A stretch of DNA of 64,000 nucleotides from an uncultured Actinomycetota bacterium (GTDB taxonomy: Bacteria; Actinomycetota; Acidimicrobiia; Spongiisociales; UBA4744), in the NCBI GenBank assembly GCA_963718995.1, contig CAVRAP010000017.1, positions 22,637 to 86,636 on the forward strand, written 5' to 3'. The notes beneath the pieces are model-generated. The model ran no database searches. It was given only the letters and a program-made list of their open reading frames with translations, and had not been told where the DNA came from. Below, one piece after another: positions 1 to 64,000 of the stretch. Each line of letters starts with the position of its first letter. The first letter of the stretch is position 1. The position numbers and the translations under genes are program-made.

Positions 1-699
1 GCAGGACTCGCCAACCGGGTCATGTCGAGACTGGCCAGGAACACCTTTGTTTCCTTTGCAGACACCAGGGGTATTGGCCGCCAAACACTCCTCGGGAATC
101 CCATGCGGTCGAGTCTGGCCCGGTTTGTGAGACCGGAACTTCGGCACGAGGCATTGGAACGGTATGGGCTCTCACCCGGGCCGGTTGTCATTGGTGTCTT
201 TGGTGGAAGCCTCGGCGCGGGTGTTATCAATCAGGCGGTCACCTTCCTTGCTCAGACGTGGGCAGGACCACCCATCCAGATCCTCCATGTGGCGGGAAGG
301 TCCCACGAGGACGATATGCGCGCGATTTCGGCCCAGTCCGTTGTACCGTGGACCGTTCTCGGATTTGAAGAAGACATGCACTATTTCTACGCAGCCTGTG
401 ACTTGGTGATCGCCCGAGCGGGCGGCGCCGTTGCCGAGATTGCCGCGACCGGAACCCCCCCGGTGCTCGTTCCCGGTCGTTTTGGTGGCGGGCATCAGGA
501 GGCCAATGCCGGCAGGTTTGAGAAGGCCGGAGCGGCTGTGGTAGTCCCCGAAGACCAACTGGGCCGGTTGCCGCATATCCTGGAACCGCTGGTCCGGGAC
601 TCGAACCGGCGGCTCCAGATGGCGAAAGCGTTGAGGGCGTTCGCTCATCCGGAAGCTGCCACGAAGCTGGCCGCCGAACTGCAGCAAGCCCATGGTTGA
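1..699 (+). CDS. murG: MurG, lipid I GlcNAc transferase (C-terminal part; the gene starts upstream of the window)
   Basis: Frame 1 is open from base 1. Translation AGLANRVMSRLA...GVFGGSLGAG...ARAGGAVAEIAATGTPPVLVP...HQEANA fits the MurG C-terminal half. The stop overlaps the murC start by 8 nt. dcw-cluster context. Confidence 0.85.
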   Translation, partial: AGLANRVMSRLARNTFVSFADTRGIGRQTLLGNPMRSSLARFVRPELRHEALERYGLSPGPVVIGVFGGSLGAGVINQAVTFLAQTWAGPPIQILHVAGRSHEDDMRAISAQSVVPWTVLGFEEDMHYFYAACDLVIARAGGAVAEIAATGTPPVLVPGRFGGGHQEANAGRFEKAGAAVVVPEDQLGRLPHILEPLVRDSNRRLQMAKALRAFAHPEAATKLAAELQQAHG

Positions 700-2062
700 T
701 CTCGGCTCTCCGCAGCGGATCCATGTGGTCGGAGCGGGTGGCTCCGGCATGAGCGGGCTGGCCAAGCTCCTCTCGCAATCAGGTCATTCCCTGAGCGGAT
801 CGGACCTCAAGATGAGCCCGACCCTGGCCGGGCTGGCCGATTTGGGAATTGAGGTTTGGGCGGGGAGCAGACCCGATGCGATGCAGGGGCTGGATCTGGT
901 CGTGGTTTCTTCGGCCATTCCGCCACACGATGCCGAGGTTGTTGCGGCCCGGGGGAACGGCATTGAAGTATGGGAGCGTCCCCGACTGCTCACCGAACTC
1001 ACGGCCCGCTTGCCGACTATCGGGGCGACGGGCACCCACGGGAAAACGACCAGTACGGCCATGCTGATCGCCGCGTTGCGCGCCACCGGACTGGACCCGT
1101 CTTTCGTGGTTGGTGGGGAGCTGACGGAGCTGCGAGCCAACGCCTCGCTGGGTGACCACGATCTCCTGGTGCTCGAAGTCGATGAAGCGTTTGGCACGTT
1201 CCTCGATCTGAGCCTGCAGGGCCTGATGGTTACGAATGTCGAACCGGATCATCTCGACTTCTACCACAGCCTCGATCGACTCGAAGATGCGTTCGTGCAG
1301 GTCGTTCGTTCAGTTGGCGGGCCGGTGGTAATCGGAATCGACGACCCGGGCGGGCGGCGTTTGGCGGAGCGCACGGGGATGAAGACATATGGAACCTCCG
1401 CAGGCGCCGACTGGCACATCACCGACATTGATCAAGACGCGGCTTCGATCGCATTCGGGCTGGTCGGTCCCGACGGCAAACATCGGATCAAAGTCGGTCG
1501 GCCGGGCCTCCACATCGCTCGCGATGCGGCAGGCGCACTAGCTCTTCTCGGCGAGCTCGGTTATGACGTCGAGGCTGCCGGTACCGGCCTACGGTCCTTT
1601 GCGGGCGTGCGGCGACGATTTGAGGTTCGTGGGCGGGTGGCCGGCGTCACGATGATCGATGACTATGCCCACCATCCCACCGAGATTGCCGCCACGCTGC
1701 AGGCGGTCGCTCAAGGTTCTTGGAAGAGCGTGTGGGCTGTATTTCAACCGCATCGGTATACCCGAACACTCGAACTCCACCGCGAGTTCGGCGGCGCCTT
1801 CGCGGGTGCCGACCACGTGATCGTCACCGACGTCTTTGCGGCAGGGGAAGCCCCGGAACCGGGCGTGACCGGCGCCCTTGTGGCCGACGCCGTCGTCGCG
1901 CTCACGCACGCAGACGTCCATTACGTTCAGCACCGGACCGACCTCGCCGAATACCTGGTGGAAAGGGTCGAAGCCGGGGATCTCGTCTTGACGCTCGGGG
2001 CCGGTGACATAACTACGTTGGCAGGGGAACTTGCCCCCCTCCTCGAGATGCGCGCCTCATGA
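692..2062 (+). CDS. murC: UDP-N-acetylmuramate--L-alanine ligase MurC
   Basis: 456-aa ORF. N-terminal HVVGAGGSGMSGLAKLL and Mur-ligase P-loop GTHGKTTSTAM. Lies between murG and murB. Confidence 0.9.
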   Translation: MVDLGSPQRIHVVGAGGSGMSGLAKLLSQSGHSLSGSDLKMSPTLAGLADLGIEVWAGSRPDAMQGLDLVVVSSAIPPHDAEVVAARGNGIEVWERPRLLTELTARLPTIGATGTHGKTTSTAMLIAALRATGLDPSFVVGGELTELRANASLGDHDLLVLEVDEAFGTFLDLSLQGLMVTNVEPDHLDFYHSLDRLEDAFVQVVRSVGGPVVIGIDDPGGRRLAERTGMKTYGTSAGADWHITDIDQDAASIAFGLVGPDGKHRIKVGRPGLHIARDAAGALALLGELGYDVEAAGTGLRSFAGVRRRFEVRGRVAGVTMIDDYAHHPTEIAATLQAVAQGSWKSVWAVFQPHRYTRTLELHREFGGAFAGADHVIVTDVFAAGEAPEPGVTGALVADAVVALTHADVHYVQHRTDLAEYLVERVEAGDLVLTLGAGDITTLAGELAPLLEMRAS

Positions 2063-2979
2063 AGACCCTCGACGATCTCGTTGCCACCGGTGAGGTTCTC
2101 TCGATGGTGCCGGTCTCCGGCCTGACCACCTATAAGTTGGGTGGCCCGGCTCGCTACTACCTAGAGGCAGAAGACGAAGAACAGTTGGTGGCGATCTCGG
2201 GCGTGTTACGCGACGAACCGCTGCTCGTTATGGGGCGCGGCAGCAATCTCGTTGTCAGCGATGATGGGTTTCCGGGTCTTGTGGTACATCTGGGAGCGGG
2301 CTTCTTTCGGACCGATGTCGGCGATGACGGAACCGTCACCTCGTGGGCAGCCACTTCCATGCCCGCCCTGGCTCGTACCTGTGCCCGGGCCGGCCGGGGT
2401 GGGCTGGAGTTCTACATTGGGATCCCCGGCTCGGTTGGCGGCGGGGTCAGAATGAACGCGGGTTGTCACGGATCCGAGACCAAAGACCGGCTGGAGTCCG
2501 CGAGAGTCATCGACTTGCGGCAAGGTGCGGTGAGTGACCGAAAGCCCGCTGCGCTGGACATGACGTACCGTCATACAAATCTACAACCCGAAGAAATCGT
2601 CACCGCGGCTACGTACGCCACAGTGCTCCGGGAGCAAGCGGAGATCGAGGAAAGCATGCGCGCGGTCATCAGATGGCGACGAGACCATCAGCCCGGGGGC
2701 ACCTTGAACGCCGGCAGCGTCTTCAAGAATCCCCCCGGCGACTCAGCCGGGCGCATCATCGACAGCCTGGGACTCAAAGGCACCCGGGTTCGTGGCGCTC
2801 ATGTCTCAGACAAACACGCCAACTTCTTTGTCGGGGATGAAGGAGTCAAGGCCCAGGACGTCTACGACCTGGTGTGGGCTGTGCGGCGCCGGGTGGGGCT
2901 CGAATTGGACATCTGGTTGCAGCCCGAAGTCCAATTTGCCGGACCATTCCGACCCTCGCCTGACGAAGAGGCAGCATGA
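2059..2979 (+). CDS. murB: UDP-N-acetylenolpyruvoylglucosamine reductase MurB
   Basis: 306-aa ORF. ATGA start/stop overlap with murC. Motifs YKLGGPARYY, GRGSNLVVSD and AGSVFKNPPGDSAGRIID are typical of MurB. Confidence 0.85.
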   Translation: MKTLDDLVATGEVLSMVPVSGLTTYKLGGPARYYLEAEDEEQLVAISGVLRDEPLLVMGRGSNLVVSDDGFPGLVVHLGAGFFRTDVGDDGTVTSWAATSMPALARTCARAGRGGLEFYIGIPGSVGGGVRMNAGCHGSETKDRLESARVIDLRQGAVSDRKPAALDMTYRHTNLQPEEIVTAATYATVLREQAEIEESMRAVIRWRRDHQPGGTLNAGSVFKNPPGDSAGRIIDSLGLKGTRVRGAHVSDKHANFFVGDEGVKAQDVYDLVWAVRRRVGLELDIWLQPEVQFAGPFRPSPDEEAA

Positions 2980-3719
2980 CCACGCGCGTTGACCCCCGAC
3001 TCGCCGAACGGCGTCGCACCGTGGCGGAGAGCAATGCGCGGAGGCGATTGCGAAAGATCTTCTGGGCGCTGGTAGTGGTCGCCGTAGCCGCCGGGGTCGG
3101 CTGGGTCGCGCAGTCGCCGTGGTTCTCCGTAGCCCACATAGCTGTTTCCGGCGTCGAAGGAAGCGACACCCATCAGATTCTCCAAGCGGCCGGAGTTGTC
3201 GAGGGAACCCCGCTGATTATGGTTGGCCCCGAACGCATTGAGGCTTTGCTCGAGAAAGACCCCTGGATTGTCGACGCTACGGTGCGAAGGGTCGTCCCCG
3301 ACGCCATCGAAGTGGTGGTCAACGAGCGGGGCCCCTTTGCGTGGGTGCAAACCGGGAGCGCCTGGTCGGTGATTGCAGAAGATCTCATCGTGCTTCGAAC
3401 GGATCCGGAGCCGGGGGGACCGGCCTTTGTCCTGGAAGCTTTGACCAGAGACCGCGGGGACCGGTTTCGTGACCCCCGGGTGGTAGGGGGAGTGACGTTC
3501 CTGGCCGGCCTTCCGATCGAAACGAGAAATCAAGTTTCGATGTTCGAACGGGACGGCGAGCTTTGGGCGAACGTTGCCGGCATGTCGGTGCGGCTGGGCC
3601 TGCCGACAGAAATGAAGGAAAAAGCCGCTGCCCTCCTGGCGATTCTCGAGGAAGAGATCCCCCCCGGATCCGTGATCAATCTCGTTGCACCGACCCGCCC
3701 GGCCATAGTCGAAGCGTAG
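2976..3719 (+). CDS. ftsQ: Cell division protein FtsQ/DivIB (single TM helix plus POTRA-like region)
   Basis: 247-aa ORF. ATGA overlap with murB. Basic N-terminus, one TM helix (IFWALVVVAVAAGVGWV), then an extracytoplasmic domain. Canonical position just upstream of ftsZ. Confidence 0.75.
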   Translation: MTTRVDPRLAERRRTVAESNARRRLRKIFWALVVVAVAAGVGWVAQSPWFSVAHIAVSGVEGSDTHQILQAAGVVEGTPLIMVGPERIEALLEKDPWIVDATVRRVVPDAIEVVVNERGPFAWVQTGSAWSVIAEDLIVLRTDPEPGGPAFVLEALTRDRGDRFRDPRVVGGVTFLAGLPIETRNQVSMFERDGELWANVAGMSVRLGLPTEMKEKAAALLAILEEEIPPGSVINLVAPTRPAIVEA

Positions 3720-3751
3720 CCACCGACCACCCGATACATTCAACGTACACT

Positions 3752-3823
3752 TGAACCTTAAGCTTTTCGCCTTTCTTTGGGAGAGGATCGAGCGTAAGGT
3801 TCAGGTCAAACCTAAAGCTTTCC
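3752..3823 (+). promoter_or_regulatory. AT-rich repeat cluster in the ftsQ-ftsZ intergenic region (candidate ftsZ promoter, operator or 5'UTR structure)
   Basis: Perfect 9-nt inverted repeat TGAACCTTA (3752-3760) / TAAGGTTCA (3795-3803). A 13/15 direct repeat AACCTTAAGCTTTTC (3754-3768) / AACCTAAAGCTTTCC (3809-3823). Locally AT-rich in a GC-rich genome, 16 nt upstream of the ftsZ ATG. Confidence 0.3.
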
Positions 3824-3838
3824 GGAAAGGACATCACC

Positions 3839-4897
3839 ATGGCGACATCCCGAGGGGGCTCAACAACGCAGAGCTATCTGGCAGTGATCAAGGTGGTGGG
3901 TGTTGGCGGCGGCGGCGTCAATGCGATCAACCGCATGATCGACGCCGGTGTGCGCGGGGTGGAGTTCATAGCGATCAACACCGACGCTCAAGCACTGCTC
4001 ATGTCAGACGCCGACATCAAGCTCGATCTGGGCCGGGACATCACGCGCGGATTGGGAGCCGGGGCCAATCCCGAGGTGGGCAAGGCCGCTGCCGAAGGTC
4101 ACAAAGAAGAGCTCGAGGAAGTGTTGAAGGGTGCCGACATGGTGTTCGTCACCGCCGGTGAGGGCGGCGGAACGGGCACCGGCGCCGCTCCCATCGTCGC
4201 CAGCGTCGCTCGCGGGATCGGTGCTTTGACGGTGGGTGTGGTGACCCGACCGTTTGGTTTCGAGGGCCGGCGTCGTTCGGTACAAGCGGAACAGGGAATC
4301 CAGGATCTGCGGGAAGCGGTTGACACCCTCATCGTCATTCCCAATGACCGGCTCCTGGAGATCGCCGATGATCGCACGCCGATCATTGATGCCTTTCGGA
4401 TGGCTGATGAAGTACTGATGGGTGGCGTGGCCGGCATCACGGACCTCATCACAACGCCAGGCCTCATCAACGTTGACTTCGCCGATGTCCGCACGATTCT
4501 CTCCGATGCGGGAACGGCAGTTATGGGCATTGGCCGAGCTTCCGGGGAGGACCGGGCCGACCAAGCGGCTCAGCGAGCCATTTCGAGTTCCATGCTGGAG
4601 ACTTCGATGGAAGGCGCACGCGGTGTGTTGCTGACCATCGCCGGACCTTCGGCGATGACGCTCCATGAAGTCAATCAGGCTGCGACGGTGGTCGCCGAAC
4701 ACAGCGACGCGGACGCCGAGATCATCTTTGGCGCCGTGGTCGATGACAACCTCGGCGAGGAGATCAAAGTGACGGTTATCGCGGCAGGGTTCGATCGCGG
4801 GCGCCGCAAGGAGACCCGCGGGATGGCGTCGGGCACCGTGACCAGGTCCACCGATGATGGCGATGACCTCGATATCCCGAGCTTCGTGCAGGGATGA
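3839..4897 (+). CDS. ftsZ: Cell division GTPase FtsZ
   Basis: 352 aa. Tubulin signature [17 protein letters not shown], and the C-terminal docking peptide DDLDIPSFV. Confidence 0.97.
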
Positions 4898-5518
4898 TGC
4901 GACCGCCGGGATTCCGGGGGGTCGCTTTCACGAGTTCCCGGCAGGGTGACCTCCGATCGGATGATGCCGCACGGCGTGCCGTCTCTTCCCGACTGGCCAT
5001 CCCGGAGTCCTGGGCCACGGTGCATCAGGTTCACGGCGGCACCGTCGTTGAAGCCACGGGACCAGGCTCGCTCGCCGAGGCCGACTCCCTCTACACCGCG
5101 GCAGCCGGCTTGCCCCTGGCCGTTTTCACCGCAGATTGTCTCGCCGTGGTCCTCGAAGCGGATCGGGGCGTGGGAATCGCCCATGCCGGATGGCGCGGAG
5201 TCGTGGCTGGAGTCGTTGACAACCTCCGGGCGACTATGGAAGCGGCGGGTTGGAATCTGCTGCGAGCCGCCATCGGTCCTGGGATCGGACCTTGCTGTTT
5301 CGAGGTGGGACCTGAGGTTGCTGCCCGGTTTCCGGCCAGCACCTCGACGACGACCTGGGGAACGTCGAGTGTCGACCTGCCCGCGGCCGTTGCTGCCCGG
5401 CTCAACGGCCTAGAGACTATGGTCGGCCGGGGTGTGTACCCGTTGCAGCGACGGATACTTTTCGCATCGGCGCGATGGGACCCCCGCCCGCATGGCCGGG
5501 ATCGCTTGGCTGCCATGA
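4894..5518 (+). pseudogene. pgeF: PgeF/YfiH (peptidoglycan editing factor, DUF152 family); reading frame broken near 5414-5434 as sequenced
   Basis: Frame 1 carries the N-terminal and central motifs (HQVHGG, FTADCLAV, IAHAGWRG, IGPGIGPCCFEVGPEV). The conserved C-terminus VCTRCSDGYFSHRRDGTPARMAGIAWLP* is in frame 2, which is open from 5414 with TGA at 5516-5518. A G4 run at 5429-5432 lies in the switch interval. ATGA overlap with the ftsZ stop. Confidence 0.8.
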
Positions 5519-6174
5519 GTCTCGAGATGGTTCGTCGGCGGATCGCGGCTGCAGCCGGGCGCTGTGGTCGGGACGTCTCAGAGATCACGCTGATCGCCGT
5601 GGGCAAGACGCACCCTGTTGAAACGCTGATGGAGCTCTACGGGGCCGGTCATCGGGACTTCGGAGAGAACCGGGCCGGAGAGTTGGTCGACAAAGTGGCC
5701 TCCATGCCATCGGATGTTCGCTGGCATTTCATCGGTCCTCTGCAACGGAACAAGGTGAGGTTGGTGCGGCCCAGCGTGGACATGCTCCATTCGATGGATC
5801 GGCTGAAGCTTGCCGAGGCCTGGCTGAAGGGACCCGGGACGGCTCCTCCTGTTCTGATGGAAGTCAACATCGCGAATGAACCACAGAAATCCGGCGTGTC
5901 GATCGACGAGGCAGAAGCGATGGCCGATCGACTGGTCGCCCTCGGGGTGGAGGTGCGAGGTGTCATGGCGATCCCTCCCGTCGTCGCTGAGGCAGAGCAA
6001 ACCCGGCTGTTCTTCGCCCGGTTGGCAAGGTTGCGAGACGATCTGGCAGCCCGACATCCGGCCGTTCGAGAACTCTCGATGGGCATGACGGACGACTTTG
6101 AGGTAGCAATTGAGGAAGGAGCGACGATGATTCGCGTCGGACGGGCTATCTTTGGTCCGAGAGTCGAGCAATAA
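5515..6174 (+). CDS. yggS: YggS/PLPBP family pyridoxal-phosphate homeostasis protein
   Basis: The ATG at 5515 overlaps the frame-2 TGA of pgeF (ATGA). Translation ...ITLIAVGKTHPVETL..GHRDFGENR...WHFIGPLQRNK...ELSMGMTDDFEVAIEEGATMIRVGRAIFG. The 426-aa ORF in the track (4894..6174) is a read-through artefact joining it to pgeF. Confidence 0.85.
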   Translation: MSLEMVRRRIAAAAGRCGRDVSEITLIAVGKTHPVETLMELYGAGHRDFGENRAGELVDKVASMPSDVRWHFIGPLQRNKVRLVRPSVDMLHSMDRLKLAEAWLKGPGTAPPVLMEVNIANEPQKSGVSIDEAEAMADRLVALGVEVRGVMAIPPVVAEAEQTRLFFARLARLRDDLAARHPAVRELSMGMTDDFEVAIEEGATMIRVGRAIFGPRVEQ

Positions 6175-6186
6175 CCAAGGGATCAC

Positions 6187-6726
6187 ATGAGTCAGCTGTG
6201 GCAAAAGGCGCTTCTCTACCTCGGCCTGGTCGACGAAGCGGCAATAGACAACGAGCAATCCACGCCGGTTGAGACTGCTCCGATGCAATCTCAGGTTCGC
6301 ACTGTGGCCAATCGGCCAGAAGGCGTGGTCGGGCGGCGGGTCGAACCGCCGGCCGGGCGCGGCCCGATGGGTGCCTCGGAACGCACGTTTGCATCCTCCG
6401 CAGCTACGACCGGTGCCGTGCGGCAGGTCAAGTCGGCCGAAGCTCAATGTGACATCGTGGAAGCCACAGGCTTCTCCGATGCAAAGCTCCTCGCCGACCG
6501 GATTCGGGCCAGGGTCCCGGTCGTGCTCAACCTGCGGGAAACCGACCCGGACATGGTTCGCCGTCTCGTCGACTTCGCCAGTGGGCTGACCTACGCGCTC
6601 GACGGCACCATGCGCAAGATCTCCGAGGGCGTCATCATGGTGTTGCCGCCCCGCGTTTCGCTCGGGCGTGAAGAAAAGCGTCGGCTCGCCGATCTGGGCC
6701 TCTATTCAACTGCAGACGACGAGTAG
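6187..6726 (+). CDS. sepF: Cell division protein SepF
   Basis: 179 aa. N-terminal membrane-targeting helix MSQLWQKALLYLGLVDE and conserved core VVLNLRETDPDMVRRLVDFASGLTYALDGTMRKI. Confidence 0.9.
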   Translation: MSQLWQKALLYLGLVDEAAIDNEQSTPVETAPMQSQVRTVANRPEGVVGRRVEPPAGRGPMGASERTFASSAATTGAVRQVKSAEAQCDIVEATGFSDAKLLADRIRARVPVVLNLRETDPDMVRRLVDFASGLTYALDGTMRKISEGVIMVLPPRVSLGREEKRRLADLGLYSTADDE

Positions 6727-6734
6727 GGCACGCT

Positions 6735-6989
6735 GTGGAGATCGTCTGCTCGCTGATTCGCCTGTACACCCTCGTCGTTTTCGCCAGGATCCTTCTGGAA
6801 TGGGTGCGCGTTCCCAGCGAGCATCCCGTTGGGAAGGCTCGTGCTGTGCTGGCTACGATCGTCGACCCCGTTCTCATCCCGCTGCGCCGGATCATTCCGC
6901 CCGTTCGCATGGGTGGAGCCGCCCTCGACCTGTCCCCGCTGGTCCTCCTGATCGGTCTCAGCATCCTGTCCAACGCGATATGCAGATAG
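6735..6989 (+). CDS. yggT: YggT family small membrane protein
   Basis: 84 aa, GTG start, two hydrophobic helices, DPVLIPLRRIIPP motif. Conserved position between sepF and divIVA. Confidence 0.7.
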   Translation: MEIVCSLIRLYTLVVFARILLEWVRVPSEHPVGKARAVLATIVDPVLIPLRRIIPPVRMGGAALDLSPLVLLIGLSILSNAICR

Positions 6990-7086
6990 TCTCGCGGCAT
7001 CTTCTCAGATTCCCACGTTCACAAGCACTCGGGAGCGGCTCCGGAGGGCTAAGCTCCTCACACGCACGTTCCAAGGTGGTTGACCC

Positions 7087-7662
7087 ATGGTTTTGAGTCC
7101 AATCGATATTGAACAGAAGACGTTCAGAGTCGCGTTGCGCGGTTATGCCGAGGAAGAAGTCGACCAATTCCTCGACGAGATCGTTATCGCGATCCGCGAG
7201 TATGAGCGACAGTTGCGGGACGCCAACGAGCGAGTTGCCGTCCTCGAAGAGCAACTCGAGGCGAATCGCGAGACCGAAGAGCGCATCAAGAAGACGCTCA
7301 TCATCGCCCAGCGAACGGCCGATCAGGTCGTCGACGAAGCCCGCGGTGAAGCCCAACAACTGCTGGTTGAAGCACGCACCCAAGCTTCGGCCGTGGAAGT
7401 CGAAAGGATCCAGGAGCGTGAACATCTCGTGGCCGACCTCGATCGGTTGCGATCTTCGGTGGGAAGCCTCAAGGACCGCTTTTTGGCACTCGCCGATTCC
7501 ACAATGGGCAAGCTCGAGGAGCTCGAGTCGGACGTCGTCGCCGCCCAGCCGGAAGAGGACGAGGCAGAGCCGGTAGCCGATGGCCACACCGATTTGCGCG
7601 AGATTGACGACGAGTTTGATCACGACGTCGAACCGGACGTTGAAGCGGATCCGGTCGGGTGA
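7087..7662 (+). CDS. divIVA: DivIVA/Wag31 polar-growth coiled-coil protein
   Basis: 191 aa. N-terminal lipid-binding domain MVLSPIDIEQKTFRVALRGYAEEEVDQFLDEIV, followed by a coiled coil and an acidic tail. Confidence 0.9.
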   Translation: MVLSPIDIEQKTFRVALRGYAEEEVDQFLDEIVIAIREYERQLRDANERVAVLEEQLEANRETEERIKKTLIIAQRTADQVVDEARGEAQQLLVEARTQASAVEVERIQEREHLVADLDRLRSSVGSLKDRFLALADSTMGKLEELESDVVAAQPEEDEAEPVADGHTDLREIDDEFDHDVEPDVEADPVG

Positions 7663-7786
7663 ATCAGTCGAAGAGCCCGCCGCCCAACAAGATGAACCTG
7701 AGGAGTCAACCGGGCAGGTGTTTCTGGGTTCGGGTCATCGTCCCTGGGACCGGGGCGACTCCGAAGGCTAGACCACGTCCCGGTGA

Positions 7787-10700
7787 CTATCCGGGCGCCT
7801 CGTCGTCTGATTTGAAGACCCCAATGGTCACATCCTCGCCTTCGATCGTGAGGATGGTTCCTGTCTCCGGACGATCCTCCTCGACCGCAACCGCCAGCAC
7901 TTCTGCGGCGATCACGTCCGCATGCGCTTCGAATGCCGAAACGATCAAAGGGGAATCGCTTGCCCAGCTCAGCGTTATCCGATCGGCAACCGCAAGACCC
8001 AGGTCACGACGGGTCTGTTGAATCCGATTGATCAGCTCGCGAGCCATCCCTTCGATCTCGAGTTCCGGGGTGACCGTAGTGTCGATGGCCACCGACAGGG
8101 GGCCCTCGGCGGCCACGATCATGCCCGCCCGTGGTACCCGCTGCACCATCACGTCATCGAGTCCGATCTCGTGTCCCTCAACGAGTACCGGCCCGCCATC
8201 GGCCAGCTGCCGCACTGACTTCTGGTCGAGTTGCCCCAAAGCGGCGGCCACCTTCTGCACATCGGAACCCAGACGAGGGCCGAGTCGCTTGAAGTCTGCC
8301 TTGATGTGCAGATCCACCAACTCGGTGTCGTCCCGCCCGACCAGAACCTCTTTGACGTTGAGTTCCTCGGTGATGAGCCAGGCGTGTGACGCTACGGCTT
8401 CTGCGACTGCTTCGTCTGGCGTCAGAACCGTGAGCGACGGCAGGGGCTGGCGCACCTTGAGCCCATGAGTAACTCGCAGGGAACGTCCCAAAGCCACCAC
8501 CTGTCGGACCCACTGCATGTCACTCTCCAGCTCGGTCGAAATAAGATCGGGCCGGGGCTCCGGATAGTCGGTGTGGTGCACGCTGAGCGGACCATCTTCG
8601 CCGACCGCGCGATGCTCGACCACCAACCGCTGGTACAGCTCCTCGGTGACAAAGGGCAGCACGGGGGCGATCACCTTCGAGAAGGTGACCAGGACCTCGT
8701 ACAGCGTGGCAAAGGCAGCAAGCTTGTCGGAGTCATCGTCGCTGCGTGTGCGCCAGAAGCGGCGGCGCGAACGTCGGATATACCAGTTGGTGAGATGATC
8801 GATGAAGCCGATCATCGGAGGAACGACCGAGTAGAGGTAATACCCCTCCATGAGATTGTTGACTTCAGAGATCAGCGATTGCAGAACCGAGAGAATCCAG
8901 CGATCGATTTCGGGCCGGTCCTCGGGCGGGGGAGCCGCCGCCAGGTCTGAACGGGCTATGCCGTCCGCTTCGGCGTACGTCGTCAGAAACGAGTAGGCAT
9001 TCCAGAGGGGGAGCATGACGGCCCGCGTGACCTCCCGTACGCCGTCCTCGGTGAAGCGAAGCGGTTCGGCCCGCAGGAGCGGAGAATTGATCAGGTAGGC
9101 ACGCAGTGCGTCTGCGCCGTGCCTGGCCAGGATCTCGTTGGGGTCCGGGTAGTTCTTGAGGCTCTTCGACATCTTCCGGCCGTCCTCCGCCAGGATCAAG
9201 CCGTTGACGACGCAGTTCTGAAACGGGACATCATCGAAGAGGCCGGTAGCCAAGACCAGCAGCGTGTAGAACCAACCCCGGGTCTGATCGAGGCCCTCTG
9301 CGATGAAATCCGCAGGAAAACGACGCTTGAACGCTTCCTCGTTCTCGAACGGATAGTGAATCTGGGCGTAGGGCATTGAGCCCGACTCAAACCACACATC
9401 CAGGACTTCCGGGACTCTCTGCATGGTTCCCTGGCACTTTGTGCAGGGGAACGTGACGGCATCGACAATGTGTTTGTGAAGGTCGTCGAGGCGTACCCCG
9501 GACACACCGTGGAGTTCCTCAATCGATCCAACGCACAGTTGCTCGTCACACTCCTGGCACTCCCACACGGGGATACAACTGCCCCAATAACGGTTGCGGC
9601 TGATCGCCCAATCCCGGGCGTTCTCGAGCCAGTTGCCGAAACGCCGGCTCCCGACGTACTCGGGTACCCAGTGGATCTCCTCGTTGAGCTCAACCATTCG
9701 GTCCCTGAACTGCTCGACGGCGACAAACCAGGTAGGGATGGCCTTGTAGATCAGGGGCGTACCGGTCCGGTAGCAGAAGGGATACGAGTGTCGGATCTGG
9801 TCCCGTTTGACGAGGCTCCCGCGCCGTTTGAGTATCTCGATCAACTTGGCGTCGGCGTCCTTGACGTACATACCCGCCACGTCGGGTACCGCGTCGGTGA
9901 ATCGGGCCTCACTATCGACCGGATCGAGCATCACCGACAGGCCCGCCTCGGTGAGGGCGTAGAAGTCGGCTTCTCCGTAGGCAGGGGCCATGTGCACCAG
10001 GCCGGTACCTTCGTCGGTGTTGACGTCGGAGCTGGAGATCACCCGGAAGGCACCGCGATCGCGTTCTTCCTCGAAGTACGGGAACGGCGGCTCGTACTGA
10101 GCCCCAACCAACTCCCGACCCGTCGCCCGGCGGGCTACGTTCGCATCCGGCCACAAGCTCTCGCCGAGGTTGGCGGCAATCCAGTGGCGTTCGCCTTCGA
10201 CATCGATGGCCGAGTAGAGGATGTCTTCGCCGACGGCGACGGCCAGATTGCCGGGAAGTGTCCAGGGCGTTGTCGTCCAGATCGTCAGGTAGTCGCCCTC
10301 GCGGACCGGGCCGTGGGTCTGGAGGACCCGCAGCCGAACGGTGATCGCCGGGTCGTCGATGTCCCGATAGTCGAGGTTGGCCTCGAAATTGGACAGGGGA
10401 GTCGATGCCCCCCATGAGTAGGGGAGCACCTTGAAGTCGCGGTAGATGAGACCTTTGTCCCAGAGACGCCGAAAAACCCACCAGACACTCTCCATGAAGT
10501 CGACATCCATGGTCTTGTAATCGTTCTCGAAGTCGACCCACCGACCGATACGGCGGGTGATCGTTTCCCAGCTTTCCGTATTGGTCTGCACATGCGCCCG
10601 GCAGGCTTCGTTGAATCGATCGATCCCAAACTCTTTGATCTCGCCGGGTCCCGACAACCCGAGGGCCTTCTGTACCTCCATTTCGATGGGGAGGCCGTGC

Positions 10701-10972
10701 GTGTCCCACCCGAATCGTCGTTCCACCCGATGGCCGCGCATCGTCCAATAGCGCGGAACGATGTCCTTGATGACTCCGGCCAGCAAGTTGCCGTAGTGGG
10801 GACTGCCCGTAACGAATGGGGGACCGTCGTAGAACGTGTACTCAGAGTCCTTCGGCCGCATTTCCACCGAACGTGCAAAAGCGTCGAGGCGGTCCCACAG
10901 TTCGAGAACCTGTTCTTCGAGGGCGGGGAACAAAACATTCGATTCTGCCCGGCGAAAGCTTCCTGATGTCAT
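7787..10972 (-). CDS. ileS: Isoleucine--tRNA ligase
   Basis: HIGH-type motif PHYGNLLAG and KMSKS motif RKMSKSLKNY, with editing and anticodon-binding regions. I place the start at the ATG at 10972 (MTSGSFRRAESNVLFPALEEQV), preceded by GAGGAG. The tracked ORF runs on to 11410 through the T-box leader. Confidence 0.93.
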   Translation of the reverse strand: MTSGSFRRAESNVLFPALEEQVLELWDRLDAFARSVEMRPKDSEYTFYDGPPFVTGSPHYGNLLAGVIKDIVPRYWTMRGHRVERRFGWDTHGLPIEMEVQKALGLSGPGEIKEFGIDRFNEACRAHVQTNTESWETITRRIGRWVDFENDYKTMDVDFMESVWWVFRRLWDKGLIYRDFKVLPYSWGASTPLSNFEANLDYRDIDDPAITVRLRVLQTHGPVREGDYLTIWTTTPWTLPGNLAVAVGEDILYSAIDVEGERHWIAANLGESLWPDANVARRATGRELVGAQYEPPFPYFEEERDRGAFRVISSSDVNTDEGTGLVHMAPAYGEADFYALTEAGLSVMLDPVDSEARFTDAVPDVAGMYVKDADAKLIEILKRRGSLVKRDQIRHSYPFCYRTGTPLIYKAIPTWFVAVEQFRDRMVELNEEIHWVPEYVGSRRFGNWLENARDWAISRNRYWGSCIPVWECQECDEQLCVGSIEELHGVSGVRLDDLHKHIVDAVTFPCTKCQGTMQRVPEVLDVWFESGSMPYAQIHYPFENEEAFKRRFPADFIAEGLDQTRGWFYTLLVLATGLFDDVPFQNCVVNGLILAEDGRKMSKSLKNYPDPNEILARHGADALRAYLINSPLLRAEPLRFTEDGVREVTRAVMLPLWNAYSFLTTYAEADGIARSDLAAAPPPEDRPEIDRWILSVLQSLISEVNNLMEGYYLYSVVPPMIGFIDHLTNWYIRRSRRRFWRTRSDDDSDKLAAFATLYEVLVTFSKVIAPVLPFVTEELYQRLVVEHRAVGEDGPLSVHHTDYPEPRPDLISTELESDMQWVRQVVALGRSLRVTHGLKVRQPLPSLTVLTPDEAVAEAVASHAWLITEELNVKEVLVGRDDTELVDLHIKADFKRLGPRLGSDVQKVAAALGQLDQKSVRQLADGGPVLVEGHEIGLDDVMVQRVPRAGMIVAAEGPLSVAIDTTVTPELEIEGMARELINRIQQTRRDLGLAVADRITLSWASDSPLIVSAFEAHADVIAAEVLAVAVEEDRPETGTILTIEGEDVTIGVFKSDDEAPG

Positions 10973-11275
10973 GGCGTCGGCTCCTCGGTCGCACTGGTCC
11001 CGGCCCGGGCCGGGGGTTTCCGGGACGGGCCCGATTGGGCTCGCGGTACCACCCGGCTTGCCGAAATGCCCAAGGGCGCTTCGACCGCTCATCGGCCCCA
11101 TACGGAGGGGAACCCGACAGGTTCTACTCCAGTGCATCTGCACCGGGCTCTTCCTGCAGCTCCAGGGTGATGTCGATCGGGGCAGAACGCCGGACTTGCA
11201 CCATCTACCGGCTCGCTTGGTTCGACCTGACCGATCGCACGTCCCTATCAACGCACCGGGCATCGTACCCCGCCG
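10973..11275 (-). promoter_or_regulatory. T-box riboswitch leader of ileS (Ile specifier)
   Basis: On the minus strand the invariant T-box sequence GGGTGGTACCGCG lies at 11054..11042. A candidate specifier AUC followed by A is at 11171..11168. A GC palindrome CCGGCCCGGGCCGG and the GAGGAG Shine-Dalgarno lie between the T-box and the ATG. The 5' boundary is uncertain. Confidence 0.75.
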
Positions 11276-11307
11276 GCGTCGGTCAACCAACCAATTAGCC
11301 TGGCGGC

Positions 11308-11631
11308 TTGATGGATGCCGAACCGCCAGCGAGCCCCGATTACCGAAGCGCCGTGTCTGCGAGTCCAGGGGGGTCATGGGTTGACGTCTGGGCCGTTCCC
11401 GGGGCGTCAAGAACTGAGATAACCGGCCTGCATGACGGCGCGCTACGTATCCGGGTCTCCTCCGTACCCGAGGGCGGCCAGGCCAATCGCGCCCTTGAGG
11501 ATGTTCTGACCGCCCTCACCGGGGCGCGTGTTGCGTTGGTCGGAGGACCAGGATCACGGCGAAAACGCTTTCTCGTCGAGGACATCACGCCGGACGAGTT
11601 GGTCCGGCTCATTTCAAAGCAAACCGACTGA
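11308..11631 (+). CDS. DUF167 (YggU) family protein
   Basis: 107 aa. WVDVWAVPGASRTEITGLHDGALRIRVSSVPEGGQANRAL matches the YggU-like pattern (PGA.. / ..P..G.AN.al). Start codon uncertain. Confidence 0.6.
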   Translation: MMDAEPPASPDYRSAVSASPGGSWVDVWAVPGASRTEITGLHDGALRIRVSSVPEGGQANRALEDVLTALTGARVALVGGPGSRRKRFLVEDITPDELVRLISKQTD

Positions 11632-11667
11632 TTCTGCTAAGTTCCTGCGCTCAGGAAGGAATGAGGT

Positions 11668-12042
11668 GTGATGTCGAGGCAATTGGCTCAATCGACCCTT
11701 GACAAGTTCCGTGCGGTTCTCGAGGAGGAGCAGGCTCGTTTGCGGGCGCTTCTGGAGGAACACGAGCTGGAGAGGGAAAACGCCCGCCTGGCTGAGACGG
11801 CTGCCGAACGGAGCCCTGATCCGACGAGCGCAGAGGGCGGCTCCATGGTGTTCGAGTATGAGAAGGACCTCTCAGTCGACGCTAACACCGAGGACCTCCT
11901 GCGCAAGGCCGAGAATGCTCTGGGACGGCTGGATGCGGGCGAGTACGGCGTCTGCGAATCGTGCGGAGTCGCGATCCCGATCGCCCGGCTCGAGGTGCTG
12001 CCGTATACGACGTTGTGTGTGGAGTGCGCGCAACGTCACTGA
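11668..12042 (+). CDS. TraR/DksA family C4 zinc-finger protein
   Basis: 124 aa. Coiled-coil N-terminus and CESCGVAIPIARLEVLPYTTLCVECAQ zinc finger. Immediately upstream of and overlapping lspA. Confidence 0.7.
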   Translation: MMSRQLAQSTLDKFRAVLEEEQARLRALLEEHELERENARLAETAAERSPDPTSAEGGSMVFEYEKDLSVDANTEDLLRKAENALGRLDAGEYGVCESCGVAIPIARLEVLPYTTLCVECAQRH

Positions 12043-12494
12043 GAGCCACCCGGCTCACGGCGCTTGGCATTGCCGCTGCCGTCGTTGCGGTCGATCAGCT
12101 GACCAAGGTATGGGCCCGCTCCGCGCTCGACGATTCCATCATCGAGCTGATCCCCGGTTTCCTGCGGCTGGCCCTGGCCGAGAATTCGGGCGCGGCGTTC
12201 GGGTTCTTCAAGGGTGGTGGAGAGATCATTGCCGTATTCGCCGTCGTGGCGGTTGGCGTCATCTTCTTTGCTTTTCGGGCCGTCGATCACCGGGCGGACC
12301 TGATCGGACTGGGGCTGGTACTCGGGGGGGCCGTCGGCAATCTCGTCGACCGGTTCACCCGCGGAGCCGGCCTACTCGATGGGCGAGTCACCGATTGGAT
12401 CGATCTCTGGTTCATCCCAAACTTCAACATCGCCGATGCATCCATAACGATTGGGGTGGCCTTGTTGTTGCTGGGTGCTCTGCGTAAACCGTGA
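12024..12494 (+). CDS. lspA: Lipoprotein signal peptidase (signal peptidase II)
   Basis: Motifs LALAENSGAAFGF, GGAVGNLVDR and DWIDLWFIPNFNIADASI. The tracked ORF starts at 11961 inside the upstream gene. GTG at 12024 (or 12015) is the more plausible start, but this is uncertain. Confidence 0.85.
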   Translation: MRATSLRATRLTALGIAAAVVAVDQLTKVWARSALDDSIIELIPGFLRLALAENSGAAFGFFKGGGEIIAVFAVVAVGVIFFAFRAVDHRADLIGLGLVLGGAVGNLVDRFTRGAGLLDGRVTDWIDLWFIPNFNIADASITIGVALLLLGALRKP

Positions 12495-12551
12495 GGCGGG
12501 AAGGTCCAACCGAAACCGACGGTCACAGCTCACCCACACCTCGAGGATCGC

Positions 12552-13466
12552 ATGGGTAGGACACAACACCAGGTCCCCGGCGACCTGGCCGGCGAGAGAG
12601 CGGACAAGATCGTTGCCGTGGTCGCCGGGCTCAGCCGGGCGGCCGCCCGCTCCCTGATCGACCAGGGTCTAGTGACCGTTGATGGCGCGCCGGTCGATCC
12701 GAAACACCGCCTCGTTGCCGGCATCGAACTGGACATCGAGGTTCCAGTCTTGCGAGGTTTGGAAGCCGAGGACATCCCGTTGACCGTCCTCTATGAGGAT
12801 GATCATGTGGCGGTGGTTGAAAAACCTGCCGGGTTGGTGGTCCACCCAGGTGCCGGTCGGGCCACCGGGACCATGGCCGCAGGTCTCCTGGCACGTTGGC
12901 CCCGGTTGGAGGGCGTTGGTCAGCAAGATCGGTGGGGCATCGTTCATCGCCTTGACCGGGAGGTTTCCGGCCTGCTCGTTGTTGCGTTGACCGATGTGGC
13001 ATATGAGGCGCTTGTCGCCGCCCTCGCCCGGCGCTCCGTGGCCAGGGACTACCTGGCCCTGGTATGGGGCGGGCTCGATGCGGCAACCGGCACCATTGAC
13101 GCTCCGATCGGTCGGGATGCGCGTTACCCATCTCGTATGGCCACCCAGGTTGAGGGGCGCCCTTCGCGCACGCATTACCGGCGGACGGCCTTCTGGTCCG
13201 GGGCCGGTCTATCGATGCTGGAAGTGAGTCTCGAAACCGGTCGAACCCATCAGATCAGGGTCCATCTTGCGTCGATCGGCCATCCCGTGGTTGGCGATCG
13301 TGTCTACGGCCGGCCCGGGCCGCCTGGTGTCGACCCTTTCCGGGTCTGGTTGCACGCAGCCCATCTCGGGTTCAACCATCCGATCACCGATCAGAAGATC
13401 TCCGTGGATTCACCGCTTCCCGCAGACCTGGCGGATTCATCTGCGCAGCTTGGACCGCCGGACTGA
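12552..13466 (+). CDS. rluD: RluA/RluD family pseudouridine synthase
   Basis: 304 aa. S4-like N-terminus, catalytic HRLDREVSGLLVVA, and GRTHQIRVHLASIGHPVVGD. Confidence 0.85.
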   Translation: MGRTQHQVPGDLAGERADKIVAVVAGLSRAAARSLIDQGLVTVDGAPVDPKHRLVAGIELDIEVPVLRGLEAEDIPLTVLYEDDHVAVVEKPAGLVVHPGAGRATGTMAAGLLARWPRLEGVGQQDRWGIVHRLDREVSGLLVVALTDVAYEALVAALARRSVARDYLALVWGGLDAATGTIDAPIGRDARYPSRMATQVEGRPSRTHYRRTAFWSGAGLSMLEVSLETGRTHQIRVHLASIGHPVVGDRVYGRPGPPGVDPFRVWLHAAHLGFNHPITDQKISVDSPLPADLADSSAQLGPPD

Positions 13467-13517
13467 GCACGTCTCCCTATGGCGAGTGCCCTGCTCAGCA
13501 GGACGACTCATGGTCGA

Positions 13518-14549
13518 CTAACCAAAGAAGGTCTGGGCGACGTCATAGGTGGCGGCGTCGACACCGCGAATGTCGGCGCACGCTTCGTCGAGTGGTACGG
13601 GAACGATATTCGGGCCTTTGGCGGCGACCATCACGCCGTGGGTTCCTGCCGCTGCGAGATCGGCTGCCATGACTCCCAATCTGGTACCAAGGACGCGATC
13701 GAAAGCGGTCGGTGTGCCCCCGCGCTGCAAATGGCCGAGCACGGTTACCCGGGTTTCGAAGCCGGTCAGTTCCTCGAGGATCGGAGCGATTTGATAGGCC
13801 ACGCCGCCCAGCCGTTTGAACCCGAAAGCGTCAACTTCGCGATGGATCGGATCGGCCGTAGGCGGCGGTTCAATGCCTTCCGCGACGACGACAACCGAAT
13901 ACGAATGCCCGTGCCGATGGCGAGAACGGATGACGTCGGCAACTTCGTTCAGGTCGTAAGGGATTTCAGGGATGAGGACGGCATCTGCCCCACCGGCGAT
14001 CCCCGCATAGGTGGCGATCCAGCCTTTGGTACGGCCCATCACCTCGACCAGCATGATCCGGTTGTGGGATTCCGCCGTCGTCGTGATTCGGTCGATAGCT
14101 TCGGTTGCGATCTCGAGCGCAGTATCGAACCCGAACGTCCAGTCGGTGGCGGCGATGTCGTTGTCGATGGTCTTCGGCACTCCGACCACCTTCAATCCTT
14201 CTTTGGCAAGCTTCTGCGCAGTCAGCAAGGTTCCGTCGCCACCGATGACAACCAGTGAGTCGATGCCATTTCGTTCGATGGTCTTGCGAACGCTCTCGTA
14301 CCCGTCGCCGTGAACGTAGGGATCCATGCGGGAAGTGCCGAGGATCGTCCCACCGCGGGCCAGAATCCCCCGCACCGAATCGCGGTCGAGAGAGCGGGTC
14401 CGTCCCTGCATCAGCCCTTCCCACCCATTCAGGACCCCGACCACCTCGGCTCCGTGACGCTCTGTCGCGCGGGTGACGACAGCACGTATCACCGCATTGA
14501 GTCCGGGACAGTCGCCGCCGGCCGTAAGCACTCCGATTACTTCGCTCAT
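13518..14549 (-). CDS. pfkA: 6-phosphofructokinase, predicted ATP-dependent (GGDG type)
   Basis: 343 aa. GVLTAGGDCPGLNAVIRAVV, VIGGDGTLLTA, VGVPKTIDNDI, MGRTKGWIA. Confidence 0.85.
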   Translation of the reverse strand: MSEVIGVLTAGGDCPGLNAVIRAVVTRATERHGAEVVGVLNGWEGLMQGRTRSLDRDSVRGILARGGTILGTSRMDPYVHGDGYESVRKTIERNGIDSLVVIGGDGTLLTAQKLAKEGLKVVGVPKTIDNDIAATDWTFGFDTALEIATEAIDRITTTAESHNRIMLVEVMGRTKGWIATYAGIAGGADAVLIPEIPYDLNEVADVIRSRHRHGHSYSVVVVAEGIEPPPTADPIHREVDAFGFKRLGGVAYQIAPILEELTGFETRVTVLGHLQRGGTPTAFDRVLGTRLGVMAADLAAAGTHGVMVAAKGPNIVPVPLDEACADIRGVDAATYDVAQTFFG

Positions 14550-14560
14550 GGTTGGGGCTC

Positions 14561-15709
14561 CTAGTAGAGGAACATAGGCTTGCCCGTTACGTGGCGGACC
14601 TTGGCCTGGTAGTTGTCGGCGTCGTACAGTTCGGTGACGTCGACGCGCTTGACGCCTTCCTTCGTGACCGAGATCGGAACGTTCGTGTAGGTGCCACCCC
14701 GTAGCGCAACCATGCGCCCCGTTGAGCCCTCCATGGCCAGATCGGCCGCCATGACGGCGTAGTTGATCGCGACCATCAGGTCGAGGGAGTCCGGGCTGCC
14801 CGATCGCATCAGATAGGCCACCTGCTGATCGATGATGCCGATGCCAGTCTTTTCCTTCAGCATTTCGCCGGTGATCGTCCCGACGCCGCCGAGTTTGCGA
14901 TGACCGTACGCGTCGGGTTCCCCTGATTCGATGATCTCACCGCCAATGATGCTGGCACCTTCAGAAATGGCAACCATCGCATAGTTGCTCGGATTGTTGT
15001 TCCGGTCGCGGACCACCATCTCCGCCAGTCTGTCGATATCGAAGGGCACTTCTGAGATCAAGACGCGGTCGACGCCGGCCAGGTAGGCGGTGACGAGCGC
15101 CGTCTCGCCGCTGTTCCTTCCAAAAAGTTCAACGACCGCGATCCGTTCGTGCGAGCCGGTGCTGGTACGAAGGTTGGTGATGAAGTCAACGCCGCGGGTA
15201 ACCGCCGTCGAGAAGCCAATGCAGTATTCGGTCCCATGAACATCGTTGTCCATAGTCTTAGGAACCGCGATGACCGGCACGCCCTCTTCATGCATCCGCA
15301 TTCCGTAGGACAGGGTGTCGTCCCCGCCGATCGGGATCAGCACGTCGATGTTCTGGTCGTCCAGGACTGCTTTGATATGCTCGGTGAAGTCGAAGGGGCC
15401 GTCGCCGATGGCTTGTTCGGCGAGGAAGTCGGGAACGTCTTTGGGGCGCACCCGCTGAGGGTTCGCTCGCGACGTGTGCAGCATGGTGCCGCCCGTACGA
15501 TCGATCGTTCGAACAATTTGCGGGTCGAGGGGTCGAAAATTGCGAGCGGCCGACCCCGGGTCGTCCGGGTTGTGATGCAACAGGCCGGACCAGCCGCGCC
15601 GGATGCCGACGACCTCGTGGCCCTCCTCCGCGACCCGGTTGACGACGGCCTTGATGCATGGGTTGAGGCCCGGTACATCTCCTCCGCCCGTCAGGATTCC
15701 TATCCGCAT
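14561..15709 (-). CDS. Phosphofructokinase paralog, predicted pyrophosphate-dependent (GGDD type)
   Basis: Start placed at the ATG at 15709 ([23 protein letters not shown]), preceded by GGAGAG; the tracked ORF extends to 15772. Motifs [11 protein letters not shown] and [10 protein letters not shown]. About 382 aa. Confidence 0.75.
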
Positions 15710-15935
15710 GGTGACTCTCCTCGTTCGCGGCCAGAAAGAGCGCTTCTTTGCCCTCCCGGTGTCGAATCGCATGCCTGCAACCAGGCATTCGACCGTTCAG
15801 ACCGAACGATACTAGTGCTGGAACCAGCGGCCGGTCACAGGGCCGTCGAAGCTGCCGTCCTGGCACGGAGGAGATGAAGCGCGCCTGGTATGGTACGAAT
15901 CCCAGCAGTGTAATTCTCGAGGAGATCCAACAACG

Positions 15936-18900
15936 GTGGTTTCGGACAGCTTCGCGCACCTCCATCTCCACACCGAATTCTCGATGCTCGACGGGGCGGC
16001 ACGCGTCCGGGACGTCGTTGAGGCCGCCCACCAGGACGGACAACCGGCGGTGGCCATCACCGACCACGGTGTCCTGTACGGCGCAGTCGACTTCTACAAA
16101 GCTGCCGCCGACGTGGGTATCAAACCAATTATCGGGGTAGAGGCTTACGTGACCCCTGGATCTCGGTTCGATCGGCCCCCGCGCAGTCAGAATGTTCGTC
16201 ACCACGTGACGCTGCTTGCTGAGAACGAAACCGGTTACCGCAACCTGATCAAGTTGGTGAGTCGTGCCTACCTGGAGGGGTACTACTACAAGCCGCGCAT
16301 GGACCTCGAACTCCTCGCGGAACACGCCGAAGGCATCATCGCTGCATCCGGCTGCCTGGGCGGACCGGTCGCGCAACTGCTGGCGCCGGACGCCTCCCGG
16401 GAGGAAGGCAACGAGGGCCAGATCCGCGACTTCGAGGCGGCGTTGCGGACTGCCGCCAACTATCAAGATATCTTCGGTCGGGACAACTTCTTCATCGAAC
16501 TGCAGGATCACGGGCTCGAGCCCCAGAAGCGGATTCTTCCCGACCTCGTTGAGATAGCGAAACAACTAGACGCTCCCCTCCTCGCCACCAACGATTCCCA
16601 CTACACCTATCAGAACGAGGCGGAGGCGCATGACGTCCTGCTCTGCATCCAGACCGGGTCGACCATCGATGAGCCGAACAGGTTCAAGTTCGATGGGCGG
16701 GAGTTCTACCTGAAGAGTGCCAGGGAGATGCGGGCGCTCTTCCCGGACGATCGCTTCCCGGCGGCGTGCGACAACACGCTCTGGGTCGCGGAACGAGCCG
16801 ATGTCAAGCTCGAATTCGGGAAGATGCTGCTTCCGCATTTCCCTGTTCCGGAGGGGAAAACAGAGTCGTCGTACCTTCGAGAGCTGGTTATCGATGGTGC
16901 CCATCGCCGATACGGGGAATCATTCGCACCGGAGATCACCGATCGCATCGAGCACGAGTTGCGCATCGTGGACGAGATGGGCTTCCCCGCCTACTTCTTG
17001 ATCGTGTGGGATCTCATTCGTTATGCGCGTGAACACAAAATCAGGACCGGGCCGGGCCGGGGAAGTGCCGCCGGTTCGATCATTGCCTACTCCCTCCAGA
17101 TCACTGATCTTGATCCGCTCGAATATGGCCTGATCTTCGAGCGCTTCTTGAATCCGGGCAGGCGCGAGATGCCCGATATCGACATGGACTTCGATGAGCG
17201 CTACCGCTCCGATGTGATCCGCTACGCCAGTGAACGCTACGGAACCGATCACGTCGCCCAGATTGTGACTTTCTCCACCATCAAGGGTCGCCAGGCCATC
17301 CGCGATTCGGCCCGGGTACTCGGCTATCCGTACGGTCTCGGCGACCGCGTTGCGAAAATGATGCCGCCGCCCATTCTCGGGAACGAGGCGAACCTCAATC
17401 AGTGTCTCGTCGATCCGGGACCCGGTGCCGATCAGGCGATCAGGGACTTTCATTCGAATGCCGCCCCACTCCGCGAAGCCTATGCCTCCGACCCGGACGT
17501 CCAACGGGTGGTTGACACGGCCCGCGGACTGGAAGGACTGCGCCGCCAGGATGGTATTCATGCCGCCGCGGTTGTCATTTCGGCCGAGCCCCTCACGGAC
17601 ATCGTTCCGATCCAGCGGAAAGGGGAAGGGGCTGAGATCGTCACGCAATATGAAATGCACGGAATCGAAGCCCTTGGCCTGCTCAAAATGGATTTTCTGG
17701 GGCTTCGCAATCTGTCCACCATTGAGCGAGCGGTCGAGTTGATCCAGGAGTCCCGGGGTGAGTCGGTCGACGTGGATCACATCCCGCTCGACGACCCTGT
17801 CACGTTCGAGATGCTCAGACGAGGCGACACCATCGGGGTGTTCCAGCTCGAAGGCACCGCCATGCGGTCCTTGATCCGCAGTCTGGAACCGGAGAGCTTC
17901 GACGACATCATCGCCGTGAATGCGCTTTTCCGCCCCGGCCCGATGGGGCAGAACATGCACTATGAGTATGCCGATCGAAAGAACGCCAGGAAAAAGGTCG
18001 AATACCCCCATCCGGCCACGGTTCCGTTCCTCGAAGCTACCTACGGCATCATCGTGTACCAGGAACAGGTCATGCAGGTAGCTCGAGAACTCGCCGGGTA
18101 CTCGATGGCCGAGGCCGACACCCTTCGCAAGGCTATGGGCAAGAAGGTCAGGGCCATCATGGACCAAGAGCGGGAGAAGTTCGTGGCGGGTTGTATCGCC
18201 CAGGGCCACGACGCGAAGCTCGGCAAGGAACTGTGGGACGCCGTCGAACCGTTCGCCGGATACGGATTCAACAAGAGCCACTCGGCCGCCTACGGGTACG
18301 TCGCCTATCAAACCGCCTGGCTCAAAGCCAACTTCCCGCCCGAGTACATGGCGGCGTTACTCACATCGACCAAACGTGACAAGGATCGGACGGCGATCTA
18401 CCTCAACGAATGTCGGACCACCGGCATCAAAGTGCTGGTTCCGGACGTCGACAAATCCGACATGGATTTCACCGTTCGCGATGGAGCAATCACATTCGGG
18501 TTGTCGGCCATTCGGAACGTGGGGGAGGGGGTCGTCGAGAAGATCATCGAAGCGCGTCGAGAAAGCGGTCCCTACGCCTCCTTCCAGGATTTTGTGAACC
18601 GGGTCGATCCAGCAGCCCTGAACAAACGCACCATTGAGTCGCTCATCAAGGCAGGCGCATTTGACGCATTTGTGCCTGCTCGACGGGGACTGCTCCTCGT
18701 GTACGAGCAGATCCTCGACGCAACCCTCAGCCGGAGACGGAACGAGGACATGGGTCAGTACAGCCTGTTCGGGTCAGAGAACGGAGGCGAAGCCACGGAG
18801 GATGTCGAAATCCCGGAGCTGACCTGGGACAAGCGAACCCGACTTGCCTTCGAGAAGGAGATGCTCGGCCTCTATGTCTCCGATCATCCGCTGTTTGGGG

Positions 18901-19445
18901 TGGAGCACGCCCTTCGCCAGGCTGTCACGACCAGCATTGCGGCCTTGAGCGACCAGACAGACGGTTCGACCGTGACCATCGGCGGCCTGGTCGGATCGAT
19001 CACGCGGCGATTCACCCGGAAGGGCGATCCGATGCTCTTCTTCCATCTCGAGGATCTCGAAGGATCGGTTGAGGTAGTCGCCTTCCCGAAGGTGGTCATG
19101 GCCACCGGGGCGATGGTCCGAGAGGACGCGATCGTGATCATCACCGGCCGGGTCGACAACCGCGGCGATGACGTGAAGATCATTGCGAAGGAGGTCCGCG
19201 AACCGGAACTACGAAGTGACAGCGCGGTGCGGCTCGAGGTTCCCGCGACCCTCCTCTCGCCGAACATGGTTGAACGGTTGAAGGAGATTCTGGTCAACCA
19301 TCCCGGAACCTCTCCGGTCTATCTGCACATGACCTCGGCAACGGGCCACAAAGTCTGGAAACTGTCCAACGAACACCGGGTGGAGCCCCGGTCGGCGTTG
19401 TACGCGGAACTCCGTGAGCTCCTCGGCCAAAAAGCGGTTGTGTAG
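15936..19445 (+). CDS. dnaE: DNA polymerase III alpha subunit
   Basis: 1169 aa, GTG start. PHP domain HLHLHTEFSMLDGA, polymerase core (GLLKMDFLGLRNL), and a C-terminal OB region. Confidence 0.95.
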   Translation: MVSDSFAHLHLHTEFSMLDGAARVRDVVEAAHQDGQPAVAITDHGVLYGAVDFYKAAADVGIKPIIGVEAYVTPGSRFDRPPRSQNVRHHVTLLAENETGYRNLIKLVSRAYLEGYYYKPRMDLELLAEHAEGIIAASGCLGGPVAQLLAPDASREEGNEGQIRDFEAALRTAANYQDIFGRDNFFIELQDHGLEPQKRILPDLVEIAKQLDAPLLATNDSHYTYQNEAEAHDVLLCIQTGSTIDEPNRFKFDGREFYLKSAREMRALFPDDRFPAACDNTLWVAERADVKLEFGKMLLPHFPVPEGKTESSYLRELVIDGAHRRYGESFAPEITDRIEHELRIVDEMGFPAYFLIVWDLIRYAREHKIRTGPGRGSAAGSIIAYSLQITDLDPLEYGLIFERFLNPGRREMPDIDMDFDERYRSDVIRYASERYGTDHVAQIVTFSTIKGRQAIRDSARVLGYPYGLGDRVAKMMPPPILGNEANLNQCLVDPGPGADQAIRDFHSNAAPLREAYASDPDVQRVVDTARGLEGLRRQDGIHAAAVVISAEPLTDIVPIQRKGEGAEIVTQYEMHGIEALGLLKMDFLGLRNLSTIERAVELIQESRGESVDVDHIPLDDPVTFEMLRRGDTIGVFQLEGTAMRSLIRSLEPESFDDIIAVNALFRPGPMGQNMHYEYADRKNARKKVEYPHPATVPFLEATYGIIVYQEQVMQVARELAGYSMAEADTLRKAMGKKVRAIMDQEREKFVAGCIAQGHDAKLGKELWDAVEPFAGYGFNKSHSAAYGYVAYQTAWLKANFPPEYMAALLTSTKRDKDRTAIYLNECRTTGIKVLVPDVDKSDMDFTVRDGAITFGLSAIRNVGEGVVEKIIEARRESGPYASFQDFVNRVDPAALNKRTIESLIKAGAFDAFVPARRGLLLVYEQILDATLSRRRNEDMGQYSLFGSENGGEATEDVEIPELTWDKRTRLAFEKEMLGLYVSDHPLFGVEHALRQAVTTSIAALSDQTDGSTVTIGGLVGSITRRFTRKGDPMLFFHLEDLEGSVEVVAFPKVVMATGAMVREDAIVIITGRVDNRGDDVKIIAKEVREPELRSDSAVRLEVPATLLSPNMVERLKEILVNHPGTSPVYLHMTSATGHKVWKLSNEHRVEPRSALYAELRELLGQKAVV

Positions 19446-19517
19446 GCGTTCTTGCCCTCAGCTAGCAACGTGAGCGAATCGGGGGAGGGGGTCCTTTCCG
19501 ATCAGCTGCGGCCCTGC

Positions 19518-20555
19518 CTACCGCGGCGTAACTCCGAGGCGTTCTAACGGTATCCCCACCGCCTCGGTGATCAGGGCAGCCAGGTCGTCCAGACTGGTCG
19601 GGGTTTTGGGTTGCCACGGAACGGTGGCGACCTCGGTCTTCCAGAGCGCGGCGAATTCCTTTCGTACTTCGGCCTGGCGGTGCGCCTCGGCTCCCCACCT
19701 GGCCAGGTTCTCGACCAGCGCGCCATCGGTAGGTGGCTTCGGGCTGTACCACGTGGCCGGCAACACCCGGTTGAAGACTACGGAGTCCGGGTCGGGAACC
19801 TTGTCGGGTAGTTCGCGGTAGAAACGGGCTGCCTCCAGTAGGGGAGCCGGATCGGCGGTGGTTACCACCACCGTCCTGGCGTCGCGGAAATGTTGCTCCA
19901 TCTGCACCGCACGCCGGGCAAGACCGTCGTACATAGTGCGCATGTCCATGAGGAACTCCGCGACTCGCTCGAGCAAATCGGACCCGAGGGCCGCACCGGC
20001 TATGCGAAGAGCGGGTCGGGCAGTGAGGGTGAAGATCGTCCGACGTCCCGGAAGGGCTCCGCCGGTCAGCCAGCGCAGCAACCGACCACCAACCAGGTCG
20101 CGCATCTCGGCCGGAGCGGAGAAGAACTCGATGCCACCGGCCGCCGGGGGTGTGTCAACCACAACCAGATCCCACGCTCGAGTCTCTACGTAGTTCGCCA
20201 TCTCCTCGGCGGACGCATACGACTGACTAGCCGGGAAGTGCTGCGTGGCGGCTTCGAAGAATGGGTTGTCGACCAACCGGTCTGCTACCTCGGCGGGTGC
20301 ATGGCGGTGGGCGATGGCTCTCCAGGATTCGGACGCGTCCAGCATCGCGGCCCACAGGTTGGGCTCCTCTTTGTGCGGGCTTGGCTCGGAGCCGAGAGTC
20401 TTGAGGCCGAGGGCGGTCGCCAACCTCTTGGCGGGGTCGATGGTCACCACCAGGGTGCGAACGCCCGAGCGCGCCGCGGTAACGGCCAGCGCGGCCGACA
20501 GAGTGGTCTTGCCCACCCCGCCGCCTCCCGTGACGAGTATGATTTTGGATGTCAT
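19518..20555 (-). CDS. ArsA/Get3-like P-loop ATPase (downstream member of a pair)
   Basis: Start at the ATG at 20555 (MTSKIILVTGGGGVGKTTLSAALAV), preceded by GGGAGGA and overlapping the upstream stop as ATGA. Deviant Walker A of the ArsA/MinD superfamily. Confidence 0.7.
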   Translation of the reverse strand: MTSKIILVTGGGGVGKTTLSAALAVTAARSGVRTLVVTIDPAKRLATALGLKTLGSEPSPHKEEPNLWAAMLDASESWRAIAHRHAPAEVADRLVDNPFFEAATQHFPASQSYASAEEMANYVETRAWDLVVVDTPPAAGGIEFFSAPAEMRDLVGGRLLRWLTGGALPGRRTIFTLTARPALRIAGAALGSDLLERVAEFLMDMRTMYDGLARRAVQMEQHFRDARTVVVTTADPAPLLEAARFYRELPDKVPDPDSVVFNRVLPATWYSPKPPTDGALVENLARWGAEAHRQAEVRKEFAALWKTEVATVPWQPKTPTSLDDLAALITEAVGIPLERLGVTPR

Positions 20556-21409
20556 TCCTCCCCCCACACGTCGGCCAGGCGGGCGGCTACTTCAGGTGGA
20601 GTGTGGAGCCCGAACAGGAAGGGGAGTTGCACGTCCGGGGGCAACTCGCCCAGCCATTTCTGCTGCTCTTGCTGAAGCGTCCGGTGCATCACGGCAGCTT
20701 CCTTGACAGGACCGGGACCGACCTCGTTGATCTGCTTGTTGGTCGCCGCGAGAGCGGGGAGGATCCGATTCGCTGCGACCAGAGGAGAACCGGTCACGTG
20801 GTGCTCTTGCAGCCAGGTGAGCGCTTCCCGGGTCTCGGTGATGGGTAATTCCTCGGCCAGGGTGACCAGCAGCATCGCACTGATGGACTGGTCGGTCAGC
20901 AATTCGATCATCCAATCCGCTTGCTGGCGGACCTTTCCGACCGGAACCAATTCTGTGACCGTCTGGGGCGCCCGGAGGTGGGATCCGATCTGCCCAAGTG
21001 GTGGACCGTCGGCGATAACCAGGTCCCAGGCTTCTCTCCGGACCTCCCAGAGCACTTTGCCCATGGTGACGACTTCCCGGATTCCCGGCGCGGTCGAGGC
21101 AAGGGCATCGAATGCTCGAGCTATTGGACCCATGCGGGTGACTTTTGGCACGCCCAACTGGACCTTCAGGTACTCGTTCAGAGCGGCCGGTCGGTGAATC
21201 GCCAGCGCGTGGAGACCCGGGCGGATCTCCCGGGCCTCGTAGTCGAGTCGTTCCCGCCCAAGGTGCAGCGCCAGTCCGGTCTGGTCGGTCATGGCCACGG
21301 CCAGGACTCGCTTGCCAAGATGCACGGCGCGCAGAGCTAATGCCGCGGTTACGGCCGAGCGACCGACTCCACCCTTTCCGGTGACGATGATCAACCGACG
21401 TTCAAGCAT
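20552..21409 (-). CDS. ArsA/Get3-like P-loop ATPase (upstream member of a pair)
   Basis: Start placed at the ATG at 21409 (MLERRLIIVTGKGGVGRSAVTAALAL). The tracked ORF extends to 21622 through a Ser/Thr/Arg-rich stretch that looks non-coding. Confidence 0.7.
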   Translation of the reverse strand: MLERRLIIVTGKGGVGRSAVTAALALRAVHLGKRVLAVAMTDQTGLALHLGRERLDYEAREIRPGLHALAIHRPAALNEYLKVQLGVPKVTRMGPIARAFDALASTAPGIREVVTMGKVLWEVRREAWDLVIADGPPLGQIGSHLRAPQTVTELVPVGKVRQQADWMIELLTDQSISAMLLVTLAEELPITETREALTWLQEHHVTGSPLVAANRILPALAATNKQINEVGPGPVKEAAVMHRTLQQEQQKWLGELPPDVQLPFLFGLHTPPEVAARLADVWGEE

Positions 21410-21512
21410 CGTTGCGGAGGTTAGTGCAGTGGTCGATGGGGATTGAGCAGGCTCCCGCGACGCCGTCCCGGGTTGCGATAGCCTGACCTGGTGCAATGTA
21501 GTGGAGGTGACC

Positions 21513-21725
21513 ATGGCGCAGTTCGACGTGGATGGCTTTGTCCGGCGGTTTCGGGAGCGGGCCGATGCAGTCAAAGAGCGGGGTGTACCGCCGGTGGCGG
21601 GTGAAGAGCGCCGACGGTTCATCGAACAGGCGGAGAAAGACTACCTGGACTACTCGTTGGTCGGGTCGTCGAAATGGGAAGTCACGGACGAGTGTCTTGT
21701 GCTGAAGATTCCGCTGACGAAGTAG
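21513..21725 (+). CDS. Small conserved-looking hypothetical protein (70 aa)
   Basis: ATG at 21513 preceded by GGAGG with good spacing. Balanced composition (MAQFDVDGFVRRFRERADAVKERG...). Divergent from the ArsA-like pair. Function unknown. Confidence 0.45.
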   Translation: MAQFDVDGFVRRFRERADAVKERGVPPVAGEERRRFIEQAEKDYLDYSLVGSSKWEVTDECLVLKIPLTK

Positions 21726-21761
21726 GAGGATGGCATGGCATCTCCCACGTCCCGTTCCTTG

Positions 21762-23456
21762 CTACGAGCGCCGCCGTTCCTCTGCGCGTCGCTCTGACTC
21801 CAGCCGTTCCAGGTCCGTATCGCTGTAGTCGACGAAACCCATGGCGTCGGCTATCTGGTGGTGCCCGGCCACCTCACGAATCTGACGGTGCATTTCCTGG
21901 CACACGATGCGATAACCACGATGCCCGGCCGGTTGGGTACGGAGTTCAATGAGATGGAAAGCTTCCCGGGCGTTCATCTGCATCACGAATCGCACATTGA
22001 AAGCAAAAGGCACCACGTATTGGGCAACGTCGATGCCGAATACCGGACGGACCTTCTCGTAGAAGTCGGCGGCTCGTTCCATCGCCGTTTGCCAGGTTTC
22101 GGTCAGCGATGGCTCGACCTGGGCTAGTTCGGCCGGTGTGTCGTAACCAAGGCGAGCCGACAATGGCTGCCACTCGAGCGTCAGCATACGGTGCCGCTGC
22201 AGGTCCCGGAATGCTCCGTAGTCACACAGAATGTCGAATCGGTACGAGGTTCGCTCCATGCCGCGCCCGGGTTTGTGACGGCGGTTGCTGCGTTCGCCGA
22301 TGTAGGCGGCAATGATCCGGGCCTTCGCTTCGCTCGACAGGCGTGCCGCAATGGATGCCAGCTGGTCGTCCGGTAGGTCGCTCACGGCGTAGAGGGCGGC
22401 GGCAACGAGTTTCGTTTCGGCCTCCGGGTCGAACTCCGTGAGCGTCACCGTCGTCCGTTCCTCCGGTACTTCCTGCAAGCCGGCGGCGATCTCGCGCATG
22501 TCGTCCAGGATTCTTGCCTGGTAACTCGAGGCAAGTACACCGCGCTCCGGCAGATCGACCCGCCGCAGAAACGCCGGGATGATCTTGCGGAGCTCCTCCA
22601 GCATCATCGCCCCATACCCGCGCACTTCTTCGAGCGGATGAGCCTGCATGCGGAGGAGAGCCATCTCATAGGCTTGTCCGGTCCCGTAGATCCCAACGTT
22701 GGAGAGCGTCGCCGCCGGCAGCAATCCGCGAGCCGTGTCGCACGCCTTCGCCCGGATGGTGGATTTCCAGACGAAATCCGAGTCGCCATCCTGTTTGGGG
22801 AAGCGTTGTTCGAAGAACTCGGTCATGGTGCCAACAACGCGTGAGTACGTTTCGAACAACCAGTCCATGTAGGCGGTGTACTCGGCCGAGAGCGAGGACC
22901 CTGCGAACTCAGGTGGTACCTGGTATCGGTATCGCTCGCCCAGTTTGACGTCGTAGTAGATGTACCGGGTGCTCTGTTCGAGGTACGAAGCGAGGCGCCC
23001 CCACTCGAGGACTTTCGTCAATACGTTGGAAGCCTGTTCGACGGCCAGGTGCACGCCACCGAGCTGAGCAACCGAATCGTCGCCGTACTCAAAAAACACC
23101 CGGTCGTATAGCTGCTCGGCGCGCTTCATATTGACGAGCGGGTCGTCACCGGCCAGCTGCGCGGCAATCGTTTCGATCCCGGTCTCGGGGTTGGCCATGA
23201 ACTCGTCGAGAAACAGTCGCCGCACCGATTTGGAACTGCGGCTGTATCGAGCGAACAGTGCACCTTTGACCACTTCGGGAAGGTTGATGAGTCCGAAAAC
23301 GGGACGGTCGACGTTGGTAAAGAATCGAGCCAGGATGGCGGTCTCGGCAGAGGTGAACGGCTCTTGAAAATGCTCCACGGACCGGTGATTGTACAAGCAG
23401 CGGAACCCGGAAGCGGTACCCTCCCGTTTTATGAGTGTGATCTGGCTTCGAATCAT
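21762..23456 (-). CDS. Long-form ThyX-like (Thy1/flavin-dependent thymidylate synthase family) protein
   Basis: 564 aa. ThyX-like motifs occur twice: ARYSRS...EQSTRY in the N-terminal half and DLQRHRMLT plus NAREAFHLIELRTQPAGHRGYR in the C-terminal half. This is about twice the length of a canonical ThyX. Confidence 0.6.
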   Translation of the reverse strand: MIRSQITLIKREGTASGFRCLYNHRSVEHFQEPFTSAETAILARFFTNVDRPVFGLINLPEVVKGALFARYSRSSKSVRRLFLDEFMANPETGIETIAAQLAGDDPLVNMKRAEQLYDRVFFEYGDDSVAQLGGVHLAVEQASNVLTKVLEWGRLASYLEQSTRYIYYDVKLGERYRYQVPPEFAGSSLSAEYTAYMDWLFETYSRVVGTMTEFFEQRFPKQDGDSDFVWKSTIRAKACDTARGLLPAATLSNVGIYGTGQAYEMALLRMQAHPLEEVRGYGAMMLEELRKIIPAFLRRVDLPERGVLASSYQARILDDMREIAAGLQEVPEERTTVTLTEFDPEAETKLVAAALYAVSDLPDDQLASIAARLSSEAKARIIAAYIGERSNRRHKPGRGMERTSYRFDILCDYGAFRDLQRHRMLTLEWQPLSARLGYDTPAELAQVEPSLTETWQTAMERAADFYEKVRPVFGIDVAQYVVPFAFNVRFVMQMNAREAFHLIELRTQPAGHRGYRIVCQEMHRQIREVAGHHQIADAMGFVDYSDTDLERLESERRAEERRRS

Positions 23457-23733
23457 TGTCGGCCTGTTGTTGATCGCCGTGGTTCTGGTATCCGTTGTGC
23501 CACTGCTCGTCCTGCTCGACCTGGCGCAGGGTGGGGGAGGTTACGGGATGTGCCCGGATGGTCTGCAGGGCTGCGAAGTCCCGTATACGGGTTGGCTCGA
23601 ACTGGCCGCCGGTCTCGTACTCGTGATCTTTGGCTTGATTGCGTTGTTGCGGTTGACGATGAAGGTGGTGCGGCGGGAGGAACGTCGCCAACAGGCCGTT
23701 GAGAGAGTCGGCAGCATCAATGAGCCGGTGTGA
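23431..23733 (+). CDS. Hypothetical two-TM membrane protein
   Basis: ATG at 23431 (MSVIWLRIIVGLLLIAVVLVSVV...). Second TM helix LELAAGLVLVIFGLIALL, a Cys-containing loop between the helices, and a basic tail. No recognisable family. Confidence 0.4.
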   Translation: MSVIWLRIIVGLLLIAVVLVSVVPLLVLLDLAQGGGGYGMCPDGLQGCEVPYTGWLELAAGLVLVIFGLIALLRLTMKVVRREERRQQAVERVGSINEPV

Positions 23734-24598
23734 CCGCCTCGGCCGCGGGTAGGGCATCCCGATCATCCGTATTCGCCAGCACCAGGTAGATACCCGTCAG
23801 GATCAACGCCGCACCGATCCAACCCTGGGTGTCGAGCTGTTCGGAGAGGATCCAGGCCGCAAAACCGGCTGCGAAGGCTGGTTCGAGGGCGAGGATGATG
23901 GCCGTGCGGGAAGGTCCGATCACGGTTTGTGACCACACCTGGAGCAGGAAAGCGCCGCCGCTCACCACCAAACCCGTGATCAACAATGCAGGCATGACTT
24001 CTCTGTTCGGCAGCGGGAATCCTTCAAGGAGAGCCGAGCCGGCCAGGGCGAGTAGCGCGGTCGTGAGTAATTGGATAGCGGTGAAGGGAATGACGGAATG
24101 GCGAACTGCCACCCTGGCCAATACCACGATGTGGCCGGCAAAGGCGATCGCACAACCGACGGTCAGCACGTCGCCTGCGGCGAATGTCACTCCGTCTTCC
24201 ACGGTCAGCAACGCAAGTCCCACGAACGCCACAAGGGTGCCAACGACGGTTCCCCGGCCGACGCCGTGACGGGCAACGGCGGCCGCCAGCAGCGGTGTGA
24301 AAACCACGTACAAGCCGGTAATGAGGCCCGAGTTGGAGGCGCTGGTCTCGGCGAGCCCTGCGGTCTGCAGAGCGAAGCCGACGAACAGCAGAAACCCCGC
24401 CGCCAGACCATCCCGCCAGATCGCCCGCCCACGCGGGATGCCGAGAACCAAGAGCGCGAGGGCGCCGATGAGGAAGCGCCAGCCGACGAAAGCCAGCGGA
24501 GGGAGAACTGCCACAGCCTCCTTGACCACGACGAAGGTTGCCCCGAAGAGCAGCGCTGCGAGGGCAAGGGCGGCATAGGCGACCGAAGGGCGACGCAT
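23717..24598 (-). CDS. EamA/DMT superfamily transporter
   Basis: 293 aa, about 10 TM helices in two EamA-like halves. Confidence 0.75.
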   Translation of the reverse strand: MRRPSVAYAALALAALLFGATFVVVKEAVAVLPPLAFVGWRFLIGALALLVLGIPRGRAIWRDGLAAGFLLFVGFALQTAGLAETSASNSGLITGLYVVFTPLLAAAVARHGVGRGTVVGTLVAFVGLALLTVEDGVTFAAGDVLTVGCAIAFAGHIVVLARVAVRHSVIPFTAIQLLTTALLALAGSALLEGFPLPNREVMPALLITGLVVSGGAFLLQVWSQTVIGPSRTAIILALEPAFAAGFAAWILSEQLDTQGWIGAALILTGIYLVLANTDDRDALPAAEAVTPAH

Positions 24599-24605
24599 CG
24601 ACTGA

Positions 24606-25076
24606 CTACCGGTCGGAGATGTGCTCGGCGAGCAGATCTCCGACTACTGCGGTGGCTACGTACAGGCCTTGCGCGGTGACCGCGGGCCGATCGTCGCACA
24701 GCAATTCACCGGATACCCGGAGGCGACGGCCCGAAGCGGCATCGACCCTGCCTCGCACACAGAGCGGACGTTGGCTGGTGAGCGGCGATCGATACCGGAG
24801 GTCGAGTTTGGCGGTGACCGACATGAGCCCGAGATTGAGAATACCCGCCCAGGCGAGGATCTCATCGAGAGCGGTAGCCGCTACGCCACCGTGCAATGAC
24901 CCAACAAAACCCCGATAGTCGGAGCGGGGTGTGAACCAGGCCTCAACGGTGCCGTCGTTGAGAGAGAACTGATCAAGTTGCAGTCCGATCGGGTTCTTAC
25001 GTCCGCAAGCGAAGCAGCCGTCGTCGTAGTGGCGCCGGACGCGATCGACGAGGTCGGCGATATCATCATGTGGCAA
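24606..25076 (-). CDS. PaaI/hotdog-fold thioesterase family protein
   Basis: 156 aa. CFACGRKNPIGLQL followed by GFVGSLHGGVAATALDEILAWA, a typical hotdog active-site region. Confidence 0.65.
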   Translation of the reverse strand: MPHDDIADLVDRVRRHYDDGCFACGRKNPIGLQLDQFSLNDGTVEAWFTPRSDYRGFVGSLHGGVAATALDEILAWAGILNLGLMSVTAKLDLRYRSPLTSQRPLCVRGRVDAASGRRLRVSGELLCDDRPAVTAQGLYVATAVVGDLLAEHISDR

Positions 25077-25638
25077 GCCGGACCTCGCCGTTTTCCAGCG
25101 ATTCGATTTGTACCAGCGACCAGACCGGCCAACCGTGCGCCTCGAGCCTTGCTCGGCCCTCCGTGAAGGTCTTTTCGATCACGAAGGTCATCGCCAGCAC
25201 CGTGCAACCGGCTTCTTCGGCGATCTCTCCCAGGGCCTCGGCGGTTCTCCCACCGGCCAGGAAGTCGTCCACAATGGCCACCCGGAGCCCGGCCTCGAGG
25301 ACGTGTCGCGCTACCTCCACCCGGTATTCGGCTCCTTTGGTGGGTGAGACGACCTCACGGGAGAATGTGTACCGGCCGCCCGGGCCGAGATACTTCTTGG
25401 CGTACACGATCGGGAGATCCATTTCGATCCCGGTGACGAGGGCGGGAGGGATGCCGCTTGCTTCGGCAGTGAGGAGCAGGTCCACCTGCAATGGATCGAG
25501 CAGGGTTGCCAACTGGCGGCCAACGCTGGCCATGAGTGCAGGCTCAACCCGGTGGTTGAGAAACCGATCAACCTTCAGGATGGGGCCATCAACGGTGGCG
25601 AGGGATTCGATTGCGGTTCGGAGATCCACGGGGTGCAT
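25066..25638 (-). CDS. xpt: Xanthine phosphoribosyltransferase
   Basis: Start placed at the ATG at 25638 (MHPVDLRTAIESL...LKVDRFLNHRVEP). PRPP-binding motif VAIVDDFLAGGRTAEAL. The tracked ORF extends to 25878. Confidence 0.8.
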   Translation of the reverse strand: MHPVDLRTAIESLATVDGPILKVDRFLNHRVEPALMASVGRQLATLLDPLQVDLLLTAEASGIPPALVTGIEMDLPIVYAKKYLGPGGRYTFSREVVSPTKGAEYRVEVARHVLEAGLRVAIVDDFLAGGRTAEALGEIAEEAGCTVLAMTFVIEKTFTEGRARLEAHGWPVWSLVQIESLENGEVRLAT

Positions 25639-25703
25639 CGTACCCCGCCGCGCCGTCCGGTCCATTTCCGGCCCGGGTGCCCGCTCAGGATGAGTAGCTC
25701 GAG

Positions 25704-26414
25704 ATGATGCCACTACCATCGCTCGTCGTGACTCAACCTCGACGGCGCGCAGATGGGACCCGGCCGACCCCAGCAGAACGGGGGCGAGCTCGCCGCATCC
25801 GGAACCGCCTGTGGAGCCGGTATCCGACCATTGCGACTGCCCTGGAGTACGTCGAACCGTGGGAGCTGCTGGTAGCAACCGTCATCTCTGCACAGACGAC
25901 AGACGAAAACGTCAATCGGGCCACACCGGAGTTGTTTCGTCGCTATCCGAACCCGGCTGCTCTCGCCCAAGCGGATCCCGCCGAGGTCGAAGAGGTCATC
26001 TTCTCGACGGGTTTCTACCGGCAGAAGACCAGGTCGATCATCGACCTGTCCCGAGATCTGATCGAGCGATTCGACGGGATCGTACCGACAACGATCGAAG
26101 AGCTTGTGGAGCTACGCGGCGTCGGAAGGAAGACCGCCAGCGTGGTTCTCGCCGAGGCTTTCGGGCAGGCCGCGATTGCGGTTGACACGCATGTGCGGAG
26201 GCTTTCCAACAGGCTGGGATTATCAACGAACTCGGATCCGCCCAAGATCGAGGTCGATCTCAAGTCGATCTTTCCGCCGGTCGTCTGGGGGGGCCTCTCG
26301 ATGCGGCTTATCCAGTTCGGGAGGGATGTTTGTGTGGCCAGGACTCCCCGGTGTTTCGAGTGTGATCTGGTCGACTTATGTCCCTTCCCGGACAAGACAT
26401 CTCCCGTGAAGTGA
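25704..26414 (+). CDS. nth: Endonuclease III (DNA glycosylase/AP lyase)
   Basis: HhH-GPD motif LRGVGRKTASVVL, VDTHVRRLSNRLGL, and Fe-S cluster C-x6-C-x2-C-x5-C (CVARTPRCFECDLVDLC). Confidence 0.9.
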   Translation: MMPLPSLVVTQPRRRADGTRPTPAERGRARRIRNRLWSRYPTIATALEYVEPWELLVATVISAQTTDENVNRATPELFRRYPNPAALAQADPAEVEEVIFSTGFYRQKTRSIIDLSRDLIERFDGIVPTTIEELVELRGVGRKTASVVLAEAFGQAAIAVDTHVRRLSNRLGLSTNSDPPKIEVDLKSIFPPVVWGGLSMRLIQFGRDVCVARTPRCFECDLVDLCPFPDKTSPVK

Positions 26415-26423
26415 CCGAGTCCG

Positions 26424-27734
26424 ATGGGAGGTAGATCGCACGACCGGCAGATCCTGCGTCTAGCCGTTCCGGCGCTCGGCGCCCTGGCGGCCGACCCGCT
26501 GGTCTCCCTGGTCGACACAGCCTTCGTTGGGCGGCTGGGGTCAACCGAATTGGGTGCGTTGGGGGTCAACGCGGCAGTATTCGCCGTTGCTTTCGCCCTC
26601 TTCAATTTTCTGGCGTACGGCACGACCCCTCTCGTGGCGGCCGCGTGGGGAAGCGGCGACCGGGAGGCGGCGAGCCGGGTCGTGACCCAGGCAATCGGGT
26701 TGGCGATCGTCATTGGAGGAGCCGCAACCCTGGTCCTCGAACTGATGTGGCAGCCGTTGCTGTTGGCCATGCAAGCCGGCCCCGACCTGCTCCAACCGGC
26801 AGGCGAATACCTGCGCATCCGGGCGCTCGCCGCTCCGGCCGTACTGCTCGTCACCGTCGGTCATGGAGCTTACCGGGGCATGCAGGACACGCGCACTCCG
26901 TTGTTGGTAACACTCGGTCTCAATCTGATCAACCTCATTGGCGATCCTCTCCTCATCTTCGTGGCCGGATGGGGATTGCGGGGCGCAGCCGTTGCAACGG
27001 TCGTTGCGCAATGGGTGGGGGCTATCTGGTTCCTCGTCCTGTTGAACAGACGGCGGCACGAAATGGGCCTGCCGGTCCGCGTGCCCCGGCTTGGGGAGTT
27101 CCGCCAACTGGCGACGGCCGGAACCGAGTTGATCGCCCGGACCGCCGGTCTGCTGGCGGTATTTACGGTGGCAACCGCCGCCGCGGCGCGGGTCGGCACC
27201 GCCACCGTGGCCGCCCATCAGATCGCCGCGCAGGTCTGGCTCTTCCTGTCTCTGGTCCTGGACTCCCTGGCGATTGCCGGTCAAGCCCTGGTTGGCCGCT
27301 ACCTTGGAGCAGGCGAGGTCGCAGAAGCCCGGGCAGCATCGAATCGGATGCTGCAGTGGGGTTTTGCCCTGGGAGCGACTCTGGGGCTGGTTTTCTGGTT
27401 GCTGGGACCGGTGCTCCCCAGACTGTTCACCGATGATCCCGAGATCATCGCGCTCGTCGCGGGCGTAATGCCATTTGTTGCGGTTCTGCAGCCAATCGGA
27501 GCGCTGGTCTTCGTGTGGGACGGGATCTACATGGGAGCCCGCCAGTTTCGGTTCCTCATGATTTCGACCCTGGTTGCGGCGGGCGGTGCCGGCGTGGTCT
27601 TGGTTTTGGCCGTGACGCGCGGCTGGGGGCTCACCGGTGTGTGGTGGGGGATCACCGCGCTGATTGTGGGTCGGCTCAGTTTGCTGGCGATCCGCTACAG
27701 GACGGCGTTTGTTGACTCCAGGTCCAGTACTTGA
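26424..27734 (+). CDS. MATE family efflux transporter (DinF-like)
   Basis: 436 aa, 12 predicted TM helices. N-terminal ILRLAVPALGALAADPLVSLVDTAFVGRLG is typical of MATE transporters. Confidence 0.8.
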   Translation: MGGRSHDRQILRLAVPALGALAADPLVSLVDTAFVGRLGSTELGALGVNAAVFAVAFALFNFLAYGTTPLVAAAWGSGDREAASRVVTQAIGLAIVIGGAATLVLELMWQPLLLAMQAGPDLLQPAGEYLRIRALAAPAVLLVTVGHGAYRGMQDTRTPLLVTLGLNLINLIGDPLLIFVAGWGLRGAAVATVVAQWVGAIWFLVLLNRRRHEMGLPVRVPRLGEFRQLATAGTELIARTAGLLAVFTVATAAAARVGTATVAAHQIAAQVWLFLSLVLDSLAIAGQALVGRYLGAGEVAEARAASNRMLQWGFALGATLGLVFWLLGPVLPRLFTDDPEIIALVAGVMPFVAVLQPIGALVFVWDGIYMGARQFRFLMISTLVAAGGAGVVLVLAVTRGWGLTGVWWGITALIVGRLSLLAIRYRTAFVDSRSST

Positions 27735-28930
27735 CCGCGGGTTTCCGGTAACAAGAGGATCAACAGAGCGGCAAGTGCCATGCCAATACCCAGGTAGCTC
27801 ACGGTCATGGTCAGACCGATCTCGTCGATGGCTATGCGCCCGATAGCGAGGCCGCCGATTGATCCAAGCACGCCGATCGTGTTCAACCAGACCACGGCCG
27901 TCGCTCGAATCGAGGTCGGGAACAACTCATTGCGGTGGGCGCCGAGCGCCGGTACGGCCGCAAACGATCCCAGGCTCGAGACGGCGACGGCCAAGACGAT
28001 GAGCGGCAAGCTGTCGAACCAGTAGAGCCCGAGTCCTCCTGCGAGCGACATGGTGAACCCGAGGATGGTGGTTGGTCGCCGGCCCCACGTGTCGGCCAGG
28101 CGGCCACCCAGCAGAAAGCCGATACCTCCGGCGGTTCCCCCGATGAGCATCACGGCAACAGCCCGGTTGGTTTCGATGGCCAACTCGTTGACCAGCCGTT
28201 CGAGAGCGAACGTCAGACTCACGGCTGAGAAGGCCGCAGCGAGCAGCGAGATGAGGGCGAACACCCAGAAGCTCGCGAAGTGGCTTCCACCAAGTGCAGA
28301 GAAGAGATTCGCTTTGCGAGATGGGTCGCGGAAAGCCCGGCTCTCTTTGAGCCGGGAGAAGAGCAGGGGAAGGAACACAACACCGATGGCCGTCATGGCG
28401 AAGAGGGAACGCCATGCGTCGCGACTCGTTTCCGCGATGGGTAGAGCGAATAAGGCGGTCCCGGCGCCAAAGCTGGCTGCACCGCCGTAGATGGCGATCC
28501 CGTAGGCGCGGATGCTCGGGGCCAGTTCCTCTGCCAGATAGACCAGGGCCAGAACTCCTACGGCTGTGGCGGTCATTCTGACGGTTCCTTGCAGGACGGT
28601 GTAGATCGTGGGGTTGGGCGCAAAAGCGGTGGCGACGTTGGCCACAACCAGAATGGTGAAAGCACTCAGGAACGGTCGCCTCCTCCCGTTCCTGTCCCCG
28701 TAGAACGAGAAGGCCAGAGCCAGGACGGAACCGACCCTGGTGATGGCGAGGATCTGGCTCATCTCGCCGGCGCTCAGACCGAGTGATATCCGGGCGAAGG
28801 GGAGTGTGTTCGTTGCTTGGGCTTGTGCGAAGCCCTGTACGTAGGCCGCTAGGGCCATCAGCAGGACGATTCTCCGGTCGCGCGGGGCGAATCGATCGGG
28901 TGGGCGGAGGAATGTGGGAAGGAGAGCCAC
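27695..28930 (-). CDS. MFS transporter
   Basis: Polytopic, with an MFS loop motif (GDRNGRRRPFL). I place the start at the GTG at 28930 (alternative ATG at 28858). The tracked ORF, which runs to 29221, would overrun the divergent ccdA start. Confidence 0.7.
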   Translation of the reverse strand: MALLPTFLRPPDRFAPRDRRIVLLMALAAYVQGFAQAQATNTLPFARISLGLSAGEMSQILAITRVGSVLALAFSFYGDRNGRRRPFLSAFTILVVANVATAFAPNPTIYTVLQGTVRMTATAVGVLALVYLAEELAPSIRAYGIAIYGGAASFGAGTALFALPIAETSRDAWRSLFAMTAIGVVFLPLLFSRLKESRAFRDPSRKANLFSALGGSHFASFWVFALISLLAAAFSAVSLTFALERLVNELAIETNRAVAVMLIGGTAGGIGFLLGGRLADTWGRRPTTILGFTMSLAGGLGLYWFDSLPLIVLAVAVSSLGSFAAVPALGAHRNELFPTSIRATAVVWLNTIGVLGSIGGLAIGRIAIDEIGLTMTVSYLGIGMALAALLILLLPETRGQVLDLESTNAVL

Positions 28931-29165
28931 GGCTACCTCGGGTCGGCCAGGCGGGTACACGGCCGCCGACAATGCCCTGCTCGAAGGTTGCTGACGCAGG
29001 ACTCGTTCGGGGGTGACATGGGCGATGAGGTTAGCCGGGTGGTTTGGCGCGTTCCGGTTGCTCGGCTCAGACCTGGACCGGAAGCCCCGCGAGTTTCGAA
29101 AAGCGTAAGGCGGCGAGTTGGCACTTTGAGCCCATAACCTGGGAACATGGTGCCTCCCCCTTCCT

Positions 29166-29930
29166 GTGGATGGAGTCATGGCTGAAGTAGGCATAGGCGC
29201 AGCGTTCTTGTTTGGCATCATCTCGTTCGTGTCGCCGTGCGTCCTGCCTTTGTTGCCCGGCTACTTGAGCCTGATGTCGGGATATTCGGTCAGCGACCTC
29301 GAAGCGGGAACCGCTTCCACAGCCCGGATGGTAAAAACCACGGGCCTGTTCGTCTTGGGATTCACGGTGGTCTTCGTGCTGCTCGGAGCGGCTGCCACTT
29401 CCCTGGGTCAGACGGTGAGCCGCTACCAGTTCACTGCGACGCGAGTGGCCGGATGGCTGGTTGTTGCCTTTGGTGTTCTGATCGTTGTGTCCGCTGTTAG
29501 CAACAGTCCCTTGCTGGCGGGCCTGATGAGAGAACGGCGCATGGAGGTGCGTCCGTCCCGACTGGGTTCGTGGGCGCCGATTGTCATGGGCCTCGCTTTC
29601 GGGTTTGCCTGGACTCCGTGCATTGGCCCGGTCCTCGCCGCCATCCTGCTCACCGCGTCCGTTCAGGAGACGGTTGGACAGGGCATGGTGCTTCTCTTGT
29701 CCTATGCGCTCGGGTTGGGCGTGCCGTTCGTCCTCGCCGGGATCGGGATGACCAAGATGCTCGGTGCAGTGCGTTTCTTGCGCAGGTATCTGCGCCCGAT
29801 CAACATCGCCTCCGGGTTGTTGCTGGCCGGCTTCGGTGTGCTGATGATCACCGGGAACCTGGCCCGGTTGTCCGGTTGGTTCCAGGAACTGTTCACCACC
29901 ATCGGGTTGGACCGGCTCGCCGAGATCTAA
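29166..29930 (+). CDS. ccdA: Cytochrome c biogenesis / thiol-disulfide electron transfer protein CcdA (DsbD family)
   Basis: 254 aa. FVSPCVLPLLPGYLS and WTPCIGPVLAAIL motifs. The start could be the ATG at 29178. Confidence 0.8.
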   Translation: MDGVMAEVGIGAAFLFGIISFVSPCVLPLLPGYLSLMSGYSVSDLEAGTASTARMVKTTGLFVLGFTVVFVLLGAAATSLGQTVSRYQFTATRVAGWLVVAFGVLIVVSAVSNSPLLAGLMRERRMEVRPSRLGSWAPIVMGLAFGFAWTPCIGPVLAAILLTASVQETVGQGMVLLLSYALGLGVPFVLAGIGMTKMLGAVRFLRRYLRPINIASGLLLAGFGVLMITGNLARLSGWFQELFTTIGLDRLAEI

Positions 29931-31399
29931 TGCTCGTCACACCCACGCTGGAGGAATTCACCGACCTGGCTGCGCGCTACCCCGTTGTTCCGGTCTCGGC
30001 ACGCTTCCTGGCCGATCGGGAGACGGCGGTCAGCGCCTACGAGAAGCTCGTCGGGGATGAGCCCGGATTTCTGTTTGAGTCGGTCGAAGGCGGTGACCGC
30101 TGGGCGCGCTGGTCATTTCTCGGGTGGGACCCGGAATTCACGCTGATCTCCCGGGACGGGGCAACCATTATTGAAGGCGCGTCCATTGAACTAGCGGAGG
30201 GGAATCCGCTCGAGGTGCTGGACGATCTGCTCGGCCGTTACGCAACGCCCGATCTGCCCGATCTCCCGCCGCTCCACAGTGGAGCAGTTGGCTACCTCGG
30301 TTATGACGCGGTGCGCTACGTCGAGGATCTGCCCAATCGCCCGGCCGACGATCGAGCACTTCCCGAGATGTTGTGGCAATTCGTCGGATCGCTGGCGGCA
30401 CTCGATCGATTTGATCAGACCATTACCCTTGTTCGGAACGTGTTCACCGGGGGCGATCCGACTGCCCAGTATGAGGCCGCGGTGCTTGCCCTCGAAACGG
30501 CTGCCGATCGGCTCAGCTCGGGGCGCCCGTATGAGGCTCGGCCGGCGCCGACCCCGTCGCCAATCGAACCGGGCCTCACCTCGACGATGGACCGCATGGC
30601 CTTCGAACAGGCGGTCGAAAAAGCCAAGCGGTACATCGAACAGGGCGACGCATTTCAAGTGGTCCTGAGTCAGCGCCTCGAGACCCCCTTCGCGGGGGAC
30701 CCGTTTGCCGTGTACCGATCGCTGCGACTGCTCAACCCTTCCCCGTACCTTTTCTATGTCAAACACCCAGACATAGCCGTGGTTGGCTCCTCACCCGAGT
30801 TGCTGACCCACGTTCGCGATGGGCGCGTGTACAGCAGGCCGATTGCCGGTACCCGCAGGCGCGGCGTAGACGAAGCCGAAGATGCGGCGCTCGAAGCCGA
30901 GCTCCTGGCCGACCCGAAGGAGCGAGCCGAACACGTCATGCTGATCGATCTGGCCCGCAACGATCTAGGCCGGGTGTCCGAATTCGGGACCATCGCGGTT
31001 GATGATCTCATGGTTATCGAGCGTTACTCCCACGTGATGCACATCGTGTCGGGCGTCTCGGGTCTGCTCCGGACCGGGGTGCGTCCGGTGGACGTCCTCC
31101 GAGCCGTGTTCCCGCACGGTACGGTTTCGGGGGCGCCCAAGGTACGAGCGATGGAGATCATCGATGAGCTGGAGCCGGTCGCCCGAGGTCCGTATGCCGG
31201 TGCCGTCGGGTACATCGATTTCTCCGGGAACATCGATACGGCGATCTGCTTGCGCACCGTGGTGATAGCTGCCGGCAAGGCCTGGGTCCAGGCGGGCGCC
31301 GGGCTGGTCGCCGACAGCGACGCTGCAGCCGAGTACGACGAGACCATGGACAAGGCCGCGGCGGCGCTGGCCGCCCTCGACGGTGCGGCGCGTGTCTAG
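29930..31399 (+). CDS. trpE: Anthranilate synthase component I
   Basis: The ATG at 29930 overlaps the ccdA stop (TAATG). Motifs LLNPSPYLFYV, GTVSGAPKVRAMEIIDELE and GPYAGAVGYIDFSGNIDTAICLRT. The tracked ORF start at 29570 lies inside ccdA. Confidence 0.9.
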   Translation: MLVTPTLEEFTDLAARYPVVPVSARFLADRETAVSAYEKLVGDEPGFLFESVEGGDRWARWSFLGWDPEFTLISRDGATIIEGASIELAEGNPLEVLDDLLGRYATPDLPDLPPLHSGAVGYLGYDAVRYVEDLPNRPADDRALPEMLWQFVGSLAALDRFDQTITLVRNVFTGGDPTAQYEAAVLALETAADRLSSGRPYEARPAPTPSPIEPGLTSTMDRMAFEQAVEKAKRYIEQGDAFQVVLSQRLETPFAGDPFAVYRSLRLLNPSPYLFYVKHPDIAVVGSSPELLTHVRDGRVYSRPIAGTRRRGVDEAEDAALEAELLADPKERAEHVMLIDLARNDLGRVSEFGTIAVDDLMVIERYSHVMHIVSGVSGLLRTGVRPVDVLRAVFPHGTVSGAPKVRAMEIIDELEPVARGPYAGAVGYIDFSGNIDTAICLRTVVIAAGKAWVQAGAGLVADSDAAAEYDETMDKAAAALAALDGAARV

Positions 31400-32354
31400 A
31401 GGACAGGACACGTTCGGTGATGTGACTGCCGAGTACCTGGCGGTCCGGAACAGCGCCGGATTGGTCGCCCGCCACTTCGAACTCGTTGCGGTCCGCGGTC
31501 CGGACACAGAGTCATTTCTTCAGAACATCATCAGCCAGGACCTTGCCGCCCTGGCTCCGGGTGGGGTTGGCCGCTCGCTGCTCCTCGGACCGGAGGGCAA
31601 ATTGCGGGCAGTCTTTTGGGTACTGAAAGGCGAGGACGAAGTGATCCTCGTGACCGACCGGGGCAAGGGTGATACAACGGCGGCAGAGTTGAGCCGGTAC
31701 CGGTTCCACGTCGACGCCACTATCGAGCCAATGAGAGGTGAAGTGCTCAGCGTGTGGGGACCCTCCTCGAGGGAAGTGCTTGAAAGGGCCGACCTCCCAA
31801 CGCCCGAATTCTGGGAGCGACGAGAAGACCGACTCGTTGCCCGGCTCCCGCTCGGCGAGATAGACCGCTTTCTGGTTCTTGGTGCTGAGGGAGAGCAACT
31901 CGAACATGCCGGGGCCCGCCGGGTCGGCTCCCTGGCGGTCACCGCGGTGCGGGTTGAGGCGGGCGAGCCGGTCATGGGCAGAGACCTGGATGAGAAGACC
32001 ATTCCCCAAGAGTCGGGTTTGGTTCCAGACACGGTGTCCTTCACCAAGGGTTGTTATCTGGGCCAGGAACTGGTTGCTCGCATTGACAGCCGCGGACATG
32101 TCAACAGGGTGCTCCGCGGCATCGTGATCGGGACCAACGTGCTTCCTCCCGAGGGAGCGGAACTCTTCGCCGGAGAGGCTCCGGTTGGGCGGATCACGTC
32201 GGTAGCGGAGTCGCTCACCCTGCGTGCCCCGATCGGCCTGGCCCTGGTCCGTCGCGAAGTTGAGCCTGGTGCTGGGATCGAAATACGTTGGGAAGGTGGG
32301 TCGACCAACGCTTCGGTCCATGAGCTTCCCCTCTCGGATTTCACAGAAACCTGA
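31383..32354 (+). CDS. YgfZ/GcvT-like folate-binding protein
   Basis: About 320 aa. N-terminal aminomethyltransferase-like fold (AEYLAVRNSAGLV) and the signature KGCYLGQELVARIDSRGHVNR. Start codon uncertain (GTG at 31383 or 31392). Confidence 0.65.
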   Translation: MRRVSRGQDTFGDVTAEYLAVRNSAGLVARHFELVAVRGPDTESFLQNIISQDLAALAPGGVGRSLLLGPEGKLRAVFWVLKGEDEVILVTDRGKGDTTAAELSRYRFHVDATIEPMRGEVLSVWGPSSREVLERADLPTPEFWERREDRLVARLPLGEIDRFLVLGAEGEQLEHAGARRVGSLAVTAVRVEAGEPVMGRDLDEKTIPQESGLVPDTVSFTKGCYLGQELVARIDSRGHVNRVLRGIVIGTNVLPPEGAELFAGEAPVGRITSVAESLTLRAPIGLALVRREVEPGAGIEIRWEGGSTNASVHELPLSDFTET

Positions 32355-32403
32355 GAATCTTCGAACACGTGGCGAGCGTGTTCGGGCGGCCTACGATGTT
32401 CGC

Positions 32404-33171
32404 ATGCTGACCCAGATCCTGGCCGAAGTCCGGCTGCATCTTCCGGAAGTGCGAAAACGGGCAGCCGAGCTCGAGGCGGAGGCCGGCCGGCAGGGACCCG
32501 TTCGTGACTTGCTCGCAGCACTGACCAGTCCCGGCTTGTCGGTTATTGCAGAGGTCAAGCGGGCTTCACCGTCTCGCGGGCTCATCGAAGGCGATCTTGA
32601 TCCGGCTGCACTCGCCGCTCAGTACGGGGCCGGGGGAGCTGCGGCTATCTCGGTCCTCACGGAGCCCCGTCACTTCCTGGGCTCGCTCGAGGACCTGCGT
32701 CGGGTGCGCCAAGCGGTTGACGTTCCCGTACTCCGCAAAGACTTCCTCGTTGATCCCGTGCAGATCTGGGAAGCCCGGGCCTCCGGCGCTGATGCCGTCC
32801 TCCTGATCGTGGCCGCCCTCGATGATCAAACGCTTGGCGACCTTCTGGCCTTGACGCACGTGATCGGGATGGAGGCCCTGGTCGAAGTCCACAACCCGGG
32901 CGAGGTACAGAGAGCCAGGGCGGCAGGGGCTCGGGTGATCGGAGCAAACAATCGCGATCTCGGGACGTTCGAAGTTGATCTCCATACCGCCGAGCGGCTG
33001 GCGCCCTTGCTGGCCGACGTTCCGGTCGGTGTGGCCGAGAGCGGAATCTGGACGCAGGCAGATGCCCACCGGATGCGAGCCGCCGGATACGATGCCGTTC
33101 TCGTCGGGGAGAGCCTGGTCCGGGCCCAGGACCCCGGTGCCCTTCTGGCGAGCCTCCAGGAGGATCTATGA
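32404..33171 (+). CDS. trpC: Indole-3-glycerol phosphate synthase
   Basis: ATG at 32404 (MLTQILAEV...). Motifs VIAEVKRASPSRG, LRKDFLVDPVQI, IGANNRDL. Confidence 0.9.
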   Translation: MLTQILAEVRLHLPEVRKRAAELEAEAGRQGPVRDLLAALTSPGLSVIAEVKRASPSRGLIEGDLDPAALAAQYGAGGAAAISVLTEPRHFLGSLEDLRRVRQAVDVPVLRKDFLVDPVQIWEARASGADAVLLIVAALDDQTLGDLLALTHVIGMEALVEVHNPGEVQRARAAGARVIGANNRDLGTFEVDLHTAERLAPLLADVPVGVAESGIWTQADAHRMRAAGYDAVLVGESLVRAQDPGALLASLQEDL

Positions 33172-33766
33172 CGTGGGTGAAGGTCTGCGGACTGAGCCGA
33201 GAGGCTGATGTGGCTGTGGCCGTCGAGGCCGGTGCCGACGCCATCGGGATTGTGTTGGCGCCCGGATCTCCTCGCCGGGTGACGGAAGCGAGGGCACGAG
33301 AACTGGTGGGAACCGTGCCGGTCCTGGCCGTAATCGTCACGGTCGATTTCACTCCGCAAGCGCTCCTGGCGGCGGTCGAACGCACGGGTGCCCAGGGCGT
33401 GCAACCGCATGGTGAACATCGCCAGGTTGCCGCCGGAGCGGCACAAGAGGAGGGATTGTTCGTGCTGCATCCTCTGGCCATCCACACCGGGGTCGACGTC
33501 AGTGCGGTAGCAGTGGGTCAAACACCTCTCCTCGATTCGTATCGGGCTGGTATTCACGGCGGGACCGGCGAGAGTTTCGATTGGGACGTGATCGGACACC
33601 TCAACCGCCCGTACGTACTGGCCGGAGGCCTCGGCCCCGACAACGTCTCCGAAGCTATCCGGAGGGTGGCACCGTGGGGAGTCGATGCCTCATCGGGCCT
33701 AGAGTCGTCCCCTGGTATCAAGGACCCGGAACTGATCCGGGCGTTCGTGGAGAGGGCGAAAGGTCG

Positions 33767-33770
<4 letters not shown>
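33168..33770 (+). CDS. trpF: Phosphoribosylanthranilate isomerase
   Basis: ATGA overlap with trpC. Motifs [42 protein letters not shown]. Confidence 0.8.
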
Positions 33771-34932
<1,162 letters not shown>

Positions 34933-34936
<4 letters not shown>

Positions 34937-35733
34937 GCCGGGCCGGGCTCGACACCCTGTTTGCCGCCAACCGCGCCGCCGGGAGAACCGCTCTGCTGCC
35001 GTTCATGACCGCCGGCTTGCCTTCCGTGGCAGCCAGCGTTGACCTTTTTGTGGCGATGGCAGAGGCAGGTGCCGACGCTTTCGAGGTGGGCATCCCCTAT
35101 GCAGATCCGATGATGGACGGACCGACTATTCAAGCGGGGAATCAGCGTGCCCTGGCCGGCGGGGTCACGCTCGAATCGGGATTCGAGATCGTCTCGGCTG
35201 TGGTCGAGCGGACCCGCAAGCCGGTATTGGTGATGACCTACGCCAATCCCATATTTCGGGTTGGGCCGGAGTTCTTTGCCGAGCGATGCCGGAAGGCCGG
35301 CGCCTCCGGTGTCATTGTTGCCGATCTGCCTCTCGAGGAAGCGGCTGCCGTCCAGGAACCCATCGAAGCGGCCGGGCTGGGCATGGTCCTGTTTGCAGCC
35401 CCGACCAGCTCCGACGCACGGCTGCAAGCTATCGCAGATGCGAAACCGGTATTCATCTACGGCATTGCCGATCTGGGTGTGACCGGGGAGCGTTCCGGGT
35501 CCAGTTCCCACGCCCACGATCTGGCCGCCCGGATCCGGGCCGTGACCGATGTTCCGCTGGTTATGGGAGTAGGGATCTCGACTCCGGATCAGGCGCGTGC
35601 GTTGTCAGGAGAAACGGACGGCATCATCGTCGGTTCGGCCCTCGTACGGAGGGTTCTCGAGGCACCCGACGAGCAGTCGGCGATATCGGAGGTACGGTCG
35701 GCTGTCGCCGACCTGGCCGGAGCGCTCCGGTGA
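34933..35733 (+). CDS. trpA: Tryptophan synthase alpha chain
   Basis: GTGA overlap with trpB. Motifs [37 protein letters not shown]. Confidence 0.9.
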
Positions 35734-36881
35734 AGCGGTGGGTCCTGCTGGGTGGCGCCTGCGCGGCCTTGGTCTTGTTTAGTCTGTTCTTTGCCCGGGA
35801 AGCCCCGAAGTCGCTTGACGGTACTGCGCTACCGGATTTTCCCAACTACTACTTCGGCGGGGAGCGGTTGTTCGACGGCAGACCGGTCTATGGATCGTTG
35901 GAAGCCGAGGTCGAACAGAGATTCGGCGTGTCGGGGTATGACGCCTACCCCGCCGACCCGCCTCCAACCGTCCTCTTGGTGGCGCCCCTCAGTTTGCTCC
36001 CGTACGACACCGCCTGGCTTCTTCTGGCCGGTTTGTCGGTGGTCATCATGGTGAGCGTCACGTATCTGACCGCCCGGGAGGTCGCCTTTTCTACCGAGGC
36101 CAGCATTGCTCTCGCTGCGGCCGCACTTCTGACCACCAGTTTTCGGTTTCTCGTTACCCGCAATCACATCGAAACCCTGGTATTGCTGCTGGGTTTCCTC
36201 GGCTGGCGAGCTCTTCGCCGAGATGGGCCGATAAGAACCGGCGTGTGGTGGGGTTTGGCGACCGGACTGAAGCTGTTCCCCGGCATGTGGTTGGTGGGTT
36301 TGCTCCGGCGGCGCACTCGAGTTGGGGTGTTGACCGGCGCCGCAACGATGCTCGTGCTCGGCTTGCTCAGCGGCGTCGCTCTGGGATGGTCCAACGTGAC
36401 CGACTTCGTGACGCAGGTCATCGGATCGTCGACCCGGTGGTACGGGGCGCTCGGCAACTACTCACTTCTGTCATTTGGCACGGCTCTGTCGTCGGCAACG
36501 CTCGGGTGGGTTTTCGCCGGATTCGGCGCGGTGATCCTTGTGCCTCTCTACCTCAAACGGGCCGTCCGGCCGGATCAGGTGTGGGTTGCGGGCACCGCGG
36601 TCGCCCTGCTCCTGTCTCCGTTGTCCTGGCTCAACTACCTGGTTTTGACGATTCCGGCGTTGCTCATCGTTGCGTCCCGACTGAATGTTCGGGTGACCAC
36701 CGACCGCTGGTTGGTATTGGGTCTGGTTGCTTCGCTGGGGTTCTGGGGTCCGGTGGTGTTCTCCGCTGAACTGCCGAGCACGCTCGTGTCGTTCGTTCCG
36801 ACCTACGGGCTGGTGGCTCTGTTTGTCGTGGCCATCACCCGGTTGGGAAATGTCGAGGAGGCGGAACCGCTCAGTGTGTAG
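35730..36881 (+). CDS. Polytopic membrane protein, GT87/DUF2029-like glycosyltransferase (GT-C fold)
   Basis: The GTG at 35730 overlaps the trpA stop (GTGA). Motifs DFPNYYFGG, YPADPPPTVLLVAPLSLLPY, GLKLFPGMWLVGLLRRR and LLLSPLSWLNYLVL resemble the mannosyltransferase-type DUF2029 pattern. The tracked ORF start at 35286 lies inside trpA. Confidence 0.6.
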   Translation: MKRWVLLGGACAALVLFSLFFAREAPKSLDGTALPDFPNYYFGGERLFDGRPVYGSLEAEVEQRFGVSGYDAYPADPPPTVLLVAPLSLLPYDTAWLLLAGLSVVIMVSVTYLTAREVAFSTEASIALAAAALLTTSFRFLVTRNHIETLVLLLGFLGWRALRRDGPIRTGVWWGLATGLKLFPGMWLVGLLRRRTRVGVLTGAATMLVLGLLSGVALGWSNVTDFVTQVIGSSTRWYGALGNYSLLSFGTALSSATLGWVFAGFGAVILVPLYLKRAVRPDQVWVAGTAVALLLSPLSWLNYLVLTIPALLIVASRLNVRVTTDRWLVLGLVASLGFWGPVVFSAELPSTLVSFVPTYGLVALFVVAITRLGNVEEAEPLSV

Positions 36882-37022
36882 ACAACGGCCACCCTTCCGG
36901 GAGAGGAACCGTCCCGGCCGGGGGAGTGGGGGATGCGGCAAGTGGGGCCGGTTCAATGTGGTCGGGTGACCGCTGTCCCCCTAAACGGTACCTACGGTCC
37001 GGGATTATCAAGGGAGACTCAA

Positions 37023-38582
37023 TCAGGTTTTGGGCGCCCTAACGAATACGCTTGCGGTGCCGTCTTGCGATAGCTCCTGCCACTCGCTGGACTCGGTGAG
37101 GATCTGGGCGAGCGGGGTCTTGGGTTCAACCAACACCCAATCGATTGCGTGCTTTTCCAGCGTATCCCTCCACTCCGGGTCCCCGGTGATCGCCTTTTCG
37201 TACTCTCGAGTGAGGTCCGGTCCGTAGAAGTCGGTCTGTCCGTCGATGAACACCTCGATCTCTGGCCAACAGCAGTACAGGAGGTATCCACCCCAGGCAA
37301 ACTGGTTGAGGACGCGATCTCCGGGCGGGTTCTCTCCGAGCTCAGCCATCGTTTCGACGGGGAACAGGTCTTGATCAAAGAAGAACCTGCTGTCTTGTTC
37401 CGCATGCCCCCATGCCAACCCGACAACCAATACGATCACAGCAGAAAGCGCTCCTCCGACGACCCTGCGATTGATTTCTGACCAGGGTTCGCCGCGGACC
37501 GCCAGCCGGGAGCGCAAGGAAAACAGAAAATCCGGATGCTCCCTCAACCAGGCATGGGCCTGCTCGGCGAGGAGCGGGACGGCGACGAGGGCGAAGAGCG
37601 GTGCGTTCCGAAAGGAATAGAGAGCAAAAGCTGTCCATCCCACAAAGAGGAGCCGAGCCGAAACCCGTTTCGGAACCGAGAGGACCACCCCCAAGAGGAT
37701 CAGAACGAGCAACGGCCAAAAACCTTTGAGATGGAAGTCGGGTGAGTTGTATTCGCTCGTGAACCGGAGCAAGAAGTCGTCACCGATGTACCCGAAACTA
37801 TTCGCTATCAAACCGATACCGTTGGGGTTCGCCAGTGATGCGAGGATCGATGCAGCAAGCACAAGGGATAGATGCTTGGCGCGACTGAGTTTGCGATCGA
37901 TGAGGGCGGCCAGCAGATACATGCTGATCAGGACGAATCCGATAATGAAGGCCCCATGCAGGTTTGCCCAGAAGAGCATGAGGGGCGGCAGAAACCACAG
38001 ATGCCGGCGGCGACCCAGCTCGTAGTCTTCCAACGCGATTAACCAATAAGCGACAAATACTACGGTGAACACGTGGGGTCGGGCAGCCCAGTGAACGACG
38101 GATGCTACGGCGCCAAACACTGAGAATGTCGCCGCCAGCGAAACCGGGATCCCGCGTTTGAGCAAAGCTCGGCTCGTCATTGCCCAGGGGGCTGCAACCA
38201 GCACAGCCGTCAAGAGACCGATTCCGTTGAACCCGGCAATCCGATAGGCAACAGCCATGACCAGTTGTGCAAGCCACTCGTGGACGACTACCGCCATTCC
38301 GGCCGCTGTGTAGGAGAACACGTCGACCAAGGGCAAAGCTCGATTGTCGAGCATCCACTCCCCAACTCGCAGATGTCTCCCCAGGTCGCCGTCCCGGCTT
38401 GTGAGCACGGATCCCAAGACGACAGCTGCGAAAAAGGCAATCACAAAGACGACATCGTTGGGAGAGGGAAGGAACCACCTTTGCATGCCTCGCGGGACCG
38501 GAGCGCGGTTGGGAACGTGCGATGTAGTGCGTCCGCTGCTGCCTTCTCTGCTGTCGACGGCTTCGCGTGGCGGTTCAGGCAT
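37023..38582 (-). CDS. Large polytopic membrane protein with a C-terminal extracytoplasmic domain (putative GT-C-like); paralog of 50330..51943
   Basis: 519 aa. N-terminal loop DGDLGRHLRVGEWMLDNRALPLVDVFSYTAAG..HEWLAQL, LFWANLHGAFIIGF, and C-terminal FIDGQTDFYGPDL...ASVFVRA. The same landmarks recur in the 50330 ORF. The start could be the ATG at 38486. Confidence 0.55.
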   Translation of the reverse strand: MPEPPREAVDSREGSSGRTTSHVPNRAPVPRGMQRWFLPSPNDVVFVIAFFAAVVLGSVLTSRDGDLGRHLRVGEWMLDNRALPLVDVFSYTAAGMAVVVHEWLAQLVMAVAYRIAGFNGIGLLTAVLVAAPWAMTSRALLKRGIPVSLAATFSVFGAVASVVHWAARPHVFTVVFVAYWLIALEDYELGRRRHLWFLPPLMLFWANLHGAFIIGFVLISMYLLAALIDRKLSRAKHLSLVLAASILASLANPNGIGLIANSFGYIGDDFLLRFTSEYNSPDFHLKGFWPLLVLILLGVVLSVPKRVSARLLFVGWTAFALYSFRNAPLFALVAVPLLAEQAHAWLREHPDFLFSLRSRLAVRGEPWSEINRRVVGGALSAVIVLVVGLAWGHAEQDSRFFFDQDLFPVETMAELGENPPGDRVLNQFAWGGYLLYCCWPEIEVFIDGQTDFYGPDLTREYEKAITGDPEWRDTLEKHAIDWVLVEPKTPLAQILTESSEWQELSQDGTASVFVRAPKT

Positions 38583-38749
38583 GTGATGACATTAGAACCA
38601 GGAGGACCTCCAGGTCGGGACCTGGCATTCTCCGGGATTCCTGCCGGGCCTGGGAGGGTCCCGGGCAGGCGAACCCGTTGAAAGCCCCTCCCGGCCCAGC
38701 GCATGAACTCCATCGGCGATTCAACGGAAACCCTGAGAGGGGTCTTCTT

Positions 38750-38800
38750 CGTTCTTGCGTGAGTTCCCGCCGCATAGTGCCCGTTTCTCACGCAAGAACG
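38750..38800. repeat. 14-bp perfect inverted repeat (stem-loop) just 3' of tRNA-Leu
   Basis: CGTTCTTGCGTGAG (38750-38763) and CTCACGCAAGAACG (38787-38800) with a 23-nt loop. No U-tract on either strand, so it may be a processing or attenuation structure rather than a canonical terminator. Confidence 0.5.
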
Positions 38801-38814
38801 GGTGGGGAGGTGAG

Positions 38815-38897
38815 TACCGGGAGAGGGATTCGAACCCTCACGCCCTTTCGGACAACGGATTTTGAGTCCGTCGCGTCTACCGTTCCGCCATCCCGGC
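38815..38897 (-). tRNA. tRNA-Leu (anticodon CAA)
   Basis: The 83-nt minus-strand sequence GCCGGGAUGGCGGAACGGUAGACGCGACGGACUCAAAAUCCGU...GAGGGUUCGAAUCCCUCUCCCGGUA folds as a class II cloverleaf. It has a 7-bp acceptor stem (G1-U72 wobble), anticodon loop CUCAAAA, a long variable arm, T-loop UUCGAAU, and discriminator A. CCA is not encoded. Confidence 0.9.
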
Positions 38898-38908
38898 TCG
38901 GGACCATT

Positions 38909-39220
38909 ATGGTACGCGTCCGGGGAGGTCTGTTCGACCTGATGGGCATCGAAGCCAAACTCTTCAAGATCAACGACGCTATCGAAGCGCTGCAACGCGA
39001 AGAAGCTCTGGTGGCAGAGGAGCTGCGCTACCACCGCCACATCGATGATGACGCCCAACGCGATGCGGTAGTCAGTGACGACTGGCAGGACCGTTCGTTC
39101 GCCCGGGATACCACTGCCGACGTGCAGCGTTTCGAGAAAGCGGTCGCCGATGTGCGTTCGAGGCGGGAACGATTGGAGCGGAAACGTGACAAGCTGCTCA
39201 GTCGCCTCGGCGATCTATGA
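38909..39220 (+). CDS. Hypothetical coiled-coil protein upstream of polA
   Basis: Charged, heptad-like sequence (GIEAKLFKINDAIEALQREEALVAEELRYH...RRERLERKRDKLLSRLGDL). Possible starts are ATG at 38909 or ATG at 38942. The tracked ORF start (38567) runs across the tRNA and is rejected. Confidence 0.4.
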   Translation: MVRVRGGLFDLMGIEAKLFKINDAIEALQREEALVAEELRYHRHIDDDAQRDAVVSDDWQDRSFARDTTADVQRFEKAVADVRSRRERLERKRDKLLSRLGDL

Positions 39221-39229
39221 TGCGCCTCG

Positions 39230-41860
39230 ATGCCGACCCTCGCCGTTCTCGACGGACATAACCTCGCCTACCGGGCTTTCTATGCCCTTCCGGATGATCT
39301 CGCCACGAGCGCGGGCCAGGTAACCAACTCCGTCTACGGGTTCACCTCGATGTTGATCAAGATGCTGGGCGACCACCACCCCGATGGCCTGGTCGTGACC
39401 TGGGATACGCCGCAGGCAACCTTTCGTAAGGACGAGTACCCCGAATACAAGGCACAACGGGAAAAGGCGCCGGATATCTTCAGAAGTCAGCTACCACTCA
39501 TAAGAGAGGTCGTCGACACGCTCGGGGTCCGTCAGATTGAACTACCCGGTTTTGAAGCCGATGACATCATCGCCACGGTCGCCGAGGAGGCCAAGCGGGA
39601 CGGGTGGGAGGTCCTGATCGTCAGTGGTGACCGGGACACCTTCCAACTGATCGACGACCACTGCCGGGTGCTCTACATCCGGCGCGGCATCTCAGACCTA
39701 TTGATCGCCGACGAAGCGTGGGTCGAAGAACGGTACGGAATCAGAGCGGACCAGTATCCCGACTACGCGGCGTTGCGCGGAGATTCCTCCGACAATCTGC
39801 CGGGGGTGCCGGGGGTCGGCGAGAAGACTGCCACGCGACTTATTGCCGGCTACGGGAATCTCGAAGGCCTCTACGACCATCTCGATGAACAGACCCCGAA
39901 GCTTCGCGAGAACCTCGAGGCCAATCGTGAACAGGCTTTCCTGAATCGGCGATTGATGCGCTTGGTGCGGGACCTGTCGTTGGACGTGAAGACGGACACC
40001 CTTCGCTGGGACGGTTTCGACCGGGCGGCGGCCAAGGACATCTTCGACAGTATGGAGTTTCACTCGCTCTGGGACAGGCTCATGGCTCTCGGGTCTGCGT
40101 CCGAGGAGCCGATCGGCGACGTGCTCGAGGTGGAAACCGGAGTGATAACCAACCCGGCGGACATCGAGAAGTTGATCCAAGCGCGGCCGCTGGTGCTCGA
40201 GCCCGTATGGGATGAGCCCGGGTTGACCGGCGTCGTGATTGCCCAAGATGATGAACGGGCAGGCTTCGTGCCGGTCGAACACCTGCAGTTGCTGGCCGGG
40301 GTACTCGGCGACAAAGATCATCCCAAGGTATTGCACGATGCCAAGGACTTCATCCGGTACCTGCTCGACAACGATATGGCTTTCGATGGACTGGAGACGG
40401 ATACCGCGCTGGCCGCCTATCTGCTGAACCCGGCCGCAAGGACCTACGAACTCGAGGACCTGGCCGGCGAGTATCTCAACATCGAGCTCCAATCGCCCGA
40501 CCGGGACCAGGAATCGGGCTCCCAGGGCATGCTCGACTTCGGCGGTGGTCCCGACCTGGACGCCGCCGGGCGGCGAGCCGTCGCGGTCGGAAAACTGGCG
40601 GAGCGTCTCCGGGGGGTGCTCGCGGAACACGCGGAACTTGCACTTCTGGACGCCATCGAGATGCCCCTGGTTCTCGTGCTCGCCCGGATGGAGGCAGCCG
40701 GAATCGGCATCGATCGCGAATACCTCGAAGATCTGGGAGCGACGCTGCGCGAGCAGCTCTCAGAACTGGAGGGTCGTATTCACCACGAGGCCGGCGCGCC
40801 GTTCAATATCAATTCGACCGGCCAACTTCGGGAGATTCTCTTCGATCAGCTTGGCTTGCCGGTACTCAAGAAGACCCCGAAAGGGGTTCCATCGACCGAC
40901 GCCTCGGTTCTCGAGAAACTGGCAGACGCCCATCCCATCGTTTCCCAACTCCTCGAATATCGAGAGTTGGAGAAGCTGCGATCAACGTACGTGGACGGCT
41001 ACCTGCCACTCATTACCCAAGAAGGTCGAATTCACACGCGCTTCAATCAACTGGCGGCGACGACCGGCCGTTTGTCTTCGGACCGGCCGAACCTGCAGAA
41101 TATCCCGGTTCGCTCCGACCGAGGCAAGACCATCCGGCGTGCTTTCGTTCCACGGCCGGGATGGCGGTTCGTGATCGCCGATTACTCGCAGATCGAGCTG
41201 CGGGTCATGGCCCATTTGAGTATGGATCCGGGTCTGCTCGAGGCCTTCCGGGGAACCGAGACGGACATCCACACGGAAACGGCCGCCCGGGTGTTTGGGC
41301 TCGATCCGCAGAATGTGACCGATGAAATGCGCCGCCGGGCGAAAGCCATCAACTTCGGGTTGCTGTACGGCATGGAGGCTTTCGGCCTCGCCGATCGACT
41401 GCAGATCTCGCGCGATGAGGCGCGAGAGCACATCGAGGCGTACTTCGAACAGTTCCCCCTGGTGCAGGAGTTTCTGCAGAGCGTCGTTACCGAGGCGCGA
41501 AATCGAGGCTATACCCAGACGATGTTCGGGCGGCGGCGCTACTTGCCAGAGCTCTCGAGTGACAATTTCCGGATCCGGCAGATGGGCGAGCGCATGGCAC
41601 TGAATGCACCCGTCCAGGGTTCGGCCGCCGACATCATCAAGAAGGCGATGGTCGACCTCGATGAGGGGCTGCGAAAAGCCGGTCTCGAGACCACCCTGCT
41701 GCTGCAGATCCACGACGAGCTGATTCTCGAGGCCCCGGATCCTGAGGTCGAGGAAGCCGGGGAACTCACTCGAAGTCTGATGGAGGGGGTCGCAAACCTG
41801 GAAGTGCCTCTGCGAGTGGATCTATCGACAGGGACGGATCTGGCCGACGCAAAGCACTGA
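39230..41860 (+). CDS. polA: DNA polymerase I
   Basis: 876 aa. 5'-nuclease N-terminus (LDGHNLAYRAFYAL), motif A DYSQIELRVMAHLS, motif B RRRAKAINFGLLYGM, motif C QIHDELILE. Confidence 0.95.
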   Translation: MPTLAVLDGHNLAYRAFYALPDDLATSAGQVTNSVYGFTSMLIKMLGDHHPDGLVVTWDTPQATFRKDEYPEYKAQREKAPDIFRSQLPLIREVVDTLGVRQIELPGFEADDIIATVAEEAKRDGWEVLIVSGDRDTFQLIDDHCRVLYIRRGISDLLIADEAWVEERYGIRADQYPDYAALRGDSSDNLPGVPGVGEKTATRLIAGYGNLEGLYDHLDEQTPKLRENLEANREQAFLNRRLMRLVRDLSLDVKTDTLRWDGFDRAAAKDIFDSMEFHSLWDRLMALGSASEEPIGDVLEVETGVITNPADIEKLIQARPLVLEPVWDEPGLTGVVIAQDDERAGFVPVEHLQLLAGVLGDKDHPKVLHDAKDFIRYLLDNDMAFDGLETDTALAAYLLNPAARTYELEDLAGEYLNIELQSPDRDQESGSQGMLDFGGGPDLDAAGRRAVAVGKLAERLRGVLAEHAELALLDAIEMPLVLVLARMEAAGIGIDREYLEDLGATLREQLSELEGRIHHEAGAPFNINSTGQLREILFDQLGLPVLKKTPKGVPSTDASVLEKLADAHPIVSQLLEYRELEKLRSTYVDGYLPLITQEGRIHTRFNQLAATTGRLSSDRPNLQNIPVRSDRGKTIRRAFVPRPGWRFVIADYSQIELRVMAHLSMDPGLLEAFRGTETDIHTETAARVFGLDPQNVTDEMRRRAKAINFGLLYGMEAFGLADRLQISRDEAREHIEAYFEQFPLVQEFLQSVVTEARNRGYTQTMFGRRRYLPELSSDNFRIRQMGERMALNAPVQGSAADIIKKAMVDLDEGLRKAGLETTLLLQIHDELILEAPDPEVEEAGELTRSLMEGVANLEVPLRVDLSTGTDLADAKH

Positions 41861-41963
41861 CCGGCGTTTACCCATAGGTTGCACTCTGCCCGTGTGGTAA
41901 CGTACTTGGCGCCTTGGCACGTTCAATCGCGCTGGGAGCAAATTCTGGAGGAAACAACCATAC

Positions 41964-43637
41964 ATGACCACTGAAAACGAGTCCGCGCCCGCGAACGGTC
42001 CCGAAGGGATCGAGGAGCCGGACGCTTCCCCCGCAGCCGCTGAAGCGGCCGCCGCTGTCGACGAGCCCACCGTCGAAACACCCGATACCCCGGCCGCAGT
42101 CGAAGGCGCCACAGATGAGAAGGCAGAGATGCCTCCGGTCGCCGACGAGTCCGTACCGCCGGCCGAAGCAGTTGCTGCCGAGCCCGAAACTTCGGAACCG
42201 GCCGAGGCAGTTGCCGATACCGCCGCGGTGGCGACGGCCGACGCAGATGAGGTGGTATCGGATCAAGGCCCGAGCGAGACCCCAGGAGAGCAGCCGGGAT
42301 CTGACGCCGACGCCGCAGCGGATGCTGCGAAAGAGGAAGAAGAGAAGGAAATCTTCATACGGGCCGAGCGCCCCGCCATTGTTGCGAGGAGCGTTAGCGA
42401 TCTCTCCGAGGAGATGTTGGCCAACGACTTTGCCGCTGCGATCGAGCACACGGTGCTCGAATTCAAAGAGGGCGACATCATTGAGGGCACCGTAGCGAGC
42501 GTCGACCAGGATGAAGTTCTCGTCGACATCGGCTACAAATCTGAGGGGCATATACCTCTCAAAGAGCTATCGATACGGCACGGCATCAATCCTCTCGATG
42601 TCGTATCCGTCGGAGACCGGATCGAGGCGCTGGTTCTCGACAAAGAGGACGACGAAGGCCGCCTTATTCTCTCCAAGAAGCGCGCTCAATACGAACGCGC
42701 CTGGGGACGGATCCAGAGGATTCACGCCGAGGCCGGCACAGTCACGGGTCCGGTTATTGAAGTGGTCAAAGGAGGGCTCATCGTCGACATTGGGCTTCGC
42801 GGGTTCCTGCCTGCCTCGCTCGTTGAGCTCCGTCGGGTTCGTGATCTTGAACCGTATGTCGGCCAGGAGATCGAGGCGAAAGTCATCGAACTGGACCGCA
42901 ACCGGAACAACGTTGTGCTCTCTCGCCGGGCTTACCTGGAAGAGCAGCAGGCGGAGGAGCGCCAGGCGTTTCTCGATGATCTAGCCGTCGGTGAGGTTCG
43001 TCCCGGCGTTGTTTCTTCGGTGGTCAATTTCGGCGCTTTCGTTGATCTTGGTGGCATGGACGGTCTGGTCCACGTGTCGGAGCTGTCGTTCCAGCACGTG
43101 AATCACCCATCCGAGGTCGTCAAGGTCGGCGACGAGGTAACCGTCAAGGTCCTCGAAGTGGACCTTGATCGGGAACGTATCTCCCTGTCGATCAAGCAGA
43201 CGATGGAAGACCCCTGGGTCAAGTTCTCTCGAGAGCATGGCATCAACGACGTCGTTGATGGAACGGTCACCAAGACGGTGCCGTTCGGTGCTTTTGTTTC
43301 TGTAGGAGACGGCGTCGAAGGTCTCGTGCATGTATCGGAGATCGCCATTCATCGTGTCGAGTCTCCGGAGCTGGAGCTTTCCATCGGCCAGGCGGTCTCC
43401 GTCAAAGTCACGGAGATGGACGAAGAGCGACGCCGGGTCAGTCTCTCCATCAAGCAGGCGAATCCGGAATGGAAAGACCGGGAGCCCGAAGAACGGGCCC
43501 CGCGTCGCAAGCAACCTGAGGTACGCGAGTTCACCCGCGAAGAGCCGGAAGAGGAACAAGAGCGGACATTCGATGTCGATTCGTCGCTCGAAGCAATTCT
43601 TCAAGAGCTTAAAGAGCGCGGCATCGGACGCCGATAG
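41964..43637 (+). CDS. rpsA: 30S ribosomal protein S1 with a long acidic N-terminal extension
   Basis: 557 aa. Four S1 repeats (GDIIEGTVASVDQDEVLVDIGYKSEGHIP; GTVTGPVIEVVKGGLIVDIG; GEVRPGVVSSVVNFGAFVDLG; VVDGTVTKTVPFGAFVSVG). The ATG at 41964 is preceded by GGAGGAAACAACCATAC. Confidence 0.9.
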   Translation: MTTENESAPANGPEGIEEPDASPAAAEAAAAVDEPTVETPDTPAAVEGATDEKAEMPPVADESVPPAEAVAAEPETSEPAEAVADTAAVATADADEVVSDQGPSETPGEQPGSDADAAADAAKEEEEKEIFIRAERPAIVARSVSDLSEEMLANDFAAAIEHTVLEFKEGDIIEGTVASVDQDEVLVDIGYKSEGHIPLKELSIRHGINPLDVVSVGDRIEALVLDKEDDEGRLILSKKRAQYERAWGRIQRIHAEAGTVTGPVIEVVKGGLIVDIGLRGFLPASLVELRRVRDLEPYVGQEIEAKVIELDRNRNNVVLSRRAYLEEQQAEERQAFLDDLAVGEVRPGVVSSVVNFGAFVDLGGMDGLVHVSELSFQHVNHPSEVVKVGDEVTVKVLEVDLDRERISLSIKQTMEDPWVKFSREHGINDVVDGTVTKTVPFGAFVSVGDGVEGLVHVSEIAIHRVESPELELSIGQAVSVKVTEMDEERRRVSLSIKQANPEWKDREPEERAPRRKQPEVREFTREEPEEEQERTFDVDSSLEAILQELKERGIGRR

Positions 43638-43920
43638 GTACTTCATAAGGTTGACACCTGGAAGATCTGTGGCACTCTGTTGGGTGCCGGGCAGATTCGG
43701 ACGGGGGGGAAAACCGCGCAGCTCTATCAGGTAGGGACAGTTGTGCCCAAAAGGAGGCGACATGAAGATGCCGAAGCTCCGACACAACACACCGGCTTGC
43801 CGGTCCCTCGATGATGGTGAGGCGCACGGTCACTCTGCGTGACGCGAAATCCATGACATTACGACCCAAATCGGCCACCCTTAGGGAAAACCGAACGGGT
43901 TTTAGACTGAAGGAGATTCG

Positions 43921-44796
43921 ATGGGCAGGCGAACCCTGGTCCTGATTGTGGCTCTGCTCCTGGCGGGCATTGCTGCGTTTGCCGTATGGCAGTTCCTTTC
44001 CAACGTGGAAGAGGAGAAAGAGGCCGAGCTCCTGTTGCGGGCTGTGTACCGGGTTTCCGGCGGCACAATTACCGAAGGCACCGATGGAAGCCTGGTCCTA
44101 TCGCAAGAGCGCGCCGTGCTCAGCGAAGAGGAGACGAGATTTCTCCCCGACAACGCGATCGGCTCGCTGGAACAACTGACCGCGACCCTCACGGGTCGGG
44201 TCGCCGCTGGTCCAATCTCGAACAACTCGATATTGACCACAGACCAGTGGGTCGAGTTGACGGCGGACATCAAGCCGTTGGCGGAACGCATTCCAGCAGG
44301 GAAACAAGCGATCACGATCGGGGTCGACAACATCCAGGGGGTCAACGGCTTTATTGAGGCGGGGGACCGGATCAATGTCATCGTTACGCTGACCGCACCG
44401 ATCGAACAGATCGCTGAAGACGTCATTGCGTCGGAGACCCTGACACCGGACGAGCTGAAGGCGCTCGAAGCTGAACTCGAGCAGGGCATCATCAGCCGTT
44501 TCGTGTTGCAGGGGCTCCCGGTCCTGGCCGTTGGAAATGAGATTCGGGCCGACGAGGAAGCCAACCAGACCGTGACGGTGACCACCGTGCCCGTTGAAGG
44601 CCAGGAAGCCGCCCAGCAAGTGCAGACTGGTGTCATCACCCTCGAGGTAACTCCGGAAGAAGCCGAGAGGATCGTGTACACGTTCGCAACGGGGACAGTG
44701 TGGCTGACGCTGGTTCCGGAAGACTTTGTCCCGGTTCCCACTGACGGCATCACTCGAGAGAACCTGTTCGACACCGCTGAGGAGCTTGGCCAATAA
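43921..44796 (+). CDS. cpaB: Flp pilus assembly protein CpaB
   Basis: 291 aa. N-terminal TM anchor MGRRTLVLIVALLLAGIAAFAVWQFL, then SAF/RcpC-like regions. GGAG upstream. First gene of the tad block. Confidence 0.8.
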   Translation: MGRRTLVLIVALLLAGIAAFAVWQFLSNVEEEKEAELLLRAVYRVSGGTITEGTDGSLVLSQERAVLSEEETRFLPDNAIGSLEQLTATLTGRVAAGPISNNSILTTDQWVELTADIKPLAERIPAGKQAITIGVDNIQGVNGFIEAGDRINVIVTLTAPIEQIAEDVIASETLTPDELKALEAELEQGIISRFVLQGLPVLAVGNEIRADEEANQTVTVTTVPVEGQEAAQQVQTGVITLEVTPEEAERIVYTFATGTVWLTLVPEDFVPVPTDGITRENLFDTAEELGQ

Positions 44797-44797
44797 C

Positions 44798-45998
44798 ATG
44801 AGCGACCTTTTCGACGACGCCGGGATCGTCATCGTTGACGATGATGACGATTTCCTCGACGAAGCAAAACGCCTCTTCGATGGCCGCGTTCCAACCGTGC
44901 GCAGCATCGCTGATGCTCAGCGCGGCGTCGAGGAGGGCTCCGTTGATCTGGTCATGCTTGGCCCATCGTTTGCACATGAGGCCGGGCTGCAGGGAGTCGG
45001 GGTCTTACTTGCCCAAGATCCCGACCTGGCCATTGTGCTGGTTGCCGGCACGATCACTGCCCCCTTGCTGCGGTCGGCCATGCGAGCCGGATTGAAGGAT
45101 GTGATTGAGGCTCCGTTGACGATACAGAGCGTCACCGACGCCGTTGGCCAGATCGAGCGCAAGGCCACGCCGTCAGCGGCCGGCCACGCCTCCTCCCGAA
45201 CCGTTCAGTACGCCGAAGGGCCAAGGGAAGGTCGTCACCGTAATGTCGGCGAAGGGCGGTAGCGGTAAAACGGTTACCGCAACCAATCTGGCGATGCTTC
45301 TTGCTCAGAGACACGACCCTTCCCGGGTGTGCATCGTCGACGCCGACTTGCAGTTCGGTGATGTGTGTCTCGTGTTACAGCTCGAACCCAAATTGACGAT
45401 GGTCAACGCGGCGCATGAGCTCCACCGACTCGATGAACCACTCCTCGAGTCGCTTTTGACGACCCATCCGTCGGGACTGCGGGTGCTCGCAGCGCCGCTC
45501 GAGCCGGCTTTCGCCGATGAGATTTCGACCGCCGCCATGACGGAGATCATCACCAAGCTGCGCGGCATGTTCGACTACGTCATTGTCGACACGGCCTCAC
45601 TGCTCGATGAGCTCCTCTTGTCGTTGCTCGAACGGGCCGACCAGGTGCTGTTTGTGCTCGATATGGACCTTCCAAGCGTCAAGAACGCCAAGCTGGCCTT
45701 GGAAACGCTGCGGTTGCTGAAATTCCCGGCATCGAAGGTCCAGTTGGTGCTGAACCGATCCAATGCTCGCGCTCGACTCGACGAGAAAGAGATTGAACGG
45801 TCATTGAAGCTGAAGATCTCAGCTGCCATTCCATCCGACGGCATGGTCCCTGCTTCGATCAACGAGGGCCGACCGGTTGTCGAGTCCGCCCCCAGATCAC
45901 GGGTGGCGAAAGGTTTCGACACCGTCTACGACCTGGTCGCGACGACACCAAAGCAAGACACTTCAGGCAAGACAGGCAAGCGCCGATGGATGTCCTGA
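44798..45998 (+). pseudogene. tadZ: TadZ/CpaE (receiver-like domain plus ParA/MinD-type ATPase), split over two reading frames as sequenced
   Basis: The receiver-like domain (MSDLFDDAGIVIVDDDDDFL...VDLVMLGPSF...VLVAG) is in frame 2, which stops at 45262. The ATPase (KVVTVMSAKGGSGKTVTATNLA...VIVDT...) is in frame 0, where the only in-frame start ahead of the P-loop is a TTG at 45144. The frames overlap over 45144-45262. Confidence 0.7.
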
Positions 45999-46072
45999 AG
46001 ATAAGTGACAATGGTTCCGCTGCAGCCCGCATGAACGGGCTCCGGCGGTACGGACAGTAGAGGGAGAACTCG

Positions 46073-47439
<1,367 letters not shown>

Positions 47440-47443
<4 letters not shown>

Positions 47444-48738
47444 AACGGATACGCAGCCTCGTCGCGGCGGCCACGGTCGCCATTCTGGTGCTCGGAGCCG
47501 GGGCGGCGGCATTTGCGCAAACCGACAACGGCGCCCCGGTTGTCGAGATCACCGATGTCAATACGGTCCGCTATCCACAGGTGCAGATGATTGTCGATTT
47601 CTTGAACCTGGAGGAAGCTCTCGATCCGGCCGGCTTGGAAGTCACCGAGAACGGGAATCCGGTCAGCGATCTCGAAATTGAAACCATCGCCGAGTCACGG
47701 GTCCAGGTCGGGATTGTTCTGGTCATCGATGCCAGCGGCAGCATGGAAGGTGAGCCGATCGAAGCGGCCAAAGCAGCGGCCCTTTCGTTCATCAACGAAA
47801 AGCGGAATGAAGATTTCATCGCAATTGCTACCTTCGCCGACGAAGTCCAGGTCGTACGGGGCTTCACCAGCACGAGGTCTGCGCTGATTGCCAGCGTGGA
47901 AGGGATCGTCGCCAAGGGCGACACGGCCTTTTACGATGGGATTGTTCGGTCGACGGAATTGTTCACCGGCGATGCCGAGCGACTGGAGCGCAACATGATT
48001 GTGCTCACCGACGGCAAGGATGAGGGGAGCGCCGCAACGCTCGACGATGCTCTCGCCGCCGTGACGGACAAAGGTGTGCGTGTCTTCGGCGTAGCGCTCG
48101 AGTCGACCGCCTTCGATCCAGCCGACCTGCAAACCGTTGTTGCCGAGACCAGCGGCCTGTACCTCTCGACCCCCGAACCGGGTGAGTTGAGCGGTCTCTA
48201 TGAGCAGATCAAGAGGGAACTCGATAACAAGGTCGTGGTGCGCTTTACCGCCACTCAGGATCGTGCAGGCGACCTCGCTATCGGGGTCGGCTACCAGGCG
48301 CTGGCCACGAGTACCACCGTCAATGTGCCCGGCTTCGTCAAGCCTCCCGCACCCACTACAACAACAACGGTGACATTTGCTCAACCCGAGCCTTACTCGC
48401 CCGCGGCGGCCGGGCCGGTTTCCTCCGGGACGCTGCGACTGCTGGGAACGTTGGCAGTTGGTTTGGGAATCGTCCTCTTTATCATCATCCTGGCCGGCCC
48501 GGGCGACGAGGACGGAGCTTCGGCGTTTCGCAAGCGTCTCCAAGCGTACGGGCGAGGCCGAACCGCAGCTCCCGAAGACGAGAAGAAGGGTTTCCTGGCA
48601 AGGATCCCCGGCTTGAGCCGATTCACTAAGTCGGCCGAGGAAGCAGCTCAGCGACGCGGTCTGCTCAGTGGCATCAATGCCGTTTTGGAACAGGCCAACA
48701 TTCCGCTGCGCGGGGAGAAGCACTGGCCGCAGGTTTAG
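47440..48738 (+). CDS. Secreted, membrane-anchored vWA (MIDAS) domain protein whose C-terminal ~90 aa look like the N-terminus of TadB
   Basis: Signal peptide ending AAAFA/QTDN. vWA domain with DASGS...GDTAFY...LTDGKDE. Thr-rich linker, TM helix LRLLGTLAVGLGIVLFIIILAG, cytoplasmic tail ...LSGINAVLEQANIPLR, then a stop at 48736. Start overlaps the tadA stop (GTGA). Confidence 0.75.
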
Positions 48739-48809
48739 GGCTGAGTGTTATCGCCGGGGTTCTAGCCGGACTGTTTGCGACGAGTTGGATTGCGGCAGGC
48801 GTTGGATTC

Positions 48810-49403
48810 TTGGTCGTTCTCCTTCTGGTAGCGGCGGCTATTCAGTTCGCCGGTACCCGGGAAAAGCGTGTGTTCGAACGGCAACTCCCGGACACATTGA
48901 CGCTCCTGTCGACGTCGCTGCGCGCCGGCTATTCGCTGCTGCAGGCGGTCGAAGCGGTGGCCGCCGAAGCTCCCGCACCTACCGGGCGAGAGTTCGGACG
49001 GTCGATTGCCGAGTCCCGGTTGGGGCGTCCGGTGGTGGACACCATGCGAGCTATTTCCGATCGCATGCGGTCCCAGGACTTCCAGTGGGCGGTCATGGCC
49101 ATCGAGATCCAGCGTGAAGTCGGCGGTAACCTCGCCGAAGTTTTGCAGACGGTAGCCGACACGATGCGGCAACGGAACCGGCTGAAGGGGGAGATCAGGG
49201 CGCTGACGGCCGAGGGCCGTCTCTCCGCAATTGTCCTCGCTTTGTTGCCCATTCTGCTGTTCGCGTTCTTGTTCGCAACCAATCGCAGCTATCTCGAACC
49301 GCTCTTCACCGAGACGGCAGGGCTCATTGGGATTGGTGCAGGGCTGGCTTTGATGGCATCTGGTGTGTATTGGCTCAAGAAGATCGTGGATATCGAGGTC
49401 TAA
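48810..49403 (+). CDS. tadB: TadB (T2SSF-domain pilus platform protein); the ORF appears 5'-truncated by a frame change from the upstream gene
   Basis: T2SSF core LPDTLTLLSTSLRAGYSLLQAVEAV...FQWAVMAIEIQREVGGNLAEVL. The frame is open back to 48630 with no ATG, GTG or TTG before the TTG at 48810, which falls in the middle of a TM helix (…GVGFLVVLLLVAAAIQF). Confidence 0.8.
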   Translation: MVVLLLVAAAIQFAGTREKRVFERQLPDTLTLLSTSLRAGYSLLQAVEAVAAEAPAPTGREFGRSIAESRLGRPVVDTMRAISDRMRSQDFQWAVMAIEIQREVGGNLAEVLQTVADTMRQRNRLKGEIRALTAEGRLSAIVLALLPILLFAFLFATNRSYLEPLFTETAGLIGIGAGLALMASGVYWLKKIVDIEV

Positions 49404-50321
49404 ATGGATCCCAAAATGTTCGCTGTTGGGTCGGTGTTCGTGGCCATGACCGGGCTGGTGCTCTGGATCGGCTTCGGGATCGTTCGCGCCCGCAAGGCTG
49501 CCACGGAACGGCTGGCGGTCTACGGCTCTGCGGAACTGATCCGCGACGAGACCCTCAAGAAGCCGGTCGCCGAGCGCGCCATCGCCCCCATCTTCCTGGC
49601 CATCGGCCGGATCCTGGCAAGGTTTACCCCGGTGGGGTGGCTGAAGAAGACCCAGCGGCGGATCGTACTGTCCGGCAGTCCGGGGAACCTGGACGCCAAC
49701 TCGTGGGCCGTCATCAAACTCATGACGTCGGCCGGTTCCATCATCTTGTGGTTCTTTTTGCAGGGTGGTTTGGACTTCCGGATGAAGGTTTTGTCCTTTG
49801 CCCTGCTGGCCATCCTCGGCTTCTTCGGACCTGATGTCTGGCTGACCCGCAAGATCGACGATCGGCGCCTGGCTATGCAAAGAGCCCTGCCAGATGTTCT
49901 CGACTTGCTGGTGATCAGCGTCGAGGCCGGACTCGGGTTTGACTCGGCCCTGGCTCGTGTAGTCGGGACCGTGCCCGGGCCACTGTCCGAAGAGTTCTTC
50001 CGCATGCTTCAGGAAACCCGGGTGGGCGTGAGTCGCCGTGACGCCATGCGCCATCTCACCGATCGCACGGATCTGGATGAACTGCGTTCGTTCCTATTGG
50101 CCATGATGCAGGCTGAGGCCTTCGGTGTTGCGATCGCCCAGGTATTGAGGGTCCAAGCCGATGAAATGCGTATCCAGAGGCGTCAGCGAGCCCAGGAGAA
50201 GGCTTTCGCCGCTCCTGTGAAGATGGTTTTCCCGCTCGTTTTCTGCATCTTCCCGGCGCTCTTCATCGTTCTGTTGGGTCCGGCTGCCATTCAGATCTAC
50301 GAAACCTTCACCGAGCTTTAG
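49404..50321 (+). CDS. tadC: TadC (T2SSF-domain pilus platform protein)
   Basis: 305 aa. ALPDVLDLLVISVEAGLGFDSALARV...LLAMMQAEAFGVAIAQVL, C-terminal TM helices. Starts 1 nt after the tadB stop. Confidence 0.85.
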   Translation: MDPKMFAVGSVFVAMTGLVLWIGFGIVRARKAATERLAVYGSAELIRDETLKKPVAERAIAPIFLAIGRILARFTPVGWLKKTQRRIVLSGSPGNLDANSWAVIKLMTSAGSIILWFFLQGGLDFRMKVLSFALLAILGFFGPDVWLTRKIDDRRLAMQRALPDVLDLLVISVEAGLGFDSALARVVGTVPGPLSEEFFRMLQETRVGVSRRDAMRHLTDRTDLDELRSFLLAMMQAEAFGVAIAQVLRVQADEMRIQRRQRAQEKAFAAPVKMVFPLVFCIFPALFIVLLGPAAIQIYETFTEL

Positions 50322-50329
50322 GGTCCGGG

Positions 50330-51943
50330 GTGGCCGCCGCCACAGACGGTCAGCGTTCTCCGATCTGGCAGCGGCTTTCGGTACGCCATCTCCTGTTGCT
50401 CACGCCGTGGATCGGGGTGGTGATCGGGGCGTCCCGGCCGATCCGCGACAACTCTTTCCTTTGGCACGTTCGGGCCGGTGATCTTCAACTCGCTTCCGGC
50501 CGGGTGCTCACAACCGACCCCTTTTCTTTGACGATGGCTGGCGAACCCTGGCGAACGCAGTCCTGGCTCGCCGACCTCCTCTATGGTTCGCTCGAACAGG
50601 CAACGGGCGGCCTCGCCTGGGTGCCCTGGTTGCTGGTGGCCTGTGGCGCCTCGGTGCTCGGTTTGGTTGGATGGCTGACCTTCCGGCGAGTATCCGATCC
50701 GCTGCCTGTGGCGTTGGCTCTGGTTGCCCTCATGTGGTTGGGTCTCCCCAATCTGGTTCCAAGGCCGGTGCTCTTCTCGCTGGTCCTGCTTGCCCTATTG
50801 ATGGTGGTGCTCGAGGTCCAGTTGGACTGGCCCCTCCCTTTGATCTTGTGGGTGTGGGCCGGATTCCACGGTTCTTTTGTGCTAGGCCTCGGCCTTTTGC
50901 TGCTGGACGCTTTGCGCCGACGCATGGCATGGCAGAAAGCAGCCGGTCGAATCGGGGTGGCGCTCATCGCGGTGAGTCTCACTGCCCACGGCCTGGGAGT
51001 TTGGTCGATGCTGGGGTCGTTCCTAACCAATCGTGGTGCCCTGGACTTCATCTCGGAATGGGCCGCGCCGGATCTTCTGTCCGTGGCTGTTGCTCCGTAT
51101 GTCCTGGTTATGGTTGCCGTCCTGGTTGCTGCAGCGTCGGGCCGGATCGAGGCCCGGGAGTTGTGGGTCGTCGCACCCCTGCTCGTTTTCGGTCTGACCT
51201 CGGCCAGAGCGATCATGCCGGCGGCGATCGTGCTCGTACCGTTTGCGGCTTCCGTGTGGCGGCCTGCCGCCGACTCGCGAATGCTGGCCCGCGGTCCGGC
51301 CCGCGCCAACCTGGTCATTGCCACCCTCTTGATTGCCCTCCCTTTTATTGCTCTCGTCGGATTCCCGGGGTTGGACACAGACCGGTTTCCCATAGAAGCT
51401 GCCACGTATCTCGACACCGAAAAGGTGTGGCACGATGATGCGACCGGCGGCTATTTGATCTACTTGAACCAGCTCCCCGTGTTTATCGACGACCGGGCCG
51501 AGCTGTACGGCGCCGAGTTCTTTGGTGAGTTCGTCAATACCCGGCGAGGGACTCCGGTCTGGCGGAGGGCTTTCGACGCCTACGACATTCAACAGGCGCT
51601 GGTTGCCGCCGATGCAGGACTCGCCGAGGTGCTGACGGCCGAGGGGTGGCACGTCGACTTCTCGGATGAAAGCTGGACAGTCTTTTCGCGGGCTAGGGCA
51701 ATTGGCCGGCGGTTCCTCTGTACCCGCCGAAGAGGTTCTTTTCTCGCCGAAGCTGGGACAACAGTCGTCCGCCCCCCAAACGTTCCGGCATCCCTTGTTT
51801 CGGGCCGGGTGAACTGTGTCCCGTCCTCGGTAACGGCTCCGCGCGGCGCTGCTGGAAATGGCCGAGGACGCTCAGCGCTTGAGGGGCTGTCCGTGGCGGC
51901 TCCTGTCCGGAAGAGTGCACAACGAGAGTGGGGGACCCTGTAG
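50330..51943 (+). CDS. Large polytopic membrane protein (putative GT-C-like), paralog of 37023..38582; the last ~80 codons are doubtful
   Basis: GTG 8 nt after the tadC stop. Landmarks shared with the paralog: DNSFLWHVRAGDLQL..DPFSLTMAG..QSWLADL, VWAGFHGSFVLGL, FIDDRAELYGAEF, ESWTVFSRA. After ~51700 the translation becomes Arg-rich and non-protein-like, and the stop sits in a terminator loop. Confidence 0.55.
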   Translation: MAAATDGQRSPIWQRLSVRHLLLLTPWIGVVIGASRPIRDNSFLWHVRAGDLQLASGRVLTTDPFSLTMAGEPWRTQSWLADLLYGSLEQATGGLAWVPWLLVACGASVLGLVGWLTFRRVSDPLPVALALVALMWLGLPNLVPRPVLFSLVLLALLMVVLEVQLDWPLPLILWVWAGFHGSFVLGLGLLLLDALRRRMAWQKAAGRIGVALIAVSLTAHGLGVWSMLGSFLTNRGALDFISEWAAPDLLSVAVAPYVLVMVAVLVAAASGRIEARELWVVAPLLVFGLTSARAIMPAAIVLVPFAASVWRPAADSRMLARGPARANLVIATLLIALPFIALVGFPGLDTDRFPIEAATYLDTEKVWHDDATGGYLIYLNQLPVFIDDRAELYGAEFFGEFVNTRRGTPVWRRAFDAYDIQQALVAADAGLAEVLTAEGWHVDFSDESWTVFSRARAIGRRFLCTRRRGSFLAEAGTTVVRPPNVPASLVSGRVNCVPSSVTAPRGAAGNGRGRSALEGLSVAAPVRKSAQREWGTL

Positions 51944-51955
51944 GGTCCCCCACTC
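51926..51955. terminator. Bidirectional stem-loop between convergent genes
   Basis: Perfect 13-bp stem GAGTGGGGGACCC / GGGTCCCCCACTC with loop TGTA. Followed on the plus strand by GTATCTTTCG. Lies between the 50330 ORF and flp-2. Confidence 0.6.
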
Positions 51956-51976
51956 GTATCTTTCGACGTCTTCGGG

Positions 51977-52165
51977 CTAGTTCTCCACGGAGCTTGCTAT
52001 CTCGCTCCACATCGCCGAGTTCTGATCGCCGGCAAACTGTACCGCAACCAGGGCTACCACTGCGATGAGGACTACGAGTAATCCCCACTCGACCAATCCG
52101 GCGGCTCGCTCGCTGTGGAATCGGATCCCTACAAGCTTACCCAGTGGCTCCCAGCCCATTGACAT
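51977..52165 (-). CDS. Divergent Flp-family pilin-like protein (Ala at the expected cleavage Gly, EW instead of EY)
   Basis: 62 aa: ...HSERAAGLVEWGLLVVLIAVVALVAVQFAG... aligns residue for residue with the flp-1 ERGASMVEYALLVVLIAIIAIL region. 14 nt downstream of flp-1. Confidence 0.55.
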   Translation of the reverse strand: MSMGWEPLGKLVGIRFHSERAAGLVEWGLLVVLIAVVALVAVQFAGDQNSAMWSEIASSVEN

Positions 52166-52179
52166 CGACCTTTCGATAC

Positions 52180-52365
52180 TTACTGGTTGAGGGCGCTGCC
52201 GATTTCGCTGAACGTATCCGAAACCTGGTTACCGGCGAAGGTGATCGCCAGAATCGCGATGATCGCAATCAACACGACCAGCAGTGCGTACTCAACCATG
52301 CTTGCGCCACGCTCGTCCTTGAAGGACTCCCAGCGGGCCGCCAACTCACTCATTACTGTCAACAC
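52180..52365 (-). CDS. flp: Flp pilin (canonical G/xxxxEY processing motif)
   Basis: ...WESFKDERG/ASMVEYALLVVLIAIIAILAITFAGNQV... The GTG at 52365 has GGAGG 6 nt upstream (alternative ATG at 52353). The tracked ORF start at 52413 is less likely. Confidence 0.8.
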   Translation of the reverse strand: MLTVMSELAARWESFKDERGASMVEYALLVVLIAIIAILAITFAGNQVSDTFSEIGSALNQ

Positions 52366-52466
52366 AAGAACCCTCCTACAGGCTCGGGTCACTACCTGGC
52401 GGCAAGCTACCACGCAGAGCGCTCATTTTTCCATAGGTCCAGCGGCCTATTTATCCACAGGTGGGT

Positions 52467-53114
52467 TCAATGCCTGTTGACAAGCCCAAGCCGGATAGCT
52501 TCAACCGCTGCCTGCGTGCGGTCGCTGATGCTCAGCTTCTCGTAGATTGAAGCCAGGTGGTTCTTGACTGTTTTTGGCGATATGTACAGGCGTTCTGCCA
52601 GTTCATCGGTGGCGCTCACGCCTTCGCCGAGCAACGTCATCAGCTCGCGTTCGCGGGCGGTGAGCGAGGCGGCTCCCGGGTCGAGGGACGGCTCCATGTA
52701 GTGACCAAGAATCTCACGGAGAGTGGTCGTTAGCGGAGTCAAGTCTTCGCCAGCCGCGACGGCTCTGACTGCAGCGGCAAGCTCGGGTAGCGGGGTTGAT
52801 TTCGAGAGAAAACCGCGCGCGCCTGCCTCGATGGCTTGAGCACGGCGCTTATCGTCGGCGTGCATGGTGACGATGATGGCGGGCAGCGACCCTTTCAAAA
52901 CGGCTAGGACTTCGAATCCGGACAGGTCTGGCATTTCCAGATCGATCAGGAGCACATCCGCCACGGTTTTTTTGGCAAGAGCGACGAGTTCGACACCGCC
53001 TGAGGCTGTTCCGGCAACGCGGAGATCCGGAATGGCGGCCAGAGCCTGACTCACACCCTCCGCAAAGAGGGTGTGGTCGTCGGCGACAAGTACGGAAATC
53101 AATCTGGCCCCCAT
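52467..53114 (-). CDS. NarL/FixJ-family response regulator (receiver plus LuxR-type HTH)
   Basis: 215 aa. VLVADDH...LLIDLEMPD receiver and ELAERLYISPKTVKNHLASIYEKL HTH. Overlaps the kinase gene end by 16 nt. Confidence 0.85.
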   Translation of the reverse strand: MGARLISVLVADDHTLFAEGVSQALAAIPDLRVAGTASGGVELVALAKKTVADVLLIDLEMPDLSGFEVLAVLKGSLPAIIVTMHADDKRRAQAIEAGARGFLSKSTPLPELAAAVRAVAAGEDLTPLTTTLREILGHYMEPSLDPGAASLTARERELMTLLGEGVSATDELAERLYISPKTVKNHLASIYEKLSISDRTQAAVEAIRLGLVNRH

Positions 53115-54637
53115 GACACGGTAACGGCGGTACCCCCCTTGGTGCTCGTTATGTTGAGTGAAGCCCCGATCCGCTCTGCCCTTTCTTCCATTCCCAGTAA
53201 GCCGTAGTGACCTTCGGGGACTCGATCTCTTCGGAAACCGTTCCCTTCGTCATGCACGGTAATCGCTCCCTCATCGAAGTCCACCGTCCCGTGGACGGTC
53301 ACAATCGAACTTCCCGAATGCCGGATAGCATTGCGGACCGCTTCGGTAATGATGGCGATGAGATCGGGAGCGATCGATGGCCGCGGGGGCCTGCGCTCGG
53401 TGATGCGAACGTCGACTTCCGGATCCCCATCGGCAACCGAAGCGCTAAGGCTCTTCATCACTTCCGTCACACTTGGCTGCTCTGGCATGCGGAGGTCGGC
53501 AACGGTGCTGCGCACATCCTCAACCATGCCACCGACCGACATGCGCAGCTCGCGTAAGTGTTCGGCAAGGTCGGGGTCTGCCGGGTGTTGCAGGAGTGCG
53601 AGGTCGAGAGCTAAGCCCAGGGATGCCAGGGAAGGTCCGATATCATCGTGGAGGTCGCGGGCCAAACGGGCTCGCTCTTCCCGGATCGCTCGCCGGGCGA
53701 TGTCTTGGAGCAACAAGATGTTGGAAAAGGCGAGCGCCACCGGTTGCAGTGACTCTGCGGTCGCCTGGTATTTGGTCGGTGTCAACTCCTCATCAGAAAT
53801 CAGAACAACCATGCCTACGTCCCGGCTTCCGACCGAGAGAGGAATGATCGAACGGTGGTCGTTTGGTTCCTCACTGCCGCGGCGGGCGACCACAACCGGG
53901 CCGTCGTCACCGGCTAGCGCCACCACAGCTGCATGGAACGAAGCCACCTCGGCCAGGCTCTCCAGGGCCGCGTGACCGACGGTAACGGGGTTCAATTCAG
54001 CGGTATCGGCAACCTCGGCGAATCGGGTCAGCAGATTGTTGGCGCGTTCGAGACGTTCGAGTCGCTGTGATACTTCGATCGATGCCGCCGCAAACGCGTC
54101 GGCACGCTCACCCTCTTCAAGTAGCAGGCGGCGGGCTTGACCGAAGGTGAACCCGATGAGGAGGTACAGGCTCGCCCATTGGAAGAAAAGAGGTAGGGCG
54201 AAGTCCTCGCCGATCCCCACAGAGATGATGATGAGTACCCCGGTGGCGAGCCCGGCCGTTGCCAGGCCACTACGGAAACCGCCGAAAACGCCGGCCAACA
54301 TGATCGGTGTGAGCGAGAGAAGCAGGAACGGACTGTTCAGCCCGCCACTCAGACTCACCGCCATCATCACCAGGGTGATGCCGACGAGCGAGGTGAGTTC
54401 GCGAATCCATGTCGTTCGCAAGTAGGAACGGGGCAGGATCTGCGACCCCAGCACATAGACGCTGGCGGCCATGGCTGCAGCGATTGCATCGGGTCCGATT
54501 GCTTCGGTCCCAAGGACCGCGGCTTCCTTGCGGGCCTCCCAAAACGAGATAAATACACCGAGGGCAAGCGCTACCCAAAGAAAGGCGAGGAGAACCTTGT
54601 GAAATCGTGATTCCCATGGGTTCTTGCGTTCGATCAT
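53099..54637 (-). CDS. Sensor histidine kinase (multi-TM N-terminus, GAF-like region, HisKA_3, HATPase)
   Basis: 512 aa. About 5-6 N-terminal TM helices, H-box ARDLHDDIGPSLASL, N-box ITEAVRNAIRHSG, G-box DEGNGF. Confidence 0.85.
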   Translation of the reverse strand: MIERKNPWESRFHKVLLAFLWVALALGVFISFWEARKEAAVLGTEAIGPDAIAAAMAASVYVLGSQILPRSYLRTTWIRELTSLVGITLVMMAVSLSGGLNSPFLLLSLTPIMLAGVFGGFRSGLATAGLATGVLIIISVGIGEDFALPLFFQWASLYLLIGFTFGQARRLLLEEGERADAFAAASIEVSQRLERLERANNLLTRFAEVADTAELNPVTVGHAALESLAEVASFHAAVVALAGDDGPVVVARRGSEEPNDHRSIIPLSVGSRDVGMVVLISDEELTPTKYQATAESLQPVALAFSNILLLQDIARRAIREERARLARDLHDDIGPSLASLGLALDLALLQHPADPDLAEHLRELRMSVGGMVEDVRSTVADLRMPEQPSVTEVMKSLSASVADGDPEVDVRITERRPPRPSIAPDLIAIITEAVRNAIRHSGSSIVTVHGTVDFDEGAITVHDEGNGFRRDRVPEGHYGLLGMEERAERIGASLNITSTKGGTAVTVSWGPD

Positions 54638-54663
54638 CGAGTATCAGAGTACAGTCATTCAAC

Positions 54664-55203
54664 GTGTCTGAGGAGCAAGTACGTGTTTTGCTCACCGGTG
54701 GCATTGGGGCCGGGAAGAGTACGGTTGGGCAGCTGCTGCGTGTTCGGGGCGCCCTCGTGATCGACGCGGACGAGATTGGGCATCAGGTCCTTGAACCTGG
54801 AGGTGCAGCCTACGACCGGGTGGCAGAAACCTGGCCGTCGGTGGTGGTCGACGGCGTGATCGACCGCACCCGGTTGGCCGACATCGTATTTCGCGATCGT
54901 GCAGACCTGGAGCGCCTGGAGAGCTTGACCCACGTCGCCATCCGACAACAGATCGCCCGCATGATTGAGACATCAACCGAGAAGGTCGTCGTCGTCGAAG
55001 TTCCTCTGGTGACAGACTTCATGGGTTCAGGTTGGCTCCGGGTGGTCGTCGACACCGACCCGGAGACGCGCATGGAACGTCTTGGCGGGCGCGGCACGAC
55101 TGCAGACGATGCATCCCGTCGGATGGCTGCGCAACCCGATCGGACCCGGTGGATCGCGACCGCCGATCATGTGATCGACAATTCGGGGGTCGGGATCAGC
55201 TGA
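54664..55203 (+). CDS. coaE: Dephospho-CoA kinase
   Basis: P-loop VLLTGGIGAGKSTVG with a typical CoaE length. I place the start at the GTG at 54664. The tracked ORF start at 54607 would overlap the divergent kinase gene. Confidence 0.8.
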   Translation: MSEEQVRVLLTGGIGAGKSTVGQLLRVRGALVIDADEIGHQVLEPGGAAYDRVAETWPSVVVDGVIDRTRLADIVFRDRADLERLESLTHVAIRQQIARMIETSTEKVVVVEVPLVTDFMGSGWLRVVVDTDPETRMERLGGRGTTADDASRRMAAQPDRTRWIATADHVIDNSGVGIS

Positions 55204-55234
55204 CTGATCAGGTTGATGCGCTTCTTCAGATCCT

Positions 55235-56257
55235 TCAAGCTTCGGGTGACAGGCCGTGACCGGGCTCCAGGTTGGTTCCGGTAGTGGCCGGTAGGGAAGA
55301 CACCACCCATAGCGCCGGAAGGGCGGCCGCCGCCCGAGTCCAATTGAACGGGTTGTGAAGCACGCCTGAACCAAGCATGACCACAAGCAGTCCGGAGGCG
55401 AGCCAAGCCAAGCGCATCCAGCCCCGCTTGGAGATGATGCCTATTGCGCATGTGGCCAACCCGGCCGCTAGCGGGATACTTGCGACGACTGCGGCTCCGG
55501 CGGACATGGAGCGCCATGCCTCCAGGTAGCCGGTGACCGGCACAACCACGGTGGAGGGAGGGATTGTGGTGTCGCCTCCCAGGCCGACCATCCCGATGAT
55601 CCGGATACCCACAGCCACTGCACCGAAAATGACCAGGGTGAGGGGAAGGTCGCCGCGACGGGCAGGGAGTGCGGTGGCGAGGGTCGGTCGTACAGCGGCG
55701 AGCCACCCTGCCGACCATCTTCCGACCTTCTTCGATGATGCAACGATCGCGGCGACGAGCAGAAGAACCCCGAGCGGCTCGGCTGTGTCAGAGGCGAATC
55801 CCACATACAGGGCAGGGTTGGCAGCCAGCAAGTAGGCGGCCCAGCCGTGGCTCGAGGCGAGTCGACTGGACAGCAGACCCAGCGCGAAGAGTGCCAGCCC
55901 GTTGACCATCATGAGGCCAACCGGGACGAGAGATACCTTGCCCAACCCGGCGGCACGGCCCAGCCACGCGTAGCCGACCCGGGCGTACCGATAGGTCGGA
56001 ACTGCCAGTTCCTGGGCCGCACCGTCAAGATCGAGGTCGGAGGCAAGAGCGACGAACGCCTGTCCGTCCCCTCTGGTCCAAAGCAGGAAGAAGGGATGGT
56101 CGTTGTACCAATCGGGGAGATTGATGTCGTAGATGGTCTCAAACCGCTGCAGGTCGTCGCCGGTGAGTTGAGGGTTCGCGGTCTGCACCATGACGACTCG
56201 TACCGACAAGCCGACGCATAAGACCGCAAGACCGATCAGTACATGCCTGAGCCACAC
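55235..56257 (-). CDS. Polytopic membrane protein of unknown family; paralog of 58702..59970
   Basis: 340 aa. N-terminal TM helix, then a loop [31 protein letters not shown], then multiple TM helices with ...[19 protein letters not shown].... The same order of landmarks occurs in the 58702 ORF. Confidence 0.5.
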
Positions 56258-56418
56258 AGCTCAGGAAACTAGCAGCCGTTCCTTCAGCTTTCGGGACAAG
56301 GCATATTCTCGCGCTTGTCGGACCGACCTCAGCTTGTGCCTTGGCAACGTCTCCGTGCCGGACGCACCTGTCGCGAGACCGCTCCTTACTTGTCGCACCG
56401 CCCACGTACACTGGCCGG

Positions 56419-58431
56419 GTGCCCCCATTTCGTGTCCACTCCGACTTCAAACCGGCCGGCGACCAGCCGAAGGCCATTGAGGCCCTTGCTAGGGGAATCG
56501 AGGATGGGGAGCGCTTCCAAACCCTGCTCGGAATCACCGGGTCCGGGAAATCCGCCACGATCGCTTGGACCATCGAGAAGATCCAGCGACCGACACTCGT
56601 GTTGGCACCCAACAAAGCGCTCGCCGCTCAGCTGGCCAACGAATTCCGGCAGTTTTTTCCCGAGAACCGGGTCGAATACTTCGTCAGCTACTACGACTAC
56701 TACCAGCCTGAGGCCTACATGGCCCAGTCGGATACGTACATCGAAAAAGACGCAACCGTGAATGACGAGATCGATCGACTCCGCCACGCAGCGACAAGCG
56801 CTTTGCTGTTTCGGGAAGATGTCATCATCGTCGCCAGCGTGTCCGCCATCTACGGATTGGGAACCCCTGATGAATATGCCGGCCGGGTGCTGCGGTTGAT
56901 CAAAGGTGTCGAGTACCCGCTGGGCGAGGCGATGCGCCGGCTGGTCGATATCCAGTACGAACGCAACGAAGTGAATCTCACCCGTGGGAAGTTCCGGGTT
57001 AAGGGAGACACACTCGAGGTTTTCCCGGCCTATGAGGAGACGGTCGCCCGGGTGGAGTATTGGGGAGATGAGGTCCAAAGGATCCTCCGCATGAACCCGG
57101 TGACAGGGGAAGTCATGGAGGAGATGCAGGAGCTGTGGATCTTCCCGGCCTCGCACTACGTCGCTTCCCAAGAGCGCATGGAGCGGGCCGTCGTCGGTAT
57201 CGAGGCAGAACTCGAGGAGCGGCTGGCCCAATTCGAGGAAAGCGGCAAGCTGCTCGAAGCTCAGAGGTTACGAATGCGCACCGGGTACGACCTGGAAATG
57301 ATGAAGGAGATTGGCTTCTGTTCGGGCATCGAGAACTACAGTCGCCATATCGACGGCAGGCAACCCGGCGAACCGCCATACACGCTGCTCGATTACTTCC
57401 CGGACAACTTCGTTACGGTGCTCGACGAGAGCCATGTGACCGTTCCGCAGATCCACGGCCAGTTTGCCGGTGACCTGAGCCGCAAGGAATCGCTCGTCGA
57501 GCACGGTTTCCGCCTCCCGTCCGCGATCGACAACCGTCCCCTCCGGTTCGACGAGTGGATGGAGAAGACCGGCCAGGTGATCTTCATGTCGGCTACGCCC
57601 AGCCCCTTCGAGTTGGAACGGTCATCCAGGGTCGTGGAACAGATCGCTCGCCCCACCGGATTGGTGGATCCCGAGGTGATCGTCAAGCCGACCAAAGGGC
57701 AGATCGACGACCTCCTGCACGAGATTCGTGAAAGGGCCGTCCTGGACCAGCGGGTGCTGGTCACGACCCTCACCAAGAAAATGTCCGAGGACCTCACGGA
57801 GTATCTGCTAGAGATGGGCGTACGAGCGCGATACCTCCATTCGGAGATCGACACGCTCGAGCGGGTCCAGATTCTCCGCGACTTGCGGCTCGGCGAATTC
57901 GACGTGCTGGTCGGAATCAACCTTCTTCGGGAGGGTCTCGACCTACCGGAGGTGTCGCTGGTCGCCATCCTCGATGCCGACAAGGAAGGCTTCCTTCGAT
58001 CGGCTACCAGCCTCATTCAGATTATTGGTCGAGCGTCCCGCAATGTGGATGGCCACGTTCTCATGTACGCCGACAATGTGACCGATTCCATGCAGAAGGC
58101 GATCAACGAGACCAATCGGCGGCGCGGCCTTCAGCTTCGCTACAACGAGAAGCACGGCATCGACCCGCAGACGATTCGCAAGAAGGTTTCCGACATCCTC
58201 GAATTGCTGCAAAGTCAGAACGCCCCCGCCCCGGAGCGACGTCGCCGGGAAGTCGAGCAACGGGCAATCCTCGACCTGGGTACCGAAGATCTGGGCCGGC
58301 TGATTCAGAGCCTCGAGGAGGAGATGCACGAGGCGGCCAAGGAGCTCCGCTTCGAGTACGCTGCCCGACTGCGCGATGAGATCAACGAGTTGCGGCGAGA
58401 GATGCGGGATATGGCGGAAGCGGGACGGTAG
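56419..58431 (+). CDS. uvrB: Excinuclease ABC subunit B
   Basis: GTG at 56419 ([20 protein letters not shown]). Walker [20 protein letters not shown], helicase motifs, C-terminal UVR domain ([13 protein letters not shown]). The tracked ORF begins at 56341. Confidence 0.95.
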
Positions 58432-58701
58432 CCGCACGAGGCAATCACGGAACCACGTTCGGTGCTATCCGCTCAGAAGGTCCGAGGAGCGCTAGGTCGA
58501 AGCGCTCGGCCCTGATGGCTCAATGCCTTGCCTTGAGAACCCGATGACTGTCAAGTGAACCCGAAGAATCCACATTCGAAAGGACCGTCTGGTCGTCTCG
58601 CTGAGCTTGATCAGGCACCGTTGACATCTTCATCCTGTGATAGCGTCGCCAGGTTGATTGTTGCCGCGGTGTCGTCCGGCGACACCCGGTAGCGTGGCCG
58701 C

Positions 58702-59970
58702 ATGTTGAAGGCCATTCGAACTTCGCATCGTCGCGAGATTTCCGTGGCCGTGCTCGGGTTCCTCGTCGGAGTTGCGATATTCGCGTCCGTGTTGTCATCG
58801 GTCGAGTGGGACGCCTCGGCGCTCCTCCGGGTTGGAGAGGACAACGATCAAATCATTTCGTTTGTCGAGGAGCAGTTGGATCACGTCCGAGTTGTTGCCA
58901 ACCTGGGACATGACGGGAAGTACTACTTCGTTCATGCACATGACCCGTTCTTGCTGGATCCCGACATGTATGCAGGGATCATCGACCGACCCGTCTATCG
59001 GACGCAGCGGGTTCTCTACCCGCTCCTGGCTTCAGTGGGTGGGCTTCTCCAGGGCTGGGCAGTGGCCTGGGGACTGATCGTCGTAAATCTCCTGGCGATG
59101 GCGCTGGGAACCTGGGCCACGGCGAAACTGGCGGTGTCATTGGGCACAAGCGCATGGTGGGGTCTGGCGTTCGCGCTCAATCCTGGCGTGATCTTCGAGC
59201 TCATCATCGATGGAGCCGGGACGCTGGCCTGGGCTCTAGCGGTGCTTGGAGTGTGGCTCCTGGTCGAAGGCAAGTATCGGGGAGCAGTCGTCGCTGTAGT
59301 GGCCGCAGTACTGGCTCGGGAAGCGATGATCCTGGTTGCAGTCGGCCTTGCCATCGGTTTGTGGAGAGACGACCGAATCAAAGCGGTCGGTATGGCCCTG
59401 TGGCCCTCTTTGGGAGCTCTGTTGTGGGCGCTTTGGGTTCGCTGGCGTCTGGCCGTGCCGGTGCTCACCTCCGAATCCGAGGAGATCGGTGTCCCCTTTT
59501 CCGGTTTGATTGGCGCTGCCACCCGATGGCTTGAAGAGCCAGGCCGGAATCTCGTCTTGGGCTTTGTCGTGATCGCCCTGTTGCTGGTTGCAACGATGCA
59601 GGTGATCCGCCGCCCATCCCTGGTGGCCTATTCGACCATCGGTTTTGTGGCGTTGGCCCCTCTGTTGACTCGGCAGGTCTGGCTCAATTACTTCGACATC
59701 ACTCGGGCGGTTGCCCCCGTATTCACAACATTTGTGCTTGTGCTGTTTGCTCGAGACCCGAAGTGGTCGAGTTCGTCAGGACCCGACGATCCAATGAGCC
59801 TGCGGCTGATAATGGAAACCCACGAGGTTGGTCGAGCGACCCCGGAGGCTCTTGTCCTGGGCCTTCACAGTGTTCGAGCTCTGCCGCGCGCTCGCAAACA
59901 GGACTCGAAGGAGGTCTTAGCTTCGGTTTCTGAGACCCACCAGGTCCCATTTTGCGATCGGGAGCTTTGA
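58702..59970 (+). CDS. Polytopic membrane protein of unknown family; paralog of 55235..56257
   Basis: 422 aa. Loop HDGKYYFVHAHDPFLLDP..RPVYRTQRVLYPLL, then TM helices with ...ALNPGVIFELIIDGAGTLA.... The last ~70 residues are hydrophilic and of doubtful coding quality. Confidence 0.5.
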   Translation: MLKAIRTSHRREISVAVLGFLVGVAIFASVLSSVEWDASALLRVGEDNDQIISFVEEQLDHVRVVANLGHDGKYYFVHAHDPFLLDPDMYAGIIDRPVYRTQRVLYPLLASVGGLLQGWAVAWGLIVVNLLAMALGTWATAKLAVSLGTSAWWGLAFALNPGVIFELIIDGAGTLAWALAVLGVWLLVEGKYRGAVVAVVAAVLAREAMILVAVGLAIGLWRDDRIKAVGMALWPSLGALLWALWVRWRLAVPVLTSESEEIGVPFSGLIGAATRWLEEPGRNLVLGFVVIALLLVATMQVIRRPSLVAYSTIGFVALAPLLTRQVWLNYFDITRAVAPVFTTFVLVLFARDPKWSSSSGPDDPMSLRLIMETHEVGRATPEALVLGLHSVRALPRARKQDSKEVLASVSETHQVPFCDREL

Positions 59971-59972
59971 CT

Positions 59973-61983
59973 GTGTCCGCCGCGGCTACCAAACGCAACA
60001 TCCCGCTTTTTTCCGGCTTGTTGATCGTCTTGTCCGCTCTGTGGTTGATCGGCGGAGTCGTGTTTGCCGTCGGTCCCGAACCGCTTGTCTGGGTACAGCG
60101 TCGGGCCACAGTTGGGGCCGCGGACCGACCTAGCGACCGCCGCGGCCCTTTCTTGCACTGGCCGTTGCTCTAGGTTCGCACGTCTTCCCTCATGTTCTTC
60201 GCGGCATACCGGTCTACCTGCGCCTGTCGACCGCATTTCTCGCCGGGATGGCCGGTATTTCGGTCCTGGGCTTGTTCTGGGTCTAGCCGGAGCTTCCGCC
60301 CGAACGTCGGCGGTGGTGCTGTTGTTGGCCATGTCGGGCCTGGCGATGACGGCCGCTAAGGAGTTTGGTGACGTCATTGCCGACGTTCGCTCGGACCTTG
60401 TGGCTCGCCTATCGGCAGGCGGCGGGAAGTGGGTCTTTGGTATTCATGTCTCCTTCCTGTTGGCTCTTTTGGTCATTGCATCGGCTCCGGTGCTGGACTG
60501 GGATTCTCTTGCGTTCCACCTGTCGGTACCAGGCGAGGTGGTGGGGACCGGCGTACTTGGGGTGCCACCGGACAACCTGCACGTGTCGCTCATCGGGTCG
60601 GAGCACTTTCTCTATGTGCTGTTGTTCCAGGCTGGTGCGCTCTATGGGCCGATCTTCTTGAATGTGCTGGTTCTTGGTGCAGTGGCGATGCTGATCTGGG
60701 ACGTGGCGGAGATGCTCTTCGGCAGGGTTGCGGGAGCCCTGGCCTCCACCCTGTCATGGTCGATCACAGGCCTTCTCTTGACCGGAACCTCCGCCAGAGT
60801 TGAGCCGGTGATGGTTTTGGGTGTGGTGGTTGCGCACGGCCTTGTCCTCGGCAGTCGGCACTTCAATCGATCAGCGCTTCTCGTGGTTGCGGGTTTGACT
60901 GCTGGAATCGCGTCGAGTGTGAAACTCCAGGCGATTCCTTTCCTGCTCGGCGTTCTTGCAGTTGCTGCCTGGTATGCCTTGGCCTCTACCTCTCGGCGGG
61001 ATTGGGTTCGCTCGCTGTTTCTTGGTGTCGCCGCAGGCGTGGTTGTGTATGTGCCTTGGATTGTGAAGAATGGGGTCCTTCTGAAGGAGCCCTTCTATCC
61101 AGTACTGGGTCGACCGCGACCCGATCCCTGGATGGTTGAGAAGCTAGGCGCATCGTCGGATCGAATGAGCGTGTTTTCGGTGCTGTTGAATGCTCGACGT
61201 CCGTTTAACCTTTGGACCTGGGTGACCGCTCCCGGCGCATTGACGGTTGAGGCTTCGGGGCGCTATCAAGGTTTTGCTCCACCACTTGCCCTGACCTCAT
61301 TGCTGGGGATCTTCACCGGCAGTCGCCAGAGCATCGTTGCGTTGATCGGTCCTTCCGTGATGCACGTTGGGCTGGTCTATTTGGTAAGCCCATCTACGAA
61401 TCTGCGCTATCTGCTGCCTGCTTTTCCCGGTCTGATCATCGCAGCGGCGGTTGGCACCCTGTTCTTGGCCAGGAAGGTCGTCGTGGGACGCAAGATACTC
61501 GTCAGCTCTGTTGCGGCAGTCAGCCTCCTCATGTCGGCCTGGTGGATTGCCGACCAGCTGATACAAGGCGGCGACCTCCTCTTGCGCGTTGGAATCGAGT
61601 CGAGGGACGCTTGGCTCGACCGAACAGAGAACGTCGAACTCGCTCGCCTCACCGATGCCGCATCGTTCGTGGATTCGGAAGTGGGCAACGGTCGTACCCT
61701 CCTGCTATTTGAAGCTCGCGAGGCCGCCTTCCGGTCCGACGTGTACCAGGACGTGCGATCCAAAAATTGGCCAACGCTCGTCGACCTTCTTGGAGATTCA
61801 TGTTTAGCGACGTCGGTCGCAACTCATGTGCTCGTTCACGACGAAACATTGGACTACCTGGTTTCGAGGGGACTGGACGAAGCGATAGTCCGGTGGGATG
61901 AGTTCTCACTCTTCGCGGATCGATGCCTCGACGTAATTGGCGAACGCGCCGGATACACGTTATACCGAGTACTACCCGGTTGA
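59973..61983 (+). pseudogene. Large GT-C-like (PMT_2/ArnT-like) polytopic membrane protein; the N-terminal ~120 codons are spread over three reading frames
   Basis: The uninterrupted part (ATG 60331 to 61983) has many TM helices and VLDWDSLAFHL after the first helix. Upstream, a GTG at 59973 (GGGAG 8 nt upstream) opens a basic-then-TM N-terminus in frame 0. This continues plausibly in frame 2 (60134-60282) and then in frame 1. Confidence 0.5.
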
Positions 61984-62050
61984 TTGTCGCTCTCCTTAAC
62001 TCGTTGTCACACCCTCCAACTACACTCGGGCGTCCGAGGTCTGACCATTC

Positions 62051-64000
<1,950 letters not shown>

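What the first reader, a model, noticed from the sequence alone, without database searches (positions are those of the whole stretch)
47440..49403. Extracellular vWA/MIDAS domain apparently fused to the TadB pilus platform protein (joined across a one-base frame break)
Seen in the sequence. ORF 47440-48738 (frame 1) encodes five parts in order: a cleavable signal peptide (AAAFA/QTDN); a vWA domain with a complete MIDAS (DASGS, GDTAFY, LTDGKDE); a Thr/Pro linker; one TM helix; and about 90 cytoplasmic residues ending ...LSGINAVLEQANIPLR. The T2SSF (TadB) ORF called at 48810 starts with TTG in the middle of a TM helix. Its frame is open back to 48630 with no ATG, GTG or TTG, and reads GEALAAGLGLSVIAGVLAGLFATSWIAAGVGFLVVLLLVAAAIQFAGTREKRVFERQLPDTL. 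The two frames meet at a G4 run (48712-48715). Adding one base gives one ~650-aa protein made of an extracellular vWA domain, a TM helix and a complete TadB.

Established: vWA domains in Tad systems are normally carried by TadG-type minor pilin or anchor proteins, while TadB and TadC are purely inner-membrane platform proteins.

Inference: a ligand- or metal-binding adhesin-like module is hard-wired to the platform. It could sense or anchor surface contact, or replace a missing TadG. I do not recall this architecture being described.
Basis: partly seen in the sequence, partly recalled or inferred. Interest (0 to 1): 0.7.

Follow-up and report, generated by a model that had tools for sequence, protein, structure and literature searches.

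The report
VWA ectodomain fused to TadB platform
The two reading frames are one gene for a Tad-pilus membrane platform protein with a metal-binding adhesion-type (VWA) domain on its outer face; the design is conserved across many uncultured actinobacteria, and the one-base break here is most likely an assembly error.

Summary
ORF 47440-48738 and the TTG ORF 48810-49403 are two halves of one gene, broken at the G4 run 48712-48715. The closest relative (93% nt identity) has G5 there. Of 80 species-level relatives, 79 carry one uninterrupted ~650-aa ORF.

The repaired 654-aa protein reads: Sec signal peptide, beta-sandwich with an inserted VWA domain, ~30-aa Thr/Pro tether, then a complete TadB module (TM1, ~70-aa loop, TM hairpin, T2SSF domain, C-terminal TMs). 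All five MIDAS residues are invariant in 80 sequences. The break lies inside the TadB module.

The break is probably an assembly indel (about 0.7). The window has at least five single-base frame breaks in conserved genes, uvrA included, and related long-read MAG contigs show scattered breaks elsewhere. A real recent mutation (about 0.25) cannot be excluded without reads.

The fusion is neither unique nor unannotated. It fills more than 140 clusters at 50% identity in Acidimicrobiia, with double-VWA forms in Egibacteraceae and Euzebyales. It always sits in the operon cpaB-tadZ-cpaF-vwa::tadB-tadC. Six literature searches found no description, and NCBIfam has no dedicated model. What the VWA domain does is inferred, not shown.

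The parts
47440..48714 (+). vwa::tadB, 5' part (codons 1-425, frame 1)
   Evidence: Translation. tblastn of the 654-aa homologue, residues 1-425 at 86% identity.
47440..47520 (+). Sec-type signal peptide (aa 1-27, KR n-region, hydrophobic core, AFA|Q)
   Evidence: Sequence. Hydropathy segment 3-28. A24, A26 and Q27 are at least 90% conserved in alignment A3.
47530..47694 (+). N-terminal four strands of the beta-sandwich (aa ~31-85)
   Evidence: AF2 strands 34-41, 47-55, 66-70 and 78-82, pLDDT 74-82.
47707..48225 (+). VWA domain with complete MIDAS (aa 90-262; D97, S99, S101, T162, D191)
   Evidence: Pfam PF00092 and PF13519. AF2 pLDDT about 90. Foldseek matches to ITIH1, integrin I domains and BatB. 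MIDAS residues 80/80 conserved.
48229..48330 (+). C-terminal three strands completing the beta-sandwich (aa 264-297)
   Evidence: AF2 strands 264-270, 277-285 and 288-296.
48331..48423 (+). Thr/Pro-rich tether (aa 298-328)
   Evidence: pLDDT below 50. Across 80 homologues the median length is 30 aa, with 30% Thr and 13% Pro.
48424..48510 (+). TM1 of the TadB module (aa ~329-357)
   Evidence: Hydropathy. AF2 helix 329-351. The TadC paralogue aligns from about residue 333.
48511..48714 (+). Cytoplasmic loop of TadB (aa ~358-425) ending in the conserved LEQANIPLxxGEA motif
   Evidence: 13 K+R. N413, L416, E417, Q418, G426, E427 and A428 are conserved in 78-80 of 80 sequences.
48712..48715 (+). 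G4 run: site of the missing base (G5 in the closest relative)
   Evidence: DNA alignment A1. L011 reads CGAGGGGGAGAA.
48714..49403 (+). vwa::tadB, 3' part (codons 426-654 plus stop, frame 3)
   Evidence: tblastn residues 426-654 at 91% identity. Translation.
48714..48863 (+). TM hairpin (aa 426-475)
   Evidence: Hydropathy segment 425-475. AF2 helices 425-447 and 450-495. The TTG at 48810 lies inside it.
48897..49274 (+). T2SSF domain (aa 487-612)
   Evidence: Pfam PF00482, profile positions 2-124 of 125, 69.9 bits.
49200..49376 (+). C-terminal TM helices (aa ~588-646)
   Evidence: Hydropathy.
43921..44796 (+). cpaB/rcpC
   Evidence: Pfam RcpC. TIGR03177.
44798..45998 (+). tadZ/cpaE (REC plus ParA/MinD ATPase), with its own one-base frame break near 45165
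   Evidence: Pfam on the two ORFs. It is one 399-aa ORF in relatives. Alignment A2 and tblastn show the break.
46073..47443 (+). cpaF/tadA ATPase
   Evidence: Pfam T2SSE, 1e-63.
49404..50321 (+). tadC (second platform paralogue)
   Evidence: Pfam T2SSF. 31% identity to the TadB module.
50330..51943 (+). Conserved polytopic membrane protein with no family (438-455 aa in relatives; the stop is read through here)
51977..52353 (-). Two tandem Flp-type pilin genes (51977-52165 and 52180-52353)
   Evidence: Pfam Flp_Fap on the orthologues. tblastn. Sequences.

Best explanation
**One gene (shown).** Coordinates 47440-49403 hold a single gene, vwa::tadB. It encodes one of the two paralogous inner-membrane platform subunits of a Tad/Flp pilus machine of an Acidimicrobiia-type actinobacterium.

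**Anatomy (shown).** The protein is a full TadB: TM1, a ~70-aa cytoplasmic loop, a TM hairpin, a cytoplasmic T2SSF domain and C-terminal TMs. Its outward-facing N-terminus is extended by three parts:
- a Sec signal peptide;
- a beta-sandwich with an inserted VWA domain that has an intact, invariant MIDAS;
- a ~30-residue Thr/Pro-rich tether.

**The frame break (inferred).** The window's copy lacks one G of a G5 run (48712-48715). This is most likely an indel error of the assembly rather than biology.

**How it works (inferred).** TadB and TadC form the platform at the pilus base. The tethered VWA modules would therefore sit on the outer face of the membrane around the point where the Flp filament emerges. 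There they would use the MIDAS metal to bind an acidic side chain of a partner. Candidates are the pilus or pilin, the CpaB ring, or a wall component. This would give a monoderm Tad machine an extracytoplasmic docking or anchoring element that other Tad systems supply through separate proteins, such as a TadG/CpaL-type VWA minor pilin.
For: **One gene.**
- More than 100 full-length homologues carry VWA and T2SSF in one polypeptide.
- The syntenic loci L001-L006 have a single 654-aa ORF.
- 79 of 80 species-representative loci are in one frame.
- The homologue maps across the break without loss of residues.

**The missing base.** Alignment A1 shows it, and L011 has G5 at the site.

**Module boundaries.**
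- TadC has the same layout of TM1, loop, hairpin and T2SSF.
- TadC paralogues align to fusion residues ~333-611.
- The unfused TadB P0253 matches profile positions 318-650.

**Ectodomain.**
- AF2 gives pLDDT 75-94 for residues 33-297.
- Foldseek finds ITIH1 at 1.9e-12, ArnB, 4fx5 and integrin I domains.
- MIDAS residues D97, S99, S101, T162 and D191 are conserved 80/80.

**Artefact.**
- The window has at least five one-base frame breaks: pgeF-like near 5.41 kb, tadZ near 45.16 kb, tadB at 48.71 kb, the stop of the membrane protein near 51.69 kb, and uvrA near 63.26 kb.
- Conserved residues continue on both sides of the break.
- L011 is broken in the same gene at another site and in polA. Other contigs of the same naming style are broken in polA, rpsA, uvrB and the HK gene.
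- The 432-aa truncated product is known from one contig only.

**Context.**
- The operon cpaB-tadZ-cpaF-vwa::tadB-tadC-membrane protein, plus flp and RR/HK, is conserved in 36 of 36 long loci.
Against: **On the artefact reading.**
- No reads are available, so error and genuine mutation cannot be separated.
- Three of the five detected breaks fall in the 8-kb Tad operon (binomial p about 0.04). That would fit real decay of the operon, although detection was more sensitive there because closer relatives were available.

**On the mechanism.**
- The ligand of the VWA domain, the stoichiometry, and even signal-peptide cleavage are inferred.
- No complex prediction could be run.
- The TadB part of the model has only moderate confidence (pLDDT about 55-84; pTM 0.42).
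- The absence of minor pilins rests on a crude motif scan of 8 kb either side. It says nothing about the rest of the genome.
Confidence: 0.7

Rival explanations
1. The frameshift is a genuine recent mutation. The Tad operon of this population is being inactivated, so vwa::tadB, tadZ and the downstream membrane-protein gene are young pseudogenes.
For: Three of the five detected one-base breaks lie in the 8-kb Tad operon (p about 0.04). The sequence on both sides is still fully conserved, as expected for a very recent event.
Against: uvrA and a pgeF-like gene are broken in the same way. Related long-read-style MAG contigs show scattered breaks in polA, rpsA and uvrB. Detection was more sensitive in the Tad region. 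The truncated product occurs on a single contig.
Confidence: 0.24
2. The break is functional: either a programmed -1 ribosomal frameshift or a phase-variable G tract that switches production of the full-length protein on and off.
For: The break lies in a G run. A -1 shift after GGG would restore the frame (sequence).
Against: Relatives encode the same two glycines as GGC GGC or GGT GGA, so neither a tract nor a slippery site is conserved. In 79 of 80 relatives the gene is in one frame. G4/G5 is far shorter than known contingency tracts, and CGC GGG GAG is not an X XXY YYZ heptamer.
Confidence: 0.02
3. Two separate functional genes: a membrane-anchored VWA protein (432 aa) and a short TadB that starts at TTG 48810.
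For: Both ORFs are called by an ORF finder. The 48810 ORF contains the whole T2SSF Pfam domain.
Against: No relative has this arrangement. The TTG lies inside the second helix of the TM hairpin, so the product would lack TM1, the conserved loop and half the hairpin. The break cuts the invariant LEQANIPLxxGEA motif.
Confidence: 0.02

Closest known systems
Canonical TadB/TadC (A. actinomycetemcomitans TadB/TadC; Caulobacter CpaG/CpaH), T2SSF-family platform proteins
   Same: It has a T2SSF domain. The layout of TM1, loop, hairpin, T2SSF and C-terminal TMs is the same. It is paired with a TadC paralogue directly downstream of the CpaF/TadA ATPase.
   Different: It carries a ~300-residue extracytoplasmic beta-sandwich/VWA module plus signal peptide and tether at the N-terminus. 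The reviews and the in-situ study I read describe the platform proteins as membrane or cytoplasmic-face components only (PMC6916266, PMC13170226).
TadG / CpaL-type VWA minor pilin of Tad pili
   Same: It is a VWA domain with a complete MIDAS that belongs to a Tad machine and faces outward (PMC12607857).
   Different: In CpaL the VWA domain is fused to a pilin-like module with a prepilin-peptidase site and is modelled at the pilus tip. Here it follows a Sec-type signal peptide and is fused to the platform, so it cannot leave the membrane with the filament.
VWA-bearing modular pilins and tip adhesins of other type IV pili (S. sanguinis PilB, P. aeruginosa PilY1, Kingella PilC1)
   Same: A MIDAS-type VWA module is associated with a type IV filament machine (PMC6916266, PMC12607857).
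   Different: Those are filament- or tip-associated adhesins and mechanosensors. This one is tethered about 30 residues from the membrane.
Membrane-anchored bacterial VWA proteins (BatA/BatB) and beta-sandwich+VWA folds (ITIH1, archaeal ArnB)
   Same: The fold is similar: Foldseek gives 6fpy at 1.9e-12, 8s05 at 7.6e-11, and 3ibs at 1.8e-8.
   Different: There is no link to pili for BatB or ITIH1. ArnB is a cytoplasmic regulator of the archaellum. Sequence identity is only 11-21%.

Membership tests
TadB/TadC-type platform protein (Pfam T2SSF, PF00482) | T2SSF domain above the gathering score | tested here: met
   69.9 bits against a cut-off of 25.2, profile positions 2-124 of 125.
TadB/TadC-type platform protein (Pfam T2SSF, PF00482) | Polytopic layout: N-terminal TM, cytoplasmic loop, TM hairpin, T2SSF domain, C-terminal TMs | tested here: met
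   Hydropathy runs parallel to the window's TadC. TadC paralogues align to residues ~333-611. AF2 helices agree.
TadB/TadC-type platform protein (Pfam T2SSF, PF00482) | Encoded next to a CpaF/TadA ATPase and a second T2SSF paralogue in a Tad/Flp locus | tested here: met
   The order cpaB-tadZ-cpaF-X-tadC plus flp holds in the window and in 36 of 36 long loci.
TadB/TadC-type platform protein (Pfam T2SSF, PF00482) | Uninterrupted reading frame | tested here: not met
   The window copy is broken at 48712-48715. The frame is intact in 79 of 80 relatives.
TadB/TadC-type platform protein (Pfam T2SSF, PF00482) | Required for pilus assembly; binds the ATPase | not testable with these tools
   This needs genetics or biochemistry.
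VWA domain with MIDAS (PF00092) | VWA profile match above the gathering score | tested here: met
   PF00092 at 57.2 bits against 23.8, and PF13519 at 57.1 against 27.
VWA domain with MIDAS (PF00092) | MIDAS signature DxSxS ... T ... D | tested here: met
   D97, S99, S101, T162 and D191 are invariant in 80 of 80 sequences.
VWA domain with MIDAS (PF00092) | Alpha/beta Rossmann-like VWA fold | tested here: met
   AF2 pLDDT is about 90 over residues 90-262. Foldseek gives TM-scores of 0.75-0.81 (normalised by target length) to integrin and vWF A domains.
VWA domain with MIDAS (PF00092) | Divalent-metal-dependent ligand binding | not testable with these tools
   This needs purified ectodomain.
TadG/CpaL-type VWA minor pilin | N-terminal pilin-like module with a prepilin-peptidase site (G/A-x4-E/F followed by a hydrophobic helix) | tested here: not met
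   The N-terminus is a Sec-type signal peptide ending AFA|Q. The motif scan of the window found only the Flp gene.
TadG/CpaL-type VWA minor pilin | VWA domain with MIDAS | tested here: met
Programmed frameshift / phase-variable contingency gene | Slippery site or homopolymer tract, and the frame break, conserved in relatives | tested here: not met
   Relatives read GGC GGC or GGT GGA, and 79 of 80 are in frame.

The most novel reading that the evidence does not exclude
In several deep actinobacterial classes (Acidimicrobiia, Nitriliruptoria-type Egibacteraceae and Euzebyales, Humimicrobiaceae), the Tad platform itself carries the machine's extracytoplasmic VWA/MIDAS module. If the platform is a trimer of TadB-TadC heterodimers as modelled for Caulobacter, three tethered VWA domains would ring the pilus exit. 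They would take over the job done elsewhere by separate TadG/CpaL-type VWA minor pilins or by alignment proteins: priming, holding or sensing the Flp filament, or anchoring the machine in the wall of a single-membrane cell. This would be a previously undescribed way of building a type IV filament machine.
Probability: 0.25. Interest if true: 0.65.

Novelty: new variant of a known kind. Interest (0 to 1): 0.45.

Why it matters
Platform proteins of type IV filament machines are described as membrane or cytoplasmic-face components. Adhesion-type VWA domains are known on pilins and tip proteins. A clade-wide, strictly conserved fusion of a MIDAS-bearing VWA ectodomain to TadB would place a ligand-binding module at the pilus base.

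It also has practical value for annotation. These genes are currently named either 'VWA domain-containing protein' or 'type II secretion system F family protein'. In indel-prone MAGs they are split into two spurious genes, as here.

Tried and rejected
**Searches that found nothing.**
- Six literature searches found no description of a VWA-platform fusion: TadB + von Willebrand; VWA + TadB + TadC; T2SSF + VWA; Acidimicrobiia + tight adherence; Tad pilus/vWA/CpaL; platform protein + von Willebrand + type IV pil + Actinobacteria.
- NCBIfam has no dedicated model. The best hits are generic VWA models below their cut-offs, plus a weak UpsF match.
- An exact look-up of the truncated 432-aa product found no other contig, so there is no independent confirmation of the break.
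- The downstream conserved membrane protein has no Pfam or PDB-sequence match.
- Cluster look-ups for 20 divergent representatives returned few organism names, and no cultured strain was identified.

**Approaches that did not work.**
- GC3 frame plots did not discriminate coding frames well at 62% GC.
I ran no further search on it.
- My first filter for broken fused genes over-counted, because TadC paralogue hits were included. On inspection only L011 is broken.

**Readings rejected.**
- Programmed frameshift or phase variation: no conserved tract.
- Two functional genes: the start codon lies inside a TM hairpin, and no relative is split.
Full report
**1. The observation**

The window holds a GTG ORF at 47440-48738 (432 aa) and a TTG ORF at 48810-49403 (197 aa). 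Relative to the first ORF, the second is reached by stepping back one base. It is open from 48630 and has no ATG, GTG or TTG before 48810.

- a signal peptide ending AAAFA|QTDN;
- the motifs DASGS, GDTAFY and LTDGKDE;
- a Thr/Pro stretch;
- a hydrophobic helix;
- a charged stretch ending ...LSGINAVLEQANIPLR.

Adding one G to the G4 run at 48712-48715 gives a 654-aa protein. It passes the Pfam gathering scores for VWA (residues 92-251) and T2SSF (residues 487-612).

**2. One gene, not two**

Nearly all are from Acidimicrobiia MAGs. Their names are 'tight adherence protein B', 'type II secretion system F family protein' or 'VWA domain-containing protein'.

Six syntenic contigs (78-83% nt identity) carry a single 654-aa ORF between cpaF and tadC. 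One of these proteins maps onto the window as residues 1-425 in frame 1 and residues 426-654 in frame 3. The two pieces meet at 48714 with no residue lost.

In the DNA alignment the relatives read CGC GGC GGC GAG or CGC GGT GGA GAA. The window reads CGC GG- GGA GAA. The closest relative found (L011, 92.9% nt identity) reads CGA GGG GGA GAA, a G5 run.

In a scan of one genome per species, at least 574 stretches encode a relative. The best 80 all cover the whole protein, and 79 of those 80 have it in one frame.

**3. Anatomy**

Hydropathy and the AlphaFold2 model (mean pLDDT 71.8; ectodomain 75-94) give the following order:

| Residues | Feature |
|---|---|
| 1-27 | signal peptide |
| 34-82 | four beta strands |
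| 90-262 | VWA domain |
| 264-296 | three more strands that complete a beta-sandwich; the VWA domain is inserted in this sandwich |
| 298-328 | disordered Thr/Pro tether |
| 329-357 | TM1 |
| up to 425 | basic loop of about 70 residues |
| 425-475 | 50-residue TM hairpin |
| 487-612 | T2SSF domain |
| about 588-646 | C-terminal TM helices |

The window's TadC has the same layout from TM1 onward. TadC paralogues in relatives align to residues ~333-611 of the fusion. An unfused 353-aa TadB in the representative library matches profile positions 318-650.

So the TM helix and the cytoplasmic residues of ORF1 are the ordinary N-terminus of TadB. The frame break lies inside TadB, in the invariant motif LEQANIPLxxGEA. 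The 48810 TTG lies inside the hairpin. The 48810 ORF contains the whole T2SSF Pfam domain but is not a complete TadB.

Foldseek places the ectodomain with beta-sandwich+VWA proteins: inter-alpha-inhibitor heavy chain 1 (1.9e-12), archaeal ArnB, and a Catenulispora VWA protein. It also matches integrin I domains and BatB.

Across 80 sequences the five MIDAS residues (D97, S99, S101, T162, D191) are invariant. The tether has a median length of 30 residues, with 30% Thr and 13% Pro.

**4. Is the break real?**

It cannot be settled without reads, but the evidence favours an assembly indel.

The window contains at least four more single-base frame breaks in conserved genes:
- **tadZ/cpaE.** It is one 399-aa ORF in relatives. 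Here it is split near 45165 by an extra base.
- **The membrane-protein gene after tadC.** Its stop is read through because one base is missing near 51690.
- **uvrA.** The two pieces match PDB UvrA residues 21-429 and 421-671. One extra base sits between the two cysteines of a CxxC motif near 63262-63268.
- **A pgeF/YfiH-like gene.** It shifts frame near 5404-5415 and now runs into the next gene.

The closest relative, L011, is itself broken in the same vwa::tadB gene at a different place (residues 461/462) and in polA. Other contigs of the same 'contig_N' naming style are broken in polA, rpsA, uvrB and the histidine kinase gene. The truncated 432-aa product is known from a single 103-kb contig.

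Against this, three of the five breaks lie in the 8-kb Tad operon (binomial p about 0.04). Detection was more sensitive there, because I had closer relatives for that region.

My estimates are about 0.7 for an artefact and about 0.25 for a genuine recent mutation. Programmed frameshifting or phase variation is very unlikely. The tract is not conserved (GGC GGC or GGT GGA in relatives), and the site is not a slippery heptamer.

**5. Context and spread**

The gene order is conserved in 36 of 36 loci long enough to judge:
- cpaB, tadZ, cpaF, vwa::tadB, tadC, then a 438-455-aa polytopic membrane protein;
- Flp pilin genes, usually two, on the other strand;
- a GerE-type response regulator and a HisKA_3 kinase.

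A crude motif scan found Flp-like genes in 35 of 36 loci. It found no TadE/TadF/TadG-like gene within 8 kb either side. It also found no prepilin-peptidase motif anywhere in the window.

A profile search of 1.84 billion representatives at 50% identity listed 150 best hits. More than 140 of them are full-length fusions with E below 1e-119, so the family is large and old.

Forms of about 895 aa carry two VWA domains before the T2SSF domain. Named examples come from Egibacteraceae and Euzebyales MAGs. Another cluster includes a Candidatus Humimicrobiaceae member. All named examples are metagenomic, and I found no cultured carrier.

**6. What it most likely does**

*Shown.* It is the TadB-type platform subunit of a conserved Tad/Flp operon. 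It has a conserved N-terminal VWA/MIDAS module predicted to face outward.

*Inferred.*
- The signal peptide and the orientation of TM1 put the module outside the membrane.
- Caulobacter CpaG/CpaH are modelled as a trimer of heterodimers at the pilus base (PMC13170226). By analogy, several tethered VWA modules would surround the point where the filament leaves the membrane.
- The invariant MIDAS argues for metal-dependent binding of an acidic residue of a partner. Candidates are the Flp filament, the CpaB ring or a wall component.

In known Tad systems the VWA domain sits on a pilin-like protein (CpaL/TadG) modelled at the pilus tip (PMC12607857). Here it cannot leave the membrane, so a base-located docking, anchoring or sensing role is more plausible than a tip adhesin.

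The Thr/Pro tether and the conserved unassigned membrane protein next to tadC suggest possible glycosylation. That is speculation.

**7. Comparison and novelty**

The protein meets the tested criteria for a T2SSF platform protein and for a MIDAS-type VWA domain. It fails the defining pilin-module criterion of TadG/CpaL.

Six full-text searches found no description of a VWA-platform fusion. A review of pili in single-membrane bacteria lists only plain paralogous platform proteins (PMC6916266). NCBIfam has no dedicated model.

The architecture is nevertheless abundant in public databases under generic names. I rate it a new variant of a known kind.

**8. Verdict**

The frame break is probably technical. 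The fused architecture is real, conserved and undescribed, but of unknown function and so far confined to uncultured lineages. Interest: 0.45.

Noticed in passing
window 44798-45998 (break near 45165): tadZ/cpaE (REC plus ParA/MinD ATPase) is a single 399-aa ORF in relatives. Here one extra base in the linker between the two domains splits it into ORFs 44726-45262 and 45144-45998.
   Followed up: yes
window 62051-63998 (break near 63246-63272): uvrA is split into two frames. The pieces match PDB UvrA residues 21-429 and 421-671, and one extra base lies between the two Cys codons of a CxxC motif. A broken core repair gene points to assembly indels.
   Followed up: yes
window 4894-6174 (break near 5404-5415): A pgeF/YfiH-like laccase-domain gene shifts from frame 1 to frame 2 for its last ~30 codons. 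As a result it reads into the next gene as one 426-aa ORF. Relatives have two genes.
   Followed up: partly
window 50330-51943; paralogue 37023-38582 (-): A polytopic membrane protein (438-455 aa in relatives) follows tadC in 36 of 36 loci. It has no Pfam, NCBIfam or PDB-sequence match; one member shows a weak EpsG hint. In the window its stop is read through for 83 codons because a base is missing near 51690. A 26%-identical paralogue lies upstream. It could be a glycosyltransferase- or polymerase-like partner of the Tad machine.
   Followed up: partly
window 43921-44796; whole window: A CpaB/RcpC gene is present in this actinobacterial Tad locus, although a review lists RcpC among the components missing from the Tad machines studied in single-membrane bacteria. 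A crude motif scan found no TadE/F/G-like gene and no prepilin-peptidase motif anywhere in the 64-kb window.
   Followed up: partly
P0144, P0146, P0149, P0150, P0292-P0296 (not in the window): Relatives of about 890-900 aa carry two VWA domains in tandem before the T2SSF domain. The named ones are from Egibacteraceae and Euzebyales MAGs.
   Followed up: partly
L011 8001-9963 and polA; L008, L012, L034: Related MAG contigs with 'contig_N' names carry scattered one-base frame breaks in housekeeping genes (polA, rpsA, uvrB, HK). L011 is broken in vwa::tadB at residues 461/462.
   Followed up: yes
window 51977-52353 (-), 52467-54637 (-): Two tandem Flp pilin genes, a GerE-type response regulator and a HisKA_3 kinase sit on the opposite strand right after the operon. 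This arrangement is conserved in 35-36 of 36 loci, which suggests dedicated two-component control of pilin expression.
   Followed up: partly
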